Notes under the pieces: model-generated
The model's database searches: none
What the model was told of the DNA's origin: nothing
Seen by the model: the letters and a program-made list of their open reading frames with translations, nothing else
Source of the DNA: a virus
Taxonomy: Duplodnaviria; Heunggongvirae; Uroviricota; Caudoviricetes
IMG/VR virus record: IMGVR_UViG_3300042006_000024
Length of the DNA stretch: 64,000 nt
Direction: 5' to 3' (one strand)
Translations under genes and position numbers: made by a program
Shown: positions 1 to 64,000 of the stretch, in pieces
Position numbering within the stretch: position 1 is the first letter of the stretch
Layout of the letters: the number at the start of each line of letters is the position of its first letter

Positions 1-180
1 AATAGCTATCACGCTAAAGCATGCTAGGAAGGTAAACCACAACGCTTGCACTACCGAGTAAATTGAAGTACGGATGTAGCTACACGTTGTAAAACGTCCA
101 CAACGAGCCTTATCGGTAAAGCGGTCGCTTTGGATTTTACTATTGAAACGAAAGTGCCAGCTAGTGCTAGTGATCTTCAT
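1..180 (-). CDS. hypothetical protein, runs off window edge (MKITSTSWHFRF...)
   Basis: Manually translated ATG at 180 with upstream GGGA; hydrophobic stretch near window edge. Confidence 0.5.
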   Translation of the reverse strand, partial: MKITSTSWHFRFNSKIQSDRFTDKARCGRFTTCSYIRTSIYSVVQALWFTFLACFSVIAI

Positions 181-191
181 GGTGTATTCCC

Positions 192-356
192 TTACAGAGC
201 GGCCAGGATGCGGTCGTATTCAGCGTTGAGTTCATCAGCGCGCACTTGCGCCAGGGCTTCAGTTGCGAATGGTTCGTTGAATTTGAAGTGAGGGTCTACC
301 ACTGAAAACAGAGTTTCGGTGCGGCTCAACGGCATTGCGAGGACTTTGAAGTACAT
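192..356 (-). CDS. small hypothetical protein (54 aa, MYFKVLAMP...)
   Basis: Manual translation; AAGGG RBS; packs between neighbours. Confidence 0.5.
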   Translation of the reverse strand: MYFKVLAMPLSRTETLFSVVDPHFKFNEPFATEALAQVRADELNAEYDRILAAL

Positions 357-421
357 TAGTTCGACTACCCTTTATTAAATTGAACTCACCAAACGGAATG
401 CTCAGTGAGTGAGATGGATGT

Positions 422-757
422 TTATTGTAACTCAATTACGGGAGGAAGATGTTGCCAATGTGTAACATCATCCCATTCCCAGTCTTGACCATCGCAATCG
501 GGATCATCCCAGTAACGATACGACTTGTAGCAGTCTTCGACACCTGCGATGTCCCAGCTAAGAACACCGATGCGACGTTTACCCCTGCACAAGATCAGTA
601 CGGTCACGTCGTCAAGTGGTAGTTCCTCACTGCAAGGTATCCAACCATCAACAACAGTTAGAGTTGTTTTACCTGCGCCAGCATTAGCGGTGAAAAGGTT
701 TACCGTCCCAGTGCTATAACCAACATCAACTTCTTTCAGCAGAGAAACACGTTGCAT
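422..757 (-). CDS. hypothetical protein, DUF551-like C-terminal part
   Basis: GWIPCSEELP ... VTHWQHLP motifs typical of phage DUF551 proteins. Confidence 0.6.
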   Translation of the reverse strand: MQRVSLLKEVDVGYSTGTVNLFTANAGAGKTTLTVVDGWIPCSEELPLDDVTVLILCRGKRRIGVLSWDIAGVEDCYKSYRYWDDPDCDGQDWEWDDVTHWQHLPPVIELQ

Positions 758-1114
758 TTATTTCAGATCCTTGAGTGAGATTATGTCTTTTGGCATGACA
801 ACTTTAACGTCTGCGAACGCTTCGTTGACCATCTTCTTGGTCAGCCAGATTTTACCGGTTTCTGCATCATGAGTGCAACCTGCATAAAGCTGGGTGCACT
901 TGTCGAATGTGTAACCAACGTTCGACTGGTCACCTTCGAGACGCACACGCCATTTACCTTCAGTGTTACAGACGTCGCCCTCATCAAAGATCATCGCACC
1001 TTTCAAACGCAGTGCTTCGAGCTTCAGCGTGAGGTCAACAGCAAGCAGGAACGCGTTGTACGAGCGCTCACCATGAAACCATTCTTTCTCAATTACGAGC
1101 ATTGAGTTCACCAC
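758..1114 (-). CDS. hypothetical protein
   Basis: ORF track; abuts neighbours in co-directional operon. Confidence 0.6.
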   Translation of the reverse strand: MVNSMLVIEKEWFHGERSYNAFLLAVDLTLKLEALRLKGAMIFDEGDVCNTEGKWRVRLEGDQSNVGYTFDKCTQLYAGCTHDAETGKIWLTKKMVNEAFADVKVVMPKDIISLKDLK

Positions 1115-1440
1115 ATGACTATGAATGAGTTGTTTGAATCGTCTTTCTGAAAACCGTAACCCATCAAAAAGACAATGACGCGAGTACCACTGAGGAAGTC
1201 GATTGCGTACACACCATCACTGATGTTCGACTTTGTCACCTTCTTGACCTGTTCAGGATCATAACATGTCTGAGCTTCGAGGTATTCGACTGCGCCCTCT
1301 TCAGTGTCAGGGTATTGCTTGTTGACCATCATTTGATCCACCTCATTAAGGTCTATTGTGCTTGACTTCTGCGACCATCGCGTCACGTAGATTACCGAGC
1401 GCAATGCTTGGGTCTTCTCTGTCGTCGTACTCTTCAGCAA
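1108..1440 (-). CDS. hypothetical protein (true start possibly downstream)
   Basis: ORF track; co-directional packing. Confidence 0.5.
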   Translation of the reverse strand: MLKSTTTEKTQALRSVIYVTRWSQKSSTIDLNEVDQMMVNKQYPDTEEGAVEYLEAQTCYDPEQVKKVTKSNISDGVYAIDFLSGTRVIVFLMGYGFQKDDSNNSFIVMW

Positions 1441-1840
1441 GCTCTAAGATACGCTGTCGAAACGCTTTGTGAGCATCGAGGTACCGAGCAGCATGATTGA
1501 TCGCTGAGTCTAGTACGTTACCTAAGATGTCGATGTCACTGCGCAGAGCAGAGTTCTCAGCAATGACACGCTGAAGCAAGACTGTATCAGCATGCGCTTC
1601 GAGGTGTAGATCAGAGATTTTCAACTGAATCTCGGTAAGCTGAGACTTGAGTCGTCTGATTTCTACCGCTTGTTCATCGTAGGCCGAAGCCATGACCATT
1701 TCAACAGGATGACCGAACTGGTGTACGTCATAACGCGGAACAGTGTTCATGGTTTCGACCCCACATCTTATTAGTAGATTGAGTACGTCAACTCTACTAC
1801 ACCTGATCGCGCAACGCAACTCTTTACCTTCAAATAGCAA
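1346..1840 (-). CDS. hypothetical coiled-coil protein (start uncertain)
   Basis: ORF track; heptad-like segment EIRRLKSQLTEIQLKISDL. Confidence 0.55.
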   Translation of the reverse strand: MLFEGKELRCAIRCSRVDVLNLLIRCGVETMNTVPRYDVHQFGHPVEMVMASAYDEQAVEIRRLKSQLTEIQLKISDLHLEAHADTVLLQRVIAENSALRSDIDILGNVLDSAINHAARYLDAHKAFRQRILELAEEYDDREDPSIALGNLRDAMVAEVKHNRP

Positions 1841-1971
1841 AACGGTGTCACTTGGACACCGTTTTGGTTTATTTTCGCTTTGGGTAACAGAACAGCATCA
1901 CCGTAACAAACATACCTAAGCCGAACATTCTCAGGTAGTCAAGTAATAGTTGAGGTTCAGTAAAACACATG

Positions 1972-2412
1972 TCAAACGATCCAGTAAATTGAGTTCAGGG
2001 TTTCGATGTAGCCCTTTTCGATGTCGATCTTGACCAACAGCGAGGTGCGAGTCTTGAACGGGCTTTGCTCACCTTCGTAGTCGAGTACGAAGCCTTCAGC
2101 CACGAACTTGCCAGCGTATTGAGGGCAGTCAGGGCGCACGCTCATGCACGGGATGATTTGAAGAACGCGTATCTTGTATTCAGCTTTCTTGCGCTCTGGC
2201 TCAGGGTCAACGCCACACATCATCATTGCGGCTTCAGCCATTTCTTGGTCGATGTTCACAGTAGCACCTTCAGATTGAGCAAAGTCGTACTTGTCGCCTG
2301 TTTCGCCACAAGCTTTACATTCAAACAGTTGATCAGTCAGGACGCCTTCGTCGTAGTATTCGCGCAATTCAACATCATGTGAACCACAGTTAGGGCAAGT
2401 TTGCTTAGTCAT
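1972..2412 (-). CDS. hypothetical protein with N-terminal Zn-ribbon
   Basis: CPNCG...CKACG; early promoter directly upstream. Confidence 0.65.
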   Translation of the reverse strand: MTKQTCPNCGSHDVELREYYDEGVLTDQLFECKACGETGDKYDFAQSEGATVNIDQEMAEAAMMMCGVDPEPERKKAEYKIRVLQIIPCMSVRPDCPQYAGKFVAEGFVLDYEGEQSPFKTRTSLLVKIDIEKGYIETLNSIYWIV

Positions 2413-2449
2413 GATGAAGTCCTAGTTAGTTGTTCGTCTCTATGCGTGT

Positions 2450-2478
2450 ATTATGATACCACACACAGAGACGGTCAA
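2450..2478 (-). promoter_or_regulatory. sigma70-type early promoter
   Basis: TTGACC-17-CATAAT on minus strand. Confidence 0.55.
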
Positions 2479-2484
2479 CCTCTT

Positions 2485-2838
2485 TCACGCTATTGGTACG
2501 CCCTTGTTGGTTTGACGTTGCCAGCGACACCACTCGGCCATCGCTTTCTGAAACTGAGTGTACGCCGCGTTGCGCTTTTCGTTACTGCTGAAGACCATGC
2601 TGCCCGAGCGTTCGTTTTCCAGCGCACCGAGTAACCACAGACGTTCAGTCTGAATGTCCATCCGACTGCGACTGATGACCTGGTAGCCATTGCTAGCAGT
2701 GAACGTGAAATAGTCACCATCATCCTCACCCATGTAACGCGTTGCAGGGTGTTGGTAGCTGATATCAAATGTCAGCCGACGATTTGTCATGATGAGATTG
2801 TAGCGGATCAGTTCGATGTCAGGAGAATCAAAGCTCAT
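2485..2838 (-). CDS. hypothetical protein
   Basis: ORF track, GAGGC RBS. Confidence 0.6.
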   Translation of the reverse strand: MSFDSPDIELIRYNLIMTNRRLTFDISYQHPATRYMGEDDGDYFTFTASNGYQVISRSRMDIQTERLWLLGALENERSGSMVFSSNEKRNAAYTQFQKAMAEWCRWQRQTNKGVPIA

Positions 2839-2840
2839 GT

Positions 2841-3071
2841 TCAGGCAGCCTCTTTCACTTGGTTTTCATCCCAAACGTCGAACGCAACCTGTGGGTTCAT
2901 CTTGCCTTTGGTTGCGGTCATGCACGCACGAACAAAGCTTTGTTTGTCTGCATACGAACCCTTGCGAAAGAACTCTTTACACCAATCAATTGCATCCTGA
3001 CCCCAGGCATTAGACCAGGTGCGAGCAGGATCATCATTCATATACGGCTTATACATGCTTTTTCTTCTCAA
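2841..3071 (-). CDS. hypothetical protein
   Basis: ORF track; operon packing. Confidence 0.55.
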   Translation of the reverse strand: MRRKSMYKPYMNDDPARTWSNAWGQDAIDWCKEFFRKGSYADKQSFVRACMTATKGKMNPQVAFDVWDENQVKEAA

Positions 3072-3327
3072 CGGTTGGGATGACGATTATATCGAGGAGC
3101 GTTTTGAACGCCCTACATTCTTCAGCATATCGAGCGATGTCGCTTGTTGCATTGCGACACATGTCGCGCAGCAGACCTCGTTCAATACAGCGTACCGCGA
3201 TTGCAGCACCTACAAGGTCAGCTTCAGCAGCACGGAGCGATCTCAACAGTATTTGCTTGATTTCTTCGTTGGCTGGAGCAACTGGCATCTTTTCGTAATC
3301 TTCGGAGTTCAGTAGAGAATTGTCCAT
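3049..3327 (-). CDS. hypothetical protein
   Basis: ORF track, GAAGG RBS. Confidence 0.55.
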   Translation of the reverse strand: MDNSLLNSEDYEKMPVAPANEEIKQILLRSLRAAEADLVGAAIAVRCIERGLLRDMCRNATSDIARYAEECRAFKTLLDIIVIPTVEKKKHV

Positions 3328-3411
3328 GATGCACCTTCAGCGTAGATTGCAGCAGTGGCTAACAGAAGTCCTATTGTAACAGTGAAACGCAGCATGAGTC
3401 TAGCGAAAAGC

Positions 3412-3636
3412 TTAATCACTCTCCACCTCGTAGCAGTGGTACACATGAACGAGGAAACCGTTAGGTAACCGATAATAATTCATGTTGTGCTTGACACAAC
3501 GGTTGAACACAGCTTTAGGAAAGCGACGTAGGAACTCACGGTTCTCTTTCGAGTAGTGCGCCCAATCGAGGTTGAACTTCTCGGTTGGTGGAATGACTTT
3601 CATTTTGAGTTTCATGGTAAAGATCCTACTCCACAA
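3412..3636 (-). CDS. hypothetical protein
   Basis: ORF track. Confidence 0.5.
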   Translation of the reverse strand: MWSRIFTMKLKMKVIPPTEKFNLDWAHYSKENREFLRRFPKAVFNRCVKHNMNYYRLPNGFLVHVYHCYEVESD

Positions 3637-3673
3637 AAGGGTTGCCCGACTGTTACATCGGGCAAGTCGTCGA

Positions 3674-4078
3674 TCACTCAGCGTTTTTCAGACCGTAATG
3701 CTCACTGTTACCTTTTCGGAAAACTTCGAGCAACTTACCGTTCATCAGGATCTTTTGACCTGGCTTCAGCAGGATGCGAGTTTCTTTGGCGCGTTCGTGA
3801 GAGGTGATCGACGCTCCGCAGTTGTTGATCCAATATTTCTCGTGACCGAACTTGTCGCAACGCGCTTCAGCTTCGACTGGATCTTCGTTATAGTCTTGAG
3901 CGTAGTAAGCGGCGCAGTACGGCCGAACTTCAGGGTACAGATTACCGTGACGAATGGTCTCTTTGGAGACGCAGAACTTCAGACCATTGAACTGTTCGAG
4001 CGATTCACGCGACAGTTCAATCACGTCTTGTTCAAGGTCAACGATGGTCATTGCTGGGAAGTCTGCGACAGTTTTCAT
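3674..4078 (-). CDS. hypothetical protein
   Basis: ORF track; AAGGA RBS within the recurrent early leader. Confidence 0.65.
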   Translation of the reverse strand: MKTVADFPAMTIVDLEQDVIELSRESLEQFNGLKFCVSKETIRHGNLYPEVRPYCAAYYAQDYNEDPVEAEARCDKFGHEKYWINNCGASITSHERAKETRILLKPGQKILMNGKLLEVFRKGNSEHYGLKNAE

Positions 4079-4166
4079 GATTTAATTCCTTCTTCACGTT
4101 GTTTGTTTCGATGTGTTCATGGTACGTCGAACGAGATAGGTTGTAAAGCCTACCTCGCGAATATTT

Positions 4167-4520
4167 TCATTTATTTTTCGACTCCCTACCAATTCGAATC
4201 TGTTCAGCCTCTTCAAGTGCCTCTTCCAGCGTCAGGTCTTCTGTTGTGCTTGCTGTAGGGGATTCAAGAAATGGGAGCTTGATGGGCGTCGGTTCCGGCT
4301 CTTCGGGTATCGACACTGGTTGTCGCTGCACATGTGCCCCTGATATCCCCGACACGGTTGATTCAGCAGCGTAGCTTAGCGCTCTGAACATGTGAACGAA
4401 CACGGGTCTGACATCAGTGCCAGTGATAAGCAAGATCGACAAGAAGATAATAACAAAGGTCTTCATCACAATTCTCCAAGCTATCAGCGACTTGCGGCGG
4501 AGGGTGGGGCTTCCAGACAA
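4167..4520 (-). CDS. hypothetical secreted/membrane protein (likely start at MKTFVIIF)
   Basis: N-terminal hydrophobic segment, Pro/Glu-rich tail; follows spanins. Confidence 0.5.
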   Translation of the reverse strand: MSGSPTLRRKSLIAWRIVMKTFVIIFLSILLITGTDVRPVFVHMFRALSYAAESTVSGISGAHVQRQPVSIPEEPEPTPIKLPFLESPTASTTEDLTLEEALEEAEQIRIGRESKNK

Positions 4521-4795
4521 CGGTACTCGTTTAACTCTTTACGGTAGAAACACATGACAGCGTTTGAATCGCGCATGTAACGCGTCATGTCTTCCATTAG
4601 CACCTTGAGGCGCAGGGATTCGTCATATGTGAGCCCGACATAGACATGGTCTTCAAGGGGAATGACCTTCCAATGAAACGTGTACGGACTGATTGGTGTG
4701 GGTAGCGCAGGGTGCGACATCGGCGCTGGCTCAGGTGTGCTTGAGCAACCGACCATTGCAAGTACACACGCTACCATCAGGGTTTTCTTAAACAT
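4484..4795 (-). CDS. outer-membrane spanin (o-spanin, Rz1/pseT.2-like lipoprotein)
   Basis: Lipobox VLAMVG-C, Pro-rich linker, overlaps end of i-spanin gene. Confidence 0.75.
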   Translation of the reverse strand: MFKKTLMVACVLAMVGCSSTPEPAPMSHPALPTPISPYTFHWKVIPLEDHVYVGLTYDESLRLKVLMEDMTRYMRDSNAVMCFYRKELNEYRCLEAPPSAASR

Positions 4796-5178
4796 GGTGT
4801 TGAGTCTCCTGTAGTGCATGAAATTTCATCAGTAAACGAGCTGAAGCTTTGGTTGATCATCTTCTCAGTCAGCGTCGGCTTAGCTCGCAACACGGCTTCT
4901 CGACCTGTGAATTTCTCAACTGTACGTTTAGTATCATTGAACTTTTGGCCAGAGTTTGCAACCTTTTTATCCGTCTCGATGCGATTTTTCTTGTCGGCTT
5001 CGATAGCGGCTTGCACCTCATCATATTTTGATTGCAGGGCGCTAAGGTCACTCTTCACATCTGCGGTTTTCTGAAGCTGATTGTTGTACAGCGCACCTAG
5101 GCTGATCACCATCAGTAACAGCATTACAGCTACACCACTAACGATAGCAATGAGTTTCGATTTCAGCAAGTCGAACAT
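4777..5178 (-). CDS. inner-membrane spanin (i-spanin, Rz/pseT.3-like)
   Basis: Single N-terminal TM helix then coiled coil with C-terminal Cys; directly upstream of lipoprotein gene. Confidence 0.75.
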   Translation of the reverse strand: MFDLLKSKLIAIVSGVAVMLLLMVISLGALYNNQLQKTADVKSDLSALQSKYDEVQAAIEADKKNRIETDKKVANSGQKFNDTKRTVEKFTGREAVLRAKPTLTEKMINQSFSSFTDEISCTTGDSTPCLRKP

Positions 5179-5193
5179 GTGACCAAGCTCCTT

Positions 5194-5511
5194 TTATTTT
5201 GGCTTGCGCAAGAATGAGGCCGCACCTGATGTCTTGTTGACAACCAGCAACGACTTGGCGGTGGAATAGTGCTTCTGGACGAAGGTGCGCAGTTGCTCAT
5301 CCTCGATGTAACCATCCCACTTAGCGTATGGGATCTTACCTAGTTGACAACGCACATAGGTATCATGATCGACTTCAACGTACTTGTGACCTGCAATGCT
5401 ACCCGACTTGAACGGAGCATCAGCAATCGCAACACCGCCAGTTGTGTTCGTAGGAGCGGCCGACTCAGACTCAAGCAAGCCAAGCAGTAGGTGTTCAATG
5501 AGACTCTGCAT
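5194..5511 (-). CDS. T4-like conserved hypothetical protein, possibly head-associated
   Basis: ESAAPTNTTGG motif resembles the processed N-terminus of this phage's gp23 (MPANTTGG). Confidence 0.55.
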   Translation of the reverse strand: MQSLIEHLLLGLLESESAAPTNTTGGVAIADAPFKSGSIAGHKYVEVDHDTYVRCQLGKIPYAKWDGYIEDEQLRTFVQKHYSTAKSLLVVNKTSGAASFLRKPK

Positions 5512-5857
5512 AAAGGTTCCCGACCTCGATAAGAAATTGCGAATCAAAATGTTTTGGTTCGATTAGTGGTAATGAGAGAAACAGCAGTACCGAGTTTGCA
5601 TATTTGACCTGATGATCAAACAGCTTGTATTCGAGAATCCTGATTGCGGCATGGGTCTCGAACACATTAAAGAAGCTTATCACACTGTTGACAATGACTC
5701 TTGTGTTGTCCTTGCCTAAGTCAAGACGATTGGTGATCAGCTTCTTAATGATGCTTGCACGGTAAAGGTCTGATTCAAATTCCGCTTCAGTCAAGCAAAA
5801 CGGATTATCGTAATGCTTGGCTGCGAAGAGACGAAACGTCGAGTCAGTTAATTGCAC
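5495..5857 (-). CDS. conserved T4-like hypothetical protein
   Basis: FAAKHYDNPFC...EFESDL motif recalled from T4-like phages. Confidence 0.65.
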   Translation of the reverse strand: MQLTDSTFRLFAAKHYDNPFCLTEAEFESDLYRASIIKKLITNRLDLGKDNTRVIVNSVISFFNVFETHAAIRILEYKLFDHQVKYANSVLLFLSLPLIEPKHFDSQFLIEVGNLYAESH

Positions 5858-6256
5858 TTAGGCATCAACCTTTGGCTTGCGTGGACGGTAGCCGCCGCGT
5901 TTCTTTTTCTCGGCAACGACGGGTTCAGCGGATTCCTTGACCACGTCTTCTACGATGTCTTCTACAACGACATCTGGCTTGGCAGTATCGAGTGTGTCAA
6001 GCAGGTCATCAATCGACGTATCGGCTGTTACAGGGGCTTCCAGTGACAGTGCAGTACCTTCAGGCAGCTCGGTCACTTCGGTAGTACGTGCTGACTCGAA
6101 CTGGAATGTAGGTAGACCAAGATGTTCAGCAATGCGTTGGTCAAGATTCTTTACGCTGACCAGTAGTTCACCAGTCTTCTCGACAACCCAGCCTTTAGGC
6201 GTCGCAATTACGTTGTCTTTGTGCTTTGGTTTGTTGAGGAAAGCAGGAGCGCTCAT
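5858..6256 (-). CDS. late hypothetical protein; N-terminal module shared with the SGNH protein
   Basis: ATAAATA upstream (~6295); KGWVVEKTGELLVS; acidic middle, basic tail. Confidence 0.65.
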   Translation of the reverse strand: MSAPAFLNKPKHKDNVIATPKGWVVEKTGELLVSVKNLDQRIAEHLGLPTFQFESARTTEVTELPEGTALSLEAPVTADTSIDDLLDTLDTAKPDVVVEDIVEDVVKESAEPVVAEKKKRGGYRPRKPKVDA

Positions 6257-6310
6257 AATTAAGTCCACATGTTGATTAAGTATGAACCTATTTATGGTAT
6301 TCTGAAACGA

Positions 6311-6337
6311 CAAAAGAGCGCATAAGCGCCCTTTTGT
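6311..6337 (-). terminator. Rho-independent terminator after rIIB
   Basis: aaaagagcgc-ataa-gcgccctttt hairpin with U-tract on minus strand. Confidence 0.55.
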
Positions 6338-6354
6338 TTTCTAGCTAGTGAAGC

Positions 6355-7425
6355 TTACCAGGAGCTGCCACGAATCTCTGCCGAGAATGCATCAGTGACA
6401 TCTTCAACCACGTTGTAGCCAGCGCAACGCATTTTGCTGTCGTTGTAGTCTTTCGGTACTGCTACAACGTCTTGTGGATGCACTTCAACCTTCACAACAC
6501 GATTGCCATTGCTGGAGAAGTGTTTGATGTAAGACTTGGCGCAAACGTGCAGACCGTAGGAGCAGGTCACTTCGCTGTTTTCGTTCACCTGGTTACGGGC
6601 AACACGCACTTCATTACCGACAGAGTTGTCCATCGTGTTGGAGTGTACGTCGAAGTAGGTATCACGCACGACTTTCCATGCATAGAAGTTGCCGTTAGGC
6701 GCGATCTCGATGTCGTTGTGCGTCAGGAACCCGTACAGCTCGTTAACCGAACGGTTGCTTGGGTTCAGCATCAGCTTGTCCAGGAAGTTGAACAGCGACT
6801 CAACACCTTCAACGCCATCGTTCTTAATGGTGTCGATGATACGCTGACTCAGTTTGCCGCTGACTTCGAACGGTACACCTACATCAGGCGTGTACAGAAT
6901 CGAACCTTTCACTACGTCGACCTTGAACTTGCCTTTGGTGAAACCTTCAACCATTTTCTTTGGCTGGCACATGAAGTACGCTTTTTCCAATGCGTCTTGA
7001 GCCATACCGCTGTTGACGATCAGTTCAAACACTTCGTCGAAGGTATCGGCACTGCGATCAATCACAACCGAACTGTCCACAGCGCTATTAACCAGGCGAG
7101 TCAGGCTGATCGATTTGCGAGTTGCCAGAACGCGGTATTCGACATCGTCTTCAACGATAGTCGGCGCATTGAATGGCTGGCGATAAGCATCACCGTCGGC
7201 ATAACCACCTGCAACGCCAGTCGATTTAGGCATCACAGCCTGTTTAACTTTCACCGGTTTGGCTTTCTTTGCAACTGGTGAAGCGTTGGCATCTTCAATC
7301 CAGCGACCGAGAGTCCGGATAGACACTCCATAAGCGGCGGCAACCGCGGTCTTAGTGTCACCACTTACTACCAGGTCACGCGCATCACGTTTGGTTTCGA
7401 TTGGAGTGTTGAGAGCTTTAGTCAT
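6355..7425 (-). CDS. rIIB: RIIB lysis-inhibition accessory protein
   Basis: N-terminal HTH; FLTHNDIEIAPNGNFYAWKVVR and DNSVG...CSYGLHV motifs; downstream of rIIA. Confidence 0.9.
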   Translation of the reverse strand: MTKALNTPIETKRDARDLVVSGDTKTAVAAAYGVSIRTLGRWIEDANASPVAKKAKPVKVKQAVMPKSTGVAGGYADGDAYRQPFNAPTIVEDDVEYRVLATRKSISLTRLVNSAVDSSVVIDRSADTFDEVFELIVNSGMAQDALEKAYFMCQPKKMVEGFTKGKFKVDVVKGSILYTPDVGVPFEVSGKLSQRIIDTIKNDGVEGVESLFNFLDKLMLNPSNRSVNELYGFLTHNDIEIAPNGNFYAWKVVRDTYFDVHSNTMDNSVGNEVRVARNQVNENSEVTCSYGLHVCAKSYIKHFSSNGNRVVKVEVHPQDVVAVPKDYNDSKMRCAGYNVVEDVTDAFSAEIRGSSW

Positions 7426-7497
7426 TGCGATGTATCCTCAGATCATTAAAGTAAGTTTGAATCATTCTTTCATATTGTGGCGTGTAGTGTATTTGAA

Positions 7498-9840
7498 TCA
7501 TTCCTCGTCGTCAAGGAATTCCTCATCCTTCTGTACTTCTTTTTCGATAAACACATTCAGTTCACGCAATTTGTCCATGTGCTGAACATACTGGTTAACA
7601 TAATCAACATCTTCACTGTCGAAGATCATCGGGTAGTCATATACCACGCCGTCGAATATCGTCTTAGCAGTTGCTAGGGCGTTTGACGCAAGTGTGGATG
7701 GGTTAAATGTGGCGTCATGATCCAAGAACCGAATGTTATACGGCAGTTTAGAGTAAACATCCTCATCCGATAGATTAGAGACTAACGACAATGCCTTAGC
7801 CAGGTCACTATTAGGACTGCTTTCGATAAAACGTTCAGCCCGACTAACGATCTCATCAGCTAGGCGACGGGCATCACTATCCATGAACTTGGCCATTACC
7901 GACTTGATATTAACGTCAAAACCGTAGTTATCAAGCTTGTATTTCAATGTCACTGCACGAATGTAATCGATGTCGTAGGTGTTGACCACTTTGATCGCAT
8001 TAGCACCAAACATCTTCTCGGCTTTCTTCAGAGCAGGTGTCTTAACGATGATCAGCATATCGATTTTAAACATGCGGCAGAATGCGAACATCGACCCACC
8101 TACCGAAGTAGCAACAGTATGGTGAAACTCATCACCATCCAGTGCCGATGCAGGTTCACCAACTAGAGTTCTAGAGGGCCGCGCAACTGTTACGTCGGCT
8201 TCAAAGTAACGCTCTTGTAGGAGCAAGTAATTTTTACCGTTAACAACATCGGCAGTAACAATCTTTTCATTGGTATAGTTGTATGTCAGGATACCTGTTG
8301 TTGGGTCTGTGATCAACTCGAACAGCTTCACACGCACGCTGTCAGTCGCTATACGGGCAGCGGCTTTCGCACGTACTGTAGGCCCTTGCAGGGCTTTCAG
8401 CGCATCACGTTGGGCTTTACGCTCAGCCTTATCAATAACAAGAAGATCGGCAGCAACACTGAACTCGATATAGTCACCGAAGATTTTAACCAACTCATCT
8501 CGAACAGCCTGTTCAACCAGAACATCAGTGAAGAACACACCAAAGAATCCGGTTGAATCTTTGACCAAAGACCGTGCAACGCGCTGGAAGCCTTTGTCGT
8601 TGCCCTGCAGGATAACGATCTTGCGTTGGCGCAACTTGCTGAAGGTCATTCCTCCGACGTAATCGAGTGAATGTCGCTTCACTTGACCACGACGGTTCTC
8701 GGCAAAGTAGTAGCTGTCAAGTCTGCTGTCTTCATTTGTAGACTCTTCAAACTCGGCGTTCATTACCTTGATGAAGTTGTCGTCTGCAAGGGTGCGAATA
8801 CTCACACTGTTGAAGGTGAACATGTCATAAGCCCATGCACCTACACTTTCCTCAACCAGAGCAATTGCGTCAGGTACGTTGTCAACTTCGCTATCAAGTT
8901 TGGCTTGTGTGTCGGCACAGAACTGATTGATCACTTCCTTAACGCGCTTGATGAATTGCTTTTCAGTCTCTTCATCAAAGGAGATCGTTTCACGCGAAGC
9001 CGCAACATCCAGTTCACCGATGTCGAACTTGACGGTCAAGGTGTTGTTCTTGAAGAACGCGCATTCGCTTGGGTTGAAGTGAGATGCAAAGGTCTCAGAC
9101 ACGCTAGGCACATGATAGGCAACGTTACCCATCACTGCGGTAATCGTGTTACGTTCCCACCCATCCTTCGAATAGGTCGACCAGAACGATCCTTCTTTAG
9201 CAAGACGAAGCGCTTTGCTGTTGTCGACTGCGATAGAACCACCGACGACTTCAGGGGTGACGACAAACCACTTGAAGACCTTCACTGCATCACTATTGAA
9301 CTGATTGAAGTCAGTTGTCTTGACAGGAACAGTCACACGCACGCCGTTAGGTTCGGTCGTTTCGCTCTTGCTGATCAGCGATGTGGCAGGCTCACCTTGC
9401 ATGTTGATGAAGGCATTGAAGTGGTATTCATAGCCATTCTTGCGTGCACGGATGTTGAAGCTGTCGCAGTAGGAGAACGGCGTTTTCGAACCCAGACCAA
9501 ATCCACCAATTACATCGTTGCTTTCTGTCTTGGTTGATGTAAAATACGAGGTATAGATGTTCTCCACATCGTCTGCATCCAGACCGATACCGAAGTCTTC
9601 CACGTAGAATTCGGGTTCCCAGGTGTTTGGCATATGCACCAAAATTGGCCGTTCAGGGCAACCTGCCTGGACATGGCTATCATGCGCGTTACAACTCAGC
9701 TCACGAATGATTGCCTCGATCTTGCGCGAGTACAATGCCGAACTCAGGATCTGGAACGCTTTCGCGCTTGCCTGAATGGTAAACTTCTTTTCGTTATTAC
9801 CGTTCGTCAGGATCAAATTATCTTCTTGGCGTATCTTCAC
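7498..9840 (-). CDS. rIIA: RIIA protein with N-terminal GHKL/HATPase domain (GTG start at 9840)
   Basis: KAFQILSSALYS...IRELSCNAHDSH, DFGIGL, GGFGLGSKTPFSY. Confidence 0.9.
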   Translation of the reverse strand: MKIRQEDNLILTNGNNEKKFTIQASAKAFQILSSALYSRKIEAIIRELSCNAHDSHVQAGCPERPILVHMPNTWEPEFYVEDFGIGLDADDVENIYTSYFTSTKTESNDVIGGFGLGSKTPFSYCDSFNIRARKNGYEYHFNAFINMQGEPATSLISKSETTEPNGVRVTVPVKTTDFNQFNSDAVKVFKWFVVTPEVVGGSIAVDNSKALRLAKEGSFWSTYSKDGWERNTITAVMGNVAYHVPSVSETFASHFNPSECAFFKNNTLTVKFDIGELDVAASRETISFDEETEKQFIKRVKEVINQFCADTQAKLDSEVDNVPDAIALVEESVGAWAYDMFTFNSVSIRTLADDNFIKVMNAEFEESTNEDSRLDSYYFAENRRGQVKRHSLDYVGGMTFSKLRQRKIVILQGNDKGFQRVARSLVKDSTGFFGVFFTDVLVEQAVRDELVKIFGDYIEFSVAADLLVIDKAERKAQRDALKALQGPTVRAKAAARIATDSVRVKLFELITDPTTGILTYNYTNEKIVTADVVNGKNYLLLQERYFEADVTVARPSRTLVGEPASALDGDEFHHTVATSVGGSMFAFCRMFKIDMLIIVKTPALKKAEKMFGANAIKVVNTYDIDYIRAVTLKYKLDNYGFDVNIKSVMAKFMDSDARRLADEIVSRAERFIESSPNSDLAKALSLVSNLSDEDVYSKLPYNIRFLDHDATFNPSTLASNALATAKTIFDGVVYDYPMIFDSEDVDYVNQYVQHMDKLRELNVFIEKEVQKDEEFLDDEE

Positions 9841-9914
9841 TACAATCTTACCTTTTTGCTGAGGAAAGGAAAACGCCACAATGAGTGGCGTTGTCTGTTT
9901 GGAAACTTTTTGTG

Positions 9915-10298
9915 TTAGAAGAAAGGGTCGTTGGACTCTGCAATTTTCCGGTTGTACTTCACACGCTCGGCAGCGTTCAAGCATACACGATCCATGCGCT
10001 CGGCATAACGCTTTGCCGCTTTCAGGGAAGTGAAGGTACAGTGGAAGTTGTACCTGTTCTGAATGATGCCTGCGTCACGCAACGAGAACGGCCGAGTATA
10101 CGAGCCAGTCCCTAGGTCATCATCGAAGTATTCGAGAACTTCACCAAACAGAGCACCTGACGACCTTAACACTGGCCGTTTGGCGACGACCACCGTGTTG
10201 ATGTACGACGGCATACCTTTGTGTGGAAACGCGAGCACGTAGTACAGGGTCACACCTTGACGAACATCGGAAATCTTTGCCTTACTCATGTCGTTCAC
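9915..10298 (-). CDS. hypothetical protein
   Basis: ORF track. Confidence 0.6.
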   Translation of the reverse strand: MNDMSKAKISDVRQGVTLYYVLAFPHKGMPSYINTVVVAKRPVLRSSGALFGEVLEYFDDDLGTGSYTRPFSLRDAGIIQNRYNFHCTFTSLKAAKRYAERMDRVCLNAAERVKYNRKIAESNDPFF

Positions 10299-10374
10299 TC
10301 TTCAGAAGTTTCGTATGCCGCTATTGTATGGAAAGGAATGCTCAATGTAAACACTCCTAGCCAATTTATTTTCT

Positions 10375-10761
10375 TCAGTAGCAGCTATAACCTTTTGTGC
10401 TACGGGCTTCGAAGATCACCTTACCGAGCTTGCCCTCATCAACCATTTGATCGAAGTCAGTCATGAAGCGCGCATCGAACGACGCGTAGGACGACTTCTT
10501 GATGGTCAACGTGTCGGTCTTTTCGACCACGTCGAACATGTCTGCTGGCTCTGGACGATTCCAACCTTCAACAATCACCACATACGGGTCGTAGCTGAAG
10601 GTGTGTTCAGAGTCAAGACGTTTCTTCTTGTGACGGCACAGCACTTTGACCGCGTTGTTGTACTGTGCATACTTCTGATGGTCTTTGACTTCGATCAGGG
10701 TAATCTCATGTTTGATGATGTTGCCCATGAACTCTGACTTACGGTACATTGTTGCTTTCAT
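10375..10761 (-). CDS. hypothetical protein
   Basis: ORF track, GAGG RBS. Confidence 0.65.
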   Translation of the reverse strand: MKATMYRKSEFMGNIIKHEITLIEVKDHQKYAQYNNAVKVLCRHKKKRLDSEHTFSYDPYVVIVEGWNRPEPADMFDVVEKTDTLTIKKSSYASFDARFMTDFDQMVDEGKLGKVIFEARSTKGYSCY

Positions 10762-10774
10762 GATCTAATACCTC

Positions 10775-10993
10775 TCACAAATTCCAACGTTTATTGTATG
10801 CTTCAATATCTGACTTCAACCCCCAGGAAACGACCTCTGTGCCTGGATGAGCTTTCATCGCTTTGAACTGAGCATCGAGGTAGTCTTCACCTTCGATCTC
10901 ATATTCAGGGCATTTGCCAAGAGGGGTTGACCCGTCTTCATTACACAGTTGAATCAAATAAGTCTTCATGTGGTATCCAATCAGTGTTTGCAT
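10775..10993 (-). CDS. hypothetical protein
   Basis: ORF track. Confidence 0.55.
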   Translation of the reverse strand: MQTLIGYHMKTYLIQLCNEDGSTPLGKCPEYEIEGEDYLDAQFKAMKAHPGTEVVSWGLKSDIEAYNKRWNL

Positions 10994-11031
10994 GTGTGCA
11001 GTGTATTACCTACACACATCGGCGTATACCT

Positions 11032-11304
11032 TTATTTGGTGATTTGATACCAGCAAGTATCGGCAGCGTAGGTCACGACAATGACTTTACCGACGTTGGT
11101 CTGCACCAGTTCGATTTCGTGATGCTCGCCCGGCCACTCAGCGTTGAAGTGTTCGTACCAAGCTGCTTTGATCTTAGCGCGCTCTGCTTCGATGTGCGTG
11201 ATGATCATCGCATGCGCGTCACCAAAGTTCTCAGCGGACCCTAGTAGGGTCTCTGTGTTGCTGTCTTTGCTGGTGAACGAGAGAGTGACGTAGGAGACTT
11301 TCAT
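11032..11304 (-). CDS. hypothetical protein
   Basis: ORF track, GAGG RBS. Confidence 0.6.
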   Translation of the reverse strand: MKVSYVTLSFTSKDSNTETLLGSAENFGDAHAMIITHIEAERAKIKAAWYEHFNAEWPGEHHEIELVQTNVGKVIVVTYAADTCWYQITK

Positions 11305-11405
11305 GATCTATAAACCTCTTCACTGTTGTTTGATGTGATCAGTATACTGGTATCGGAACCAAAAGAAAAGCCCAATGAAGGGCGTTTCTTTACCACTGTG
11401 AAGCT

Positions 11406-11807
11406 TTACAGCGTGGCCGCCAACTTTTCAAGCTCTTCCAGGGACAGAGCTTTCAGACCTTCGCTTTTCTTCTGTTCGATCAAGTCAGCGATTTGCGCTT
11501 TGCGTTCCTGACGGTTGCGCTCATCGATCTTCGCCTGGTTCTCGGTAACGCGGACGTCGATGATGTGCTTGACAACTTCGAACTTCAGTTCCAGCACAGC
11601 GTTTTTCTTGCCGGTCGATACGAAGCTTTCTTCGGTGCCCTTCAGTTGACGGTTCAGCTCGACTGCGATTGCGTCCAGGTTCGGCTTGGTAGCCGAGGTC
11701 AGCGGCAAGTCCCAGAGGTCTTCAACAGACAGTTGACCGACTTGCGAAGCAAAACGCAGCTTCAGACGGGATGCAGCTTCGAACATGGTTTCAGTTGTAG
11801 TAGTCAT
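11406..11807 (-). CDS. conserved phage hypothetical coiled-coil protein
   Basis: FEAASRLKLRF...LSVEDLWDLPL motif; partner of upstream 689-aa gene. Confidence 0.7.
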   Translation of the reverse strand: MTTTTETMFEAASRLKLRFASQVGQLSVEDLWDLPLTSATKPNLDAIAVELNRQLKGTEESFVSTGKKNAVLELKFEVVKHIIDVRVTENQAKIDERNRQERKAQIADLIEQKKSEGLKALSLEELEKLAATL

Positions 11808-11856
11808 TGCAAGTGTTCCTTCAGATTAAATTTTCGGATTAGCCGAGAGTTGATGT

Positions 11857-13926
11857 TTAGAATACAACATTCAGGACGCGATTGATACTGCCTTTGACAC
11901 GAATCAGGATTTCTTCTTTCTTCGTTGTCGAGATGCCCACGCCGCTCAGTTGGTTGTCGTTCGCTGGTACTTTCAGGCTGCTACCGAGCAGTTCAAACAC
12001 CTTGCGATGCGCAGACAGATCATCACGCAGGAACTCGTTGTAGAAGCCGCGAGTACCTTCAGGGTTCACGCAGTCTTTCAGCATGAAGAACACATGTTGG
12101 TTACCGGTCTGCTTACCGCCCCAGAAGTTCGGAGAGCGCATGACCATGTCGACTTTTGCCCATTCTTCAGTCTTGATGTTCCACATGTCTTTCGAGCTTG
12201 CACCACATGGCATGTGATGCACGATGCTGAACACGCCGTTTTTCAGTGTGATCGTTGCAACGTCGACCCACTCTTTGTGACCAAGCGGCTTGTCGTATTC
12301 ATACTCGAACACTTGACCAGCGAACTCGATTTCAGCTTTGAAGCCGCCCAGTGTAGGTTGACGCAGATTCCAGTTGTGAATCTTGCACTGATACTCACCA
12401 TCCTTCAATCGCTTGATGTCTGGGAAAGTGATGTTCTCGACCGGAACATAACCAATTGGTGCTGCTTCGACATAATCGACGTCTTGACGACCACCAGACG
12501 CTGCATCACTGCGGTTGTTCCAGCCTACACGCTGACCACCAAGACCGTATCGGTCATGCTTACCAGATTCATGCTTGCAACCTGGCATGAAGACGTGCAA
12601 GTCCATCAGCGAGGCGTTGCGCTTGTCATAGTTCCAGCTGTGCGAGAAGCGAAGCACACCGTCGACCCGACCACCTTTTGCCTGTACGGCGCGACGAATA
12701 TCCGAGTCAGCGAGTTCACCACTGTACGACCAGGAGAACTTGCTGTCCCACTTGAACAAAGATGCCGCTTCAGCATGTACCGGCGCTACCAGGCTGACGA
12801 AGTTACCGACAAGATTATTCTTGATGAACAGTTCAACTTCGTCGGCTTTCGGCAACACGTTGTTGATGAAGTCTTCAACGCTGATGTTGTCAACGTTTTT
12901 CAGCTCAGGTACAGCACCTTTCTTGGTCGGTTTGACCGAGTCGAACGCGCCACCCAGGAGCTTCGGTTTCACAGAGCCGTTGACAAACAGAATGTCGTTG
13001 ACCGAGATGTCTTCACGAACGGCGTACCGACGTGCCAGCGCATCTTCGATACCAAGTTTGTCAACTTGTTTCTTGGCTTCGTCAATCATCTTTTGAGTGA
13101 CTAGAGCTTTCGGACGTTTGAAGTTCGCCGGTGCAACATGCGATTCGTACCGACCTACAGCGACTTCCAGTTCCATATCAGCGGACAGGTCAACCAGAAG
13201 CGCACCGATGACAGTGTTACGGATGCGAGTCGAAGGGGTCGCAGTGGTCCAGAGGTAAACTTCACGTTGACGGTCAGTCTTCAGCTTGTTGTAAGCAACC
13301 TTCAGAGTCTTCAACAGCTTGATGTGGTGTTTGTATTCATCACCGCGATACAGCGAACCTTGATCCATCAGTTCTTCAACGATGTCAACCGATGCGTCGG
13401 TGAGTTCAGTGATCGACCGTTTCAGGATCGCCACGTCGTCATTGCGCCCACCGACAACGTTCGAGCCGTTGTGTTTGAACTGATAGATGCGCGGTACGCT
13501 GGCAAAGAAGTGATTCCAGGTCGTACCATCTTCAGCTTTTGTGGTTGCTGCGCCGTAGCTTGGTTCACCGACGTAGAACGCGGACTTGATCGCTTTGCTG
13601 CGAACCAGCTCAGTCATTGCCTTGGCGACGACATCGTATTCACCCAAACCGAGGATCGAGTCCCAGACTGTGTGAAATTCATTACCTTTGACGAAGACCA
13701 CACCACCGATGTTCTTGATGAAGTTGCGGCATGTAGAGCAATCATGCTCGGTACGCTCGCGGAACATCTTGTTTGTACCTTCAGGGAACGATGCCAGGTA
13801 GTGGGCATACAGTTCGTCACCGGTGATGTCGACGATGAAGAGGTTCATCTTCTTACCGTCGTCTTTCTTGATCATTGTGTTGAAATTGCGGGTTACTGCT
13901 TGGCTGAATACGGAAAACTCGCTCAT
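11857..13926 (-). CDS. large conserved phage hypothetical protein (689 aa)
   Basis: EHDCSTCRNF Cys/His motif; internal SLMDLHV...DVD...VENI beta-rich domain; early promoter upstream. Confidence 0.75.
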   Translation of the reverse strand: MSEFSVFSQAVTRNFNTMIKKDDGKKMNLFIVDITGDELYAHYLASFPEGTNKMFRERTEHDCSTCRNFIKNIGGVVFVKGNEFHTVWDSILGLGEYDVVAKAMTELVRSKAIKSAFYVGEPSYGAATTKAEDGTTWNHFFASVPRIYQFKHNGSNVVGGRNDDVAILKRSITELTDASVDIVEELMDQGSLYRGDEYKHHIKLLKTLKVAYNKLKTDRQREVYLWTTATPSTRIRNTVIGALLVDLSADMELEVAVGRYESHVAPANFKRPKALVTQKMIDEAKKQVDKLGIEDALARRYAVREDISVNDILFVNGSVKPKLLGGAFDSVKPTKKGAVPELKNVDNISVEDFINNVLPKADEVELFIKNNLVGNFVSLVAPVHAEAASLFKWDSKFSWSYSGELADSDIRRAVQAKGGRVDGVLRFSHSWNYDKRNASLMDLHVFMPGCKHESGKHDRYGLGGQRVGWNNRSDAASGGRQDVDYVEAAPIGYVPVENITFPDIKRLKDGEYQCKIHNWNLRQPTLGGFKAEIEFAGQVFEYEYDKPLGHKEWVDVATITLKNGVFSIVHHMPCGASSKDMWNIKTEEWAKVDMVMRSPNFWGGKQTGNQHVFFMLKDCVNPEGTRGFYNEFLRDDLSAHRKVFELLGSSLKVPANDNQLSGVGISTTKKEEILIRVKGSINRVLNVVF

Positions 13927-13976
13927 TTGTCTTTCTCTTTCAGTGTCATGATTTAAGTGTTTTGTTCACGTTGCCT

Positions 13977-14005
13977 ATGTTAGCGAAGGCATCAACGAGT
14001 GTCAA
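13977..14005 (-). promoter_or_regulatory. sigma70-type early promoter
   Basis: TTGACA-17-TAACAT. Confidence 0.7.
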
Positions 14006-14019
14006 TGCCTTCGCAACAA

Positions 14020-14259
14020 TTATTTTGCTTTTTTGATCAGTGCTTTCAACTCAGCTTTCAGGGCACGCGCCGACTCACCGCGAAACGATGCGGCATTTGC
14101 CAGAAAGTAAAGGATGATCGAGTCTGCATCATCAAGACCATACTTGCTGTCAATCGTGGTCAAGCTGTGCATTGCATCGAGGTAAGGTTTAGCGGCATAG
14201 TTCGGTTTCGGCCATGCTGCGCTGATGTCTTTTGCGATTTCGTTGATTTGACGACTCAT
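14020..14259 (-). CDS. conserved phage hypothetical protein (MSRQINEIAKDI...)
   Basis: GAGG RBS; AKPYLDAM...YFLANAASFRG motif. Confidence 0.6.
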   Translation of the reverse strand: MSRQINEIAKDISAAWPKPNYAAKPYLDAMHSLTTIDSKYGLDDADSIILYFLANAASFRGESARALKAELKALIKKAK

Positions 14260-14287
14260 GATGTAGTACCTCTTCACTGTGCGTTGA

Positions 14288-14527
14288 TTAGTTGGTCCAT
14301 TCGACGATAAGGTATTCGTTTTTCGGGTGTTGCATGCCCATGATGGTTTGGCTATCACGGGCTTGTTGGTAGTTGAACAGAGTTTCACCCTGGACGATGT
14401 TGCAACACAGGGCCATATCGCTAGGATTTTCTTTTGACCGGCGAACCAGGATGTATTGCTTAGGTGCAGCTGGTTTAGTCGTCAGTGCTGCAATGATTCG
14501 CTTGAGCATGATGTAATCCTTCTTCAC
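14288..14527 (-). CDS. hypothetical protein
   Basis: ORF track, GAAGGA RBS. Confidence 0.5.
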   Translation of the reverse strand: MKKDYIMLKRIIAALTTKPAAPKQYILVRRSKENPSDMALCCNIVQGETLFNYQQARDSQTIMGMQHPKNEYLIVEWTN

Positions 14528-14570
14528 AGTGTTTCGTTGTGTATGACGCTATTCTATAGGTACTCCAGCC

Positions 14571-14600
14571 AAAATAAAAGCCCTTTCGGGCCTTTATTTA
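14571..14600 (-). terminator. Rho-independent terminator after SGNH gene
   Basis: aaataaaagccc-tttc-gggcctttattt hairpin. Confidence 0.75.
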
Positions 14601-14607
14601 CCAACTT

Positions 14608-16101
14608 TTACAACACTTGCCTCAGGCTCATCTTGCGCACGCGTACAGTGGCTGATGGAGCACCACTGGTCGATAGGTAGCAAGCAAGACGCAGACGCAC
14701 GTCAGTGGCATCAGCGGGCATCACGAAGCGTGGTGAACGAATGAAGCCAGCAGTTGCAACAGGCTGAATAGGACTGGCGTTGTCGTATCGATCACCATCC
14801 CAGAGAGCGATAGCACCAGACACAGCAGTTACCGTTGCACCGAGTTGCAATGACAGGACATTGGTAGCCCCTGCATCAAGCTCATATTCGCAGACAGCCT
14901 CATAGGTAGCACCAGGCACGCATTTAGTGTGTAGGCTGATTTGACGGAGAATGTCGACAGCGGCAGCAGATGTTGCAGCAATACCACCAATGACGACTTG
15001 TTGCCAATCACTCACTTTCGAGTAAGTGCGAGTCACACCAGTTGTACCTGTCGCGTTAGTACCACCCCAGCCATCACCAAGAACACCACTACCACCTGTC
15101 CCAGGAACCCCTGCAGTGCCCAAGAACAGCGGGTTAACCGATGCATCACCTGTGACGTTAGTACCAGCCACCCAGACGTTGTCAGCATTAGGCATGATGA
15201 TCTCAACAGGCGTCATTGTGTTCATGACATCGCCCAGCGGGTAGCCTGTCCAGTAAGCACCAACTGTACGAGGATGCAGACCGTCGTGCGTGTAGCCTAG
15301 TTTGATACCTTTCAGATCACCTGAAGCGACGTCAAGTAGTGTCGGCCAGTTGTCAACCACTTTGCAGTTGTTGCTTGGCAGTTCAGCCAGGATGCGGTCA
15401 TGCACTTCGATATGGTAAGCCAGTTGAGCGCCCGACAGGTACTTCTCAGGGAACAGCGCATCACCGCGTGGCATAGGGGTCATGATGATTACGAAGATGC
15501 CAGCAGCAATTAGTTCATCGCGCATCTGACGCAAGTTGACCATTGTCTGTTCAGCAGTCATCGCAGCCGAGCCACGGTCGTTAGTGCCACCCATGATAAC
15601 GCAAGCACCTACACCAGAAGCGATTACGTTGGCTGTACGAGGTTTCATCATTGCAGTAGTGTCACCACCCTGACCATAGTTATCGGTCAACTTGAAGACA
15701 AAGCGTTGTTTGGCGCGACGAAGTGCGTTGCTGATGTAACCGTAGTTTTCAGTACCGTTCGTTGTGGTTGAACACTGAGCGGTAATGCTGTCACCGAGAA
15801 TTGCAATACGGTTGTTAGCAAGGACAAACATCGGCGCGTCCATGAAGCTTTCAGGATCATCGATGAAGCCTTGTAGGTCATCAAAGTCAAGAACAATCGT
15901 CGTGCCTAGATAGGTCATGTTGACCGAGTCACTGTCGATTGTAGGAGGTGAAATGAGGTCGAAGTAAGCTTGGATGCTCTTTGGAAGTTGTACGTTCGAA
16001 ACAAGCAGTTCGCCAGTCTCTTGAACGATCCAACCTTTTTCAGTCAGCACGACATTGCGTTTTCTGATGTGTGGTTTACGTGACCAGGATGGATATTTCA
16101 T
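14608..16101 (-). CDS. SGNH/GDSL hydrolase (putative polysaccharide acetylesterase) with C-terminal beta-sandwich domain
   Basis: ILGDSIT (block I), GQGGDTT (II), MGGTND (III), DGLHP (V); late promoter upstream. Confidence 0.85.
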   Translation of the reverse strand: MKYPSWSRKPHIRKRNVVLTEKGWIVQETGELLVSNVQLPKSIQAYFDLISPPTIDSDSVNMTYLGTTIVLDFDDLQGFIDDPESFMDAPMFVLANNRIAILGDSITAQCSTTTNGTENYGYISNALRRAKQRFVFKLTDNYGQGGDTTAMMKPRTANVIASGVGACVIMGGTNDRGSAAMTAEQTMVNLRQMRDELIAAGIFVIIMTPMPRGDALFPEKYLSGAQLAYHIEVHDRILAELPSNNCKVVDNWPTLLDVASGDLKGIKLGYTHDGLHPRTVGAYWTGYPLGDVMNTMTPVEIIMPNADNVWVAGTNVTGDASVNPLFLGTAGVPGTGGSGVLGDGWGGTNATGTTGVTRTYSKVSDWQQVVIGGIAATSAAAVDILRQISLHTKCVPGATYEAVCEYELDAGATNVLSLQLGATVTAVSGAIALWDGDRYDNASPIQPVATAGFIRSPRFVMPADATDVRLRLACYLSTSGAPSATVRVRKMSLRQVL

Positions 16102-16130
16102 GATGGTTTCCCACTTAGTTATAGTACCAT

Positions 16131-16137
16131 TATTTAG
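16131..16137 (-). promoter_or_regulatory. T4-type late promoter
   Basis: CTAAATA about 30 nt upstream of SGNH start. Confidence 0.55.
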
Positions 16138-16160
16138 TACGTGGGCACTATTTACAGCCA

Positions 16161-16190
16161 AAATAAAAGCCCTTAGTTGGGCTTTTATTT
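16161..16190 (-). terminator. terminator closing the tRNA/ncRNA array
   Basis: aaataaaagccc-ttagtt-gggcttttattt hairpin. Confidence 0.75.
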
Positions 16191-16286
16191 ACAGCTACCG
16201 AATTAAACCCCTTACCGCCACGGGCTAGACCTTGTTACAGGTGGGAGCGCAACTGCTTTATGGGCAGGACGGTTCAGCGCTTTGAT

Positions 16287-16374
16287 TGGAGGTGACGGTG
16301 AGATTCGAACTCACGGACCGTTTCCAGTCTGCGGTTTTCAAGACCGCCGCCATAGGCCACTCGACCACGTCACC
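16287..16374 (-). tRNA. tRNA-Ser(TGA)
   Basis: GGTGACG/CGTCACC acceptor, GCGGT-CTTGAAA-ACCGC, long variable arm, encoded CCA; discriminator is U rather than the usual G. Confidence 0.9.
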
Positions 16375-16383
16375 ATATTCGTT

Positions 16384-16704
16384 TTACTCTGTGCCCATCT
16401 CGGCATCACGCGCTGCTTCACTTGTCCACAGCTTAGCACCTTCGTGAAAGACGACAACATAGTCACCTGAACTTGTTGTCTCACATTCCCATTGACCGTT
16501 AACGATCTTCGGTGCTGAGTAGACTTTGTAATGGTCATCTACATCGAGGTCATATACAATCTGACCACTTCTCAAGTGTTTGACTTCGATTCGACCTTCA
16601 GGTAGCGAACGCTTGCCGAAGATATTGTCGTAGTTGTTGGCGTAGGCCTCACTTGCTGCGCGTGTCTGAATGTTATCGCCTGTAATGTCGTTCTTTGAAG
16701 CCAT
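16384..16704 (-). CDS. hypothetical protein within tRNA array
   Basis: ORF track; NDITGDNIQT...YANNYDNIFGK motif. Confidence 0.6.
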   Translation of the reverse strand: MASKNDITGDNIQTRAASEAYANNYDNIFGKRSLPEGRIEVKHLRSGQIVYDLDVDDHYKVYSAPKIVNGQWECETTSSGDYVVVFHEGAKLWTSEAARDAEMGTE

Positions 16705-16732
16705 CGCTGAATCTCTTGCTGTCTAATGAATT

Positions 16733-16808
16733 TGGCACCCCAGGATGGAGTCGAACCACCAACCAACGGATTTGGAATCCGTCATTCTGCCAATTGAACT
16801 ACTGGGGT
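16733..16808 (-). tRNA. tRNA-Trp(CCA)
   Basis: ACCCCAG/CTGGGGT, ACGGA-TTCCAAA-TCCGT, TTCGA loop, GCCA end. Confidence 0.9.
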
Positions 16809-16815
16809 ATTGTTA

Positions 16816-16894
16816 GGAAGACCGAGGAAGGAGTTAAACCTTCGTATTCAAGTGTCCACTGTTCGCTTGTGCTCTTACGTTCAGCCACTCGGCC
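16816..16894 (-). ncRNA. tRNA-like RNA with enlarged anticodon loop, no CCA
   Basis: GGCCGAG/CTCGGTC, GAAGG-TTTAACT-CCTTC, CAAG/CTTG closing a 13-nt loop. Confidence 0.55.
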
Positions 16895-16901
16895 ATAATA
16901 T

Positions 16902-16984
16902 GAGAGAGTTGTTAAGGGGATCGAACCCTCGACCGCATCAATCGTGTAGTACTCCACAGATCAACACAGCCACCATGCCAACTC
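16902..16984 (-). ncRNA. tRNA-like RNA with 4-nt loop in the anticodon position
   Basis: GAGTTG/CAACTC, AGGG-TTCGATC-CCCT, TGTGG-AGTA-CTACA. Confidence 0.5.
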
Positions 16985-17001
16985 ATAAAATTAATCTGAA
17001 G

Positions 17002-17117
17002 TGCAGTAGGTGTCGGGAATCGAACCCGCAGTCTTAAGCCTTGATCTCTCCACCAGAAGAGAGCCCCAAACAACAGAGCAGGGAATCGAACCCTATACCT
17101 TACCAAAACCTACTACA
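17002..17117 (-). ncRNA. structured RNA with two T-arm hairpins
   Basis: 10-bp closing stem TGTAGTAGGT/ACCTACTGCA enclosing AGGG-TTCGATT-CCCT and CGGG-TTCGATT-CCCG. Confidence 0.65.
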
Positions 17118-17126
17118 TTTCAAAAC

Positions 17127-17202
17127 TGGTGCCGCCATCAGGATTCGAACCCGAGACCCTCTGATTACAAGTCAGACGCTCTACCAACTGAGCTATAGCG
17201 GC
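17127..17202 (-). tRNA. tRNA-Thr(TGT)
   Basis: Canonical cloverleaf, TCTGA-CTTGTAA-TCAGA, ACCA end. Confidence 0.95.
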
Positions 17203-17209
17203 GTGAAAC

Positions 17210-17286
17210 TGGATGCGGGAGCAGGATTTGAACCTACGACATGAGGCTTATGAGACCTCTGTTCTACCAAGCTGAACTACCCCGCT
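17210..17286 (-). tRNA. tRNA-Met(CAT), initiator-like
   Basis: Unpaired 1:72, GCGGGG/TCCCGC acceptor as in fMet; GAGGT-CTCATAA-GCCTC (lacks the full three G-C pairs). Confidence 0.85.
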
Positions 17287-17292
17287 ACAAAC

Positions 17293-17368
17293 TGGCGATC
17301 ACCGAAGCTTTACCTTCAGTCTCGAACCGACATGTCGAATCCGAGTGTGACTTTAAAGCCACGTGACC
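17293..17368 (-). ncRNA. tRNA-like cloverleaf with non-canonical T loop and extended anticodon arm
   Basis: GGTCAC/GTGATC + GCCA; GTGGC-TTTAAA-GTCAC; CTCG..CGAC-AT-GTCG..CGAG; TGAAG-GTAAAG-CTTCG. Confidence 0.5.
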
Positions 17369-17369
17369 A

Positions 17370-17732
17370 TTAAAACTGTTTATGAGCAATCCGGGCGCTG
17401 CCCTCTTGCATCATTGTATATATGACTACTTCTTTATGTTCATCTGGCTCACCGTGAACGAACACAAAGTTTCTAACCTTTGACACTCTTACAACTTTAC
17501 CGTGTTTGATACACAGCGCGTTGTAATGACCTCTTGACTGCATCAGTGCGAAGTCAACTGACTTTGCTTCACTGAAGAGCTTGCGGATCATTGATAGATC
17601 GCGGCCTTCTCTGAAGATGTCAGGATGGAACTGTAAGCGAAAACGCTCACGAAACCTCTTCCTCGCATGGGGTGTTATCTTCACTGTTCGCACTTTGAAC
17701 CTCATCATATATTTGTTGGCGCGTTGCGGCAC
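17370..17732 (-). CDS. hypothetical basic protein, possible RelE/DUF4258-like fold
   Basis: ITPHARKRFRERF N-terminal motif. Confidence 0.55.
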   Translation of the reverse strand: MPQRANKYMMRFKVRTVKITPHARKRFRERFRLQFHPDIFREGRDLSMIRKLFSEAKSVDFALMQSRGHYNALCIKHGKVVRVSKVRNFVFVHGEPDEHKEVVIYTMMQEGSARIAHKQF

Positions 17733-17847
17733 GTTCCATACCGAGTGTGATCTTCTTGCTTGAGCGACCTGGATCGCATTGGCTCAGTGCCCGCTTACCC
17801 CAGTACTCATAACCATCACCCTTTGAACCTCTTACACTTCGCGACAT
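17647..17847 (-). CDS. small basic phage protein
   Basis: MSRSVRGSKGDGYEYW motif recalled from phage tRNA regions. Confidence 0.55.
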   Translation of the reverse strand: MSRSVRGSKGDGYEYWGKRALSQCDPGRSSKKITLGMERAATRQQIYDEVQSANSEDNTPCEEEVS

Positions 17848-18053
17848 TATCGACCCTTCTTAGCTGCGGCTTGTCTGATTACACGAGACTCAACCTTGTT
17901 TGGTATATGCGGACGCTTTGCAAGCTCAGCACGTACTGCGGTGCTTTCGACTTCGAAGTTAATTTGCTCTTCGAATGGCGAGTAACCTTTGCGAAAGCTT
18001 TGTAGCAAGTTCAACAGTTGCTTTGTATGTAGACTTGAATAATCACGAGACAT
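17847..18053 (-). CDS. hypothetical protein (MSRDYSSLHTKQLL...)
   Basis: GAGG RBS before internal Met; stop abuts next start. Confidence 0.55.
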   Translation of the reverse strand: MSRDYSSLHTKQLLNLLQSFRKGYSPFEEQINFEVESTAVRAELAKRPHIPNKVESRVIRQAAAKKGR

Positions 18054-18073
18054 AACAACCTCTTCACTTTGTT

Positions 18074-18175
18074 TGGCGGGGAATTGTCGATTCGAACGAC
18101 TCTTCATAGCTCGATGCTAAGCGTGCTGCCGTGATAACCAGAAGGCCTACCAGCAATCAATTACACTATCACCCC
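18074..18175 (-). ncRNA. tRNA-like RNA with hairpin-expanded D region and 5-nt anticodon-position loop
   Basis: GGGG/CCCC-GCCA ends, GTCG-TTCGAAT-CGAC, TAGC-ATCGA-GCTA. Confidence 0.5.
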
Positions 18176-18180
18176 ATATT

Positions 18181-18256
18181 TGGGCAGGTTAGAAGATTCG
18201 AACTTCAACTGCGAAGCCGTCGCCACGCCGTGTACCCAGATTACACCATAACCTGC
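18181..18256 (-). ncRNA. 8/4-fold tRNA-like RNA without a readable anticodon arm
   Basis: Perfect 8-bp GCAGGTTA/TAACCTGC, 4-bp GAAG-TTCGAAT-CTTC, 5-bp D stem GTGTA/TACAC, ends CCA. Confidence 0.6.
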
Positions 18257-18257
18257 A

Positions 18258-18420
18258 AAATTCTTGAACTGGTTCTACGCTAGTGAGACTTGACACAACT
18301 ACACGCGCGGTTGCATCGCTCCATTCACCTAAAGCCCGTTCTCAGGCTACCTTTATCGAATCGAAGGCTACGTATCAACACTCTACGCAGTTGAACGCGC
18401 TATTGGGCGTGACTTCCAAT
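18258..18420 (-). ncRNA. putative structured ncRNA A (related to element B at 19908)
   Basis: Non-coding; shares AGCCTGAGA(T)ACGGGCT hairpin and CAGTTCAAGAATTT with element B. Confidence 0.5.
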
Positions 18421-18421
18421 T

Positions 18422-18498
18422 TGGTAGAGGGTCTTGGATTCGAACCAAGGAATGTCAGGATCAAAACCTGATGCGTTAGGCCTCTTCGCCAACCCTCT
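18422..18498 (-). tRNA. tRNA-Gln(TTG)
   Basis: AGAGGGT/ACCCTCT, TCAGG-TTTTGAT-CCTGA, ACCA end. Confidence 0.9.
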
Positions 18499-18600
18499 GA
18501 ATTCTTCCTGCTTACCTACATACAGGGACGTTCTCGACGTCGGGCACTGCCTCTCCATCAGATTTAATGACGAACAAGGACTATACAGTGATTTAGTGCA

Positions 18601-18765
18601 TTACTTCAAGTCTTTCTTGATCTCTTTAACAGCTTCCTGCGCGACGTCAGCAATCGGCTTAGTGACTGCACGGGTGACATCAAGCGCGATCTCTACAGGG
18701 GCTGCCACGACTTTCACAACGTCACTTGCAACACCAACCAGACTATTAAACATGCTACCGAACAT
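18601..18765 (-). CDS. small amphipathic protein (54 aa, MFGSMFNSLVGVASDVVKVVAAP...)
   Basis: Manual translation; GGAG RBS. Confidence 0.6.
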   Translation of the reverse strand: MFGSMFNSLVGVASDVVKVVAAPVEIALDVTRAVTKPIADVAQEAVKEIKKDLK

Positions 18766-18803
18766 ATGTATTACTCCACTGTACAGCGTTGATTGAATTA
18801 GAT

Positions 18804-18930
18804 CCGAGAGACAAGGTGCGAGTGACGTGTACTTAGCCAGCGCACCGTTGCCTCTCTGTCAAGCTACCTCGAAGTCATTCCGATTAGACCTTTCGAGCCG
18901 GGGTATTGAACCCCACTTCGTATCGCTTGC
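18804..18930 (-). ncRNA. two-domain structured ncRNA with a T-loop-like hairpin
   Basis: CAAGC/GCTTG and CGAAGT/ACTTCG around GGGG-TTCAATA-CCCC; long hairpin GAGAGGCAA/TTGTCTCTC with GGTGCG/CGCACC. Confidence 0.55.
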
Positions 18931-18933
18931 ATT

Positions 18934-19018
18934 TGGTGCGGACGGAGAGACTCGAACTCTCACTCCCGAAAGAACTTGGGCCTAAACCAAGCGCGTCTAC
19001 CAGTTCCGCCACGTCCGC
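18934..19018 (-). tRNA. tRNA-Leu(TAG)
   Basis: GCGGACG/CGTCCGC, CTTGG-TTTAGGC-CCAAG, long variable arm, ACCA. Confidence 0.93.
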
Positions 19019-19072
19019 GAATTCTCAAGACAGTTTCAAAGCATGTCAAGGCCTGGCGCTTTACAGTTGCTT

Positions 19073-19191
19073 GAGCTTACCACAGCCCACTTTTCTCTGT
19101 ACTGTTTAGAGGTCACACCTCACCGAGATTGGAGTGACAGTACCTATCCACTTTGGGCACGCTCGAAAGCGCTTAGTGCCTGTGGTAGCTC
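19073..19191 (-). ncRNA. three-way-junction structured ncRNA
   Basis: GAGCTACCACAG/CTGTGGTAAGCTC closing stem, GGCAC/GTGCC and GTACTGT/ACAGTAC arms. Confidence 0.6.
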
Positions 19192-19202
19192 GGGTACAAA
19201 AC

Positions 19203-19279
19203 TGGTGGGTCGCCTGAGATTCGAACTCAGGACATCCAGATTAAAAGTCTGGAGCTCTAACCAGCTGAGCTAGCGACCC
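19203..19279 (-). tRNA. tRNA-Lys(TTT)
   Basis: GGGTCGC/GCGACCC, CCAGA-CTTTTAA-TCTGG, ACCA. Confidence 0.95.
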
Positions 19280-19289
19280 GTGAAAGATG

Positions 19290-19403
19290 TATTGGTTGAT
19301 GTAGCGTATGTCAATAAGGGCAACCACGACCTAGTTGAACTGACTCGCTAGCTTCTCCTAGGTTGATAGAGTGCTGTTCGAGCTGACGCTACATCCACCA
19401 ATA
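19290..19403 (-). ncRNA. structured ncRNA closed by an 18-bp near-perfect stem
   Basis: TATTGGTGGATGTAGCGT/ACGCTACATCAACCAATA; internal ACCTAG/CTAGGT stem. Confidence 0.6.
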
Positions 19404-19434
19404 GATCCTTTCGAATATATTGGTACAAATTGAT

Positions 19435-19611
19435 CAGTGTAGAGGTGCGCTATTACGCCAAAGGAGAAGTTAGCCTTACCGTCTCCGGGGTGCCTTCTTA
19501 CTTACCAATTCGAGATGCTGCTTGGGTTTACATTCCCAGCAAACCGCACGTTCGAATCTTGCTCCACTCTTTAAAGGATGGCTGCTTCTAAGCCCACCTT
19601 CCGCTACACTG
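19435..19611 (-). ncRNA. RNA resembling the 23S rRNA uL11-binding domain (H43/H44) with ~105-nt insertion
   Basis: GGAAGGTGGGCTTAGAAGCAGCCATCCTTTAAAGAG ... GCGTAATAGCGCACC closed by CAGTGTAG/CTACACTG. Confidence 0.8.
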
Positions 19612-19619
19612 GGTGAAAC

Positions 19620-19695
19620 TGGTCAGAGTGACAGGCGTCGAACCTGCGACCTCTTGGTCCCAAACCAAGCGCTCTACCAACTGAGCTACACTCTG
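19620..19695 (-). tRNA. tRNA-Pro(TGG)
   Basis: CAGAGTG/CACTCTG, CTTGG-TTTGGGA-CCAAG, ACCA. Confidence 0.95.
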
Positions 19696-19710
19696 ATGAA
19701 CTTTTAAATC

Positions 19711-19857
19711 CTATATCGATTTACTGATTACAGAGATACCATCATGACCACCCATGTACAACGACTTTCGCAGATTTTCAGCATCCACTTCATTCAAGAA
19801 GACATCTACGAACCGACCCTGCACTGTTACGATATAAACGATCATCTTGCTCTCCAT
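19711..19857 (-). CDS. small hypothetical protein (48 aa)
   Basis: Manual translation; sigma70 promoter immediately upstream. Confidence 0.5.
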   Translation of the reverse strand: MESKMIVYIVTVQGRFVDVFLNEVDAENLRKSLYMGGHDGISVISKSI

Positions 19858-19877
19858 ATGTGTTGTCTCTTGTGTCC

Positions 19878-19905
19878 ATTCTACTAGAGTCTAAGCACAT
19901 GTCAA
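19878..19905 (-). promoter_or_regulatory. sigma70-type promoter inside tRNA array
   Basis: TTGACA-16-TAGAAT. Confidence 0.6.
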
Positions 19906-19907
19906 CC

Positions 19908-20040
19908 AAATTCTTGAACTGCTAGGTATTTGGCGGCTAAACGGCGCACTTCCTAGCTACAGCCCGTATCTCAGGCTAAGAGTTATGCCTTCCAACTCAT
20001 AAGGATACGGTCTCCGCGCCGCTCGCGATTCACCCTAAGG
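19908..20040 (-). ncRNA. putative structured ncRNA B (related to element A)
   Basis: GAGTT/AACTC hairpin, AGCCTG-AGATA-CGGGCT, GCTAGG/CCTAGC, CAGTTCAAGAATTT. Confidence 0.5.
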
Positions 20041-20046
20041 TAAATT

Positions 20047-20130
20047 TGGTGCCGCCTGATGGAATCGAACCACATAACCTCAGTACCGGATTTACAGTCC
20101 AGCGTTTGTCCCAGCAAACTTTCAGTCGGC
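20047..20130 (-). tRNA. atypical tRNA with GTA (Tyr) anticodon, 9/3 fold (allo-tRNA-like)
   Basis: GCCGACTGA/TCAGGCGGC acceptor, TGG-TTCGATT-CCA T arm, 5-bp D stem, CTGGA-CTGTAAA-TCCGG, ACCA. Confidence 0.75.
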
Positions 20131-20135
20131 GAATT

Positions 20136-20213
20136 TGGCTGGTAGTCAGGGATTCGAACCCTACTTCATCTGGATTAACAGTCCAGTGCCCTCACCTAGA
20201 TGGCTCACTACCA
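20136..20213 (-). tRNA. tRNA-Asn(GTT)
   Basis: TGGTAGT/ACTACCA, CTGGA-CTGTTAA-TCCAG, GCCA end. Confidence 0.9.
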
Positions 20214-20224
20214 ATAAACTTTTC

Positions 20225-20304
20225 TACAGCAGCGCTCTATTAACCTTTAATCTAGGCCTCAGAGTAGCCTAGCTTCATCCTGATCATATTGAACGCTGTT
20301 GCTA
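20225..20304 (-). ncRNA. putative structured ncRNA at the head of a late transcript
   Basis: GCAACAGCGTTC/GAGCGCTGCTGT closing stem, CTAGGC/GCCTAG hairpin; CTAAATA at 20328-20334 upstream. Confidence 0.45.
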
Positions 20305-20530
20305 GAACAGCTTTGTTTCTGTATGTCTATTTAGTGCTTAGTATATTCTAATATCAGGATAAAACAAAGCTTTTTCGAATTATTTTATCCTGATACCGTA
20401 AATCTTTTCAATACTTCAGGGTTTTGAGGTATGCCACTGTCACTCGACATTGCAACCTTAACCACTTGCCCCAATCTTGCAACAGTTTCTTCATTCCCTA
20501 CACTCCTATATAGTAGTGCCAATTATACAA

Positions 20531-20755
20531 CTATGCTACCCGTTGTAGCAACTCCTCTACAGCAATTTTATCAATTGCTTGTTGCAGCAATTCACCCAAG
20601 TTCGGTTGGACGACAGTTATGCTAACAACAGTCGCTTCAGGAAACTCGGCAATAGCAGAGTCACTTGCACCGTTTGGCATGCAGGCATCATAGACCATAG
20701 CGAAGTTGAACGCTTGGCCATTGACAGTGTCTTGCATCTGTACGCGGTATTTCAT
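20531..20755 (-). CDS. hypothetical protein
   Basis: ORF track; start overlaps upstream stop. Confidence 0.55.
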   Translation of the reverse strand: MKYRVQMQDTVNGQAFNFAMVYDACMPNGASDSAIAEFPEATVVSITVVQPNLGELLQQAIDKIAVEELLQRVA

Positions 20756-20949
20756 TCTTCGGTTTCCTGTTCAGTAGTGCCCTTGGATTGACCTTCATCG
20801 AAAGCCAAATCTTCCTGGGCGTAGTTGGTATGCTCACCTACACGTTTCAGTCCCGTTTCATATTGCTCGCTCCTATCAAGTGGCTGTGGTTCGTAATCAA
20901 CGTTTGCGAATCGACTGCGCATGTCACGTCTACTCCGATCGAATTTCAC
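20752..20949 (-). CDS. hypothetical protein
   Basis: ORF track; start overlaps upstream stop. Confidence 0.55.
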   Translation of the reverse strand: MKFDRSRRDMRSRFANVDYEPQPLDRSEQYETGLKRVGEHTNYAQEDLAFDEGQSKGTTEQETEE

Positions 20950-21404
20950 TTGGCAAAGTGTTGTTTGACAGCGTCAGAAGCAACCTTACCGTCGTACTGA
21001 CCAGCACAGTTAGCCTTCAGCCACTTCATGGCATCGGCCATGTTAGTGATGCTGTTTTGTGTGATGCGCTGGATGATCTGGGAAGCGCTCAACTGTGTCG
21101 GTGTGTACTTTTCCAGCAGTTGATTGATGAAATTGTTTTCATCCATCAGCTTACCACTAACCCGCGAGCATGCCACCTTCAGGCACTCGGCGTTCGAGCC
21201 GTGCATCTTGCGCAGGATCGAAAGGACTGCGAGGTCATCAACCTCTTTACCTACACGTTCACACTCACCGACTACCAGAGTCAAGAGGTTGAACTCAGTC
21301 ACCACGTTAGGCGCTTTGCGGTAAAGATTGCGCATTTCTTTCAGGGTGTCGATCAGCTTCATTACAGTGTTCCTTGTAGTGAGGGTGACGCTTGCCACCC
21401 TCAT
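20946..21404 (-). CDS. YqeY/GatB-domain protein
   Basis: Helical pattern ...LLEKYTPTQLS...MADAMKWLKANCAGQYDGKVAS typical of YqeY. Confidence 0.75.
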   Translation of the reverse strand: MRVASVTLTTRNTVMKLIDTLKEMRNLYRKAPNVVTEFNLLTLVVGECERVGKEVDDLAVLSILRKMHGSNAECLKVACSRVSGKLMDENNFINQLLEKYTPTQLSASQIIQRITQNSITNMADAMKWLKANCAGQYDGKVASDAVKQHFAK

Positions 21405-21419
21405 ATCAGTAGTTAGCGA

Positions 21420-21560
21420 TTACTTCTTTTTCTCGCCGCCAGCGCCACATACAGTGCACTTCAGTGCGCCTTTAGCGTTAGGGTTGTGTACGCGCTGGCC
21501 GGCACCGTGCAGGGCGTCTTGTGCAGCGTGTTTACATTTGCAAGCTTTGATTTCGGACAT
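21420..21560 (-). CDS. small Cys/His Zn-binding basic protein (46 aa)
   Basis: Manual translation MSEIKACKCKHAAQDALHGAGQRVHN...CTVCG. Confidence 0.6.
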   Translation of the reverse strand: MSEIKACKCKHAAQDALHGAGQRVHNPNAKGALKCTVCGAGGEKKK

Positions 21561-21600
21561 CGTTTACTTCCTTACAGTTAGTGGAGTTGCTTTCAAAATA

Positions 21601-21674
21601 TGGTGGGCCCAGCCGGACTCGAACCGACAACCCAAGTCTTATGAGGACTCAGCTCTCCATTGAGCTATGGGCCC
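21601..21674 (-). tRNA. tRNA with CAT anticodon, Ile2 (lysidine) type
   Basis: GGGCCCA/TGGGCCC acceptor, GAGTC-CTCATAA-GACTT, ACCA; resembles Ile2 more than Met. Confidence 0.85.
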
Positions 21675-21680
21675 AGAGTG

Positions 21681-22148
21681 TTACTTATCAGCTTTATTGC
21701 TGTTACAAGTGATGCACATCGTTTGCGTGTTGCTGAGGTTGTTTGCACCGCCTTTAGAGCGTGCATGCACATGATCACATGTAAACAACTCTTCACGACC
21801 ATCCACAAGACCGTATAAGTTCAAGTGATACTTGTCAGTGCCACCATTTACCTGTCTCTCAACTGCGAAGAACGACGCGTAAGCTCCACATCCATGACAG
21901 CGCGTGCCAGTCTTAGCGAAGGTGCGCAAACGCAAGCTGTATAACTTTAGCTCTTGACCCATGATAGTTATCGTTGGGCGATGAGGCGGTAAGCCTATCA
22001 TACCAACAACATCTTCAAGAGGTACAGTGGTCAAACGCTCATAGTTTGATGGATTTCGCATATGTAGTTCCAACTTCAGATGTTTAGTGCAAGTACTGTA
22101 CACTCCTTTGTCTGAAGTGTACAGCATTGTTTTCAACTTACCAAACAA
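21681..22148 (-). CDS. HNH endonuclease
   Basis: CHGCG...CDHVHARSKGGANNLSNTQTMCITCNSNK. Confidence 0.85.
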   Translation of the reverse strand: MFGKLKTMLYTSDKGVYSTCTKHLKLELHMRNPSNYERLTTVPLEDVVGMIGLPPHRPTITIMGQELKLYSLRLRTFAKTGTRCHGCGAYASFFAVERQVNGGTDKYHLNLYGLVDGREELFTCDHVHARSKGGANNLSNTQTMCITCNSNKADK

Positions 22149-22386
22149 ACCAACCCATCACACTACCAATCGGGCCAGTGAAGATGCCGATCAGTTGAAC
22201 CCATGCAACAGTCGATGCTTGACCGATTGTTGGTGCGTCCATAAAGTTCGATATGCACTTCCAAGCGTTCATGATGTAGCCGATGATGCCCAAGATCCAG
22301 ATGAGTACGACAATCAACCCACCGAGTGCGAATGCGTTATCACGCCGCATCATCAAGATCCTCGTCGGACAGGTCTTCGTCTTCAT
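22138..22386 (-). CDS. small membrane protein
   Basis: Two hydrophobic helices. Confidence 0.55.
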   Translation of the reverse strand: MKTKTCPTRILMMRRDNAFALGGLIVVLIWILGIIGYIMNAWKCISNFMDAPTIGQASTVAWVQLIGIFTGPIGSVMGWFVW

Positions 22387-22681
22387 CGTCTACAGGCGCA
22401 GACTTGCCAGACAGCATGATCACTTCGAACAAGTCGGAGTACTGAGCATCTTCCTCGGTCACCACTTCGAACTGGTCTTTGTGGTAGTCACGAGCCATAC
22501 GACGCAGGTACTTCTTGTCGAGGTTGTACTTCTCGCTCAGGGCGTCAATTGACTCCTTGATGTAGGCACGTTCGCCTTCGATGCGGGTCAGGCTGTTGCT
22601 GATTTCCTTGATACCGTCAGCAACCGCTTTGCGATCAACAGGGGACGAAGGGATCACGATTTCTACGATTTCTTTTGCCAT
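22340..22681 (-). CDS. dsbA: T4 DsbA-like dsDNA-binding protein
   Basis: IKEISNSLTRIEG...IKE...LSEKYNLDKKYLRRMARDYHKD pattern matches T4 DsbA. Confidence 0.75.
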   Translation of the reverse strand: MAKEIVEIVIPSSPVDRKAVADGIKEISNSLTRIEGERAYIKESIDALSEKYNLDKKYLRRMARDYHKDQFEVVTEEDAQYSDLFEVIMLSGKSAPVDDEDEDLSDEDLDDAA

Positions 22682-22872
22682 TTTGGATCTACTTCCTTTC
22701 GGTTAGGTTGCAGGATAACCCTGCGTTCAGTGTGAAACGTTACTTCAGGCGAGCGATGATCTTGAGACCATCGATCACAAATCCGAATTGAGTGAAGTAA
22801 TAACCAGTCTTCAGCGACCACACCAGTACAGGGTGTGCGCCTGTGGTTATCTCATCATCATATGCGACGAAG

Positions 22873-23340
22873 TCAGACAGATTGTGCATCTTCAATATCC
22901 ATCAGTACTTCAGCGAGGCGGCGAACATCGTCCCATTTGTGGAGTTCTATCAGTTGATACAAGGCGTCTTTGACGATCTTGATCGACGGATTACCTTCAT
23001 ATGGCGCATTGGCCACGATGCACGTTACAGGCGGCTCCAATTCACCGTGTTCATCAATGAAGTCGACGACCGCGTTGTTTGGCAGTGGCAGTGGAACATG
23101 CACCAAGAACGGAAACATCGCAGTGTCAACTGTTACTTCAGCGCCTTTGAATACGCCGTTGGCATCTTCTGTTGAAGCACGCAAGAAGTCAGCGAGCGAT
23201 TTGGTTTCTTTCAGACCAGTGCCCAGGTAGTCACGAGCCGTCTTAATCCACGGCACCATCAGCATACCGTAGGTGCGACCGCTGTTCAATTCAGGGTTGA
23301 GCGGGCCGTAAAAGTGACCAATTTTTAAACGAAACTTCAT
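22873..23340 (-). CDS. hypothetical protein with ribosomal bL12 C-terminal-like motif
   Basis: VPWIKTARDYLGTGLKETKSLAD vs bL12 [23 protein letters not shown]. Confidence 0.6.
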   Translation of the reverse strand: MKFRLKIGHFYGPLNPELNSGRTYGMLMVPWIKTARDYLGTGLKETKSLADFLRASTEDANGVFKGAEVTVDTAMFPFLVHVPLPLPNNAVVDFIDEHGELEPPVTCIVANAPYEGNPSIKIVKDALYQLIELHKWDDVRRLAEVLMDIEDAQSV

Positions 23341-23711
23341 GCGATAGGTTCCCAGTTGAGGAGAGTCATCAGGTCGTTTTCGCACTGATCAAAGAACCCG
23401 ATAGGCCAGTGAGTAGCGCATCCATCCTGAGTGAATGTTACCATTGTAGTTTGAACTTTGCCGTCAACGATGTGGTCGTAATGAACAACCAGGTCAGCAA
23501 CATCAATCAAGTTTTTGCTGATCGCGACACGCAGGCCGTTGAACAGGTTGTCGTTGTTGCTGAAGACATGGCGTTCACCTTCATCAGGAATACGCAGTTC
23601 GCGGCCGATGGTCGACATCTCAAGACCAGTGGCATACAGTGAACCCAACACTTCAGGTTTTATCTTGAGGACGCCACAGTAAATGCCACAGTGAAAATAG
23701 AGCTTACCCAT
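23337..23711 (-). CDS. DUF3696-like hypothetical protein
   Basis: SNNDNLFNGLRVAI...DG...WPIGFFDQ. Confidence 0.6.
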   Translation of the reverse strand: MGKLYFHCGIYCGVLKIKPEVLGSLYATGLEMSTIGRELRIPDEGERHVFSNNDNLFNGLRVAISKNLIDVADLVVHYDHIVDGKVQTTMVTFTQDGCATHWPIGFFDQCENDLMTLLNWEPIA

Positions 23712-23721
23712 GATGAACCCC

Positions 23722-24003
23722 TTAACAAAAGTCAATGACGTTATTAGCAACGTCAACACAGATGAACAGCTCACCTTCTTCAAGCTCTTCATTCGATGGC
23801 AGATAGACGTACAACATACCGTCGTCGTTACCACAATCATGCGCGCTCTCATCCTGCCACTCAAGAACAGTGGTCTTGATCAATTCAGTCAAAATGACTT
23901 CGCTTAGCGTGCCGCTGTAGGCGTAGCTGCAACCGCTTGGTGCGAGAAGTTTGCCCAATTTGACGTTCAGCGATTGTTCAATGTATTTGAGAGTAGGATT
24001 CAT
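23722..24003 (-). CDS. hypothetical protein
   Basis: ORF track; GAGGA RBS; early promoter upstream. Confidence 0.6.
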   Translation of the reverse strand: MNPTLKYIEQSLNVKLGKLLAPSGCSYAYSGTLSEVILTELIKTTVLEWQDESAHDCGNDDGMLYVYLPSNEELEEGELFICVDVANNVIDFC

Positions 24004-24043
24004 GATGTAGTTCCTCTTTCACGTTGTTTGCTTCAGTCCGTGT

Positions 24044-24072
24044 ATATTACTGAGGCTTGATGCGATTGTAAA
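24044..24072 (-). promoter_or_regulatory. sigma70-type early promoter
   Basis: TTTACA-17-TAATAT. Confidence 0.6.
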
Positions 24073-24301
24073 CCCTTTCAGCTAAATCATTTTCAACTTT
24101 TTTCGAGTCGGCGACGAAGCTATCGAGTTCGGACATCCAACGCTCAAGTGTCAGATGGTTTAGACGACACACGGACACGCTTGTGGTTTGCGCGTACTCG
24201 ACATCAGCACCGAAGAACCACAGGTAGCCGTTGCCTTGAACCAGTTCAGCTTTGATGCCTCGAGCTGCGATAGCTTTGTTGACTGCTTTGAGGGTGAGCA
24301 T
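24047..24301 (-). CDS. hypothetical protein (MLTLKAVNKAIAARG...)
   Basis: Internal Met following upstream stop. Confidence 0.55.
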   Translation of the reverse strand: MLTLKAVNKAIAARGIKAELVQGNGYLWFFGADVEYAQTTSVSVCRLNHLTLERWMSELDSFVADSKKVENDLAERVYNRIKPQ

Positions 24302-24305
24302 GATG

Positions 24306-24539
24306 TTAGCCCCAGGTGATTTCGAGGATTTCGTTGCCGCCGTTGTAGTCTTCAACTTCATAGCCGAGATCGCGAAGAGTGCAGACGGTCGCGTAGGCTT
24401 CATCACTGTTAACACCGATGCACATGGTGTAGCAACCGTTTTCGGCCAGAATCTTGATTTGAGCGAACAGCGCTTCAAGTGTGGTGAAAGGCTTGTTCCA
24501 GTTGCGACTGTAGAGTTTGGTTGCTTCAGTAACGTTCAT
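24306..24539 (-). CDS. hypothetical protein
   Basis: ORF track; early promoter upstream. Confidence 0.55.
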   Translation of the reverse strand: MNVTEATKLYSRNWNKPFTTLEALFAQIKILAENGCYTMCIGVNSDEAYATVCTLRDLGYEVEDYNGGNEILEITWG

Positions 24540-24580
24540 GATGTCTGTCCTTCTTCGCGTTGTTTGCTTTCTATGTGTCC

Positions 24581-24609
24581 ATGGTAAAGGGCCCGAAGGC
24601 CCTTGTCAA
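24581..24609 (-). promoter_or_regulatory. early promoter overlapping the gp41 terminator hairpin
   Basis: TTGACA-17-TACCAT; spacer is the hairpin AAGGGCC-TTCG-GGCCCTT. Confidence 0.65.
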
Positions 24610-24621
24610 CTACTTTCCTCA

Positions 24622-26028
24622 TCAACCCCAGTCAATATCTGCTGGGATGCCTGTCACTCTCGGCTGCTTGTTGAACAGCGGTTCGTCTTTAGCGACTGCT
24701 TGCTGTACAGCTTTCACCTTCTGATCCTTCTCGGTGTCTGAGTCCACATCGCTGTAGCGCATCCGATTCCAATCGATCCCCAACAACTGACGCTTCATGC
24801 CTTGCTTGTTACCAAAGCGCGTCTTGATCAGGATCATCATCTGTCGACCCATCTCCATCAACTCATCGTTGGTGACGATAGCCGCAAACCAGTCGAGTGT
24901 TTGAGGTAAACCCACAGACTCAGACGTTGACGCCATGTCTGGGTTCTGCGAACTCATCCCCTCACGCGTTGTTTGAGTCGCTGTCACAATAGGCAGATTA
25001 AACTCAACAGCGAGCCCGCGTAGCTCTTCCGCAGTCGATTTGACTGTTGTGTATGAGTTCGCCCCGCCACCGGCCTTATAACGCGCACTAGCACAGATGT
25101 TGATATAGTCGATGAAGATCACATCAGGTTTGAATTTCTTCTTCTGACGCAACTCTTTCAGCAAGTGTCGGAAGTGTCCTGAGTGTGCCGAGCTTGTCGG
25201 ATACTCTTTGACAATCAACTTACCAACTGTCTTCAGTTTGAGTGCATTGACTTTACCAAGGAACCATTCCTTATCAAGGTCAGGATTCTTCAGGTCGTCA
25301 GTCGAGATATCAAGCAAGTTCGCATCAATACGCTCCTGAACTGCCTCTTCAGACATTTCCAGAGTGATGTACAGAACGTTCTTACCCATCTTCAGCCATT
25401 CACCGGCCAGATAGCACATCAACGCAGACTTACCGACGTTCGAACCAGCCAGGAACGCTGACAGGGTCTTAGGAGGCAAGCCACCGTTGGTCAACGCGTT
25501 CAGCGCATTCAACGGGAACTTCAGACGCAACTCGGTGTTGGTGTAGTACTCAAAGCGGCGCATCGCATCTTCGAGGTAGTCAGAGCCTACAGACTGCTCA
25601 AAGCTGATCGACAGCGCTTCATCCAGAATCTCAGGGATTGCATGCTTGTCCAGCTTCTTGTCACTGCCCTCGATGATTGAGATGGATTTGTAGATCGCAT
25701 TGAACAATGCCTTGTCGGTACAGTACTTCTCGGTTTCGTCGATGAGCCACTTGGTATCAGGTGCATCATCTTTCGAGTTGTACGCGCCCTGCAATGTTTC
25801 GACCGCGCTTTCAAACACATCCTCAGACAAGCCTTTCGCTTGAATCGAAACTAGCATTGCCTCCATACTTGGTATGGTTGAATACTTGTCGTACAGCTCA
25901 CCAAAGAGGTTGAAGACTTCGCGGGTTGCGCCATCGAAGTACTCTTCTTTCAGGTATGGATATACTTTCCTCGAAAATTCATCATCGTACATTAAACCCT
26001 TTAGGATACTTTGTTCTATGGACTGCAC
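24622..26028 (-). CDS. 41: replicative DnaB-like helicase gp41 (GTG start)
   Basis: LAGSNVGKS Walker A, YITLEMSEE, IFIDYINIC, IVTATQTTR. Confidence 0.95.
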   Translation of the reverse strand: MQSIEQSILKGLMYDDEFSRKVYPYLKEEYFDGATREVFNLFGELYDKYSTIPSMEAMLVSIQAKGLSEDVFESAVETLQGAYNSKDDAPDTKWLIDETEKYCTDKALFNAIYKSISIIEGSDKKLDKHAIPEILDEALSISFEQSVGSDYLEDAMRRFEYYTNTELRLKFPLNALNALTNGGLPPKTLSAFLAGSNVGKSALMCYLAGEWLKMGKNVLYITLEMSEEAVQERIDANLLDISTDDLKNPDLDKEWFLGKVNALKLKTVGKLIVKEYPTSSAHSGHFRHLLKELRQKKKFKPDVIFIDYINICASARYKAGGGANSYTTVKSTAEELRGLAVEFNLPIVTATQTTREGMSSQNPDMASTSESVGLPQTLDWFAAIVTNDELMEMGRQMMILIKTRFGNKQGMKRQLLGIDWNRMRYSDVDSDTEKDQKVKAVQQAVAKDEPLFNKQPRVTGIPADIDWG

Positions 26029-26106
26029 ACTACTACTCCGACAACAACTTAAATGAGATAGCCGCACAGTGTATTAGACTGCACGGCTATTAACAACGCC
26101 TATTGC

Positions 26107-27192
26107 TTAATCTTCGATGATCTCACCAGTTGCCTTGTCGATGCGAACGCCATCAATTTCCTCAACCCCATCATCAATGGTGAAAGTCTTCGGACTGGTC
26201 AGCGAGAACATCTGTTGTACCGCGTCTTTGAAGCTCTGATCATTAACCAGAGGATCCCAGAATGCGTCACTGCTTGTATCAGCCCGACGCCAGTTGCGAT
26301 CACCGGCAACACCAGGACGAGTGAACCAGCCATTCTTTGGCTTCTCGACATGGCCAGTTTCCAGAGCAACATCAAGCAATCCAGAAAAGCGATCAACACC
26401 ACCGTCATAGGTCACAGTGATAGGGATAGCCGACTTCTCTTTGATGAAGCGCGATTTGTTGACGTTCAGCACGAACTCAAAGCCCAGCAGTTCAGTACCT
26501 TCTTTTACTTGACGTTTACCGATGATCAGTACAGTATGGGAGCTGTATTCGATACCAGTACCACCGGACACGACTTTCTTGGAATACATTTCCTGAGTGT
26601 CGTAGGTGTGGTTGATGCAGACCATCGGAATGTCTTTCGTGGTCAGCTTCGGCGTGACGATACGGAACAGACTTTTCAGGGTCTTGGCCCGAGTCATGTC
26701 ACCGACAGACTTCTCATTCTTGACGTCCTCGACTTCTTTCTTCGAGGCAAGGTTACCGATGGAGTCAACGAAGATCATCACCCGATCTTTCTTGGTGAGT
26801 TCGTCAAGCTTCTTGTTCAGGTCGAAGTTCAGTTCTTCGATGTTGGTAATCGGGATGTGGAACACGCGGTCGTTGTCGATCCCCGCAGTTTCGAAGTATT
26901 CAGGCGTTGCACCGAACTCCGAGTCGTAGAACAGGATGATCCCGTCTTTGTACTTGTCTTGAAACGCTTTGCACAACACAAGCGCCATGTTCGATTTGAA
27001 GTGCTTAGAAGGACCTGCGAGTTGGTGCAGACCGCGCATGAAGCCACCGTCAAGGGTGCCAGAGAACGCTACGTTCATCATGTAGACCGGCATAGCGACC
27101 AGGTCAGTCCCCTTGAAGAACTCGGATGAAGAGAGTGCAGCAGCACTGTCAACAAACGAGGCTTTCTTCATACGTTCCATAATACTCGACAT
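26107..27192 (-). CDS. uvsX: UvsX RecA-like recombinase
   Basis: AGPSKHFKS, FYDSEFG, FVDSIGNLASKKE, GGTG. Confidence 0.95.
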   Translation of the reverse strand: MSSIMERMKKASFVDSAAALSSSEFFKGTDLVAMPVYMMNVAFSGTLDGGFMRGLHQLAGPSKHFKSNMALVLCKAFQDKYKDGIILFYDSEFGATPEYFETAGIDNDRVFHIPITNIEELNFDLNKKLDELTKKDRVMIFVDSIGNLASKKEVEDVKNEKSVGDMTRAKTLKSLFRIVTPKLTTKDIPMVCINHTYDTQEMYSKKVVSGGTGIEYSSHTVLIIGKRQVKEGTELLGFEFVLNVNKSRFIKEKSAIPITVTYDGGVDRFSGLLDVALETGHVEKPKNGWFTRPGVAGDRNWRRADTSSDAFWDPLVNDQSFKDAVQQMFSLTSPKTFTIDDGVEEIDGVRIDKATGEIIED

Positions 27193-27275
27193 AATTGATG
27201 CTTTCCTTTAGGAGTTTACAGGTGAGACTACACGGGCAATCGACCCGTGTAGTATTTACGGTTTACTTATGTGGA

Positions 27276-27791
27276 TCAGTGAATCGTGTCGCGCTCAGAG
27301 ACCTTGTTGATCTCATCACTCAAGAAGATGTTCTTCTCCTCGAGTCGCGCCACGATGACGTTGATGATCTTGCGCATGCTGCTTAGACCGTTCTTCAGGG
27401 CGATTGCTTCGTTGGTTTCGTTGACTCGATTGAGTCTGTCAACACCAGCGTTCGCCTCGCTCAGAATTTCACCGAGTGCTTCAGTCTGCACTTGCTGAAT
27501 GTTCATGCGCTGAGTCATGAAGAACGCTTGAAGCTCAGGGTCATTGATGTAGACGCTCAGGTCGAACAAGTCAACCTCTTGCTCAACTTCGAACCCCAGT
27601 GTCGCGTAGTCTTCAATCACACGACGCAGATACTCTTTGGCATCGCGTTGCGTTTCGAAGTAGACGCTAACAAAGTCGCTTTCGACTTCAAACGTCGATT
27701 CAAACTTGATTTCTGCCGCAATGCTCTGAAGGTATTTGTGCAGTTCAGTGGTATCAGGTGTCTCAAGTACTTCAAATTTCGCGTACAGCAT
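27276..27791 (-). CDS. hypothetical protein
   Basis: ORF track. Confidence 0.65.
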   Translation of the reverse strand: MLYAKFEVLETPDTTELHKYLQSIAAEIKFESTFEVESDFVSVYFETQRDAKEYLRRVIEDYATLGFEVEQEVDLFDLSVYINDPELQAFFMTQRMNIQQVQTEALGEILSEANAGVDRLNRVNETNEAIALKNGLSSMRKIINVIVARLEEKNIFLSDEINKVSERDTIH

Positions 27792-27823
27792 ATTATGGTG
27801 AACCCCGTTTATTATGATGGTCT

Positions 27824-28636
27824 TTAGTTGTTAAGTGTTTTAGCAATAGCGATGAAACGGTCAACCGCTTGGTGAATTGTCTCAAGACGTTTGCCGTCGT
27901 GCTCTATGACATGATCAGCAGTCGCAGTATATACGAGTTCTTCAGAAGCGTGTGAAGAACTTTTGATAACTTGTTGATTCGTATTGACAATTTTCAACAT
28001 AAGGCCACCATTCTGATGAACAAAGTCGAGTTCATTACCAAAGCGCACATCGGTATAGATCACATTGCGCTTTGGTGCTACGTCGGTCCAGAATGACTGC
28101 GAGATTGTGTCTCGAAAGAACTCTGTACCAGTCTTTTGCAACAACCGTCTTGGACTGGTCTTGAATCGCACCATCGGCTCTTTGTCAACCAGCTTATGCA
28201 GTATACGCATAAAGGCATTGGGCGTATACATCTCACCACGAAGAACTTCAAGATATTTTTTGTAAAGACCTGCATAGGCGTCTTTAGCGTTGAAGTAGCC
28301 AAGACATGCGACCAGACCATCGAAGGGGATGTCAATCGCTTCACCGTAAGCTTCGAGAATGTTAGTCAGCGCATCGTCAAACGCGCTACGCAAGTCGGCG
28401 TCAGTGTACGTGACCCGAGTCACTGTTTCGCGCAGAGCGCGTGCCTCAGGGGTCGTAGGCTCAATGATACTGGGTGCAATACCGAACACGTCTACGGTGA
28501 ACTCTTTCAGTGGCCGGGCAAAGCTGTAGGTCTCGAAAGAGCCGATGCCGGCGTCTTCCAACTTCTGAATCAGAATGCGCGCCGTAGTGTCTTTGCCGCT
28601 ACCAGCTGCGCCCATCAAACCAATGCTGTCGATCAT
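27824..28636 (-). CDS. 1: deoxynucleoside monophosphate kinase (gp1-like)
   Basis: GLMGAAGSGKDT, SFARPLKE, RRLLQKTGTEFFR, TDVRFGNE. Confidence 0.85.
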   Translation of the reverse strand: MIDSIGLMGAAGSGKDTTARILIQKLEDAGIGSFETYSFARPLKEFTVDVFGIAPSIIEPTTPEARALRETVTRVTYTDADLRSAFDDALTNILEAYGEAIDIPFDGLVACLGYFNAKDAYAGLYKKYLEVLRGEMYTPNAFMRILHKLVDKEPMVRFKTSPRRLLQKTGTEFFRDTISQSFWTDVAPKRNVIYTDVRFGNELDFVHQNGGLMLKIVNTNQQVIKSSSHASEELVYTATADHVIEHDGKRLETIHQAVDRFIAIAKTLNN

Positions 28637-28654
28637 GTTGTGTATACCTTTGTG

Positions 28655-31273
28655 TTAGGAGAAAAAGTCTTCAAGACTGATTACAGGTTCGTGTGACCAC
28701 TTGATCGCCTCGAGGAAGATCAGCAGTGGACTCATGAAAGCGGTATCAAAGATCGTGTCTCGATCAACGAACTTATCAAGCTCAAACTCGGCCGGTAAGA
28801 AGTAGTTGAAGCCGACAACGTCTTGGTTAATCGGATTCGGTCGCTTCAGGTCAATGAACTTGATCTTGTTACCACCACTGATCAGTTGCGTATTCATGCC
28901 ACGCGATTTAACGAGGTGGTTGTGGACGAGTGCGGCCTTGACGTGCTTCGGCGTCCCTTTGATATAGATGCTTGTATCATCTGTATACTTTTCGAGGTTG
29001 TTTACACCACGAGGGATTGCAATATCGTTAACCGAGAGCTTCATAAACTCCTGACGAATCTCAGCTACACGCGCATGCAACTTGTTCTGGTCACGCGTCA
29101 ACGCGATCTTGTAGCACTCCTTCAAGTAGTTACGCGACCATTCAGGGGTCGACGACTTCACGGCTTCTAGACCAGTCACCTTGAACTTAGGCTCAGTGAA
29201 GCGAACGCCCTCGCTGTCAATGATGCTCATCGTGTAACCTTTCTTACGCACGAAGATGGAGATAGGTGAAATAACTTCACGCTCCCAGACCATCTTGTTT
29301 TGCATACCGTTCATGTATTCACAGAGTTCCTGCGAAAACTGATCGACCTTCGGTGACAGCACTTGCTTCATGAACTGGTCAAGCTGGTCAGCGATCTCGT
29401 TGTCGGTCATGTGACGAATGCCCATCATCTCGACCACGTCATCAAGTACCAGATACAACGAGTCAGTATCACCAGCCACAGTACGGTTCACATCGACAGT
29501 GCCAAGCATCTTGTTCAACAGTGCATTGACGCGGACGTGAGTCCACTTGTTGATCAGTTGACCAGACAGGGTGATTGCTTCAGCATTCTCGACCTTGTAG
29601 TACAGGAAGTGTTCGTTACCGATAGCACCGTAACCAGCGTTGAGCAAAATCTTCAGTGCCAGTTGCAAGTTACCGTTCAGGCCGTCTTGCAGTTCCCACT
29701 TCTTGAGTTCCTGCACAAGCTCATCAAGCATACCCTGAACCTTCATCTCAGCTTTGACGCGTTGAGATTCGGTCTGAGCTTTGAGCATCAGTTTCTTCTT
29801 GACCTTACGACCTGTGTACAACTCATCCTTGATCTCAGCCATGAAGCCAACATAGCTACGGTCGTAGAATTCGAAGTTGCCGGCCATGATCAGGTTGTAC
29901 TTCGCCAGATCAGACAAGTCCACACGCTTATGAACCAGGTCGTCAAGTGTGTACTTCGATTTCAGCTCTTGCAGACATGCAGGTAGACGTTCACGAGGAA
30001 TGTAGGTGTTCGGGCCGATGTTGTATTGTATTTCATTCATCGGATAAAGAGAGTTCAAGTCGATAGACACCAACCAGCGATGGAAACCCACAACAGTCGG
30101 GTGAACGAATGCACCGTCGAACTCTTTACCGGCCTGACGCTTGGCTGCAAACAGAGGCACTTGACCTTTGATGTACAGTTGCTTGGCGATCAGTTGTTCC
30201 CAGATCTTGGTTGTTCCCAGCGTCTCTTCATAGTTCGCCAGACAGTAATACGCCAGGGTGAAGGTGATGTTGAACAGACCGAGCTTGTCGTTCAGCGCTT
30301 TAACGAGCGCGGTATCTTTGATGTTATAGCTGTAGAACTTCTGTGGGTTCTGCTCATACAGCGCACGCAGCGAGCCTTCTTCCTCATAGCTCATCTTGCT
30401 CATGCCGAGTTCAGCATTACCGATGAAGTCGAGTCGATAACTTTCACGCGGGACATAGATGTGTTTCTTGTACAGTTGCAGGAAGTCAAGGTGAGGAACA
30501 CCCATGATGTCCGCTTTTAACTGAGGTTTGCCGAAGTTACCGTTAACTTCACGCAGTTCGATATGGTTGAACGGCGACAGGTGCGACTTGGTTGTCTCTT
30601 CACCCAAGATCTTGTAGCAACGATTGACGATGTACGGCATGTCAAACGTCTCAGAGTTCCAACCTGAAGTTGCATCATAGTTGAACTCTTTGAAGTGACG
30701 CAGCATCGCCTTCAACAATGAGACTTCACCATCACACCGTTGATACTCAACTTTCAGGTGACCCACATCTTTGTCTTGCGCATCGTGGACGTATTCTTTA
30801 TCACCAATGCAGTAGTAGGTGTCGGTGAAGTTGTCATAGAACGTAATACCGTTGATTGGCCACTTGACCTCAGCCGGCTCAGGGAAACCTTCACCATCAG
30901 GTACATTGACCTCGATGTCGAGAATACCCACACGAATCTGACTTGGATCGAACTCAGGCATCTTACCATCATACAGCTCGATAATGAACTGGTTGGCGTA
31001 GTTGCTGTTGCCCTCGATAGTAAAGCCTTCAACGTCTTTGTAAGAGTTGACGAAGCCTTTAGCATCACGGATCGAATCGAACTGCACTCGCTTCAAGTCA
31101 TAACCAAAGATCGACGGAACAGTATCACCAGGCGCGCTTGCATCAGCTTTGGTGTAGAGCGAGGGTTTGTAGAAGTCTACCTTCTTTGCATATGACTTTC
31201 CATTCTTGCGATAGCGAAACAGGATATTGCTACCCCATGTCTTATAGAACGTGTAGAGCGCATCAGTACTCAC
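28655..31273 (-). CDS. 43: family B DNA polymerase gp43
   Basis: DIEV exonuclease I, DLNSLYP, KILLNAGYG, AGDTDS. Confidence 0.97.
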   Translation of the reverse strand: MSTDALYTFYKTWGSNILFRYRKNGKSYAKKVDFYKPSLYTKADASAPGDTVPSIFGYDLKRVQFDSIRDAKGFVNSYKDVEGFTIEGNSNYANQFIIELYDGKMPEFDPSQIRVGILDIEVNVPDGEGFPEPAEVKWPINGITFYDNFTDTYYCIGDKEYVHDAQDKDVGHLKVEYQRCDGEVSLLKAMLRHFKEFNYDATSGWNSETFDMPYIVNRCYKILGEETTKSHLSPFNHIELREVNGNFGKPQLKADIMGVPHLDFLQLYKKHIYVPRESYRLDFIGNAELGMSKMSYEEEGSLRALYEQNPQKFYSYNIKDTALVKALNDKLGLFNITFTLAYYCLANYEETLGTTKIWEQLIAKQLYIKGQVPLFAAKRQAGKEFDGAFVHPTVVGFHRWLVSIDLNSLYPMNEIQYNIGPNTYIPRERLPACLQELKSKYTLDDLVHKRVDLSDLAKYNLIMAGNFEFYDRSYVGFMAEIKDELYTGRKVKKKLMLKAQTESQRVKAEMKVQGMLDELVQELKKWELQDGLNGNLQLALKILLNAGYGAIGNEHFLYYKVENAEAITLSGQLINKWTHVRVNALLNKMLGTVDVNRTVAGDTDSLYLVLDDVVEMMGIRHMTDNEIADQLDQFMKQVLSPKVDQFSQELCEYMNGMQNKMVWEREVISPISIFVRKKGYTMSIIDSEGVRFTEPKFKVTGLEAVKSSTPEWSRNYLKECYKIALTRDQNKLHARVAEIRQEFMKLSVNDIAIPRGVNNLEKYTDDTSIYIKGTPKHVKAALVHNHLVKSRGMNTQLISGGNKIKFIDLKRPNPINQDVVGFNYFLPAEFELDKFVDRDTIFDTAFMSPLLIFLEAIKWSHEPVISLEDFFS

Positions 31274-31364
31274 GTATTAGCAGCCTTAGTTGGATAAATG
31301 GGCGACGATACTACTAAAGGAACGAAGTCGCTGTAAAGGGCTTACAGCGACTCGCAGGGGCGAT

Positions 31365-32048
31365 TTACTTCAGCAGTGCGGCGATGTTCGGCTCAACGAA
31401 AGTCGAAGGCTTCATGATCTTGCCTTCACCGAAGTTGTCACGGAAGGTTACACGCTGGACACCAGCAACTTCAGCAAACGAGTAGCCGACGTTTTCGCGC
31501 TTGCGGACTTCTTCAATCCACTCACACATAGCGTCAATGTCTTTGACTTCGCTGGCGATTGGGAACTTGCTCCAGTTGCTTTCCATCACCGCATCGACGA
31601 CGACATGCATATCAACCTTATACAGGTCTTCAGCAACGTACATCAGCAGGTACAGCAGGCTCATGGTGAATTCGATGTCGTGCAGGCCTTCTGCAAACAG
31701 GTTGTTGGTTGAGATGGTGCTGGTCAGCGACAGCAGGTAGTCTTGTTGCAGGCGAGGGTCTGTGCTGATGTCTTCACCGAACAGGTCTTCAACGTTGAAG
31801 TCGGCATTGAACTCTTGACGCATCAGGAAGTACTTGTAGGCAAGGGTGACGAAGATGTCAGCGATGCCATCCAGAGTTTCCTTCGTGTCTTTGGTTGCGA
31901 TGCCTGCGATAGTTTCCATCACCTCTTCATGGACATATGCAGTCTGTGCTACCAGTTGTTCTGGAGTGAAGGTGTGGGTCATCTTGCGAGCAACCGCGTT
32001 CCAGTCGATAACGTCTTGGATTTGGCGGTTAAAAGTATCGAAGTTCAT
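31365..32048 (-). CDS. MazG-like/all-alpha NTP pyrophosphohydrolase
   Basis: HEEVME...ETLDGIADIFVT and VMESNWSKF. Confidence 0.75.
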   Translation of the reverse strand: MNFDTFNRQIQDVIDWNAVARKMTHTFTPEQLVAQTAYVHEEVMETIAGIATKDTKETLDGIADIFVTLAYKYFLMRQEFNADFNVEDLFGEDISTDPRLQQDYLLSLTSTISTNNLFAEGLHDIEFTMSLLYLLMYVAEDLYKVDMHVVVDAVMESNWSKFPIASEVKDIDAMCEWIEEVRKRENVGYSFAEVAGVQRVTFRDNFGEGKIMKPSTFVEPNIAALLK

Positions 32049-32050
32049 AG

Positions 32051-33094
32051 TTACATCAGTTCCTTTAAAGTGGTCATCATTGAGGTTGAGGTGAAGAAGG
32101 TCGCAGAGATGCGTTCGAACTCTTTATCGAGTCGCGGCGCAAGCTTGTCATAGTTATTCATGTAATGAACAATCAAGTCAGCCATTGCCTGTGGGTCACG
32201 CATCTCCGCTGGATCATACTTGAACAGTACGTTGTACATTTCCGAGTATGACAAGTAGTCGGGCACCATCGGGATTGCCTTGAGAGCCAATCCTTCATAT
32301 GTGCCGATACCGAGAGTTTCCTGTTTGTTTGCCGAGAACAGCAACTTAGAGCGAGCAAGGATATTGTAATACTCGTCCTTAGTCAACGAACTTTCCTGAC
32401 AGGCAATGAACTTATATTGTGGTAACATAACTTCAAGTTGCTTAAACAGGTTATAGTTCTTCTCTTCGCTTAGTCGGTGCGGAAAACAAACAATATCTTC
32501 CTTAACGAGATCAGCAGGCGTTGCACATTGCGCAATCTCTGCGATGTATTCGAACGGGAAGCCCGCCTTATGGATCGTCGAATGACGTCTATCGACACCG
32601 AGCGTATTGCAGAACATGTCAACATGGAACTGAGTCGCAAAGAAGTTCACGTCGGCAGCATAGAACATTGCGCGCTCAGCATTGAATGACCATGTCTTGC
32701 TCGGGATCTTGCGACCAAGAAAGTCTTGAGGGTCATAGCTACCTGCGTGCCACATGCTGGCGATCTGAACATCTTTACCTGTCAAGTCGATCATGTAGCG
32801 CGCCATCAAGATCACAGGGTTCCATGCATCAGTGAACAACAGCACATCACCATCAGTGACTGTACCATCATCAAACGCACGCGCCAAGATGATCGCTTGT
32901 GATGCTTTGAACTCGTTGGTCTTCGTGAAGTTGAGAAACGCGCCTTCTGTTGCAGTGTCGGAGCCCCTGGCTTCCCCTGCAATGACGTTGACTTTCATCC
33001 CGTGAGTCTCGATCAATGCTGGAAGCGTGTGCTTCCAGATCGATGTATAGCGACTCTCAATCGGTTCTAGTTCGATGAGGTGCACTGTGCCCAT
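32051..33094 (-). CDS. GT-B fold glycosyltransferase
   Basis: FPHRLSEEKN, QETLGIGTYEG...PMVPDYLSYSE acceptor/donor motifs. Confidence 0.85.
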   Translation of the reverse strand: MGTVHLIELEPIESRYTSIWKHTLPALIETHGMKVNVIAGEARGSDTATEGAFLNFTKTNEFKASQAIILARAFDDGTVTDGDVLLFTDAWNPVILMARYMIDLTGKDVQIASMWHAGSYDPQDFLGRKIPSKTWSFNAERAMFYAADVNFFATQFHVDMFCNTLGVDRRHSTIHKAGFPFEYIAEIAQCATPADLVKEDIVCFPHRLSEEKNYNLFKQLEVMLPQYKFIACQESSLTKDEYYNILARSKLLFSANKQETLGIGTYEGLALKAIPMVPDYLSYSEMYNVLFKYDPAEMRDPQAMADLIVHYMNNYDKLAPRLDKEFERISATFFTSTSMMTTLKELM

Positions 33095-33097
33095 GAG

Positions 33098-33487
33098 TTA
33101 GATACCGTCGCAGTAAGAGTTGACGCAACCGTTTTCACCATCTTCGTTCACTTCGATCTTGATGGTGCGACCTGGCCACTGTGCAGCAACGCGTTCGGCA
33201 AGTTCATCGGCCAGCATCTCGCAGGACTTGTGGTCGAAGTTCAGAGTGCCTTCGTCATACCACTTCAGACATTGACGTTTGAGTTGGATGAACTCGATAT
33301 CACGGTCATTGTGGAATACTTCGAGGGTCAACTTGAAGTGAAACATATGGCGATGTGGCGATGCGAGAAAGCTAACATCATCCCAGCCACCAGTTGCCAA
33401 CTTCGGATCAGTTGCAGCGGCCGGATAGCAATGGATACCTTCACGTTGAAAGGTCACGAATACTTCACTGTTATACTTGGTGATCAT
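33098..33487 (-). CDS. QueD paralogue (T-fold), DpdL-like putative CDG decarboxylase
   Basis: EGIH, LASPHRHMF (LxxxHRHxF), SCEMLA, EDGENG; lacks QueD catalytic Cys context. Confidence 0.7.
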   Translation of the reverse strand: MITKYNSEVFVTFQREGIHCYPAAATDPKLATGGWDDVSFLASPHRHMFHFKLTLEVFHNDRDIEFIQLKRQCLKWYDEGTLNFDHKSCEMLADELAERVAAQWPGRTIKIEVNEDGENGCVNSYCDGI

Positions 33488-33491
33488 TAAC

Positions 33492-34769
33492 TTATCCTGC
33501 TAAGTCGAAAAGAGTAGATTGATTGTTTGCTTCACTGAGGTGTTTAATGCGACGACTTTGAACCTTCTTACCGAAGTTCCGTTTCCAGTCGTTCCAACTT
33601 GCCATGTCATTTACATCGCGCAGGTGCAGCATAGGGTTCAACCCTTGCTCTTGCACGAACTCGGTCAAACTATACTCGTTAGTTGTGATTTCGTCAACGT
33701 GCCGAGTAAAGTTAAGTATCGATGCGCAAATAAAACCAAAACAAATCTTCAACCGAAGTTCATTCATTGCGTCATCAGGCTCACCATGCCTGTCAGCAAA
33801 TGCCTTATTACTTAAACGGATTGAATCCATAAAGATAATAGGGTCAAGGTTAAAGCCGAAGTAGGTTTCGATGTCGCGCATGATCTGTTCAGAGAACCGA
33901 GAGAAGGTCACAGGGAACTTCCGATTACCTTTAAAATCGTAGCTGTAGTAATGACCCATCGTCACGCCACTCGTGTGCGACGTCGAGTCATACGACACAT
34001 GCACCCCATCCAACATACCTGAACGCTTGAACATCACCGCAGGCAACAGACGCTTGACGCTACCGACTCCAAGGATGTGCAAGGTATTCTTGATGTGGTC
34101 TGGTGCTTCAAGTTGCGTGAAGCTGAACATACGTTCGATGTCTTCCAGCGGGCCTGTACCGAGGCCTGCCGCCCCTAGAGAGATACCACCGATGTACTGA
34201 TGCAAGTTATCAGGAATGGTCTCAAGCAGGACATCTAGCCATTGCTTGTACGTGTCAACACAGTTGCCTTGAATGATCAACAGCGGCTTGCAGCGCATGC
34301 GGTCATTGTCAACGATGAATTCGATTTGCTTGCGGATGTTCTCACCTGTGCGCTTGGCATAGTCGGTGAAGTTCGCAGCATCAAAGAAGCGGTCATCGGT
34401 ATCGTTACGACCAGACGTCTTGCCTGTCAGGACAATCGGGATTTCATCGAAGCTCATGGCGATGTCCGAATATTTCGACTGGATGTCATAGACATCTAGC
34501 TTCATTTGCTCGGTAATCGTCAGGCCCTGGGTGATGATCTGAAGGCCACCAGAGTCAGAATGGATCTTATGCCACTGCTTGTAGAACTCGTTGACCTGTG
34601 GCCCGTATTGCTTTTCAGTGTGCGCGTTGAACAGGCAACTGTACGTGTGCCCGTACTTACCTTGCATAGAGCCGATCATGTCGTCAATAGCAAGGTGCGC
34701 GGGCGACTCAAGTGCCATCTTTTGCATGATCCGAGTGTGACTCAGACCAGAAGCAACGTACTCAAACAT
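33492..34769 (-). CDS. dpdA: DpdA-type DNA 7-deazaguanine transglycosylase (TGT family)
   Basis: SDSGGLQ, SFDEIP, IIQGN, GGISLG, LHILGVG, SYDSTSH; next to folE/queD/queE. Confidence 0.85.
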   Translation of the reverse strand: MFEYVASGLSHTRIMQKMALESPAHLAIDDMIGSMQGKYGHTYSCLFNAHTEKQYGPQVNEFYKQWHKIHSDSGGLQIITQGLTITEQMKLDVYDIQSKYSDIAMSFDEIPIVLTGKTSGRNDTDDRFFDAANFTDYAKRTGENIRKQIEFIVDNDRMRCKPLLIIQGNCVDTYKQWLDVLLETIPDNLHQYIGGISLGAAGLGTGPLEDIERMFSFTQLEAPDHIKNTLHILGVGSVKRLLPAVMFKRSGMLDGVHVSYDSTSHTSGVTMGHYYSYDFKGNRKFPVTFSRFSEQIMRDIETYFGFNLDPIIFMDSIRLSNKAFADRHGEPDDAMNELRLKICFGFICASILNFTRHVDEITTNEYSLTEFVQEQGLNPMLHLRDVNDMASWNDWKRNFGKKVQSRRIKHLSEANNQSTLFDLAG

Positions 34770-34777
34770 TTAAAACC

Positions 34778-35452
34778 TCACTTGGAGTAGACGATGCTCA
34801 TGAACTCTTGACGGCATACTGGATTACTGCTGAACGAACCACCGAGGTACGAAGTGACTGTATGGCTACCGTGGTCTTCAACACCGCGCGATTTGACGCA
34901 GTAGTGTTCAGCATCGATCACAACAGCAACGTCTTCGGTGTCGAGGATGAACTGAAGACTGTGTGCGATCTGCAAGGTCAGACGCTCTTGAATCTGTGGA
35001 CGGCGAGCGAAGTACTCAGCGATACGGTTGAGCTTCGACAGACCCAGTACCTTACCCTTAGGGATGTAGGCGATGTGCGCGATACCGTCAATCGTGACAA
35101 GGTGGTGTTCGCAGCTCGACATGATGGTCACGTCTTTCTCAACAACCATCTGGTTGTAGGACATCTTGTTGTCGACAGTGGTAGCCTTAGGGAAGTTCTC
35201 GGTCTTCAGGCCCCAGAACAGTTCTTTGACAAACATCTTGGCCACACGACGAGGTGTCTCAGCCAGAGAATCATCAGCCAGGTCAAGACCAAGAGTGGTG
35301 AGTACTTCGGTCATGTGATCTTCGATAATCCGAACCTTGTCGTCGTCGCTCAGGTCAGACGCGATAGTCGGTGTAGCTACACCTTTCAGGATCAAGTAAT
35401 CGTTGACAGCTTTGCCGAGTGCTGCATCGGTTTTCGTAGGTTGGAAGGACAT
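34778..35452 (-). CDS. folE: GTP cyclohydrolase I
   Basis: ETPRRVAKM, SSCEHHL, GLSKLNRI, RPQIQERLT, HYCVKSRG. Confidence 0.97.
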   Translation of the reverse strand: MSFQPTKTDAALGKAVNDYLILKGVATPTIASDLSDDDKVRIIEDHMTEVLTTLGLDLADDSLAETPRRVAKMFVKELFWGLKTENFPKATTVDNKMSYNQMVVEKDVTIMSSCEHHLVTIDGIAHIAYIPKGKVLGLSKLNRIAEYFARRPQIQERLTLQIAHSLQFILDTEDVAVVIDAEHYCVKSRGVEDHGSHTVTSYLGGSFSSNPVCRQEFMSIVYSK

Positions 35453-35537
35453 CGATCTACCTTTTTGATGGTGTTGAGAATAAATTTCATGTGAACCTAT
35501 TTAGGATAGGATATTATAACAGAGGAAAGCAGGAAGG

Positions 35538-35566
35538 CGAAACTCTTTTGTCTAGAGTTTCGCCTT
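35538..35566 (-). terminator. terminator-like hairpin
   Basis: ggcgaaactct-tttgtct-agagtttcgcc inverted repeat. Confidence 0.5.
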
Positions 35567-35596
35567 CCTGGTGTTACGGTGTATCGTTGCGCGGTG

Positions 35597-36061
35597 TTAC
35601 TTCTTGACGTAACCAGCGGCCTTCTTGGCAACGCTGAGCATCGAGTAGAACGTGGTCTTGCGCAAAGGTTCGAGACCAAGTGCTGCACCCCTTTTATTCG
35701 CCTCGTCGAAAAGTTCACCAGTACTCTTATTGAAGCCAACTTCTGCGAACATCTTGTTCAGCATTTCCCAACGACCGTTGCGAGGGTGATAACCACGCTC
35801 ATCGACACCATCGTTTGCTATTGATGGTGCTGGGGTTGGAGCCGGAATAGTCGCGATAACGGTACCTGTCGCTTTCTTGCTCCTGGAGCCCTTAGCTGGT
35901 TGCACAGCTGGTGTTGCGGCATTCAGTTGCGAGTCTTCAGCGTTCAACTCAGCGAGCAAGCTAGCGAGATCAGTACCTTCAAGATGCGCAAGCATCTTGA
36001 TTGATTCGATTGCGATTTTAGCGACTTCAATGCGAGCTTTGGTAGTGTCGATAGTTTTCAT
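35597..36061 (-). CDS. putative DNA-binding protein, paralogue 1
   Basis: C-terminal domain PRNGRW...FAE...EANKRG...FYSMLS shared with 36169-36864. Confidence 0.65.
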   Translation of the reverse strand: MKTIDTTKARIEVAKIAIESIKMLAHLEGTDLASLLAELNAEDSQLNAATPAVQPAKGSRSKKATGTVIATIPAPTPAPSIANDGVDERGYHPRNGRWEMLNKMFAEVGFNKSTGELFDEANKRGAALGLEPLRKTTFYSMLSVAKKAAGYVKK

Positions 36062-36168
36062 GGTAGTACTCCAAGTATTCAAGAATGGTTTCAGAACACA
36101 ACAGACTCACTAACAGAAACGACGCAATACTACGAAAACAATGCGTTTGAATCGATTACAGCTAACTG

Positions 36169-36864
36169 TTAACTCTTGTCTGTGTCAGCAGCACCTGCGT
36201 CATTGCTAGTGCTTGTGTCTGCTGCTTTGTTGTCATCTTTGTTTACATCTTTAACACTAGCAGCCGTAGCCGCAGCCGTCAAGCTTTTCTTTTTCGCCAT
36301 ACTCAACATCGAGTAGAAGCTACCGCGATTCAGCTCTTTCAGACCAGCAGCTACACCACGCTTGTTCGCTTCGATGTACAGGGCCGCTGCATCATCGAAC
36401 CCCTTTTCAGCGAACAGTGCGTTCAGCACAGTCCAGCGACCGTTGCGCGGCTTGAAGCCCTTTTCACCACGAGCGATGTCAGTACCTGGAGCGCGTGCTT
36501 TTGGTGTTGCTGGGGCCGCCGGCGCTGCTGGTGGTGCATCAGTCTTCGGTGCATCTTCGACCTTTGGAGCATCGGTCTTTGGTGCATCAGCTTCAGTTTT
36601 TTTACCGCCCTTCTTCGACGACGAAGTCTTTGCAGCTTTCTTCGCGTCTTCAGCAGCTTGCAGGGCGGCCTCTTCGTCAGCTACGCGCTGGTCGATGATC
36701 TTGCACGCTTCGTCGTGAAAGTCTTTCATCGCACGCTTGGCGGTCGTCTCGCTCATACCGAACTGTTCAGCGAGTTCTTTCGCTTTCAGTTGCGGCTTCA
36801 GCAGGGATTCGATAGCGAGGTTCAGTTTAACAGCTGGGTCGATAACTTTGATTGGGCTAGTCAT
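36169..36864 (-). CDS. putative DNA-binding protein, paralogue 2 (N-terminal HTH, Ala/Lys/Pro linker)
   Basis: KAKELAEQFGMSETTAKRAM HTH; histone-like linker; two tandem early promoters upstream. Confidence 0.7.
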   Translation of the reverse strand: MTSPIKVIDPAVKLNLAIESLLKPQLKAKELAEQFGMSETTAKRAMKDFHDEACKIIDQRVADEEAALQAAEDAKKAAKTSSSKKGGKKTEADAPKTDAPKVEDAPKTDAPPAAPAAPATPKARAPGTDIARGEKGFKPRNGRWTVLNALFAEKGFDDAAALYIEANKRGVAAGLKELNRGSFYSMLSMAKKKSLTAAATAASVKDVNKDDNKAADTSTSNDAGAADTDKS

Positions 36865-36911
36865 GATGTAGGTCTCTCTTCAGAATGGTGTAGTTTCGCT
36901 TCAGTGATTTC

Positions 36912-36940
36912 ATCTTAACTCTAGTGAGTACCTGCGTCAA
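36912..36940 (-). promoter_or_regulatory. early promoter
   Basis: TTGACG-17-TAAGAT. Confidence 0.6.
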
Positions 36941-37019
36941 CCTGTTTCTTCAATCTTTTTGGTTTTCGCTTTCTGACTCGCTCTGCAACCACTTCACGTT
37001 TCGTCTTTCTATAGAGCAG

Positions 37020-37064
37020 ATACTACAATGGTCTAACAGTTGCGTCAACCTGTTAGACCATTGT
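37020..37064 (-). promoter_or_regulatory. early promoter embedded in a 15-bp perfect inverted repeat
   Basis: TTGACG-17-TAGTAT; arms acaatggtctaacag (37025-37039)/ctgttagaccattgt (37050-37064). Confidence 0.6.
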
Positions 37065-37082
37065 GATTACCTATCGACTAGG

Positions 37083-37700
37083 TTATGCTGATAGCTTGCT
37101 GTACCAATCAAGCGCGTCCTTCGGCGCGATGTAATCCCAACTTGCTTGTTTGACAAGCAAGAACGCCGTAGGGTCGCCCATGAACTGTTCACCACCTGCG
37201 ATCAACTGCTTGTAGGTCTTCATTGCAGTCTCACGGTCTACGGTGATGTAGGCGCTGTTGCATTCATGCTCACGGCTCTCAACACGCGACACATAGCACC
37301 GACCGTTGGTAACGTGGGTGATATACGGTGAAATGAACTCCCAGATGAACAGAGAGGACATTTCCATGCTTACGCCGCATGGTAGAATGCGCAACTTGCT
37401 GAACAGACCACCTGGCTTGGTCATTTCTTGTGTGATACCACTGATACGCTGGTCGTTCGCTGGCAAGACGATTGTGTGGTCAAAGTAGAATTCAAGAAAC
37501 TTCTTGACTTCTTGCAGTTCACCGAAGGGAACGATCCAACCATTTTCGTCAATTTCACCAGAGAAGGTGAGAGAGATCGTTCGGTCATAACCATGAACGC
37601 TTGCGCACTCACCTGGCGAGCCGTCTGGTTCTTTGTCGAAGAACTGGGCATGCGCCGTTGCAAGTCGTTGATAAACTTTGGTGCTGTGAACCTCAATCAT
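37083..37700 (-). CDS. queD: 6-carboxy-5,6,7,8-tetrahydropterin synthase
   Basis: TAHAQ...GECASVHGYDR, FDHT, SMEMSS, EHECNSA. Confidence 0.85.
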   Translation of the reverse strand: MIEVHSTKVYQRLATAHAQFFDKEPDGSPGECASVHGYDRTISLTFSGEIDENGWIVPFGELQEVKKFLEFYFDHTIVLPANDQRISGITQEMTKPGGLFSKLRILPCGVSMEMSSLFIWEFISPYITHVTNGRCYVSRVESREHECNSAYITVDRETAMKTYKQLIAGGEQFMGDPTAFLLVKQASWDYIAPKDALDWYSKLSA

Positions 37701-37935
37701 TTTTCAAGTCCTTCCTCATGACACCTAGGTACATTTTGATGAACGCTGCCAAGCTTAGCAGTGAACCTATTAACGTGAAGAACAGCGCTTGGTAGTCGCC
37801 CTTGTCGAACGTTAACCAAACCCAGCACGCATCAGCAAACAGGTATGTTGCTACAGCTTGATAGATTTTACCCTTTAATGAAAGGAAGGCCCCGATACAC
37901 ATCAGGATACCTCCCCATGTTGCGATGGTGATCAT
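37693..37935 (-). CDS. small 3-TM membrane protein
   Basis: Three hydrophobic helices; overlaps queD start. Confidence 0.65.
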   Translation of the reverse strand: MITIATWGGILMCIGAFLSLKGKIYQAVATYLFADACWVWLTFDKGDYQALFFTLIGSLLSLAAFIKMYLGVMRKDLKND

Positions 37936-37938
37936 CAG

Positions 37939-38823
37939 TTAGCGTCCGATTTGATCATCGCCCCAGATCAGAACATGTACCCGAGGGCTAACGTTCCACT
38001 GGTATTCTTTGATCGCTTTGTCTGCGATACGACCTACAGCAGGGTCAAGCTGTTGACCGATCACACCGCCTACAGGCATTACCCATACATCAATGTCGCA
38101 GTAGTTGCAAGATCCGCAGTGTTCGAGGACGTGTACGATGTTTGCAGCTTGATCCCAGGCACGCTGGTCTTCGTTCAACACGAACTTCAGGTAGCTCTGA
38201 GGGCAGAGGTTGACGTATTCAGCCATCAGGTCAATGCGAATCGCTTTCTTCGGCTCTTCACCTGAGACGTGCAACAGCTTAGGCGACATAGAGAAGTAGA
38301 CATGACACTCATGGTCTTTCAGCGCTTGGATCGCCTTACGCAACTCGGGTTTGATCTTCTGAGTAACGTTCGTTTCGAAGCCGACCCATGCTGGCCAGTC
38401 TTCATCGACATCGATCCAGTACATGATGATTTCAGCAATTGCTTCCTGCTGCATCATAGGTTCACCGCCTGTGAAGACGTGACCGATCTTACCGAAGTTC
38501 TTTTGACCCGTCATTGCACGGATTTCAGTCGCAACTTCACGCGTGGTCTTGGTCTTGACGAGGTGCTTGAACTGTGCGCTCCACGAGTATGCGGAATCGC
38601 AACCAGTGCTTGGGGTTGGCACTTTCTCAAGCTCGGTGATGTTCTTCACGTCGATCAGCGGGTATTGCTCAGCCCATGTCTCAGGGTTGCCCGGTTCGAC
38701 TTGACCGAAGCCACGGCACTGCAACGAACACAGATACAAGCGCAGCCAAGTGCACAGCTTACCTGTGTTGAGTGCTTCACCCTGAATCGAGTAGAACATC
38801 TCAGTGAACTTTACATCTTTCAT
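37939..38823 (-). CDS. queE: 7-carboxy-7-deazaguanine synthase (radical SAM)
   Basis: EMFYSIQGE, CSLQCRGF, GCDSAYSW, FTGGEPMMQ, SPRVHVLIWG. Confidence 0.92.
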   Translation of the reverse strand: MKDVKFTEMFYSIQGEALNTGKLCTWLRLYLCSLQCRGFGQVEPGNPETWAEQYPLIDVKNITELEKVPTPSTGCDSAYSWSAQFKHLVKTKTTREVATEIRAMTGQKNFGKIGHVFTGGEPMMQQEAIAEIIMYWIDVDEDWPAWVGFETNVTQKIKPELRKAIQALKDHECHVYFSMSPKLLHVSGEEPKKAIRIDLMAEYVNLCPQSYLKFVLNEDQRAWDQAANIVHVLEHCGSCNYCDIDVWVMPVGGVIGQQLDPAVGRIADKAIKEYQWNVSPRVHVLIWGDDQIGR

Positions 38824-39416
38824 ACTTTAGCTGTCCGGTAGTTTTCGAAGAGTGCATTGTACAAGGTGTCCTCATTAGTGCACAACAGGTCAAGCCACGA
38901 TTTGATGAACGCCATGTCAGTGGCCGGTTCTTCATCTTGATGGTATGGTGTCATGTACTGAATAGGGACGATCCCTGCTTTCTGCACCTTATTTAGGTGG
39001 TCGACTCGATCATCAATCAAGATGTCTACGCGGGCGAACTGTTTCTGATCAGTGCCGATGAAACCAGACATGAACGGGAAGTTGCGTTCAAGAAAGCTCT
39101 TCTTACTTTCGAAGTGATTACCCATCAGCTTCGACACGAAGACGATCTGGTGATGTCTGCTGAGTTCCTTCAACGCATTGACAGAGTGCGCGATAGGCTC
39201 AAGCTCATCGTAGACATACTCCTCATCCCAGAAGTCAAGCGCAGTTTCTGGATTGACGAAGCCAAACAGCTCACCGAAGTGATATGGAATCATACCACGT
39301 TCAGCGATCAGCTCAGCATGGTTAAGTTTGTTGCGACACTTCGAGTTGCACCAGTCAAACCACGCAATGTCGCTGTTCACGACAGTCAGGTCAACGTCTA
39401 CGCCGATGATAGCCAT
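38820..39416 (-). CDS. 5'(3')-deoxyribonucleotidase, HAD family
   Basis: GVDVDLTVV motif I, LIDDR motif IV. Confidence 0.8.
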   Translation of the reverse strand: MAIIGVDVDLTVVNSDIAWFDWCNSKCRNKLNHAELIAERGMIPYHFGELFGFVNPETALDFWDEEYVYDELEPIAHSVNALKELSRHHQIVFVSKLMGNHFESKKSFLERNFPFMSGFIGTDQKQFARVDILIDDRVDHLNKVQKAGIVPIQYMTPYHQDEEPATDMAFIKSWLDLLCTNEDTLYNALFENYRTAKV

Positions 39417-39417
39417 A

Positions 39418-39909
39418 TTAGTTGTCGAACTCGACGTAGGTGATGTCAGCAAAGCCGATGCTCTTGACGATGTCCACGATGCGATCCCAGTCACCACCAC
39501 CCAGACCTGCGCCGATCTTCGGGATACCGAACTTCGGTTGAACAGGGTATGCAGCAAACATCATGTTGATCGCGTACATGCCACGCTCAAACGCTTCGTA
39601 GTCGATGTGGACACCAGGCCCGCCCATCGTTGCTTGCGTGTACAGGTTGATACCGAACGGCCGGTCGATGAATGGGTTGCCTGTCTGAGTCTCATACTTG
39701 ACAAGCTGAGCAACCGAGAAGTGACCGAGCTTGCGGATGTCGCTCATCCGAGTCGCCAAGTCAGCCTCATACATCTCAGGCAGTTCACGACGAATCTCAG
39801 CAGCGATGCCGCTACCCATCGTGTTGTGGATGTTCGCACCGTGAATGATGATGTCGAACTGGCCTTGCTTGACCATCGATACCAGATTACCTGTAACAGT
39901 TTTCATCAT
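39418..39909 (-). CDS. macrodomain protein (ADP-ribose binding/hydrolysis)
   Basis: IIHGANIHNTMGSGIA, NLYTQ, PKIGAGLGGGDW. Confidence 0.9.
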   Translation of the reverse strand: MMKTVTGNLVSMVKQGQFDIIIHGANIHNTMGSGIAAEIRRELPEMYEADLATRMSDIRKLGHFSVAQLVKYETQTGNPFIDRPFGINLYTQATMGGPGVHIDYEAFERGMYAINMMFAAYPVQPKFGIPKIGAGLGGGDWDRIVDIVKSIGFADITYVEFDN

Positions 39910-39921
39910 GATTTCCTTGAG

Positions 39922-40512
39922 TTAGGCGATGTTAGATTGCAGCACGGCGATGAGTACCCGCGATGCACGCGCAGACAGGTTACAGTCGAGGATCATCTGA
40001 GCAAGTGTCGCGATGTCCGATGATTCAGTATCGACTGGTTTAGCTTCGACTACAACCGCTTTCGTCTCAAGCTGAGTAGGGAACTGACGCAGAGCAGTCA
40101 GAACTTCAGGAGTGCCAGCAGGCTTGGTTGGCAGCACCGCGTCAAACAGGTTGACTTCGGTTTTGTTTTTGTAGGTGATCTGGTTGACAAACCGCTCACG
40201 ATAGATCGAGGTGTGCTTGATGAACAGAACGAAGCGCTTGTCGTGGGACAGGATCTTCGCGTCTTGCAAGTTGACCATGCTGCGACCGTTCTCGACGATG
40301 TAGGCTGCGATCTTCGCGGCATCGAGTTCGCCCAGCTTGAAGTTCTCGGAGTGCAGGGTGAAGGTTTCAACACGCTCGACAGGGGTGAAACTGACAATCC
40401 AGAAGTCACGACCACTGCCGTCGATGCCGGTGGTAACGCCCCAGTACTTCGATTTACCGCGACCGTTTACATAACCGATCCCGTCATACTTCATGCTGTG
40501 AACTCGCTTCAT
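39922..40512 (-). CDS. AP2-like DNA-binding domain protein, paralogue 1
   Basis: GKSKYWGV...W...ELDAAKIA. Confidence 0.65.
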   Translation of the reverse strand: MKRVHSMKYDGIGYVNGRGKSKYWGVTTGIDGSGRDFWIVSFTPVERVETFTLHSENFKLGELDAAKIAAYIVENGRSMVNLQDAKILSHDKRFVLFIKHTSIYRERFVNQITYKNKTEVNLFDAVLPTKPAGTPEVLTALRQFPTQLETKAVVVEAKPVDTESSDIATLAQMILDCNLSARASRVLIAVLQSNIA

Positions 40513-40550
40513 ACTGTCTCTCTTGTGTGGATGTTTCGAAAGTTAGGCGT

Positions 40551-40578
40551 AGTATATCGATGCTGTTTCCTGTGTCAA
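40551..40578 (-). promoter_or_regulatory. early promoter
   Basis: TTGACA-16-TATACT. Confidence 0.65.
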
Positions 40579-40588
40579 CGCCTAAGGC

Positions 40589-40628
40589 AAGAAAACCCTA
40601 GAATCTTTTGAACTCTAGGGTTTTCTTA
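40589..40628 (-). terminator. terminator hairpin between the paralogues
   Basis: aagaaaaccctaga...tctagggttttctt inverted repeat. Confidence 0.65.
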
Positions 40629-40638
40629 CGGAGCGCTG

Positions 40639-41166
40639 TTACTTTTTCAGTTTCAGGATCCCGATCAACAACTTGGCAGCACTTTTCGAGATGTTACCGT
40701 CGAGGATCATTCTTGCGAGGTTCGCGGTGTATTCGTCGTCACCTTTAGCATGTCGCTTGACGTGCTTGATGTCGACATCTGTAACCTGTTCTTCAACCTC
40801 AACCTTGTCGAAGTCAGGGTTCGGTACATAGACGTCTTGATCGGTGTACGGTTCACGGTAGATCGCGTTACCACGCAGTCGCATGACAAACAAGCCGTCT
40901 TCGCACAACACTTTCAGCTTGACAGTCGACGTCTTACGACGACCAGTCTCATAGATCGCGCTGGCGAAGCGCGCTGCATCAACTTCACGCAGGGTGAAAT
41001 CACGCGCGGTCAACGAGTGAGTCACGGTGCCGTCTTGTGGTTGATAGCTGACTGCCCAGAGATCGCTACCGGACTCGCTGGTATTGGTCGTAACGCCCCA
41101 GTACTTCGATTTACCGATGTTGTTGACGTAACCGTGTTCGTCGCGGTTCAAGTTAGACCTTCTCAT
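40639..41166 (-). CDS. AP2-like DNA-binding domain protein, paralogue 2
   Basis: GKSKYWGV...W...EVDAARFA; shared C-terminal LARMILD helix. Confidence 0.65.
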   Translation of the reverse strand: MRRSNLNRDEHGYVNNIGKSKYWGVTTNTSESGSDLWAVSYQPQDGTVTHSLTARDFTLREVDAARFASAIYETGRRKTSTVKLKVLCEDGLFVMRLRGNAIYREPYTDQDVYVPNPDFDKVEVEEQVTDVDIKHVKRHAKGDDEYTANLARMILDGNISKSAAKLLIGILKLKK

Positions 41167-41205
41167 AACAACCTACCTCATCACGTTTGTCTTCACATGA
41201 GTCGG

Positions 41206-41233
41206 ATTCTACACGATGCAGGTAGGTTGTCAA
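41206..41233 (-). promoter_or_regulatory. early promoter
   Basis: TTGACA-16-TAGAAT. Confidence 0.65.
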
Positions 41234-41242
41234 CCGTTTTTG

Positions 41243-41581
41243 TTAGACAGATGTACCATCGTCACCAAGGGCGTTGAGCATACGGTCATCGTAATTGTCG
41301 TTGGCCCAGTCGTAGGACTCGAGGTCTGCTAGGTCGTCATCTTCAAGGTCGAAGTACTCTTCAACGAATGCGATGGCCACGTCAGCGTCTTCGAATTCCA
41401 TGTTGCCGAGGCTGAGGTCAGCAGCGTCATACAGACAGAGAATTGTATTACCTGAGACAGGGTTCCACTTCAGTGCGTAGGACTCTGCGGCTTGTAGCTG
41501 TTCGTCGGTGAACTGAGGGCTTTCGCCTTCCATAAGCTTCACCACACGATTGATTTCCATGTGTTCTTTTAGACTGATCAT
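41243..41581 (-). CDS. acidic late hypothetical protein
   Basis: TAAATA motifs upstream; MISLKEHME N-terminus. Confidence 0.6.
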   Translation of the reverse strand: MISLKEHMEINRVVKLMEGESPQFTDEQLQAAESYALKWNPVSGNTILCLYDAADLSLGNMEFEDADVAIAFVEEYFDLEDDDLADLESYDWANDNYDDRMLNALGDDGTSV

Positions 41582-41647
41582 CTGTATTACCCTTTGTGAG
41601 AATGAATAGTGGTATCAATTTATTTATCGACACCACTATTTACGCAA

Positions 41648-42295
41648 TCACATCAAGTCGAACTCATCAGGTACTTCAATCGTCCCTAGACCGTAGCCCA
41701 GCGCGTGTTGTAGCAAGATCACGTCCTTGCAGCAGTCGTGGAGTGAGTTGTGTTTGACGAACCCTTCAAACAGCCCTTTAGGGACTGGCAGCTTACGCAG
41801 GTGTGGGTCGAGCATGGCGTAGGAGATCGCAGTGCGTACATCACGTTGCTGCCAGAATGCTACAGGGAAGTTATCTTCGGTTGCATTGAATACAGTGCGC
41901 ATGATGTTTGCAAGAATTGAAAAATCGAACGATGCACCACGCACATACGCCAGCGAGTTCTTAGGGTCAACGCCAGAGCTGACACAGAATTCCTTGAACG
42001 CATTGATACCGTCTTGGATGCTGACGTCGATCTGCGACGGGTTGAAGACTTCGCGAGCTTCAGCACCTTGCTTAGCCCACCAGTCCAGAGTCGATTGATC
42101 AACAGTCCGACCTTTCTGTGTACGCACATCGAACTTTACCCTGAACATGCGCTTAGGGCTGTTGATGAGGTCGGTGAACTTGTCGATCTTCGATTCATCG
42201 AACACTACAGCGGCGAGGTCGAGAACGATAGCAGTAGGGCGAACGTCAACAGTTTCGAAGTCGAACAGGACGCTAGGCTGTTGTGGTTTAGACAT
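41648..42295 (-). CDS. dexA: DexA-like 3'-5' exonuclease (DEDDh)
   Basis: FDFETV, RGASFDFSIL, WQQRDVRT, HNSLHDC. Confidence 0.85.
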   Translation of the reverse strand: MSKPQQPSVLFDFETVDVRPTAIVLDLAAVVFDESKIDKFTDLINSPKRMFRVKFDVRTQKGRTVDQSTLDWWAKQGAEAREVFNPSQIDVSIQDGINAFKEFCVSSGVDPKNSLAYVRGASFDFSILANIMRTVFNATEDNFPVAFWQQRDVRTAISYAMLDPHLRKLPVPKGLFEGFVKHNSLHDCCKDVILLQHALGYGLGTIEVPDEFDLM

Positions 42296-42611
42296 TGCTG
42301 TTTCTCGTTGAATGCCATGGGCACAGTTGATTGATCAGACAGATATTAGAACCGAAGTAGTTCTTATTGTCCAGTTTAGGGCAGGTACATCCTTTGATCT
42401 TAACCCAATGCGTGTGATAACGCGCATCTTGTGGGAACTTCCACACCTTCTGCAACTTGAACTCGACCTGTTCGATCAGGTTCACTGGATTGTCATAGTT
42501 CTCAGGGTTCGTCAGTAGGTCGTCAAGTGCGTTATACAACGCTTGCAACTTTTCGTGGTCGGCGTCATCAAGCCCTTGTTGTTCAGCGAGTACTAGGTTT
42601 ACGTTTGCCAT
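42288..42611 (-). CDS. hypothetical protein
   Basis: QKVWKFPQDARYH...CTCPKLDN motif; GGAG RBS; promoter TTGACT-17-TATGCT at 42636-42664. Confidence 0.6.
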   Translation of the reverse strand: MANVNLVLAEQQGLDDADHEKLQALYNALDDLLTNPENYDNPVNLIEQVEFKLQKVWKFPQDARYHTHWVKIKGCTCPKLDNKNYFGSNICLINQLCPWHSTRNSNV

Positions 42612-42701
42612 ATCATCTCCTCTATCTAGCCGTCCAGCATACATGCCTAAGGAATCGGAGTCAACAAAAAGGACCCTTGCGGGCCCTAGTTGGTTAAGCG
42701 A

Positions 42702-45700
42702 TTACTTCTCGTTAAGGAGAGCAATGAACTTGTCGATCTGTTTACCATCGTGCATGAACTGATTGGTGTAGCGAATGCAGAACACGCCGCCTTCGCCGTT
42801 CGTGTCGAACTGAACAGTAGGACCCGAACCAGACCAGTCAAGATGAACGTGGCTACCGAACTTCTTGGCATCAAAGTCTTCGAACTCGACAGACTTGACT
42901 TTCGATACAGGAACAGTACCGTCCATAAAGATGTAGACGACCTTGTTCTTCCTGTTCATTGATCCCCCTAGCGCCTCATTGATAAACCCCTTAAAGTGTT
43001 TGATACCTACAGCGGTTGTATTTTCATTTATACCGTGTTTCGATTTTAGCTCGGACATCATATCTTTGTCAATCAGTTCGCACTGATATGCCCGATAAAT
43101 TTTCACTTGTTCGTTGACGTTGAACACTGCCCACTCAGGACTAATCACACTTGTTTCGCTATAACCAGTGCCTGGGCCGGCTGCTTTGAAGTCGCGATCA
43201 TACTGACCAAGAGACGCTTCCATCTCAAAGATGTAGCCCTTCGCACCAAGACCACGCGTCATACGACCATCAGACATGTACTGGCTGACTTTGTCGATCA
43301 CGTTGCTGAAGTAGATCCCGTCACCGAGCATACGACCAGCAACTGAAGGGTCATTCGACTTGATCACGCGGAATCCGTAACGCAAGATCATCGAAGCAGC
43401 GACTGTACCCGTACCGTGGAACACAGGGCGCATGATCTTCGAGTTAGTCCCTTCAGCGGCCATCTTAGCAGTCCATGCAGCATAACCAGCGTCCTGAATC
43501 GGGATGCTTACGTCGAATGCACGAACGATCTTGGCTGCGATGTTACCGTGACGATAGCGGTTGAACGCATCGTACTCCACCGACATTTGCTCAAGCTCTT
43601 CAGCAGTCTTAGGCACTTCGGTAACAGCAAGGGTGTTGATGTCCGATTTGTTAATTGTCTTCGACATCACGTCGGTCAATGTCGCATTGTCGTCAATTTT
43701 CGGCGCACGTGGTACTTTGATGTTGTTGTACTTGAGGATGTCCAAGATACGTTTTTCATCGAGGTCAACAAGTGGCTTGATTGGCACATGGTCACCTGCA
43801 AGGGCATCACGAGTCACTGCGACGAACTTGTTGGCGATTACGCTTTTGGTAATGATCTTCTTGTCGTCTGTGGTCAACTGATTGAACAGTGCTTCACCGA
43901 CTTTTGGATCACTATTCCACGCACTTACAACAACCTGAGCATTTGCGTCTTCGAACTCACGACGTTGCGATGGCTTTGTCCCACGGAAATAACTGTTACT
44001 CGATGCGAACAGCGATTCATAGGACGCCTTTGACAGCTTGTCCATGTTACCGCTTCGGTTGAGGCCATCGATAATCGAAGAGACAGCAACCACACGACCA
44101 CTTGCAGCAGTGCGAGCAATAGCGGCATCAGACGCTTTAGCATTCAGTACAGCAAAGACCTCAGCGGCATTGTACCTATAGTTAAATGTTGGATCTGTAA
44201 TCACATGTTCGCTGACTACTTCTGTACCTAGGATATCGGCCACTTCGTTAGGGAATGTCGCTAGGTCTTTAAGCAGCTTCACTGCCGCCTCAGCCTTAAC
44301 AGCGTCAGAACTGATGTTGTACAGAGCTTTTGACATAGCCCAAGTCGTACCATACATCCGACCAGTGTTGTTATTCAACAGGGTCATAATACCAACACGT
44401 TCGTTGTACTTATCGAGAACAACCTTCGAACGCGACTCATAATACATGACCATCAGACCGTCATTGGTGATGATACCGGCCATCAGCAGTGTATCGAGTT
44501 GAGCCGATGTCAGATACTTTGCCAGGCCCTTCACGATGATCGTTGAGATGAAAAAGCTACTCTGACCAAAAACGACAGTACGGGCGATGTTGCGGACGTA
44601 TGCGTCCATATCGATACCGATAGGCTGGATGCGTTTCACAAACGCGTCATCACCATAGCTGTAGTTGTCATGTTCGATCAGGGCGACATCATATAGACGT
44701 TGAACCCGCTTTCTGAAGTAGATCGTTGCGCCTGGTACAAACGGCGACCCTGGTGATGCAACGAACAACGCATAGAGCCGCTGTTCAATACTCAAGGTAA
44801 GATTTTCAGTATCAGGTAGACTTGCGATACGATCAGCATATGCCATCTGAACAATTTTGCGAAGATCTGTAACCGTGTACCCGAACATGTGGCTACTGAT
44901 AATGTCGTCAAGCGTTTCATCGATGAAGTCTGAGCTAGCACCTTTGATGAAGCTTACCAACATATCACCGAGGACGTCTTTGTCATACAAGCCCGTGGAG
45001 CGGATGCTTGTTTGGAAGTTCGTCCACTGTTGCAGTTTGAACTGTGTAAGGATACCGTCCTCTGGACCCGAGTAAGCGCCGAAAGAAATCATGGTCCGAC
45101 TTGTGAACAACGAGTCAAGTGCATCGATGATCACCGCAGAGTTGGTGAAGAGGCTGTCGATGTCATCAACGTTGTAGTCGCCGTTAGGCAGAGTGCGAAC
45201 TTTCGGGTTACTTGCATAAGCGCGAACGATATCAACCGCCATTGAAGCGGTCATCATGCTGTAGAAATACAACACAAGCGCCGACTTGATACGGTCACCG
45301 TCTGCGATACTTGTCTGGCTATCTGCAAGGTATGCCTCGACTGCGGCAATAGTGTTACCGAATGAGGCATTCGTCATGCCGTTGATGATACCAGTGATCA
45401 ATCTTTGGTCAGCTAGGAACGAACTCTGAGCAGTCGTGTCGGAGGTAATGTTGACGATGTACGCGCACACGCGGCTATAGACGCCAGCGAGCATCTTAGC
45501 AACAGACCATGCACTGTTGACCATGACAGGACTCGAACGCAACTGAGCAAGTTCCTTAGGGACGTCGCCCAGTGCTTTTACCATGTCTGGTACGTTTGCG
45601 ACTGAGATTGCAGCGTGCACTTTGATGTAAGAGTAGGCCGAAACGTCATATCGCTTCAGATAGAAGCCCATGCCTTCGTCCCATTCTTTCATGTTGACGT

Positions 45701-46625
45701 TGGCGAACATCTGGTCGAGTGGCTTGCTGACGTACAGCGCGTTGAACATCGGTTCAAAGTGGTCTTGCATGTACTTGCGGTGCACGCGTACATCACGCAG
45801 GATCGCTGCGAAGTCGTCACGCCCTTTAGCGAAGTGCAGACGGTTGAACAGCGAGTCATTGAACGCTGTTGGGTTGTTCATTGGGTCTACTGCATCGACT
45901 TTCGGCGTAGTGTTGACGACAGGGGCAACTAGGGCGACGACAGGGGTCGGTGTTGTAGCAGTGACAATCTGGTTCGCTACAGCAACTGCGACAGCCGCTG
46001 AACCGTCAGACTTGGCATCAGGTGGAGTTGCTTTGACCAGGCTCGCATAGAACGGGTTCGACTTGACCGCAACTGGATCGAAGTCTTTACCACCGAAGAA
46101 CGGCACGGTACTTTGACGGTTGGTGTAGTACAAGTGGAACACAGTCTTTTCAGCGACAGCACCTGCAAGATCCAGAGCAGCGCGTGGTTCGGTCTTGAAT
46201 GCGCGTTGAATGACCTTGACGATGAACGGAGCAAAGCGCTCATACTTCGCAGGGAAGGTAAAGTCGTAAGACGAAGTCTGGTGACCGTCAGGGCTTTCTT
46301 TGTACAGCTGGTACGACTTGAGCAGGGTGACCAGGATTTTCTTCATGTCACCGACATCAAACATCAGGTCTTGACTTTTCAGTTTACCACCGGCTGCACG
46401 GATCGACACGAACACCCAACGACTGTTACGACCGATCTCAGGCTTGCGCAGCACACGGAACGCGTACTCTTTGTTTTTGTCAGTGACGAACTCAGTCTGG
46501 AACTTGAGCGTAGGGATACCTGGCATCTTGTTTGCCGGCGTTTCTTGGAAGTCGAAATACTTCGCACTGTTCAAATCAAGAATCTCAGTCAGCAGAGATT
46601 CAAGCATCAATTCTTGGTCTTCCAT
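42702..46625 (-). CDS. large putative virion protein with C-terminal PARP-type (H-Y-E) ADP-ribosyltransferase domain
   Basis: VFHGTG, MLGDGIYFS, SPEWAVF; late promoter CTAAATA at 46663-46669; start could be 46661. Confidence 0.8.
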   Translation of the reverse strand: MEDQELMLESLLTEILDLNSAKYFDFQETPANKMPGIPTLKFQTEFVTDKNKEYAFRVLRKPEIGRNSRWVFVSIRAAGGKLKSQDLMFDVGDMKKILVTLLKSYQLYKESPDGHQTSSYDFTFPAKYERFAPFIVKVIQRAFKTEPRAALDLAGAVAEKTVFHLYYTNRQSTVPFFGGKDFDPVAVKSNPFYASLVKATPPDAKSDGSAAVAVAVANQIVTATTPTPVVALVAPVVNTTPKVDAVDPMNNPTAFNDSLFNRLHFAKGRDDFAAILRDVRVHRKYMQDHFEPMFNALYVSKPLDQMFANVNMKEWDEGMGFYLKRYDVSAYSYIKVHAAISVANVPDMVKALGDVPKELAQLRSSPVMVNSAWSVAKMLAGVYSRVCAYIVNITSDTTAQSSFLADQRLITGIINGMTNASFGNTIAAVEAYLADSQTSIADGDRIKSALVLYFYSMMTASMAVDIVRAYASNPKVRTLPNGDYNVDDIDSLFTNSAVIIDALDSLFTSRTMISFGAYSGPEDGILTQFKLQQWTNFQTSIRSTGLYDKDVLGDMLVSFIKGASSDFIDETLDDIISSHMFGYTVTDLRKIVQMAYADRIASLPDTENLTLSIEQRLYALFVASPGSPFVPGATIYFRKRVQRLYDVALIEHDNYSYGDDAFVKRIQPIGIDMDAYVRNIARTVVFGQSSFFISTIIVKGLAKYLTSAQLDTLLMAGIITNDGLMVMYYESRSKVVLDKYNERVGIMTLLNNNTGRMYGTTWAMSKALYNISSDAVKAEAAVKLLKDLATFPNEVADILGTEVVSEHVITDPTFNYRYNAAEVFAVLNAKASDAAIARTAASGRVVAVSSIIDGLNRSGNMDKLSKASYESLFASSNSYFRGTKPSQRREFEDANAQVVVSAWNSDPKVGEALFNQLTTDDKKIITKSVIANKFVAVTRDALAGDHVPIKPLVDLDEKRILDILKYNNIKVPRAPKIDDNATLTDVMSKTINKSDINTLAVTEVPKTAEELEQMSVEYDAFNRYRHGNIAAKIVRAFDVSIPIQDAGYAAWTAKMAAEGTNSKIMRPVFHGTGTVAASMILRYGFRVIKSNDPSVAGRMLGDGIYFSNVIDKVSQYMSDGRMTRGLGAKGYIFEMEASLGQYDRDFKAAGPGTGYSETSVISPEWAVFNVNEQVKIYRAYQCELIDKDMMSELKSKHGINENTTAVGIKHFKGFINEALGGSMNRKNKVVYIFMDGTVPVSKVKSVEFEDFDAKKFGSHVHLDWSGSGPTVQFDTNGEGGVFCIRYTNQFMHDGKQIDKFIALLNEK

Positions 46626-46714
46626 TAAGGCGTGCCCTTTATGTGTAAGGTGATTATCCATCTATTTAGAAAACAGGAAAGCCCCAACTAAGGGGCTTCG
46701 TTATTTGAGGTGGG

Positions 46715-46924
46715 TTATGCGATGTGACCTTTAGGATCGACTCGGAAGTATTCGAAGTCTTCCAACGTCGCAGCACGCAGCACGTCAAGTCTACCGACAC
46801 TGATAGGGCCGTTGAGCCAGTCATGGCCACCTAATTGAATCTTACCAGCGAGTACACCATACAGAGTAGTGCCTTCTTGCGAGTAGATCAGCGTGTTTTC
46901 ATTCAGCACATAATATTTGGTCAT
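46715..46924 (-). CDS. hypothetical protein (MTKYYVLNENTL...)
   Basis: GGGAG RBS before internal Met. Confidence 0.55.
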   Translation of the reverse strand: MTKYYVLNENTLIYSQEGTTLYGVLAGKIQLGGHDWLNGPISVGRLDVLRAATLEDFEYFRVDPKGHIA

Positions 46925-46972
46925 CTTCACTCTCCCTTGTCTGTAGTCTGTAGCGGTTATAACACCACTCAT

Positions 46973-47434
46973 TCAGACAAACAATAGACCAGCGCCGCCT
47001 GCTGCTTCCCATGCATCAATCGCTTTCTGCCGATCATCGACGAGGATGTTGATGAAGTAATTGCTGTCAACGTGTTGACCTTTCATCTCGACTTTGTCAA
47101 CGAAGATCACTTCGATGTCACCGATGTGTTCAGCGATCCAATCAAGCTTTGCCCGACGAACAGCTTCACTGTTGATCCAACCGCTTGCGCTCAAGATGCA
47201 AACGTCGGTGCTATGAGCATTTGTCTCGGCAGCAAGCATCTGCATACCTTTTGCGATTGGCCGCATGTTGCGAAAGAAGTCGTAGGTGAACAAGGTTTCT
47301 TTGATCGCGTTTTTTTCAGCAGTGCCCATCGTGTTGAACACTTCTAGTGGGATATCGCAGTTCGATTCAAAAGCGTGAACCCAATCACACAACACACCGT
47401 CCATGTCGAAGTTCACTTTAGTTGTAACGCTCAT
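46973..47434 (-). CDS. HAD-family 5'-nucleotidase-like protein
   Basis: NFDMDGVLCDW, KLDWI, LVDDR. Confidence 0.8.
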   Translation of the reverse strand: MSVTTKVNFDMDGVLCDWVHAFESNCDIPLEVFNTMGTAEKNAIKETLFTYDFFRNMRPIAKGMQMLAAETNAHSTDVCILSASGWINSEAVRRAKLDWIAEHIGDIEVIFVDKVEMKGQHVDSNYFINILVDDRQKAIDAWEAAGGAGLLFV

Positions 47435-47503
47435 CTCAATTCCTTAGTTCTTATCAGACGACTTACTTGATGTGACCGATTCTACGGGCAACTAAGGTAG
47501 CTG

Positions 47504-48337
47504 TCAACCCCATGTGTCCACTTTAGGTACATAATCTTTGATCTTGTTGTAGACGGCATCACCTAGCTCAGCGCTTGACAATTGCGGTGAACCCTGCTTC
47601 TTGACCAAGATGTAGTTGGCGTCTTTGACATACGCACCACCTTTACCAGACTTCGCAATAGTGGTATCAGTGCCGACTCGGTTGAAGCTGACGTAAATCG
47701 CACCGTCCATGTACTTGAGCAGCTTGTCGCCCATGTCAAGTATTTTCTTCATGGTCAGAGCAGCACCCTCATGGGTCGCCATCAGAATTTCATCAGGGAC
47801 AACCCGACTACGCTTGGCGTTCTGGTCGATTGCAACGCTGATGTCATTCACCACCCAGACGATGTGAATGTTCACTTTACTGTAACCAAGCTCTTGTGCG
47901 TTGCGCGTGATCGATTCGAGTTTGCTCATGTCTTTCAGCGTAACGTCGAAGATCAGATTGGGCTTACGGTCTGCGGCTGAAGCGAGTATCGACGCGAATA
48001 CGGTCTGATCGCTCTTGTTCGTGATGTTGTAGACGCTCGACAGAATGTCGTGCATTTTACCAACGTTGTCGGGGTTCTTCATGTCGAAGGTCTTGATGTC
48101 GTGACCTGTCTCTTCTTTGACCTTCGCTGCGAACTTGGTAGACTTCACCGCAAGCTCTTTCAGTGCGTCAACGTCGAAGCTCTTACCTTCGATCCCGAGC
48201 AGGTTCGACTTCTGGAATCCTTTACCACTACCTGCACCACCCGCGAGAATGACCACGTTACCAAACTTCGGGTACGCGACTTTGCCGAAGACCATCAGCT
48301 TTTCGTGGAGTGACAGATATTCACCTAGTGTGATCAT
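47504..48337 (-). CDS. P-loop NTPase/kinase (zeta-toxin/AAA_33-like)
   Basis: LAGGAGSGKGF Walker A, LIFDVT, NAKRSRVVP lid; CTAAATA at 48402-48408. Confidence 0.75.
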   Translation of the reverse strand: MITLGEYLSLHEKLMVFGKVAYPKFGNVVILAGGAGSGKGFQKSNLLGIEGKSFDVDALKELAVKSTKFAAKVKEETGHDIKTFDMKNPDNVGKMHDILSSVYNITNKSDQTVFASILASAADRKPNLIFDVTLKDMSKLESITRNAQELGYSKVNIHIVWVVNDISVAIDQNAKRSRVVPDEILMATHEGAALTMKKILDMGDKLLKYMDGAIYVSFNRVGTDTTIAKSGKGGAYVKDANYILVKKQGSPQLSSAELGDAVYNKIKDYVPKVDTWG

Positions 48338-48404
48338 ACAAATACCTTTTGATGTAAACGGTCACATCACGAGTATAGACCCAAGACGTGAAAGATACTG
48401 GTAT

Positions 48405-48794
48405 TTAGTCGTTGAGCAGTGCTTTTGCTTCTTTACCTTCGCGATCAACGAGGATCACAACAGAGTAGGTCTTGTCAACACCGCCGCGGTCACGCGTTGA
48501 AGTCGACTTCAGGGTCACGCTCTTGACAGATTCACCGAGCAGACGTCTCACGACCGACTCAACGCTAGCGAACGCGGTATCAGCTTCAGCTTTGAACTCG
48601 ACTTCACGGGCGTAGAAGTGACTGACAACAACTTTACTGTAACCAGTTGCAGCATCAACGGAAGTAGGTTTGACATCGAGGACGTTGATGTTCAGGTCAT
48701 CGAGGGCAGCGTAGCGCAACGCATATTGAATCGTCGAACCGATGCGCCAGTGAATTGTCTTTTCATCACCAGTGATACGCGCTTTAGTAGTCAT
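48405..48794 (-). CDS. hypothetical protein (MTTKARITG...)
   Basis: Early promoter TTGACG-17-TATCAT at 48834-48862 and recurrent leader. Confidence 0.6.
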   Translation of the reverse strand: MTTKARITGDEKTIHWRIGSTIQYALRYAALDDLNINVLDVKPTSVDAATGYSKVVVSHFYAREVEFKAEADTAFASVESVVRRLLGESVKSVTLKSTSTRDRGGVDKTYSVVILVDREGKEAKALLND

Positions 48795-48870
48795 GATATG
48801 GTCTCTCTTCACTTGTTTCGTTTCGATGTGTCCATGATATCGATACCATGAACACACGTCAACCTCTTTC

Positions 48871-50574
48871 CTACACGATCTCAGTGAAGCCCTCGACTAG
48901 TTTAAAGGAAAGCTCACTGCGGAAGTGGTCTTTGAACTCATCGAAGCGCTGGGTCACGACGAAGGTGTTCTTATGTGGCAGCTTCTCACGCACCAGCTTC
49001 ATGAACATCCCTACACCTTCACGGTCGATTGGTTCGAGGATCTCATCGAGAAACAAGATGTTAGTCACCACCGAGTTCTTAATCGACGCGACTTCGAGCA
49101 GAGCAAGCCACAGAGCAAGGTTGACGCGACACTTCTGCCCAGTCGACAGGTTATCGTAGGTGAAGCCTTCGCGGTTGATTGCGTTGATCTTGTCTTCGAA
49201 CTTCTCGTTGATCGAAAGGTTCAGATGGAAATCCATCGCACCCAAGTACTCATTGAGTCGGTTATTGATGAACTCGATATAGTCGCGCACGATAGACGCC
49301 TTGATACCGTCGTCCTTCAGCAACTCCTTACACTTCGACTGGGCTTCTTGTGTCAGCTTCAGACCGTTGAGGCTGTCAGTCATGAGCTGATGTGACTCTT
49401 TTGTCTTAGTCAACTCAGCAACGTACTGGTCAACTTTCGATTCAGCCGACAGACGCTGCACAGATGCGACGTTAGAACGAATCTCACCGCGTATACGCTG
49501 CATCTCGCTTTCAAGCTGACGTATGCCTTGACGCAACGTTTGCTCACGCTGTTGGGCTGTTACAAGGGCTGTCAGGTCGGCTACTGCTTTCTGGTAATGT
49601 TCGACCATGCTTGTGGCCGACGCTTTGATACCAGACACCTTGTCATTACACTCGGTGTGCTTGCTTGCTTTTGTGGCATCGTCGATTGCTTGCGAGCAAG
49701 TCGGGCAGACATCATTGTCCTCGAAGAACTTTGCGGTCTTTTGAAGGTCAGTGATGTTCGACTGGAACTTGACTGCAACGTCTTCGAACTGGCGCTTGGT
49801 CTTGCTGGCATCGTTGACCTTCTGCGCGATGTCTTTGAGGGTTTCAAGCTCATCATCATACGAACGGCATTCAGTCTCAAGCCCTTCGATACGGTCACCA
49901 AGAGTGCTGATGGTCTCGTTGATGATTGCGATCTGACCGTCAACGTTAGAAGCAGCCTCATCGATCAGTCGTTGTTGGCCACGCATGCGCTCATCCAGAC
50001 GCTCACGCTCATACTTGAGGTCTTCGATTTCCGTGTTGAGGTTCGATGTGACCTTCTTCAGTAGATCGGACATGACACTGAACACCGAGATGTCCAAGAT
50101 GTCTTCAACGACTTTGCGACGATCAGCAGCACCAAGCTCCATGAACGGTACATACTTCTCTTTGTTCAGGACGACGATCTGAGTGAACAGTTTGAAGTCC
50201 ATACCAAGAACGTACTCGACTTTAGCCTGGTAGTCTTTCGACGCCGCGCTTTGGTCTTGCAGTTCGTTATCAATCCAGAACTCGAACACCGCAGGCTTCT
50301 GGCCGCGCACGACCTTATACGCCTTACCATTCTTCTCGAACTCGATTTCAACAACCATGTTCTTCTTGTTGATCGTGTTGATCAACTGGCTGAGCGTGAC
50401 CTTCTTCAGCGACTTACCGAACAGCCCGTAGGAGATCGCTTCAAGCAACGACGACTTGCCAGCGCCGTTATGGCCACCGATGCAAGTCGTTGGTGAACGA
50501 TCAAGATCAATCGTGATCGCTGCGTTACCGATGCTCTGGAAGTTCTTATACTTGACCTTCTTAAACGTTAACAT
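48871..50574 (-). CDS. 46: recombination endonuclease subunit gp46 (Rad50/SbcC-like)
   Basis: GHNGAGKSS, CPTCSQ zinc hook, LSTGQ, LFLDE. Confidence 0.96.
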   Translation of the reverse strand: MLTFKKVKYKNFQSIGNAAITIDLDRSPTTCIGGHNGAGKSSLLEAISYGLFGKSLKKVTLSQLINTINKKNMVVEIEFEKNGKAYKVVRGQKPAVFEFWIDNELQDQSAASKDYQAKVEYVLGMDFKLFTQIVVLNKEKYVPFMELGAADRRKVVEDILDISVFSVMSDLLKKVTSNLNTEIEDLKYERERLDERMRGQQRLIDEAASNVDGQIAIINETISTLGDRIEGLETECRSYDDELETLKDIAQKVNDASKTKRQFEDVAVKFQSNITDLQKTAKFFEDNDVCPTCSQAIDDATKASKHTECNDKVSGIKASATSMVEHYQKAVADLTALVTAQQREQTLRQGIRQLESEMQRIRGEIRSNVASVQRLSAESKVDQYVAELTKTKESHQLMTDSLNGLKLTQEAQSKCKELLKDDGIKASIVRDYIEFINNRLNEYLGAMDFHLNLSINEKFEDKINAINREGFTYDNLSTGQKCRVNLALWLALLEVASIKNSVVTNILFLDEILEPIDREGVGMFMKLVREKLPHKNTFVVTQRFDEFKDHFRSELSFKLVEGFTEIV

Positions 50575-51665
50575 TACTCACCTTTCAGCAGGATAGTTGA
50601 GGCTTCAGCAAACAGCTTCGTCATCAACTCACGTACTGCCTTATCACCAAACTGTGGGTTATTCGAGATATAGTCCTCGATGTACTGTTGAGTCGTCTTG
50701 CTCGTGCGCTCTTCGACGTCTTCAGCAGTGTCAGTGCTGTCTTCAGTCAGGGCATAAGTGTTGACCACTTGCAGGTCATGAGGCTTCGCACGGTTGATCT
50801 TGCTCACAGTATCCATCAAGTCGACGCGATTATACTCACTGTTGACGACGAGGCGAACAAACATGCCTTCGAACAGGTCGAGGTACTCGGCATCAGTCAT
50901 TGCCTTGAACACGTCGGCTTCGAATGTTACCATTGTGAACAGACAAGTGGTGTTCTCGACAAAGGTCAAGGTCTGTGTACGTGCATCGAACAAGTGGTGA
51001 CCACGAGCATCGCCGTAATCCTGCCAGTTCAGATGGAACGCCGAGCCCATGTAGCGCACGTTAGACAACTTCGACTTGTGGTGAAAGTGTCCAGACCAGA
51101 CTTCTTGGAACTCTTTGAACAACTCAGCATTCAGGCCGTGTTCAGCGGGTGCAGACGACGCGTAGTGCTTGGCCCCTTGAATCTCAAAGTGACCAGCAAC
51201 GATTGTCGTGTCCTTGTCAGGATGAGTAGCAAGGAAATCCATCGTGTTGTCGTAGTTCTCTGAGTTAATCCACGGCACAAGGGCGTACAGTTGCCCGTCA
51301 AGCTCTTTTGTCGTGCACTCTTCAATCACGGTCACGTTGTTCGGTGCAGCAGCTTTCAGCACTGCCAGACTGTGGATCTTGTTCGTATTCTTGTAGGCGA
51401 CGTCATGATTGCCGAGAATAACGATGAAGTTAAAGTCACCTTCAATCAACTGTTGTGCGAACCAGCCAACAACGAAGTCGATGTCGAACACAGAGATTGA
51501 GTTGCGGTTATCAAAGAAGTCGCCCAAGTGCAGGATGTCTGTGATGCCTTGAGCTTTCAGCTTCGAAAAGAATTCAGTGTCATACCAGAACTGCATATAG
51601 GAACGGAAAATGGAGCTCGATGACCGAGCCCCCTGGTGAGTATCAGTGATGATCGCAACAGTCAT
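50574..51665 (-). CDS. 47: recombination endonuclease subunit gp47 (Mre11/SbcD-like)
   Basis: TDTHQG, LGDFFD, LGNHD, GHFE, SGHFH. Confidence 0.96.
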   Translation of the reverse strand: MTVAIITDTHQGARSSSSIFRSYMQFWYDTEFFSKLKAQGITDILHLGDFFDNRNSISVFDIDFVVGWFAQQLIEGDFNFIVILGNHDVAYKNTNKIHSLAVLKAAAPNNVTVIEECTTKELDGQLYALVPWINSENYDNTMDFLATHPDKDTTIVAGHFEIQGAKHYASSAPAEHGLNAELFKEFQEVWSGHFHHKSKLSNVRYMGSAFHLNWQDYGDARGHHLFDARTQTLTFVENTTCLFTMVTFEADVFKAMTDAEYLDLFEGMFVRLVVNSEYNRVDLMDTVSKINRAKPHDLQVVNTYALTEDSTDTAEDVEERTSKTTQQYIEDYISNNPQFGDKAVRELMTKLFAEASTILLKGE

Positions 51666-52084
51666 AGCTTGCCGTAGCCCTTGTCAATCATCTTCAGCGC
51701 GGTGATGAGCGATACACCTAGATCAGCAGAAATCGCAAACGCTCGGTCGTCGCGGTCAGATATCACAGTCAAATTTGTGGCCCTGACTTTAGAGATCGCG
51801 CCAGTACTGAGTTCAACAACCCAGCCGTTACCCAGTGTCGATGGGCCAACAATGAACACTTTCGTGTTACCGTCAAGCTTGGCGTAGATGCCAGCACGCG
51901 GGAACTTTTCTACAACTTGCCAGTCACCAGTTTGCAGGCATTGATTTACGCGACTAGGCGTGTACTTGATTGGGTCGTTGATAGTCTGCCCTGTTACTTC
52001 ATTAGTCTTACCATTGTAAGAGTACAACAGTCCACTATTAGTGAACTGAAACGACATCGAAGCATCATATTTGTTCATTACCAA
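51662..52084 (-). CDS. hypothetical protein
   Basis: ORF track; between gp55 and gp47. Confidence 0.6.
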   Translation of the reverse strand: MVMNKYDASMSFQFTNSGLLYSYNGKTNEVTGQTINDPIKYTPSRVNQCLQTGDWQVVEKFPRAGIYAKLDGNTKVFIVGPSTLGNGWVVELSTGAISKVRATNLTVISDRDDRAFAISADLGVSLITALKMIDKGYGKL

Positions 52085-52108
52085 TCCTTACAAGTTAGTT
52101 GAGATGTG

Positions 52109-52747
52109 TTAGGCGAGGAACTCTAACACGCCCATATTGCAGTCGTCTACATCTTCCTTTTCAGGCTTAGTCATGTAGCGTGTTTCATAGTCGGCAATGT
52201 AGTTCAGGTGATCACGGTACATGTCAGTCGTCTCGTCCATCAGCAACAGGTCATCTTCGCTGATGTTCTCATCCAACAATCCATTGAAGCCGTGCGCGTT
52301 GTCGTAAGACTTGAACTTGATGTAGGTTTGTTTCTTCTCACGCTTGATTCGCAGGATGATTGCGTTGGTAACCAGTTGCGTGATGTAGGCGAAAGGGTTG
52401 TTGTACTTGAAAGGGTTGTAGTTGTGAGCATAGCGGGCGCACGTCTCGATAGCGTCACCGATCATCTCTTCTTTCCATGCCTGCGTGTAGCCTACAAAGT
52501 TGCGGGAGTAGGTGCGACGTGTGGCGATGTCGATGATTGCCTGACCGATCTTGTTCGACATCGGTGGGATGCCTTTGCCTTCAGACAGCCACAGCTCTTT
52601 TTTCGTCGCGTAGATAACGAACTCTGCCTGTAGCTCTTTGTTGTTGACGTACTGGGCTGGCTTGGACTTCTCAGGGGCTTTGGCGCACAGTTCAAACGTT
52701 AGCGAGTCGATATCGCCTTCGAGGATTTCTTGAGTTGCGATGGTCAT
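52109..52747 (-). CDS. 55: late sigma factor gp55
   Basis: YVNNKEL, WKEEMIGDAIE, YNNPFAYITQ, EKKQTYIK. Confidence 0.93.
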   Translation of the reverse strand: MTIATQEILEGDIDSLTFELCAKAPEKSKPAQYVNNKELQAEFVIYATKKELWLSEGKGIPPMSNKIGQAIIDIATRRTYSRNFVGYTQAWKEEMIGDAIETCARYAHNYNPFKYNNPFAYITQLVTNAIILRIKREKKQTYIKFKSYDNAHGFNGLLDENISEDDLLLMDETTDMYRDHLNYIADYETRYMTKPEKEDVDDCNMGVLEFLA

Positions 52748-53241
52748 TAACGTAAACCCTTTTCGATGAGTGCTAGCTGATTTAGATGGTCTACGCGTTC
52801 GTTAAGTTCGACGCCTGAGTGACCTTTCACCCAGACCGCGTTGACCGTTTTGAACCTTAACTTCAGTGCGTAGACCTGCATCCACAAATCAAGGTTTTGT
52901 TTGTCTGCCGGCCAGCCTGCACGTTGCCATTTGTGCATCCAGTCGTTCATAGAGTTGACACAGTACATGGAGTCTGTTGTAATGGTGATGTCGACAGCTT
53001 TTGCTTTGACCAGATCGTCTTCACACAGCACGTCACTGACGAACTGGAGTGCTTTGACAATCGCCATCATCTCGGCAATCTGTGAGGTCTGCTTGTGATG
53101 CTCGACCAATCCATATTGCTCAATGCGTTGATCCTTGTTATCATGGTATAACAAGAACGACCACGACCCTATTTTATTGTTGAAAGAAAATCCACCATCA
53201 GTCCAAATCTGAAAATTCATAAGTATAAATTCTGTCTTCAT
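52747..53241 (-). CDS. rnhA: ribonuclease HI (RnhA type)
   Basis: TDGG, AEMMA, TDSMY, WVKGHSGVELNERVD. Confidence 0.9.
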   Translation of the reverse strand: MKTEFILMNFQIWTDGGFSFNNKIGSWSFLLYHDNKDQRIEQYGLVEHHKQTSQIAEMMAIVKALQFVSDVLCEDDLVKAKAVDITITTDSMYCVNSMNDWMHKWQRAGWPADKQNLDLWMQVYALKLRFKTVNAVWVKGHSGVELNERVDHLNQLALIEKGLR

Positions 53242-53928
53242 TCAAGTTGAAAAAGTATTATACAGATAGAAAATCAGGCTAGCAAGCATTAATTTTTAAT
53301 GGATTTAAATTTTGATTCAGACTAAATAGGCTGTATGATGCCCTTTCAAAATATTTTAATGAATAGATTCAACACTTTATATTGGTAATATCGCAAAGAT
53401 TCACGTCTAGTTGGTGTGGGGGCTGAACCCGCAATGCTCACATAGCAGATAGCCAACGACGATTATATTATGACAATGCTATGTGCAAGCCCCTAGTCCG
53501 AGTGGTTCGTAGGGTGGAAAGGTATACAGAACAAGCTATTGCGAGCTTGAGGTAGATGAAGACGTTAATGCTACCGAGTAGATGAATTTCTACCAAATCA
53601 AACGTCAAGATGATGTCACTGCTTCCGAAGCAAACATCGAAGTCCGCGCTGTTGCATAAGAGGCTACGCGAGACTTGCCGGGAATTATACCAGCAAAACA
53701 GTTTGTAAAAGGAGTTCGGTTCCCCTCCCTAATCCTAGATGTTATAGGTTAAACTTCTTATGTACGGTGAGCGATACCGCATTCATCTAAACACACTGCT
53801 TTCTCTGAGTGTTTAGATGAATGCCGTAACGAGTGGAGCCGAGTCTGTTTTTGTCCTTTCCAGGCAAAATACGGCTCGCTCCCCCGATTCAAATAAGAAG
53901 CCAAGATCAAAAGCTTCTTGAATCGTTT
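53242..53928. other. ~690-nt non-coding region, AT-rich left end, multiple hairpins; candidate replication origin or ncRNA
   Basis: No ORF of 60 aa or more; 16-bp perfect IR gcattcatctaaacac (53779-53794)/gtgtttagatgaatgc (53809-53824). Confidence 0.5.
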
Positions 53929-55509
53929 TTAAAGCAATTGAACCGTTTCTTCATCTAATCTCTTTTCATTCAGGTTCAATGTCATAAATTTGACTTTGAA
54001 CTTTTCTGCTGCATAGAATTTAATCCTCTCCTCGATGTGTTTGAAGGTCGCGTTAGGTTGACCGTTGTAGTCGATCTTATCCACAAGGTCATACAGTGTA
54101 GCCACTGACTTTGACTCATGCAGACGCATCAATCGACCAATCGATTGCAACACTCGAATCTTTGCCTTAGACGAAGAACCAAAAACCATGTTGTGTAGAT
54201 TCTTGATACTCACACCTGTCGACATGATACTGAAGGTTGCATAGAGAATGACGTCGTTATACTTGTCGAACATCGCCTTGATCTCTGCACGTTCCTTATC
54301 ACCAATCTCACCACAGATGATGTATGTGTGTTCGTGTCGAGTCTTCATATCTTCATACAGTGGAATACCTTGATCCTCTACACGGTCAAAGAGAACAATC
54401 GTGTTACCCTTGAGTGATAGTACCATCGTCTGAATGAAGTTGAACCGACACTTCAAGTTATTGATAAAGTTGATCTCAGATTGATACCGTGCGTTCTGCG
54501 CCGTCGACTTACGGGCATTCTGTTGGTCTTGATCGAATGCCCGTTTGGTATCCTTGTCATAGTCAAGAATCATGCAATTCACTACAACCTCAGTGGCGCG
54601 GCCTGCATCAATGATCTGCTTTGCTGTGACAATACGTTTGGCTGGGCCTAACAGCCCCTGTGCCGCGAGAACGTTACTCTCCATGTCGTCGAGTGTGCCC
54701 GTCAGACCGTGTCGAATGTCGCAGTTCACAGCAGCTTCTAGCAACTCAGCCAGCACAGGGCCTTTGACGCTATGACACTCATCGACGAAGATTGCACCTG
54801 CTTGCGTGATCGTGCTTTCGTGCAGTGTCTTCAGCGACTGCCATGTAGTAATCACAATCGGCCGTTCGATGAACTTCGAATAGTTACCAGTCACCTTCTG
54901 GCAGAAAGTACTTGCTTTCCACTGTGAACCTGTGAACGTCGAATAGTTGTCGAAGTCGTCATACAGTTGCTCAACCAGCATCTTCGACGGCACGACGATC
55001 AGAATCCGTTTACCTTCGAGTTCATCGGCCATCTGATACAGACGAATCGCCAAGTACATCGACAGACTCTTACCAGCAGACGTCGCCGCCAGACAGATAG
55101 AGCGACCAGCATTCATCATGTAGGTCACTGCATCATACTGGTAATCGTACGGATCGATAGCCACACCTTTGTCATGCGGACGAATGAAGTCAGTCGTCAG
55201 TGCCTCGATGTCAGCGCGCTCGGCAGACGGGGCCACAAGCAACGCAGGATCGATTTTGAAGCTGTAGTCTTGCTTAGTGAGGAACTTCACAAGCTCGAAC
55301 AAAAGGCCGCTGTACATGCGCTTATGCGTGCGATTGTAGAGGCGCTTGATGCCGTCCCAACGACCACTGCGAACGCGTGGATCAAACTGTGCATTGTCGA
55401 CCTTGAAGCTGAAGCGCTCGGAGATTTCCATTTCCATAGAGACTTCTTTGCACCTGATATGCATCCAGGTCGAATTGAGTTTTGTGATAACGATGTCTGG
55501 ATTATTCAT
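53929..55509 (-). CDS. uvsW: UvsW SF2 helicase
   Basis: AATSAGKS, VDECH, GLTGT, QSIGR. Confidence 0.95.
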   Translation of the reverse strand: MNNPDIVITKLNSTWMHIRCKEVSMEMEISERFSFKVDNAQFDPRVRSGRWDGIKRLYNRTHKRMYSGLLFELVKFLTKQDYSFKIDPALLVAPSAERADIEALTTDFIRPHDKGVAIDPYDYQYDAVTYMMNAGRSICLAATSAGKSLSMYLAIRLYQMADELEGKRILIVVPSKMLVEQLYDDFDNYSTFTGSQWKASTFCQKVTGNYSKFIERPIVITTWQSLKTLHESTITQAGAIFVDECHSVKGPVLAELLEAAVNCDIRHGLTGTLDDMESNVLAAQGLLGPAKRIVTAKQIIDAGRATEVVVNCMILDYDKDTKRAFDQDQQNARKSTAQNARYQSEINFINNLKCRFNFIQTMVLSLKGNTIVLFDRVEDQGIPLYEDMKTRHEHTYIICGEIGDKERAEIKAMFDKYNDVILYATFSIMSTGVSIKNLHNMVFGSSSKAKIRVLQSIGRLMRLHESKSVATLYDLVDKIDYNGQPNATFKHIEERIKFYAAEKFKVKFMTLNLNEKRLDEETVQLL

Positions 55510-55876
55510 CAGACAAGTAATCGTTGGCGTGCGCAAGCAACTGGTTGATAGGCACATCACAGGCGTAACAGTCGATCTCAGTTTGATCGCGCAGGGCTGC
55601 AAAGTATCTGTGGTGACCGTCAAGAATATAACCGTCAGTCGAGACAATGATTGAACCGTAAGGGCCAACCATACCGTCAACTTTGGCTTGGTCAAATTCA
55701 GTCTGAGTAGGCCGCACTTGATGCAGTGCAATCGGGCCTTTCTTGACACTTATACCTAAGAATTCGAGGTATGCGGCGAACGCCGTTTGGTCTGCAATCT
55801 GAGGCATGCTAGCGCGTGGGATGTTGAACCCGCCGATAACAGATTGCTCAGTCACATATTGGTTGAACGAAAGCAT
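55502..55876 (-). CDS. ParB/Srx-like N-terminal domain protein
   Basis: VRPTQ...IIVSTDGYILDGHHRYFAAL. Confidence 0.75.
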   Translation of the reverse strand: MLSFNQYVTEQSVIGGFNIPRASMPQIADQTAFAAYLEFLGISVKKGPIALHQVRPTQTEFDQAKVDGMVGPYGSIIVSTDGYILDGHHRYFAALRDQTEIDCYACDVPINQLLAHANDYLSDE

Positions 55877-55958
55877 AGATGAACCCGTGGTATGGTTTAG
55901 ATCTACTACTTATCGTCGGAATTTTAACCATAAAGAAGGGCACCGAAGTGCCCTGTCC

Positions 55959-56435
55959 TCATGAACCGCTTTCGAACTTGCGCCAATCAATTGCTGATCG
56001 TATATGAAACGTGCGTGAACTGATTTCCTTGATAGTCTTTTCCAAGAAGTCGACCATCTGCGATTGGATCTCATAGATCTCACGCATCAAGCCCATGTAA
56101 TCGTCTGCATCAAGGTACAATGGAAGATCAGTCTTGGCTACACGGGTATGCGGTTGACCGTATTCCGCATAATACTTGTCAGTCTGCGAACCCATATACC
56201 AACGAGTGCGCTCAAGTGTAACCTTCTTCAGCATGTTCTGGATCTGTTTTGCCTTGATCGCCTCTTCACCTAACAGACACAACCAGCGACCATGTAACTT
56301 TGGCGTGCGAAGAGACTCACCATCAAGGTTGAACTCGTTGATAACGTTCTCTTCTGTGGCAAGCTCTTTGATCTCAGTAAAGCGGTCTGCGACATCCTGT
56401 TTCAGACTTTTATAATGTTCCATGTTAGTTGCCAT
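55959..56435 (-). CDS. uvsY: UvsY recombination mediator (start uncertain, 56423-56453)
   Basis: TPKLHGRW...YLDAD...IRSAIDWRKFESG. Confidence 0.88.
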   Translation of the reverse strand: MATNMEHYKSLKQDVADRFTEIKELATEENVINEFNLDGESLRTPKLHGRWLCLLGEEAIKAKQIQNMLKKVTLERTRWYMGSQTDKYYAEYGQPHTRVAKTDLPLYLDADDYMGLMREIYEIQSQMVDFLEKTIKEISSRTFHIRSAIDWRKFESGS

Positions 56436-56922
56436 GGGTAATGCGATCTCCACTCACTAAATTTTCGACCTGGAACTCATCGAACTGCAACGTAAGGTTG
56501 CAAGATATGATACGTTCCTGATCCATCATACTATATTGAAGTCCACCCAACATCAAGGGATACACGCCCGTATAGATGAAGCGTGCGACAGGTCGATTCA
56601 CTGAATCGAGGATCGTCATCTCGGCAGTCATGTCGTTCTGACCGTCAAGTCGAGTCAAGTCATCCATCCACTTGTACACCTCAATCCACTCTTTCAGACC
56701 TTCAGACACAAGGAAGTTGAACGGGACTGGGTCATACGACAGCTTGTTACTTGGTATCAAAATGTCAACAGTGCGTGTAGGAAAAGGTGAACCGCCAAGG
56801 TTGACGTCAGGGACAGCCGCGTTTTGCAGCTTGAATGAAAGGTCACGGAAACCAGTAATCGTGAAGATGTACGAGGATGACCGTGCTGGGTTATATTGAG
56901 TGTAAGAACTGATATCTTGCAT
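56425..56922 (-). CDS. 3: tail completion/tube terminator gp3-like
   Basis: LQNAAVPDVNLG...YDP...FLVSEGLKEWIEVYKWM; position after gp23. Confidence 0.8.
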   Translation of the reverse strand: MQDISSYTQYNPARSSSYIFTITGFRDLSFKLQNAAVPDVNLGGSPFPTRTVDILIPSNKLSYDPVPFNFLVSEGLKEWIEVYKWMDDLTRLDGQNDMTAEMTILDSVNRPVARFIYTGVYPLMLGGLQYSMMDQERIISCNLTLQFDEFQVENLVSGDRITHGN

Positions 56923-57014
56923 AGGGCACCTATTGCGCGTGTAGTTGTATATAGCGTAGCCATAAGAAAGGGCGCCGAAGCGCCCTGACTGTTCTTCCAA
57001 CTAACGCCGCTGTA

Positions 57015-58301
57015 TTAGCCGGTGATGTTAGTAACTTTCATTTTACGGAAGTATTGGTTTTCGCCTTGACCCAGACCCAGACCAGCTTTAGCACCTGAAG
57101 CAGTGTGCGAAGCGAACGGGTTAGCAACAACGCCGTAGCGAGTAGCGAAACCGATGATTGGGTTGAATGTAGTCTCACCAACGGTGCGGTACAGTTCAAG
57201 TGGCAGATACGGGCAGTAGTAGATACCAGCATCCCAAGCGTTAGCACCACGGTAGCCTACAGTGATGTAGTCAACGGTTGCGAACGGGTCGATGAACACT
57301 TGATAGCGACCCATCAGTACGCCTGCGTAAGTCTGAGCAGTGTCATCCACGTTCAGGTTAGCAGTCAGACCTGGAGCGTAATCGAGAACGCCGGCCATGT
57401 TCAGAGCAGATGCAACGTTGCTCGAACAGATAACACGGTTAGCACGACCACGACGGGTAGCTTTTGCAACTTCGTTGGCTTCGATTTCCAGTTGGAACAG
57501 AAGGCCTTTGAAGCGCTCAACCAACCAGCGACCATCAGAGTCAGCAGCAACGTCGAACAGACCAGGAGTAGCAGCGAACTTGGCGCCCAGTACAGCAGAC
57601 ACGTTCACAGTACGGATACATTCGCGGTCGGTTTCAGCAATTACTTCAGTCGACAGAATGTTGGCTAGTTCACTTTCCGCGTCCAGACCGTGAATGTTCT
57701 TCAGGTCGTATTGCAGTTCGCGGGAGAACTGAGCTTTCAGTTTGCGGGTTTTAGCCGAAACGTCAACACGTTCGATGCTGAATGCCATTTCGTTCCAAGC
57801 AGTACCACCATCAACGCCCAGAGCTTCACCAGCGCCTTTGGTCATACCGGTACCGTAGCCAGTACCAACAACTGGAGTGCCTGCGCCGAAAGCGTCAGTA
57901 GCGAAACCAGAAGTATCACCTACTTGAGAACCAGCACCGCTGAATGCAGAGTTGGCTTCGTCGTACAGTGCTTCAGTACCAGTTTGGCTGGTGTAACGGG
58001 AACGCATCGCGAAGATCGAACCAGTTGGACCAGTCATTGGCTGAACGCCCATCAGGTCAAATGCCATCAGTTGCGGAACAGACCGACGAACCATTTTCAC
58101 CAGTACTGGGTCGAAGTTAGAAACACCGCCAGTAGTGTTAGCAGGCATTGCGGAACCGTTGGCTTCGCTGATACCTTTCATGAAATTGATCTGGTTTTCA
58201 ATCAGACGCTCGGTTACTTTTTTGCGGTATTGCGAGGTGATCTCAGGGAACTTATCGCTTTCGATCAGTTGCTTGATTTCTTCTTTCAGAAGTTCGGTCA
58301 T
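57015..58301 (-). CDS. 23: major capsid protein gp23
   Basis: GVQPMTGPTGSIFAMR, AKTRKLKAQFSRELQYDL, YCPYLPL, GFATRYG. Confidence 0.97.
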   Translation of the reverse strand: MTELLKEEIKQLIESDKFPEITSQYRKKVTERLIENQINFMKGISEANGSAMPANTTGGVSNFDPVLVKMVRRSVPQLMAFDLMGVQPMTGPTGSIFAMRSRYTSQTGTEALYDEANSAFSGAGSQVGDTSGFATDAFGAGTPVVGTGYGTGMTKGAGEALGVDGGTAWNEMAFSIERVDVSAKTRKLKAQFSRELQYDLKNIHGLDAESELANILSTEVIAETDRECIRTVNVSAVLGAKFAATPGLFDVAADSDGRWLVERFKGLLFQLEIEANEVAKATRRGRANRVICSSNVASALNMAGVLDYAPGLTANLNVDDTAQTYAGVLMGRYQVFIDPFATVDYITVGYRGANAWDAGIYYCPYLPLELYRTVGETTFNPIIGFATRYGVVANPFASHTASGAKAGLGLGQGENQYFRKMKVTNITG

Positions 58302-58335
58302 TTTGTAACTCCGTTGTGAATTTTGTAATTAACTT

Positions 58336-58343
58336 TATTTATA
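58336..58343 (-). promoter_or_regulatory. T4 late promoter
   Basis: TATAAATA upstream of gp23. Confidence 0.8.
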
Positions 58344-58366
58344 ACAGTCGGTTTTCTGATAGACTG

Positions 58367-59101
58367 TTAGCCGCGAAGGCTATTAAACAAGTGGGATTCG
58401 TAAGACGTTTGTTCAGCAACCACTGGTTTCTGAGGTTCAACCGGCTCGATGATTTGTGCAACTTGACCAACTGGGAAGTACGATTCATACAGCGATTTGA
58501 CGGCTGCGGTGAACTGTTCATCCGACTTATATTCGACCTTTTCAACAACGGAGGCGAATGATTCTTTTTGGGTTTCGCTCAGAGACTCGGTGATCTTGCT
58601 AACAATGACAGTGCTCTTGAACTTACTGTTTTCGTTCATCAGGTCGATGTTCTTATCAGTCAAAGCGTTCAAGCTTTCTTTCAGTGAACCGAGTTGAGTT
58701 TCGAGTTCGCCAACTTGATCAACAGTACCCTGAGGCATGTTCAAGTTGTGGCTCTCAGCAAGACCAACTAGACCAGTCAGAAACGATTCGGCCAGTTCAA
58801 CTTTTGCACCGGCAACCATAGCGACTTTGTTCTCTTGTGCCCACTCAGTAACAGCGGCAGTCAGATACTTGTCAACTTGTGGTTGGACTTGGTCTTTGAT
58901 GTAGGACTCAGCGAGGCCTTCGAGTTCTGTAATGCGTGCTGCAATGCGGGTATCGAACTCTTCTTGAAGACTAGCGGTAACAGTGTCAGTGACCTGTTTA
59001 GCTTGTTCATCAAGGGCAGCAGCAAAAATTACAGCCGCTTTTTCCTTGAACTCTTCAGAAAGGTCTTGTCCCGCAAAAAGCGCTTTGATATGTTCGGACA
59101 T
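58367..59101 (-). CDS. 22: prohead core scaffold gp22
   Basis: LSEEFKEKAAVIF...VDKYL...W...N; position between gp21 and gp23. Confidence 0.9.
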   Translation of the reverse strand: MSEHIKALFAGQDLSEEFKEKAAVIFAAALDEQAKQVTDTVTASLQEEFDTRIAARITELEGLAESYIKDQVQPQVDKYLTAAVTEWAQENKVAMVAGAKVELAESFLTGLVGLAESHNLNMPQGTVDQVGELETQLGSLKESLNALTDKNIDLMNENSKFKSTVIVSKITESLSETQKESFASVVEKVEYKSDEQFTAAVKSLYESYFPVGQVAQIIEPVEPQKPVVAEQTSYESHLFNSLRG

Positions 59102-59161
59102 TAAACATTCCTCTGTACTATAAGTGTGTATAACTTTTATTTAGTGGTTGTGAAAAACTGA

Positions 59162-59785
59162 TTACTTGCGCATCGACTTCATGAAGTCTTCCAAGCGTTC
59201 AAGGAACAGTTGTTCGTTAAACATTGCGCCAGCATCCTCGTCTTCGCTCTGTACCCACACGCCATTACGAATCTTCCAAGACGACTCAAAGAGTTGCTTG
59301 ACGTATGCATTCGGTGCTGACGGGTTATCAACGGCGTCCACAGCAGTCAACATGAAGTCCTTTTGCACATGCTTCATCCCGCCGCTTTCGCGTAGAGAAC
59401 CGAGGCCGCGTGTGGAAACGCCCATATTGAAACCACCCTCAAGAAGACCGGCGACAATCTGACCTTGTGGAGTAGGAAGAACTCGTGCCTTACCCATTAC
59501 GTTGTTGCCATCCCAAGTCAAAGACTCAATCAGGATCGACGCATTAGCAGGGTCAGCGAACGGACGATCAGGATGATTTAGTTCACCAAGAGCGCGACGA
59601 CGACTTACAAAGTTCTCGTTGTATGCATCAACTGCGGATTCCAAGATGCCTTTAGAGTACCAACGCCCGTTGCCGTTTTTAACTTCGGCTTGGGCGAAGA
59701 TGCCTTCAATGTACAACTTCTTTCCGCTGTCGGTGTTTTCATGAAGTACTTCTACATCATGGCTTGATTCGATCAGCAGTTTCAT
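59162..59785 (-). CDS. 21: prohead protease gp21
   Basis: YIEGIFAQ, NGNGRWY, LGELNHP, GVSTRGLGS, DNPSAP. Confidence 0.95.
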   Translation of the reverse strand: MKLLIESSHDVEVLHENTDSGKKLYIEGIFAQAEVKNGNGRWYSKGILESAVDAYNENFVSRRRALGELNHPDRPFADPANASILIESLTWDGNNVMGKARVLPTPQGQIVAGLLEGGFNMGVSTRGLGSLRESGGMKHVQKDFMLTAVDAVDNPSAPNAYVKQLFESSWKIRNGVWVQSEDEDAGAMFNEQLFLERLEDFMKSMRK

Positions 59786-59789
59786 AGCA

Positions 59790-60065
59790 TTAAAGTCCTA
59801 GTGCCTTACGTTTACGCATTGCTCTGATGCGTTTGCGGTTGGTACGGTTCTTCAGTGCCTGACCACCAGCAGCTTTAGTTCTAACCGCTTTGCGAAGGGC
59901 AATGCGCTTAGTAGCTTTCTCGCCACCGGGGATTGGCACACAAGATGTACCAGTATCATTCAACTTGTAGCCTGGCTTGCAGCGAACCCGACGAGTCTTT
60001 TCACCCTTCGAGTTCACTTTGGTGATAATTACAGACTCACCAAGGATCTCGATTTCTACGGTCAT
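59790..60065 (-). CDS. 68: prohead core protein gp68-like
   Basis: Basic protein at gp68 position; RKRIRAMRKRKALGL. Confidence 0.65.
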   Translation of the reverse strand: MTVEIEILGESVIITKVNSKGEKTRRVRCKPGYKLNDTGTSCVPIPGGEKATKRIALRKAVRTKAAGGQALKNRTNRKRIRAMRKRKALGL

Positions 60066-60331
60066 TACACGTCTTCCTTTTCGTCTTTAACGGCGCCTAC
60101 GCTGTCGGTGTCACTCTTGCCATCAGCATCGGTGTTATCGTTTTCAGTTTCGCCGCCTTCTTCCTTCTCAACTGCTTTTTCAGTCATCTTGAATGACTCG
60201 GCAACAGTGAGTTGGGTTTTAGCGACTTCGGCGCGGGCGCGTTCGGAAAGAGCGGCCTTGATTACTTGCATAGCTTCAAGGGCGTTTTCTTCCTTGAGCA
60301 TCGCAATGAATTGAGTTGCTGTATCAGTCAT
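60065..60331 (-). CDS. 67: prohead core protein gp67-like
   Basis: Acidic protein directly after portal. Confidence 0.6.
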   Translation of the reverse strand: MTDTATQFIAMLKEENALEAMQVIKAALSERARAEVAKTQLTVAESFKMTEKAVEKEEGGETENDNTDADGKSDTDSVGAVKDEKEDV

Positions 60332-60349
60332 TTCAAAATCCTCTATAAC

Positions 60350-61891
60350 TTATTGGAATGGTGGGATGGGATTTCCATCCGCGTCAACTTCTGGCTGGAA
60401 TTGTGGGACACTTTTCTCAGCTTTGATTGCCTTGTCGTTCTCGGCAATTTCTTCGTCTGTCTGGCGAAGAATATTCGTCCGGATGTATGCGTTACTGTAG
60501 AAGCGGCCGATGTACGGGGTCATCTCGCCTGCGAGTTCAATACGGTCGCGCTGCATTTCGAAGTACTTGCGCTCTTCAAGGTACATGTCTTGGGCGTAGA
60601 CAAATTTCATCTTCGCTTCAATTGCTGGCCACTCTGTATCGGTGATGATCTTAGTGAGGATCAAGTCGGTACGCAGAATGTCGCGGAACATCATGTTGAA
60701 GCGCTTACGCACTTTCGAAACGAACTTCGAGAACTTCAGTTCATCGCGGTTGATCTGAGTATCTTGACTACCGAACGACATTTGCGAATCGTTGTCGAGA
60801 CGTGAAGTCGGTACGTTCAAGGCCTTATAGAGACGCTTGAGGAAGTACAGAATATCGTCGATCTCGCCCAGCGATTGACCACCTGGCAGGGTCGACACTT
60901 CAGTACCTTTACCGCTTGAAGTACGTGGCAGCCAGTAGTCTTCCTGCATAGTTGTCAGGTGACGTTGGTCTTTGAAGTTACCTGCTTCCGGATCATAGGT
61001 CATACGATTACGGAAAGAGTTCTTCAGGTTGTTCAGATATTGCTCAGCCTTGCTCTTAGGCAGGTTACCCACGTCGATATAGAACACGCGACGTTCAGGC
61101 GCACGCGAGATACGGTAGATTACAAGCGCGTTCTCCATCATGCGAAGCTGGTTCGCGGGCTTGATAGCTTTGTGTAGCCAACTGATCGCGTAGCCCGTCT
61201 TAGGGTCTGTCAGGCCCGATGTGACGTATGTCAGCGACTCGGCAGACAGTTGCAATGCTTCTTTGTACTGACGGTTGTTAGTGCCCGACTGGCTCTTCGA
61301 CGTTTCGCGCTCATCGGCCTTTTCGTCATAGAGGTAGTACTCTTCGACACCATCAATCGTTTTCAATTCTTGGTTGTACTGGATGTTGCGAACCTTTGTT
61401 ACAAACGCTGGGTTCAGCTCAACGACGTTGATGATCCCACGCTTAAGGTTTTTGCTGTCAACAACTTTCTGATACGCAAGACGACCATCGACATAGAAGT
61501 TATATGCACGCTGGTGAATTGTATCCCGAAGATTCATGAGGGTTGCAATCTTCTCATATGACGCGTGAATCTTTTCTTTGATGTTTTCCGACAATTCAAC
61601 TTCGGACAGGTCAAGCTCAACTGGATCTTCATCTTCACCGAACGTTACCATCTCGTTGATGATATCCTGAACGGCATAGTCGACTTCGTTGAAGTTCGCA
61701 GTTTCGCGGTATTTGTGCAGCAACTCAGCTTGCGAGTTAGCCGCCCAATCGAAGTTCATCAAGAATCCGTTCACAGGACTTTCGACGGTCAGGGCGCCAT
61801 CAGAAAAATCAACAGCAACCTGGTTCGACAACGTCTGCTGTGGCAGCTCATCGGAAAGTTTCTGTTTGCGTAGAAAATCGAACATTCGCAT
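60350..61891 (-). CDS. 20: portal protein gp20
   Basis: YVDGRL, LRMMENALVIYRISRAPERRVFYIDVGNLP, EDYWLPR, RDELKF. Confidence 0.97.
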   Translation of the reverse strand: MRMFDFLRKQKLSDELPQQTLSNQVAVDFSDGALTVESPVNGFLMNFDWAANSQAELLHKYRETANFNEVDYAVQDIINEMVTFGEDEDPVELDLSEVELSENIKEKIHASYEKIATLMNLRDTIHQRAYNFYVDGRLAYQKVVDSKNLKRGIINVVELNPAFVTKVRNIQYNQELKTIDGVEEYYLYDEKADERETSKSQSGTNNRQYKEALQLSAESLTYVTSGLTDPKTGYAISWLHKAIKPANQLRMMENALVIYRISRAPERRVFYIDVGNLPKSKAEQYLNNLKNSFRNRMTYDPEAGNFKDQRHLTTMQEDYWLPRTSSGKGTEVSTLPGGQSLGEIDDILYFLKRLYKALNVPTSRLDNDSQMSFGSQDTQINRDELKFSKFVSKVRKRFNMMFRDILRTDLILTKIITDTEWPAIEAKMKFVYAQDMYLEERKYFEMQRDRIELAGEMTPYIGRFYSNAYIRTNILRQTDEEIAENDKAIKAEKSVPQFQPEVDADGNPIPPFQ

Positions 61892-61913
61892 AAGTGATAA
61901 AGTCCTAACTATA

Positions 61914-61956
61914 GAGTTTGACTAGAGCGATACAACACTCTAGTCAAACTATTTAG
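61914..61956 (-). terminator. hairpin after gp19 adjoining a late promoter
   Basis: agtttgactagag/ctctagtcaaact inverted repeat; CTAAATA at 61950-61956. Confidence 0.55.
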
Positions 61957-61965
61957 TTTACTTGG

Positions 61966-62490
61966 TTAGGAGTTGTTGCCGTTGCCGATGTCAGAGAAGG
62001 CAAAGGTCACGGAGAACAGTTCCAGTTGGTCGTTGCTGTCTTGAGCAACTTCGATTGGCGCTACAACACTCGGCCATGCCAGCATCAAGGTATACTCTTT
62101 GATCCGGTTGTCGTTGTTGTCCAGTTGATACACGGTCACAGTGGACATGTAGTCATCGGGAACAGTTGAACCGGTGTTCGAGTTATAGCCGTTGATGAAG
62201 TTGTGCCACCGCTCAAACGAGTTACGAATGTCGAAGTCGGTATCGTTGACGAAAGTGACTTCCCATTCATCGTAAGTCCGATCGCCTGCAAGCTTCAGAA
62301 TACGACCACGAAACGGTTGTTCAATCACACCAAGCGTAGAGCCTGGCAGTTGGGTAGATGAACACAGGAATGCAGTCTTGCGGATTGCATCGTTAGTACC
62401 AGCGAACGCCGGGAAAGCCACAAGCACTTCAAACCGGTTAGCGCGTGCGCCACCGCCTTTCAGAGCGCTCTTGAACTTGGAAATTGACAT
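61966..62490 (-). CDS. 19: tail tube protein gp19
   Basis: GGARANRFEV, FRGRILKLAGDRTYDEW, LAWP. Confidence 0.95.
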   Translation of the reverse strand: MSISKFKSALKGGGARANRFEVLVAFPAFAGTNDAIRKTAFLCSSTQLPGSTLGVIEQPFRGRILKLAGDRTYDEWEVTFVNDTDFDIRNSFERWHNFINGYNSNTGSTVPDDYMSTVTVYQLDNNDNRIKEYTLMLAWPSVVAPIEVAQDSNDQLELFSVTFAFSDIGNGNNS

Positions 62491-62566
62491 ACTTACACAC
62501 CTCGAGAATTCATCAAGAAACTAAGTGCTGTGGCAACTTTCATTACCACAGCAACAGTTCTGTTAT

Positions 62567-64000
62567 TTATACTGCGCCTTCGATTTCTTCGAACGCGACA
62601 CCAGTGGCAACCGCGATGAAGTTCAGACGAATGACGTTGATCGAACGCGCTGGTTTCACGTAGATATCACCAACGAATTCGTTTGCATCAATCACTTGAG
62701 GCGTGTTGTTCGAGCTATCGCAAATTACTTTGCGGCTGTAGATACCACGACGTGCCTGAATGTCGCCCAGGTATTGATCGGTCGAGTTACGGAACAGCGC
62801 TTGAGTGATGAAGTCGTTCAGTTCGAACAGTTGGTAACGAGCAGAACGCGAGATTGCTTTCTTGATCACGATGAACAGAGTCCGAACGTTGATACGGCTG
62901 AAAGCAGATGGAGCGCGCAATGCAGTCTTGTCACCGAACAGAACAGTACCTTCGCCTTTGAAGGAGACGATGCTGTTGATCGACATCGGATACAGAACGT
63001 CACGTTGAGTCTGGTTAGAACTCCAAGCAAGCTTGATAACGTTTTTCAACACGCCGCGGTTGAGACCTGCAGGGCTGAACCAAGGTTCGTTCTGAACGAA
63101 TACACGAGCATGCAGACCAGCAGCATCCGAGTCACAAGGGATCCAGATATTCTTGTCGTTATACTTGTCGTTGACCAGCTTCCAGTTGTCCACGTTGAAC
63201 GCGTAGCTAGTAGGCTTGTTCAGAGTGGTACCGAAGTACTCGACCAGGTTATCAACGCGGTCAAGGGTGTTGTAGACAGCTTCCAGGGGCGGTGCGTTAA
63301 ACGCGACAGCATCCAGACGACTATCCATAACATCGATTGCACGAACAACGCCTTCAATCGGGTTGAATGCAGTAAACACACGCACGATTTCAACCAGGTC
63401 GTTGTTAGCGAACAGGTCCCAACCAGATACGAAGTCACCGTTAGCCGCAACGTTATCGTCAACACCACTTTTCAGGAGAGCTTCATACTTACCTGTAGTG
63501 AACACGACTTTAGCAACGTCACCCAACAGGATGTATTTCGACTGAGCCTTCAGAACTTCACCGAGCGATGCCGAAGTACCGTCGCTTTTCTTCTGACCAG
63601 TAGCCAGAGTCATCAGTTCATAACGTTCAAGAATAGTGCCAGCGTTACCAGAAATGGAACCGCTTACGTCAACCACGACCACGTTGAAAGTGGTAGCGTC
63701 AGTAGGCGCGTATTCGAATTCGTTTTTGTATGCCCAAGCAGCGTAGCCAACAGAGTTCGCAATGGAGATCTTGACACCGTTTACCATGTCACCAGGGTAA
63801 CGACCGATGAAGCTAATACCATCAAGCTCAATCGAATCATAGTGATCAGTGTTACGCACCAGCGGAGCGAGTACGGCGATATCAGTGTCGTCTGTGATAG
63901 CGTTCTTTGCAGCAGTACCAACAACACGTACGGTTGCCAGAGGCACGCTGTACAGCATATAGTTGGCTGCGGCATGGAAGAATGGGCTAGTTGCAGCATC
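62567..64000 (-). CDS. 18: tail sheath protein gp18 (5' end outside window)
   Basis: WFSPAGLNRG, LFGDKT, RINVRTLF, YVKPARSINVIRLNF. Confidence 0.95.
   Translation of the reverse strand, partial: DAATSPFFHAAANYMLYSVPLATVRVVGTAAKNAITDDTDIAVLAPLVRNTDHYDSIELDGISFIGRYPGDMVNGVKISIANSVGYAAWAYKNEFEYAPTDATTFNVVVVDVSGSISGNAGTILERYELMTLATGQKKSDGTSASLGEVLKAQSKYILLGDVAKVVFTTGKYEALLKSGVDDNVAANGDFVSGWDLFANNDLVEIVRVFTAFNPIEGVVRAIDVMDSRLDAVAFNAPPLEAVYNTLDRVDNLVEYFGTTLNKPTSYAFNVDNWKLVNDKYNDKNIWIPCDSDAAGLHARVFVQNEPWFSPAGLNRGVLKNVIKLAWSSNQTQRDVLYPMSINSIVSFKGEGTVLFGDKTALRAPSAFSRINVRTLFIVIKKAISRSARYQLFELNDFITQALFRNSTDQYLGDIQARRGIYSRKVICDSSNNTPQVIDANEFVGDIYVKPARSINVIRLNFIAVATGVAFEEIEGAV

Follow-up and report, generated by a model that had tools for sequence, protein, structure and literature searches.

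A tRNA gene cluster interspersed with conserved structured RNAs in an uncultured pf16-like Pseudomonas phage

The region described here, part of a 64,000-nucleotide stretch of viral DNA (the window), is the tRNA gene cluster of an uncultured T4-like, pf16-like Pseudomonas phage, whose DNA polymerase is 74% identical to its pf16 counterpart. The array occupies the minus strand from 16160 to 21674 and carries ten canonical tRNA genes, one unusual tRNA-Tyr(GTA) gene and about 12 conserved structured RNAs of other kinds, which comprise tRNA-like RNAs, a mimic of part of 23S rRNA and the small RNAs A and B (all features given below lie on the minus strand). We consider it fairly probable that this is a T4-type early-region cluster of tRNAs and small RNAs built from RNA cassettes that are exchanged independently of one another.

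The original prediction had counted 11 readable tRNAs, and that count holds. ARAGORN and Rfam both identify ten, namely tRNA-Met(CAT), the first of the array (21601..21674, Rfam 63 bits), tRNA-Asn(GTT) (20136..20213), tRNA-Pro(TGG) (19620..19695), tRNA-Lys(TTT) (19203..19279), tRNA-Leu(TAG) (18934..19018), tRNA-Gln(TTG) (18422..18498), tRNA-Met(CAT) and tRNA-Thr(TGT) (together at 17127..17286), tRNA-Trp(CCA) (16733..16808) and the last of the array, tRNA-Ser(TGA) (16287..16374). The eleventh, the non-canonical tRNA-Tyr(GTA) at 20048..20130, is found by the tRNA-Sec model only (35.8 bits). It has a long acceptor stem, a short T stem, a 5-bp D stem and an encoded CCA end, and it aligns with an odd type that ARAGORN names tRNA-Tyr in two relatives (L123 and L131). 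The codon use of the phage has a GC3 of 0.58, and CAA, AAA and CCA make up 50%, 40% and 32% of their respective codon families. The canonical tRNAs, most of which have U34 and read A-ending codons, would supply decoding capacity that is scarce in a GC-rich Pseudomonas host, and may also back up tRNAs hit by host defences. An HNH endonuclease gene adjoins the first tRNA (21681..22061; PF01844, 34 bits); in T-even phages, tRNA arrays with a homing endonuclease are anti-defence loci (PMC13096335).

The sequences between the tRNA genes were compared with those of nine relatives, pf16 and eight metagenomic contigs (designated by L numbers). The spacers are 73–100% identical to their counterparts, compared with 46–78% at the third codon positions of neighbouring ORFs, and their helices are retained through compensatory base-pair changes, each covariation test resting on three to five related sequences and on structures derived from the same alignments. 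Because of this excess of identity and these compensatory changes, the spacers are, by the measure of sequence comparison, selected RNAs and not decayed tRNA genes. The original prediction, which took the spacers for more than filler and would have given them up had relatives lacked structural conservation, is thus upheld on this point. The high identity to L125, in which the third positions of neighbouring ORFs are also 92–96% identical, may be due in part to recent recombination.

Six or seven of the units are tRNA-like RNAs that lack an anticodon arm, in agreement with an earlier estimate of at least six tRNA-shaped RNAs in which this arm is broken. A scan for T-arm motifs on the minus strand between 16.3 and 21.7 kb returned 18 matches, 11 in the tRNAs and seven extra, compared with five in the remaining window (both strands) and 0.4 per strand in shuffled sequence. 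The seven extra hairpins are located in the units TL1–TL5 and just past tRNA-Leu; the T arm of TL6 is degenerate. Orphan T arms also occur in other phage tRNA arrays (128 in 63 arrays), where they are about ten times denser than outside.

TL1 (18181..18256), delineated by folding and by the T-arm scan, has an acceptor stem, a D-like arm, a T arm and an encoded CCA but no anticodon loop, and in L125 its acceptor and T stems are changed by compensatory substitutions. TL2 (18072..18176) combines an enlarged D region and a stunted anticodon arm with a T arm and a GCCA end; it is 86–93% identical in L125, L131 and L123, with two compensatory pairs. TL3 (17287..17369; T arm at 17326, MFE z −2.4) is a closed hairpin unit with a T-arm-like loop and a GCCA end. 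In TL4 (17002..17117, MFE z −3.0), which is conserved in L123 and L124 with four compensatory pairs, a single closing stem of about 10 bp encloses two T arms and a central hairpin. TL5 (16905..16988) consists of a 6-bp closing stem, a long hairpin and a T arm, and its comparison across five phages yields four compensatory pairs and a central hairpin whose sequence has been swapped yet still folds as a hairpin. TL6 (16809..16900) is 100% identical over its 92 nt in L125 and L131; beside it, tRNA-Trp is 83% identical in L131, and the third positions of orf106 (16384..16704), a 106-aa ORF that is present in all relatives and matches no family, are 56–68% identical. An encoded CCA end is absent from TL4–TL6, from A and B and from the rRNA mimic.

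These features make it very improbable that the units are tRNA pseudogenes in decay, embedded in neutral spacer left behind by turnover of the array. The tRNA content does turn over fast, and L127 has real tRNAs (Asp, Gly and Cys) near the positions of TL4–TL6, but the same non-tRNA architectures recur in relatives, where they are not called tRNAs either, their identity is above that of neighbouring third codon positions, and compensatory changes maintain their stems.

Elements A and B are paralogues that share a TAGCCTGAGA-ACGGGCT hairpin and a 3′ motif, CAGTTCAAGAATTT, with their remaining parts rearranged. Element A (19906..20050), a small RNA of five hairpins without an Rfam match, immediately follows a tRNA on its 3′ side wherever a relative carries it, and is 82–94% identical in L124, L125, L127 and L128. 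It displays eight compensatory pairs (none of 500 shuffles scored as high), and 97.6% of its alignment cells are paired, compared with 29–44% in slid controls. Element B (18258..18421), assigned by the shared motifs and by conservation, is 88–92% identical in L125 and L123. A closing stem is conserved for neither. Judged by sequence, the tRNA-like units, A and B have been under selection as RNAs and are of the T4 rnaC/rnaD kind; most likely they would serve as processing punctuation or bind proteins whose target is the elbow or the acceptor end of tRNA.

The element at 19436..19610 (about 175 nt) mimics the GTPase-associated centre of 23S rRNA (H42–H44), as the original prediction had proposed for H43/H44. 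An 8-bp closing stem is followed by a copy of H43, a junction, an insert of about 98 nt with two hairpins and a copy of H44. The element matches the Rfam LSU model locally (positions 1184–1229, E 7e-5) and agrees with E. coli 23S rRNA at 34 of the 39 bases of its 5′ half, and the loops of the H43 hairpin and of H44 are identical. It is 93% identical in L131, with compensatory changes within the insert. Its family, which numbers at least 118 IMG/VR contigs, is found in tRNA arrays on the same strand as the tRNAs, retains the rRNA loop sequences and covaries at the base of H43 and in the closing stem. No Rfam 15 family was matched above threshold, the family was not found in the literature searched, and a sarcin-ricin motif was found at none of its loci. 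In sequence, the mimic is a genuine copy of a functional centre of the ribosome, a free-standing version of the site on 23S rRNA to which uL11 and factors bind. It adjoins S5 (19280..19432, MFE z −4.7), in which a closing stem of about 17 bp encloses about 80 nt and which is 95% identical in L131. In other strains a gap of 355 nt (19282 to 19638) removes both together.

Several protein-coding genes accompany the array. The predicted YqeY-domain protein is confirmed (20946..21362; PF09424, 36.4 bits against a cut-off of 27; phrog_1460, E 2e-25) and is encoded at the loci of eight of the nine relatives, the exception being L128, which ends before reaching that far upstream. The product of 22340..22681 is not a translation factor but a T4 DsbA-like transcription regulator (phrog_639, E 5e-23; PF11126, 23.9 bits, slightly below the cut-off of 25). 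Three small conserved ORFs of 68, 66 and 111 aa at 17370..18053 match PHROGs only (phrog_7399, phrog_11136) and show no Pfam or PDB similarity; the latter two occur in all nine relatives. The 111-aa ORF, whose AF2 model has a pLDDT of 49, is likely the candidate that had been described as RelE-like, a description we could not substantiate, as Pfam and PDB searches detect no RelE/ParE similarity in any ORF of the region.

The 155-aa protein encoded at 22873..23340, which had been credited with a bL12-like motif, carries a helix pair resembling that of the bL12 C-terminal domain at residues ~23–58. The likeness to bL12 is local, covering about 30 residues, and no part of the protein is better conserved than this helix pair. 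Pfam offers no match, and in a profile search of PDB sequences bL12 accounts for 10 of the 11 best matches (E 0.04–1.1). The motif stands as a local resemblance, but the fold match is weak, with a Foldseek E of 4 and a VIA-align Z of 2.5 (rmsd 3.9 Å over 52 residues) in comparisons of the model with bL12.

The sets of tRNAs and units differ in each of the nine relatives, and cassettes are gained and lost singly. In contigs of other runs the missing piece is exactly S5 plus the mimic, a tRNA-Met or one ORF; contigs of run X6 lack precisely the tRNA-Met gene of 17127..17286. The rRNA mimic is present in three of the ten phages (window, L131 and pf16) and the 155-aa protein in five (window, L124, L125, L127 and L131), with no co-occurrence link between them; no phage of the "phages" collection, which includes pf16, encodes the protein. 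Since cassettes come and go one at a time and these two do not co-occur, the components do not behave as the single system that had been envisaged. This pattern bears on the possibility that the rRNA mimic, the bL12-motif protein, the tRNA-like RNAs and YqeY would act jointly, as a coordinated arsenal of mimics, on the GTPases of translation or on toxins of defence systems directed against tRNA ends or EF-Tu. In its favour, the mimic retains both factor-contacting loops of H43 and H44, the protein's bL12-like part is what is best conserved and what dominates its PDB profile matches, and TL1–TL3 keep the acceptor stem, T arm and CCA that end-modifying toxins and EF-Tu see. Nevertheless, the single losses among closely related strains, the lack of co-occurrence, the weak bL12 fold and the missing RelE-like protein make such joint action on host translation or defence systems unlikely.

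The array had also been thought to be excised from one polycistronic transcript, which is itself unlikely, because several internal sigma-70-type promoters of consensus type, some of them kept in relatives, appear to split it. Promoters and terminator were identified solely by match to consensus, and the nine promoters in the region do not exceed the shuffle level (8.2). One of them, TTGACA-16 nt-TAGAAT (19878..19905; 11 of 12 consensus positions), precedes a 48-aa ORF and tRNA-Pro. The conserved spacer S6 (19019..19202), whose 3′ half is 74–86% identical in seven relatives, ends in TTGACA-17 nt-GAGAAT (19021–19049), abutting tRNA-Leu. S8 (18499..18600) is a structured leader of tRNA-Gln with a promoter at 18580–18609, and is 95% identical in L123 and L131, compared with 61% and 46% at the third positions of the adjacent ORF. 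S7 (18766..18933; T arm at 18910, MFE z −2.6) comprises a tRNA-like piece with a T arm (~18870–18933) followed by a long hairpin that spans the conserved TTGACA...TAAGTA promoter of a 54-aa ORF. The promoter spacer is taken up by one strand of this stem, and the other strand follows on the downstream side of the −10 hexamer; across five phages neither hexamer varies, while the stem shows covariation. S16 (16160..16190), a stem-loop followed by a T run, is the likely terminator of the array. The claim that nearly every spacer is closed by a terminal stem fits TL1–TL6, S5 and the rRNA mimic; for A, B, S6, S8 and S16 such a stem is not clear. At least one of the closed-stem ncRNAs that had been counted, the S7 hairpin, is a promoter-spanning stem-loop.

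The layout of S6, S7 and S8, and the flanking of two small-ORF blocks by tRNA-like units, would also suit a mostly cis-acting set of leaders, promoter and terminator stem-loops and tRNA-like processing signals, which would determine where the adjacent tRNAs and small mRNAs end and how stable these are, and would be without a function of their own once excised. We find this doubtful as a general account: the full-length identity of TL6 (100%) and of A and B (87–94%) exceeds what a cleavage signal would be expected to require, the mimic family keeps rRNA loop sequences with no role in processing, and T4 rnaC and rnaD accumulate as stable RNAs (PMC9697503).

On the preferred reading, that of a T4-type cluster of exchangeable cassettes, the array is probably transcribed from several host-type promoters as short polycistronic RNAs, along which tRNAs, tRNA-like RNAs, other structured RNAs and small mRNAs follow one another head to tail; the longest would run from ~18609 to the terminator at ~16160. 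The tRNAs and tRNA-like units share the acceptor-stem plus T-arm half (TL1–TL3 also the encoded CCA), which is the half that RNase P and the 3′-end maturation enzymes recognise. Because of this shared half, and with T4 as precedent, we propose that discrete stable RNAs, along with defined small mRNAs, are most likely released from these transcripts by the tRNA-processing enzymes of the host.

Among known systems, the tRNA cluster of T4 comes closest; it includes two stable RNAs, rnaC (species 1) and rnaD (species 2), which are expressed but still have no known function (PMC9697503). Both clusters belong to T4-like phages and have co-oriented early-region tRNA genes with interspersed small ORFs, a homing-type endonuclease (SegB in T4) and non-tRNA RNAs, which are stable in T4 and seen here as sequence. 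The fold of rnaC, a closing stem around internal hairpins with a canonical T arm beside the 3′ strand, is the architecture of TL1–TL5. The two systems differ in that the present one has no sequence similarity to rnaC or rnaD, contains six or seven tRNA-like units plus A, B, S5 and the mimic where T4 has two non-tRNA units, and encodes an HNH instead of a GIY-YIG endonuclease. S7, compared by description only, resembles the PeSL (promoter-early stem-loop) cassettes of the T4-like phages RB49 and phi1 in its promoter-interleaved hairpin. The rRNA mimic shares the H43/H44 loops with the uL11- and thiostrepton-binding GTPase-associated centre, but is free-standing and outside an rRNA gene, replaces H42 by its closing helix and accommodates its insert in the 5′ strand of H44. 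Finally, the motif W-I-K-x-A-R-D-x-L-G-T-G-L-K-E-T-K-S-L-A of the 155-aa protein aligns with helix 4–helix 5 of bL12 (L7/L12), and the predicted order of its elements, β-α-α-β-α-β, is that of the bL12 C-terminal domain, to which the phage protein adds a C-terminal helical hairpin while dispensing with the bL12 N-terminal domain.

All genes in the array part of the window are coded on the minus strand. The window carries a T4-like gene set and is kin to Pseudomonas phage pf16 (Chakrabartyvirus, T4-like), to whose DNA polymerase its own is 74% identical; the next polymerase matches fall below 40% identity and are mostly cyanophage gp43 genes. The sequencing runs that contain the window DNA derive from rhizosphere and plant metagenomes. 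Relatives were gathered via homologues (62–88% identity) of a 111-aa ORF within the array (phrog_11136) and the contigs encoding them, which gave eight syntenic metagenomic loci (L123–L131) in addition to pf16 (L001/L122). Scans of metagenome contigs and viral contigs using the 111-aa protein yielded no relative, and a YqeY scan of IMG/VR found only pf16 and an 8.5-kb contig that ends short of the array. The protein backbone is constant across the relatives and comprises a DsbA-like protein, an HNH endonuclease (the gene adjoining tRNA-Met), YqeY, the 66-aa and 111-aa ORFs, and a 106-aa ORF. Two relatives carry a NADAR-domain gene in the tRNA array between tRNA-Trp and tRNA-Ser (L129, 10483–10956; L130, 10931–11395), a position at which the window has the 106-aa ORF only. 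Several relatives have an acyl-carrier-type (PP-binding) gene after the array. A 46-aa ORF located between tRNA-Met and YqeY (21420–21560, minus strand) displays two Cys pairs (CxC ... CxxC), is 84–96% identical in four relatives and has no family match. A 517-aa GDSL/SGNH lipase-like protein is encoded directly 3′ of the array terminator (14608–16161, minus strand), and a lipase gene also ends the tRNA array of the Otagovirus UNO-G1W1.

ARAGORN and Rfam concur on 10 tRNAs between 16287 and 21674. An eleventh, with the anticodon GTA (20048–20130), is matched solely by the tRNA-Sec model (35.8 bits) and has a long acceptor stem and a 5-bp D stem, a shape shared with the ARAGORN-called tRNA-Tyr genes of L123 and L131; from this likeness we take it to be a real but unusual tRNA-Tyr. 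All 11 tRNAs have an encoded CCA, which is followed by AAT, GTT or TAT. Pseudomonas genomes have a very high GC3, and A-ending codons such as CAA, AAA, CCA and ACA are rare in them. The phage uses these codons freely (CAA 50%, AAA 40%, CCA 32% and ACA 21% of their families; GC3 0.58), and 6 of the 11 tRNAs have U34 (UGA, UGU, UUG, UAG, UUU, UGG). Plain codon supplementation thus explains the canonical tRNAs well. Recent work on T-even phages points to a second, anti-defence role: Septu cleaves tRNA-Tyr, and the T-even tRNA array together with the homing endonuclease SegB constitutes an anti-defence locus (PMC13096335). Given this target, the variability of tRNA-Tyr is notable: no other gene of the arrays varies as much, and in eight phages it occurs in at least three sequence types that are unrelated to one another. 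The tRNA-Tyr(GTA) genes compared lie at 20048–20130 in the window, 8214–8299 in L123, 4090–4174 in L124, 8759–8844 in L129 and 10698–10784 in pf16, and one sequence type combines a long acceptor stem with a short T stem.

A scan for T arms, defined as G-C closed stems of at least 4 bp around a TTCRANN loop, found 18 on the minus strand of 16.3–21.7 kb, of which 11 belong to tRNAs and seven are extra. Elsewhere in the 64-kb window there are five, counting both strands, and the shuffle expectation is 0.4 per strand. The extra T arms map onto tRNA-like units of the minus strand: one each in TL1 (18181–18256), TL2 (18072–18176), TL3 (17287–17369) and TL5 (16905–16988), two within the single closing stem of TL4 (17002–17117), and one in the piece directly after tRNA-Leu (about 18870–18933). 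In TL6 (16809–16900) the T arm is degenerate. Read from the sequence, TL1, TL2 and TL3 end in CCA as tRNAs do, in a similar 3′ context. Neither ARAGORN nor the Rfam tRNA model (E up to 10) calls a tRNA in TL1–TL6 or the post-tRNA-Leu piece, in the window or in relatives, and TL1–TL6 lack the canonical cloverleaf, in which a 5-bp stem carries a 7-nt anticodon loop, their folds placing other hairpins at that position. The original prediction was right in both of its counts, namely 11 readable tRNAs and no fewer than 6 tRNA-shaped RNAs in which the anticodon arm is broken.

Such units are common in other phages. In 63 unrelated tRNA arrays from IMG/VR (loci of the rRNA mimic described below, among the matches listed), 687 tRNAs are called, and a further 128 orphan T arms on the same strand belong to none of them; among these matches they are about 10 times denser inside the arrays than outside, and 52 of the 63 arrays have at least one. 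The window, which has 11 tRNAs and seven extra T arms, falls at the upper end. This abundance, seen among the matches listed, implies that annotation pipelines overlook a whole class of phage RNAs. The particular units TL2 and TL4 and the paralogous structured RNAs A (19906–20050) and B (18258–18421), by contrast with the class, appear specific to the pf16-like lineage, as exact-seed scans of IMG/VR, an insensitive test, gave no match for the A/B hairpin and only chance matches without a T arm for TL4 and TL2. A and B have one hairpin in common, with their remaining parts ordered differently, and both end in the 14-nt motif CAGTTCAAGAATTT (about 19920 and 18270, minus strand), which occurs nowhere else in the array. 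Rfam (E up to 10) gave no credible match for any spacer except the LSU match at the rRNA mimic; its 'Plastid-ycf2' matches are the antisense strand of tRNAs.

Judged by its likeness to 23S rRNA, this mimic is the one non-tRNA RNA of the array with a clear identity. The 23S H43/H44 mimic recognized initially is recovered by the Rfam LSU model (19554–19599, model positions 1184–1229, E 7e-5), and the whole unit, as read from the sequence, runs from 19610 to 19436 on the minus strand. It consists of an 8-bp closing stem (CAGUGUAG / CUACACUG), an H43 copy that keeps the E. coli loop and, over the 5′ half, agrees with E. coli at 34 of 39 bases, the junction UUUAAAGAGUG, two hairpins formed by an insert of about 98 nt, and a 3′ part, UUUGGCGUAAUAGCGCAC, whose loop is that of H44. 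The H43 and H44 loop sequences of the 23S GTPase-associated centre are retained not only by the window mimic but also by a phage family.

The 17-mer core of the mimic occurs in at least 118 IMG/VR contigs. That these are simply rRNA genes is ruled out by the absence of the sarcin-ricin motif from every locus among the matches listed. In the 59 distinct members that have both halves (among the matches listed), the basal H43 pairs covary, with four Watson-Crick types and pairing in 58 of 59; the longest closing helix averages 8.2 bp, versus 5.2 ± 0.15 bp with re-partnered 5′ and 3′ flanks; the closing-stem register varies; and the inserts are mostly 52–304 nt long. A same-strand tRNA lies within 2 kb at 43 of 58 mimic loci, the median distance from the unit to its closest tRNA is 11 nt, and all tRNAs at these loci (336) are on the strand of the unit and none on the opposite one, again among the matches listed. 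A literature search found no description of the family, which is apparently a large undescribed family of phage RNAs. In UNO-G1W1, an unrelated 98-kb Pseudomonas phage, an unannotated copy sits between tRNA-Arg and tRNA-Trp, and its H43 half (L002, 4001–4039) is 100% identical to that of the window over 39 nt, which suggests that the mimic has been exchanged between phage lineages sharing a host genus. Contig depth peaks at 19531–19677, over the H43 copy, in all four metagenome runs, and loose contig ends there continue into genuine bacterial 23S rRNA; short-read mapping to the mimic thus collects host rRNA.

The RNA content of the array is different in every genome compared (the window, pf16 and the eight loci). 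Among the relatives, the rRNA mimic is found only in L131 and pf16, element A in L124, L125, L127 and L128, TL4 in L123 and L124, and TL2 in L123, L125 and L131, and L127 has tRNA-Asp, tRNA-Gly and tRNA-Cys near the window position of TL4–TL6. Turnover is also seen at the strain level in contigs of other rhizosphere runs aligned to the window: one form is missing 355 nt (19282 to 19638), which is exactly the structured spacer S5 plus the rRNA mimic, a second is missing tRNA-Met (17202 to 17289), and a third a 68-aa ORF. As relatives differ in units and strains skip single ones, the array is a string of cassettes gained and lost one at a time.

Units that a relative shares with the window are better conserved than third codon positions in the adjoining genes. 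The spacer S8 (18499–18600) is 95% identical in L123 and L131, versus 61% and 46% for the third positions of the adjacent 54-aa ORF; over its 92 nt TL6 shows 100% identity in both L125 and L131, versus 68% and 56% for the 106-aa ORF, and tRNA-Trp beside it is 83% identical in L131. Identities in relatives are 86–93% for TL2, 88–92% for B, 87–94% for A and 93–95% for the mimic and S5. L125 is partly uninformative for this contrast, as some of its ORFs are 92–96% identical at third positions, which indicates recent exchange. Helices are kept as well. Element A has 8 compensatory pairs among 34, a number reached by none of 500 column shuffles, and 97.6% of its cells are paired, versus 29–44% with slid partners. 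TL2, TL5 and TL4 have 2, 4 and 4 compensatory pairs, respectively, in alignments of only 3–5 sequences; the acceptor and T stems of TL1 in L125 differ from those of the window yet remain complementary; and the tip of the mimic insert hairpin is UGGG/CCCA in the window versus UAGC/GCUA in L131. With small samples and structures derived from the same alignments, each covariation test is modest alone. Together, however, the compensatory changes and the rate contrast exclude neutral decay, and the spacers, whose structural conservation in relatives the original prediction had made its check, are by this comparative evidence functional RNAs.

Consensus-type candidate sigma-70 promoters are located at 20551, 20411, 19905 (11 of 12 matches), 19049 (abutting tRNA-Leu) and 18609. 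The promoter of the spacer S6 (19019–19202) and the TTGACA...TAAGTA pair of S7 (18766–18933) are conserved in relatives; the S7 hexamers are invariant in five phages, and the hairpin that spans them covaries. As promoter-like sites are no more numerous than expected from shuffles, each is a candidate only. Between 18609 and the T-run stem-loop at about 16160–16190 no strong promoter is seen, and this 2.4-kb stretch may be one operon containing tRNA-Gln, B, TL1, TL2, three ORFs, TL3, two tRNAs, TL4–TL6, tRNA-Trp, an ORF and tRNA-Ser, with its ORF blocks bordered by tRNA or tRNA-like units. In view of the internal candidate promoters, the single polycistronic transcript proposed originally is unlikely for the whole array, whereas co-processing within sub-operons is plausible.

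Three proteins of the region had been read as further parts of a possible translation mimicry island. YqeY is confirmed by PF09424 (36.4 bits, gathering cut-off 27). The protein at 22340–22681 is a T4 DsbA-like transcription regulator and not a translation protein. The only plausible candidate for the proposed RelE-like protein is the 111-aa protein, and this assignment is unsupported: neither the ORF nor its 8 homologues have a Pfam or PDB profile match, the AF2 model (pLDDT 49) is too poor for a fold search, and a protein-atlas search returned unnamed viral clusters only. The bL12-like motif was assigned to a 155-aa protein (22873–23340) with 17 homologues, all metagenomic. Conservation in this protein is highest over a stretch that aligns to helices 4 and 5 of the bL12 C-terminal domain. 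When 177,635 PDB sequences are searched with a profile built from 13 homologues, bL12 takes 10 of the 11 best places (E 0.04–1.1), and the AF2 model (pLDDT 73) shows the bL12 element order β-α-α-β-α-β in residues 1–95. On the other hand, Pfam (E up to 0.1) gives no family for the protein, and hence no significant Ribosomal_L12 profile match; bL12 is the top Foldseek match, though with an E of 4; and VIA-align against 1ctf gives a Z of 2.5 (rmsd 3.9 Å, 52 residues, 27% identity). bL12 is not among the best 50 rows of a wide VIA-align search, which is dominated by the C-terminal helical hairpin and barely probes residues 1–96. The resemblance to the bL12 C-terminal domain thus appears real but local, with fold homology unproven. 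The 155-aa protein and the rRNA mimic are not obligate partners, as pf16 has only the mimic and L124, L125 and L127 only the protein.

The original observation was largely right, and the spacers are functional RNAs. Its interpretation as a single coordinated mimicry arsenal is improbable, the lack of co-occurrence of the parts and the cassette-wise loss of units speaking against it. A further reading, in which the exchangeable RNAs of pf16-like phages serve as a set of decoys and, with the bL12-motif and EF-Ts-N-domain proteins, make up a layered counter-defence against translation-targeting immunity, likewise strikes us as improbable. The rRNA mimic would then titrate uL11 or uL10, or else some factor or toxin by which the GTPase-associated centre is recognized, and the CCA-ended acceptor/T-arm 'half-tRNAs' TL1–TL3 would absorb defence enzymes for which the elbow or 3′ end of a tRNA is the site of cutting or modification.

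Phage tRNA arrays are now regarded as counter-defence loci and, to our knowledge, attention has so far been on their canonical tRNAs only. In this one phage lineage, other RNAs fill about as much of the array as the tRNAs, and these RNAs, which retain their helices and are exchanged as cassettes, show stronger conservation than synonymous sites. The window array is best read as a tRNA/stable-RNA cluster of the T4 type, made up of exchangeable cassettes that are selected independently and that host tRNA-processing enzymes probably mature into separate RNAs. In the T4 tRNA cluster, two of the stable RNAs, rnaC and rnaD, are not tRNAs; they adjoin tRNA-Arg and the homing endonuclease gene segB. 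The window matches such a cluster in (i) its co-oriented tRNA genes in a T4-like genome, with 11 on one strand, and (ii) its RNAs of the rnaC type, which are not tRNAs but resemble them in acceptor and T-arm features, as seen in the seven extra T arms, the folds and the covariation. The fold of rnaC comprises a closing stem, internal hairpins and a canonical T arm just 5′ of the 3′ strand (z −4.6), and fold comparison gives the same architecture for TL1–TL5. The fifty-year-old question of the role of rnaC and rnaD is thereby revived on a broader footing, which pf16, a cultured relative with the rRNA mimic, S6 and a subset of the tRNA-like units (TL5-like ones), makes testable.

Follow-up and report, generated by a model that had tools for sequence, protein, structure and literature searches.

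A phage tRNA-array RNA that appears to mimic the GTPase-associated centre of 23S ribosomal RNA

Among the tRNA genes of a large phage lies a short stretch that reads like one domain of 23S rRNA. What is this element, and what could it do for the phage? The window (the whole stretch of DNA analysed here, 64,000 nucleotides or 64 kb) belongs to a T4-like phage, with genes for UvsX, a DnaB-type helicase, DsbA, an HNH endonuclease and YqeY. Its nearest cultured relative is the Pseudomonas putida phage pf16, with ~71% nucleotide identity across a syntenic 6-kb replication block, and the source DNA of the phage has been seen in rhizosphere and soil metagenomes. The element is surrounded by 10 tRNA genes, all on its own strand (ARAGORN, Rfam), and the minus-strand sequence reported for it in the preliminary description, between tRNA-Pro and tRNA-Lys, is as quoted on re-reading. 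The features of the locus are collected in Table 1. The comparisons presented here lead us to read the 177-nt RNA as a phage mimic of the GTPase-associated centre of 23S rRNA, one of a family of mimic RNAs that is absent from Rfam 15 and from the searchable literature.

Three observations concern the surroundings of the element. The gene order is tRNA-Asn, element, tRNA-Pro, tRNA-Lys in pf16 (L003:1380-1860) and tRNA-Pro, element, tRNA-Lys in the window (19435-19695). The spacer of 155 nt that leads from the element to tRNA-Lys (19280-19434) is not a tRNA, and its best Rfam E values, 6-9, are not meaningful. A 170-aa minus-strand protein (22873-23385), a candidate for a bL12-like protein, matched nothing in Pfam at E ≤0.01; around it lie DUF3696 (23337-23864), the HNH endonuclease (21681-22148) and YqeY (20946-21404).

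Table 1 Features of the mimic RNA and of its immediate surroundings (window coordinates; E. coli 23S numbering for rRNA equivalents).
Feature	Coordinates	Strand	Description and basis
Whole ncRNA	19435..19611	-	177 nt; sequence reading and full-length covariance-model match
P1, 5' strand	19601..19611	-	closing helix in place of H42; pairs with 19435-19445
H43 equivalent (1057-1081)	19575..19599	-	A1067 loop (A at 19589), U1060 (19596); BLAST and Rfam LSU
1082-1090 segment	19566..19574	-	U1082-A1086 pair (19574/19570), G1087, bulged A1088 (19568), G1089, U1090
Insert between 1090 and 1091	19459..19565	-	107 nt, three-way junction
Insert-opening helix GGAG/CUCC	19562..19565 with 19463-19466	-	4 bp; covariation
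Variable hairpin	19508..19557	-	AUUCGA/UCGAAU base, with UGCU/AGCA and GGG/CCC further in; read from palindromic arms
Conserved arm	19467..19499	-	2-bp base, AGA/GAA-type loop, GGC/GCU helix, CACC/UAAGG loop, CCG/CGG helix, GAGA tetraloop; RNAalifold
UUUG linker returning into H44	19459..19462	-	absent from rRNA
H44 hairpin equivalent (1091-1103)	19446..19458	-	GUAAUA loop, A1095 (19454); matches E. coli 1091-1100
P1, 3' strand	19435..19445	-	pairs with 19601-19611
tRNA-Pro(UGG)	19620..19695	-	9 nt upstream of the element; ARAGORN and Rfam
tRNA-Lys(UUU)	19203..19279	-	next downstream tRNA, 155 nt past the element; ARAGORN and Rfam
Sigma-70-like promoter match (candidate)	19878..19905	-	TTGACA-16-TAGAAT, 11/12; upstream of tRNA-Pro; consensus scan

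The GTPase-associated centre of bacterial 23S rRNA comprises helices H42-H44 (E. coli 1051-1108) and is the 58-nt domain that binds uL11 and thiostrepton. With the numbering anchored on A1067 and A1095 of E. coli 23S, the element covers positions 1054-1090, is then interrupted by the insert, and resumes with 1091-1105. By BLAST, its 5' block shares 34 of 38 nt (89.5%) with the 23S rRNA of E. coli, a match found in all 5426 genomes of that species. The E. coli text that the preliminary description had quoted for 1057-1104 agrees with the real 23S gene, compared over 1057-1108, and its statement that the phage copy keeps both loops, U1060, A1088 and the U1082-A1086 segment holds at every one of these positions (Table 1). 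The window differs from E. coli within H43 at the pair 1058-1080, which is G-C rather than U-A. The Rfam LSU rRNA model aligns 19550-19601 at H43/H44 with 21.8 bits (E 1.3e-4), below its gathering score of 50, and only model positions 1182-1231 are aligned. A genuine LSU rRNA gene or fragment (RF02541/RF02540) is thus not what lies here: the match is sub-threshold and does not continue into the neighbouring helices. Rfam reports no other rRNA match in the 64-kb window, as the preliminary description had supposed. Among the E. coli genes used for comparison, one 23S copy (L056:2195-2205, strain SCU-301) reads GCGGGAU where GCCAGGAU is expected at 1051-1057 and is annotated 18 nt short of the usual 2904 nt, probably an assembly error or strain variation.

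The same element was found by BLAST in the Pseudomonas phages pf16, UNO-G1W1, Milchi and Astolliot, in each of which it adjoins tRNA genes. A pattern derived from the insert retrieved more copies from IMG/VR, from four metagenome-assembled genome contigs and from metagenomes, and a pattern covering the H43 loop alone matched at least 118 IMG/VR contigs; among the H43-loop matches listed there is no real rRNA, and in nearly all of them the 1087-1090 segment is followed by an insert. The design is shared by about ten cultured large phages, including, beyond Pseudomonas, Aeromonas phage 4_4572, Xanthomonas phages XacN1 and XaC1, Cronobacter phage GAP32, Pectobacterium phage CBB and Paenibacillus phage Pd_22F. 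R1, a covariance model of 18 copies from other phages, with the window excluded, matches the 64-kb window once, at 19436-19611 on the minus strand (143.3 bits, E 7.6e-39, model positions 1-199 of 199). As R1 was built without the window and finds only this site, the element is far beyond chance. No Rfam 15 family explains the element, and the literature searched contains no description of such an RNA. A paper on virus-encoded ribosomal proteins covers phage bL12 and the rRNA region bound by uL10 and uL11, and mentions no RNA mimic (PMC6375957).

Several members depart from the common form. Milchi (L001:1160-1480) and Astolliot (L004, same place) carry a second, more divergent H43-like block (GGGCUUAAAGGUAGCC...GCGAGUGG) ~340 nt upstream of the main element. 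This second block resembles an IMG/VR subfamily (L068, L092, L111), so some phages may hold tandem paralogous mimics. One IMG/VR contig (L101:5137-5800) has two H43-like blocks on the same strand, 318 nt apart. One member (L066:3700-3790) is minimal and insert-free: a GC-GUAACA-GC hairpin comes straight after H43, and a closing helix completes it. The element of L020 (11152-11384, minus strand) has an extra insertion of ~35 nt in the 3' strand of H43 besides the usual H44 insert. The 3' half alone, arm and H44 hairpin, is found in a contig binned as a Propionibacterium MAG (L030:5000-5120), where unrelated GC-rich sequence adjoins it; either the copy has been truncated or the assembly is chimeric.

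For comparative analysis, 86 unique family members were parsed by a fixed geometry. The closing stem, first described as the element's own perfect 8-bp helix, indeed has eight perfect pairs, followed by a C.U mismatch and two G-C pairs. Across the family the P1 pairs include all four Watson-Crick types, and the observed pairing of 87% was reached by none of 500 shuffles; the same result (0/500) was obtained for H43, for 1082-1086, for the insert-opening helix and for the base of the arm. Within the centre itself, the pair 1057-1081 is AU in 68 and CG in 13 of the 86 copies, the pair 1058-1080 is GC in 37, UA in 29, AU in 14 and CG in 4, and the pair 1082-1086 is UA in 46, CG in 28 and AU in 3. 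These three pairs covary in the manner of genuine rRNA, and the H43 helix and the 1082-1086 interaction of the centre fold are thus both maintained by compensatory change. The preliminary description had viewed the element as a stand-alone domain, not a captured piece of rRNA, and had pointed to covariation among relatives as the means of judging the closing stem and the insert. The relatives bear this out, since the element is conserved in a family with compensatory changes in the stem, in H43, in 1082-1086 and in the insert.

Pattern-based retrieval inflates the apparent conservation at 1062-1077, at 1091-1100 and in the arm core. Positions outside the retrieval patterns are nearly invariant as well. 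G1059 and U1060 are kept in 86/86 copies, G1087 in 84/86 and A1088 in 85/86. U1083, A1084 and A1085 are kept in 85/86 each, as are C1102 and A1103, all independently of the patterns, and the pair G1059-C1079 is kept in 85/86. The assignment of uL11 contacts is taken from PMC2175356. The near-invariance of U1060, A1088 and the core positions argues that the uL11-contact determinants have been kept, and the window itself retains the nucleotides of the tertiary core and of the uL11 contact (U1060-A1088, G1059-C1079, A1077 and 1083-1085). The loops that carry A1067 and A1095, which face the translation factors and thiostrepton, are present in the window and in all relatives; this 100% conservation is not independent, because it is partly fixed by the retrieval patterns, and A1067 is also kept in three members retrieved without the H43 pattern. 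In the H44 hairpin, the pair 1092-1099 is CG in 83 and UA in 3 copies. U1090 pairs with A or G at 1101 in 82/86 copies; position 1101 is A in 83/86 and U in E. coli, and the window has U-G at this pair, which in E. coli is A1090-U1101. Nothing in the element corresponds to H42 and its kink-turn 42 and uL10 region, and a regular helix of freely varying sequence stands instead.

Structure prediction from the alignment agrees with this parse. RNAalifold, applied to the 18-sequence alignment, independently recovers P1, H43, the insert arm and the H44 hairpin; double compensatory changes are seen at 14 of the 26 pairs that it predicts. Minimum-energy folding of the single sequence does not recover H43/H44 and does no better than shuffles (z -1.59), as expected for a fold that is held together by tertiary contacts. 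Comparison shows selection on the predicted RNA to preserve the loops of the GTPase-associated centre, its helices and the nucleotides of its tertiary core. Judged on these grounds, the element very probably folds like that centre.

The preliminary description had H44 split by a structured insertion, and 107 nt do lie between 1090 and 1091. The point of insertion is identical in all 86 parsed members, and the length ranges from 61 to 350 nt. The opening helix is paired in 84, 83, 76 and 68 of 86 copies at its four positions, with 48 distinct sequence combinations, and is 100% paired in the window's subfamily. On the far side, the UUUG linker is U in 82, U in 84, U in 82 and G in 77 of the 86 copies (90-98% per position). 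The window thus carries the complete signature of the family: the insert at 1090/1091, the 4-bp opening helix, UUUG, the pairing of U1090 with A or G at 1101, and P1. The helices first proposed for the insert stand in part. ATTCGA/TCGAAT and TGCT/AGCA belong to the variable hairpin, but AGAAG/CTTCT is rejected, as its register finds no support in the family and would disrupt the well-supported opening helix; covariation favours GGAG/CUCC, followed by AA/UU at the base of the arm. The variable hairpin differs in length and sequence among relatives, and the junction strand GGUAAGU is conserved. The hairpin of the window is like that of Milchi and unlike that of pf16, though the genome is nearest to pf16, which suggests local shuffling of modules.

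The conserved arm is a recurrent class of insert: when H43 alone served for retrieval, 12 of 60 unique members had it. The AGA/GAA-type loop is present in most relatives, the following helix has the form GGC/GCY, and the CACC/UAAGG internal loop is invariant, within an arm core whose conservation is raised by the mode of retrieval. The base pairs of the arm are AU, GC, CG or UA. Among the 36 arm-bearing copies the pair at the centre of the GGC helix is GC in 28, UA in 5, AU in 2 and CG in 1, and the loop-closing pair is GC in 19, GU in 7, AU in 3, UA in 2 and CC in 5; in a near relative from one public run the loop-closing G-C has become A-U (19486/19481). The terminal loops are GAAA, GAGA, UAAC or UAAA, all of GNRA-like shape. 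The arm matches no Rfam family, and its strands, inspected by eye, fit none of the sarcin-ricin bulged-G, UAA/GAN and kink-turn motifs. Its AGA/GAA loop looks as if it could form tandem sheared G.A pairs. Short-word BLAST of the insert against E. coli 23S, 16S and 5S rRNA gave chance 7-9-mers only. The capped arm probably either braces the fold or adds a second contact, and its GNRA-like loop would dock on the RNA itself or on a partner. A motif resembling the sarcin-ricin loop is absent from the window insert and occurs in only 2 of the 86 family inserts: those of L092 and L125 (313 and 350 nt) contain AGUA-C-GGGA-G-GAA and AGUACGAAAGGAGC.

How does this RNA relate to what is known? With the 23S centre it shares H43 and the H44 hairpin, nearly letter for letter, the covarying pairs 1057-1081, 1058-1080 and 1082-1086, and the nucleotides U1060, A1067, A1088, A1095, 1083-1085 and 1102-1103. 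It differs in being free-standing, outside any rRNA gene; in having a plain helix of variable sequence in place of the H42 kink-turn and uL10 site; in the splitting of H44 at 1090/1091 by the 4-bp helix, the inserted domain and the UUUG linker; and in having U1090 with A or G at 1101 instead of A1090-U1101. The mRNA leaders of ribosomal proteins (the L10 leader; the L1, S8, S15 and L20 operators) are likewise extra-ribosomal RNAs that copy an rRNA binding site. However, the leaders are cis-regulatory, reside in cellular mRNAs and reproduce the minimal protein contact only, whereas the phage RNA lies in a tRNA array with no ribosomal-protein gene near and reproduces the whole tertiary domain, including the factor-facing loops. 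A ribosomal-protein leader such as L10_leader was rejected as an identity for the element, which is flanked by tRNAs, has no uL11 domain in its relatives and matches no Rfam leader.

Other RNAs of phage tRNA regions (GOLLD, ROOL, tRNA-like decoys and the stable RNAs of T4) also lie among same-strand tRNA genes, with likely release by tRNA processing. The element matches none of the Rfam models for GOLLD and ROOL, and its core, unlike theirs, is an rRNA domain. T4 encodes unexplained stable RNAs together with its tRNA genes. A tmRNA was not matched either, and a group I intron within an rRNA exon is rejected: there is no Intron_gpI match at E ≤10, the insert is 107 nt, and the would-be exons of 46 and 24 nt close on themselves. 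6S RNA, which mimics an open promoter, and bacterial Y RNA, with its tRNA-like module, are non-coding RNAs that imitate a nucleic-acid ligand of a central machine; the phage RNA differs in imitating a ribosomal RNA domain. Its nearest known counterparts are the 23S domain that it copies and the operators of ribosomal-protein mRNAs that mimic rRNA. From both, the RNA would differ as a putatively trans-acting, phage-encoded copy of a complete tertiary domain.

The genomic setting suggests how such an RNA would be made. A tRNA lies within 3 kb in 62/86 copies and a same-strand tRNA within 100 nt in 43/86, and all 74 neighbouring tRNAs within 300 nt are co-oriented with the element. In 29 copies a tRNA starts ≤30 nt downstream, and in 20 copies one ends ≤30 nt upstream. 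The window's element, too, lies among same-strand tRNA genes of a large phage. No terminator-like site is present between the promoter match (19905-19878) and tRNA-Pro, and the number of sigma-70-like sites in the region is not above that of shuffles. The element would most likely be co-transcribed with the tRNA array as a stable non-coding RNA, and RNase P and the enzymes that process tRNA 3' ends would then free it, with the 10-bp P1 protecting the ends of the RNA. Searches of sequencing runs for the phage returned DNA metagenomes only (rhizosphere, soil). When four runs were aligned with the stretch, contigs from the RNA libraries among them covered only 19565-19599 and are real rRNA, not the element, as they run on into ordinary 23S rRNA. 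In a wastewater metatranscriptome, one 511-nt contig holds the arm and the 3' core of a relative, a weak hint at most because such libraries can contain DNA.

What would the RNA do once released? Given the comparative support for the core, its two ends would form a compact tertiary fold, with H43 and H44 joined through interlocking loops. Such a centre-like fold implies the display, off the ribosome, of the surface that is bound by uL11 and touched by the translation GTPases. For docking, host uL11 would use the U1060-A1088 pair and the minor groove of H43, and the element retains both. The uL11 domain (PF00298) is absent from the nearest record and from the complete genomes of four relatives (pf16, Astolliot, Milchi and UNO-G1W1), whereas every control genome gives a match, so the uL11 partner would be that of the host. 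The insert leaves H44 on the 5' strand, away from the uL11-binding H43 stem, and the existence of at least one member without any insert argues that the centre itself, and not the insert, is the functional core. On this evidence we think it probable that the element binds uL11.

The RNA, or an RNA-uL11 particle, would then serve as a free-standing decoy of the base of the ribosomal stalk. The reading that we prefer, at a probability of roughly 0.55, is that the element would act as an off-ribosome decoy of the uL11/factor site. The decoy could work in any of three ways: by titration of uL11, with no activation of RelA on ribosomes that lack it; by diversion of a translational GTPase; or by absorbing an enzyme or toxin aimed at the centre. 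Against a decoy stands stoichiometry, as it would have to compete with tens of thousands of ribosomes. Against mimicry of the centre stand the H44 insert and the UUUG linker, absent from rRNA, which could alter the surface. The sarcin-ricin-like motif of the two large members would fit a family that imitates the whole factor-binding site, although the window copy is without it. A bolder proposal, to which we give slightly less than even odds, is that the tRNA-array RNA of large phages would be a free-standing miniature factor-binding site, made up of the GTPase-associated centre and joined in some members by a sarcin-ricin-like loop, that, loaded with host uL11, traps or mis-activates GTPases or the RelA pathway, or absorbs defence toxins. 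If true, this would define a new class of host-takeover or counter-defence RNA that works through mimicry of an rRNA domain.

The main rival to this explanation holds that the RNA is a substrate-mimic decoy for a toxin or defence effector that modifies or cuts H43/H44, with uL11 binding incidental. By analogy, it would resemble the phage tRNAs that replace or shield the tRNAs hit by anticodon nucleases, and the tRNA array is where phages store spare parts of the translation machinery. A real bacterial toxin is aimed at exactly the H44 domain: Tre23 ADP-ribosylates H44 at ~1095-1098 and blocks the GTPase activity of EF-G (PMC8661411). The two large members with a sarcin-ricin-like motif, another classic toxin target, point the same way. 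Yet no known anti-phage system targets the GTPase-associated centre, catalytic toxins are poorly neutralised stoichiometrically, and the insert of the window has no such motif. The strict conservation of the uL11 contacts is better explained by protein binding, and we regard this rival as unlikely, if the strongest.

Less probable still is a handle-and-cargo arrangement, in which the variable insert would be the working part and the copy of the centre only a scaffold for folding, or a handle by which an abundant host protein is brought in to stabilise or localise the RNA. The inserts, with their span of 61-350 nt and their distinct conserved classes (the arm class in 12/60, besides other recurrent motifs), are what one would expect of cargo; but the core works alone in at least one insert-free member (L066), and the factor-facing loops are as conserved as the uL11 site, more than a handle alone would require. 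A dead piece of rRNA, captured from the host by recombination and carried passively, would account for the 34 of 38 nt shared with E. coli 23S. This is very improbable: there is no flanking rRNA, the element recurs with covarying pairs in over 100 unrelated phage contigs, the family has marks of its own that E. coli rRNA lacks (U1090-A1101, the UUUG linker, the closing helix and G1058-C1080), and the family-wide compensatory changes contradict passive carriage. Weakest of all, a small protein gene on the opposite strand, as suggested by the hypothetical CDSs of 35-43 codons annotated in Milchi (L001:1529-1660) and UNO-G1W1 (L002:1575-1682), is almost certainly not the explanation, as the window element has stop codons in all six reading frames, pf16 and Astolliot have no such CDS, and the relatives differ by indels and paired compensatory changes; the two annotated CDSs are probably mis-annotations.

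The mimicry of the GTPase-associated centre is thus the reading that we carry forward. In Rfam 15 and the literature searched, no trans-acting RNA is found that copies a whole functional domain of rRNA, and the mimic RNA described here is widespread in large phages of many hosts and under clear structural selection. Few RNA-protein-drug systems have been studied as well as that of the rRNA domain, uL11 and thiostrepton, which offers a ready experimental handle, and cultured carriers exist (pf16 on P. putida, UNO-G1W1 on P. fluorescens), so the question is directly testable. If the RNA binds uL11 or the factors of this site, it would reveal a new viral route to the manipulation of translation, of the stringent response or of ribosome-directed immunity, and it would also account for some of the unexplained RNA that phage tRNA clusters contain.
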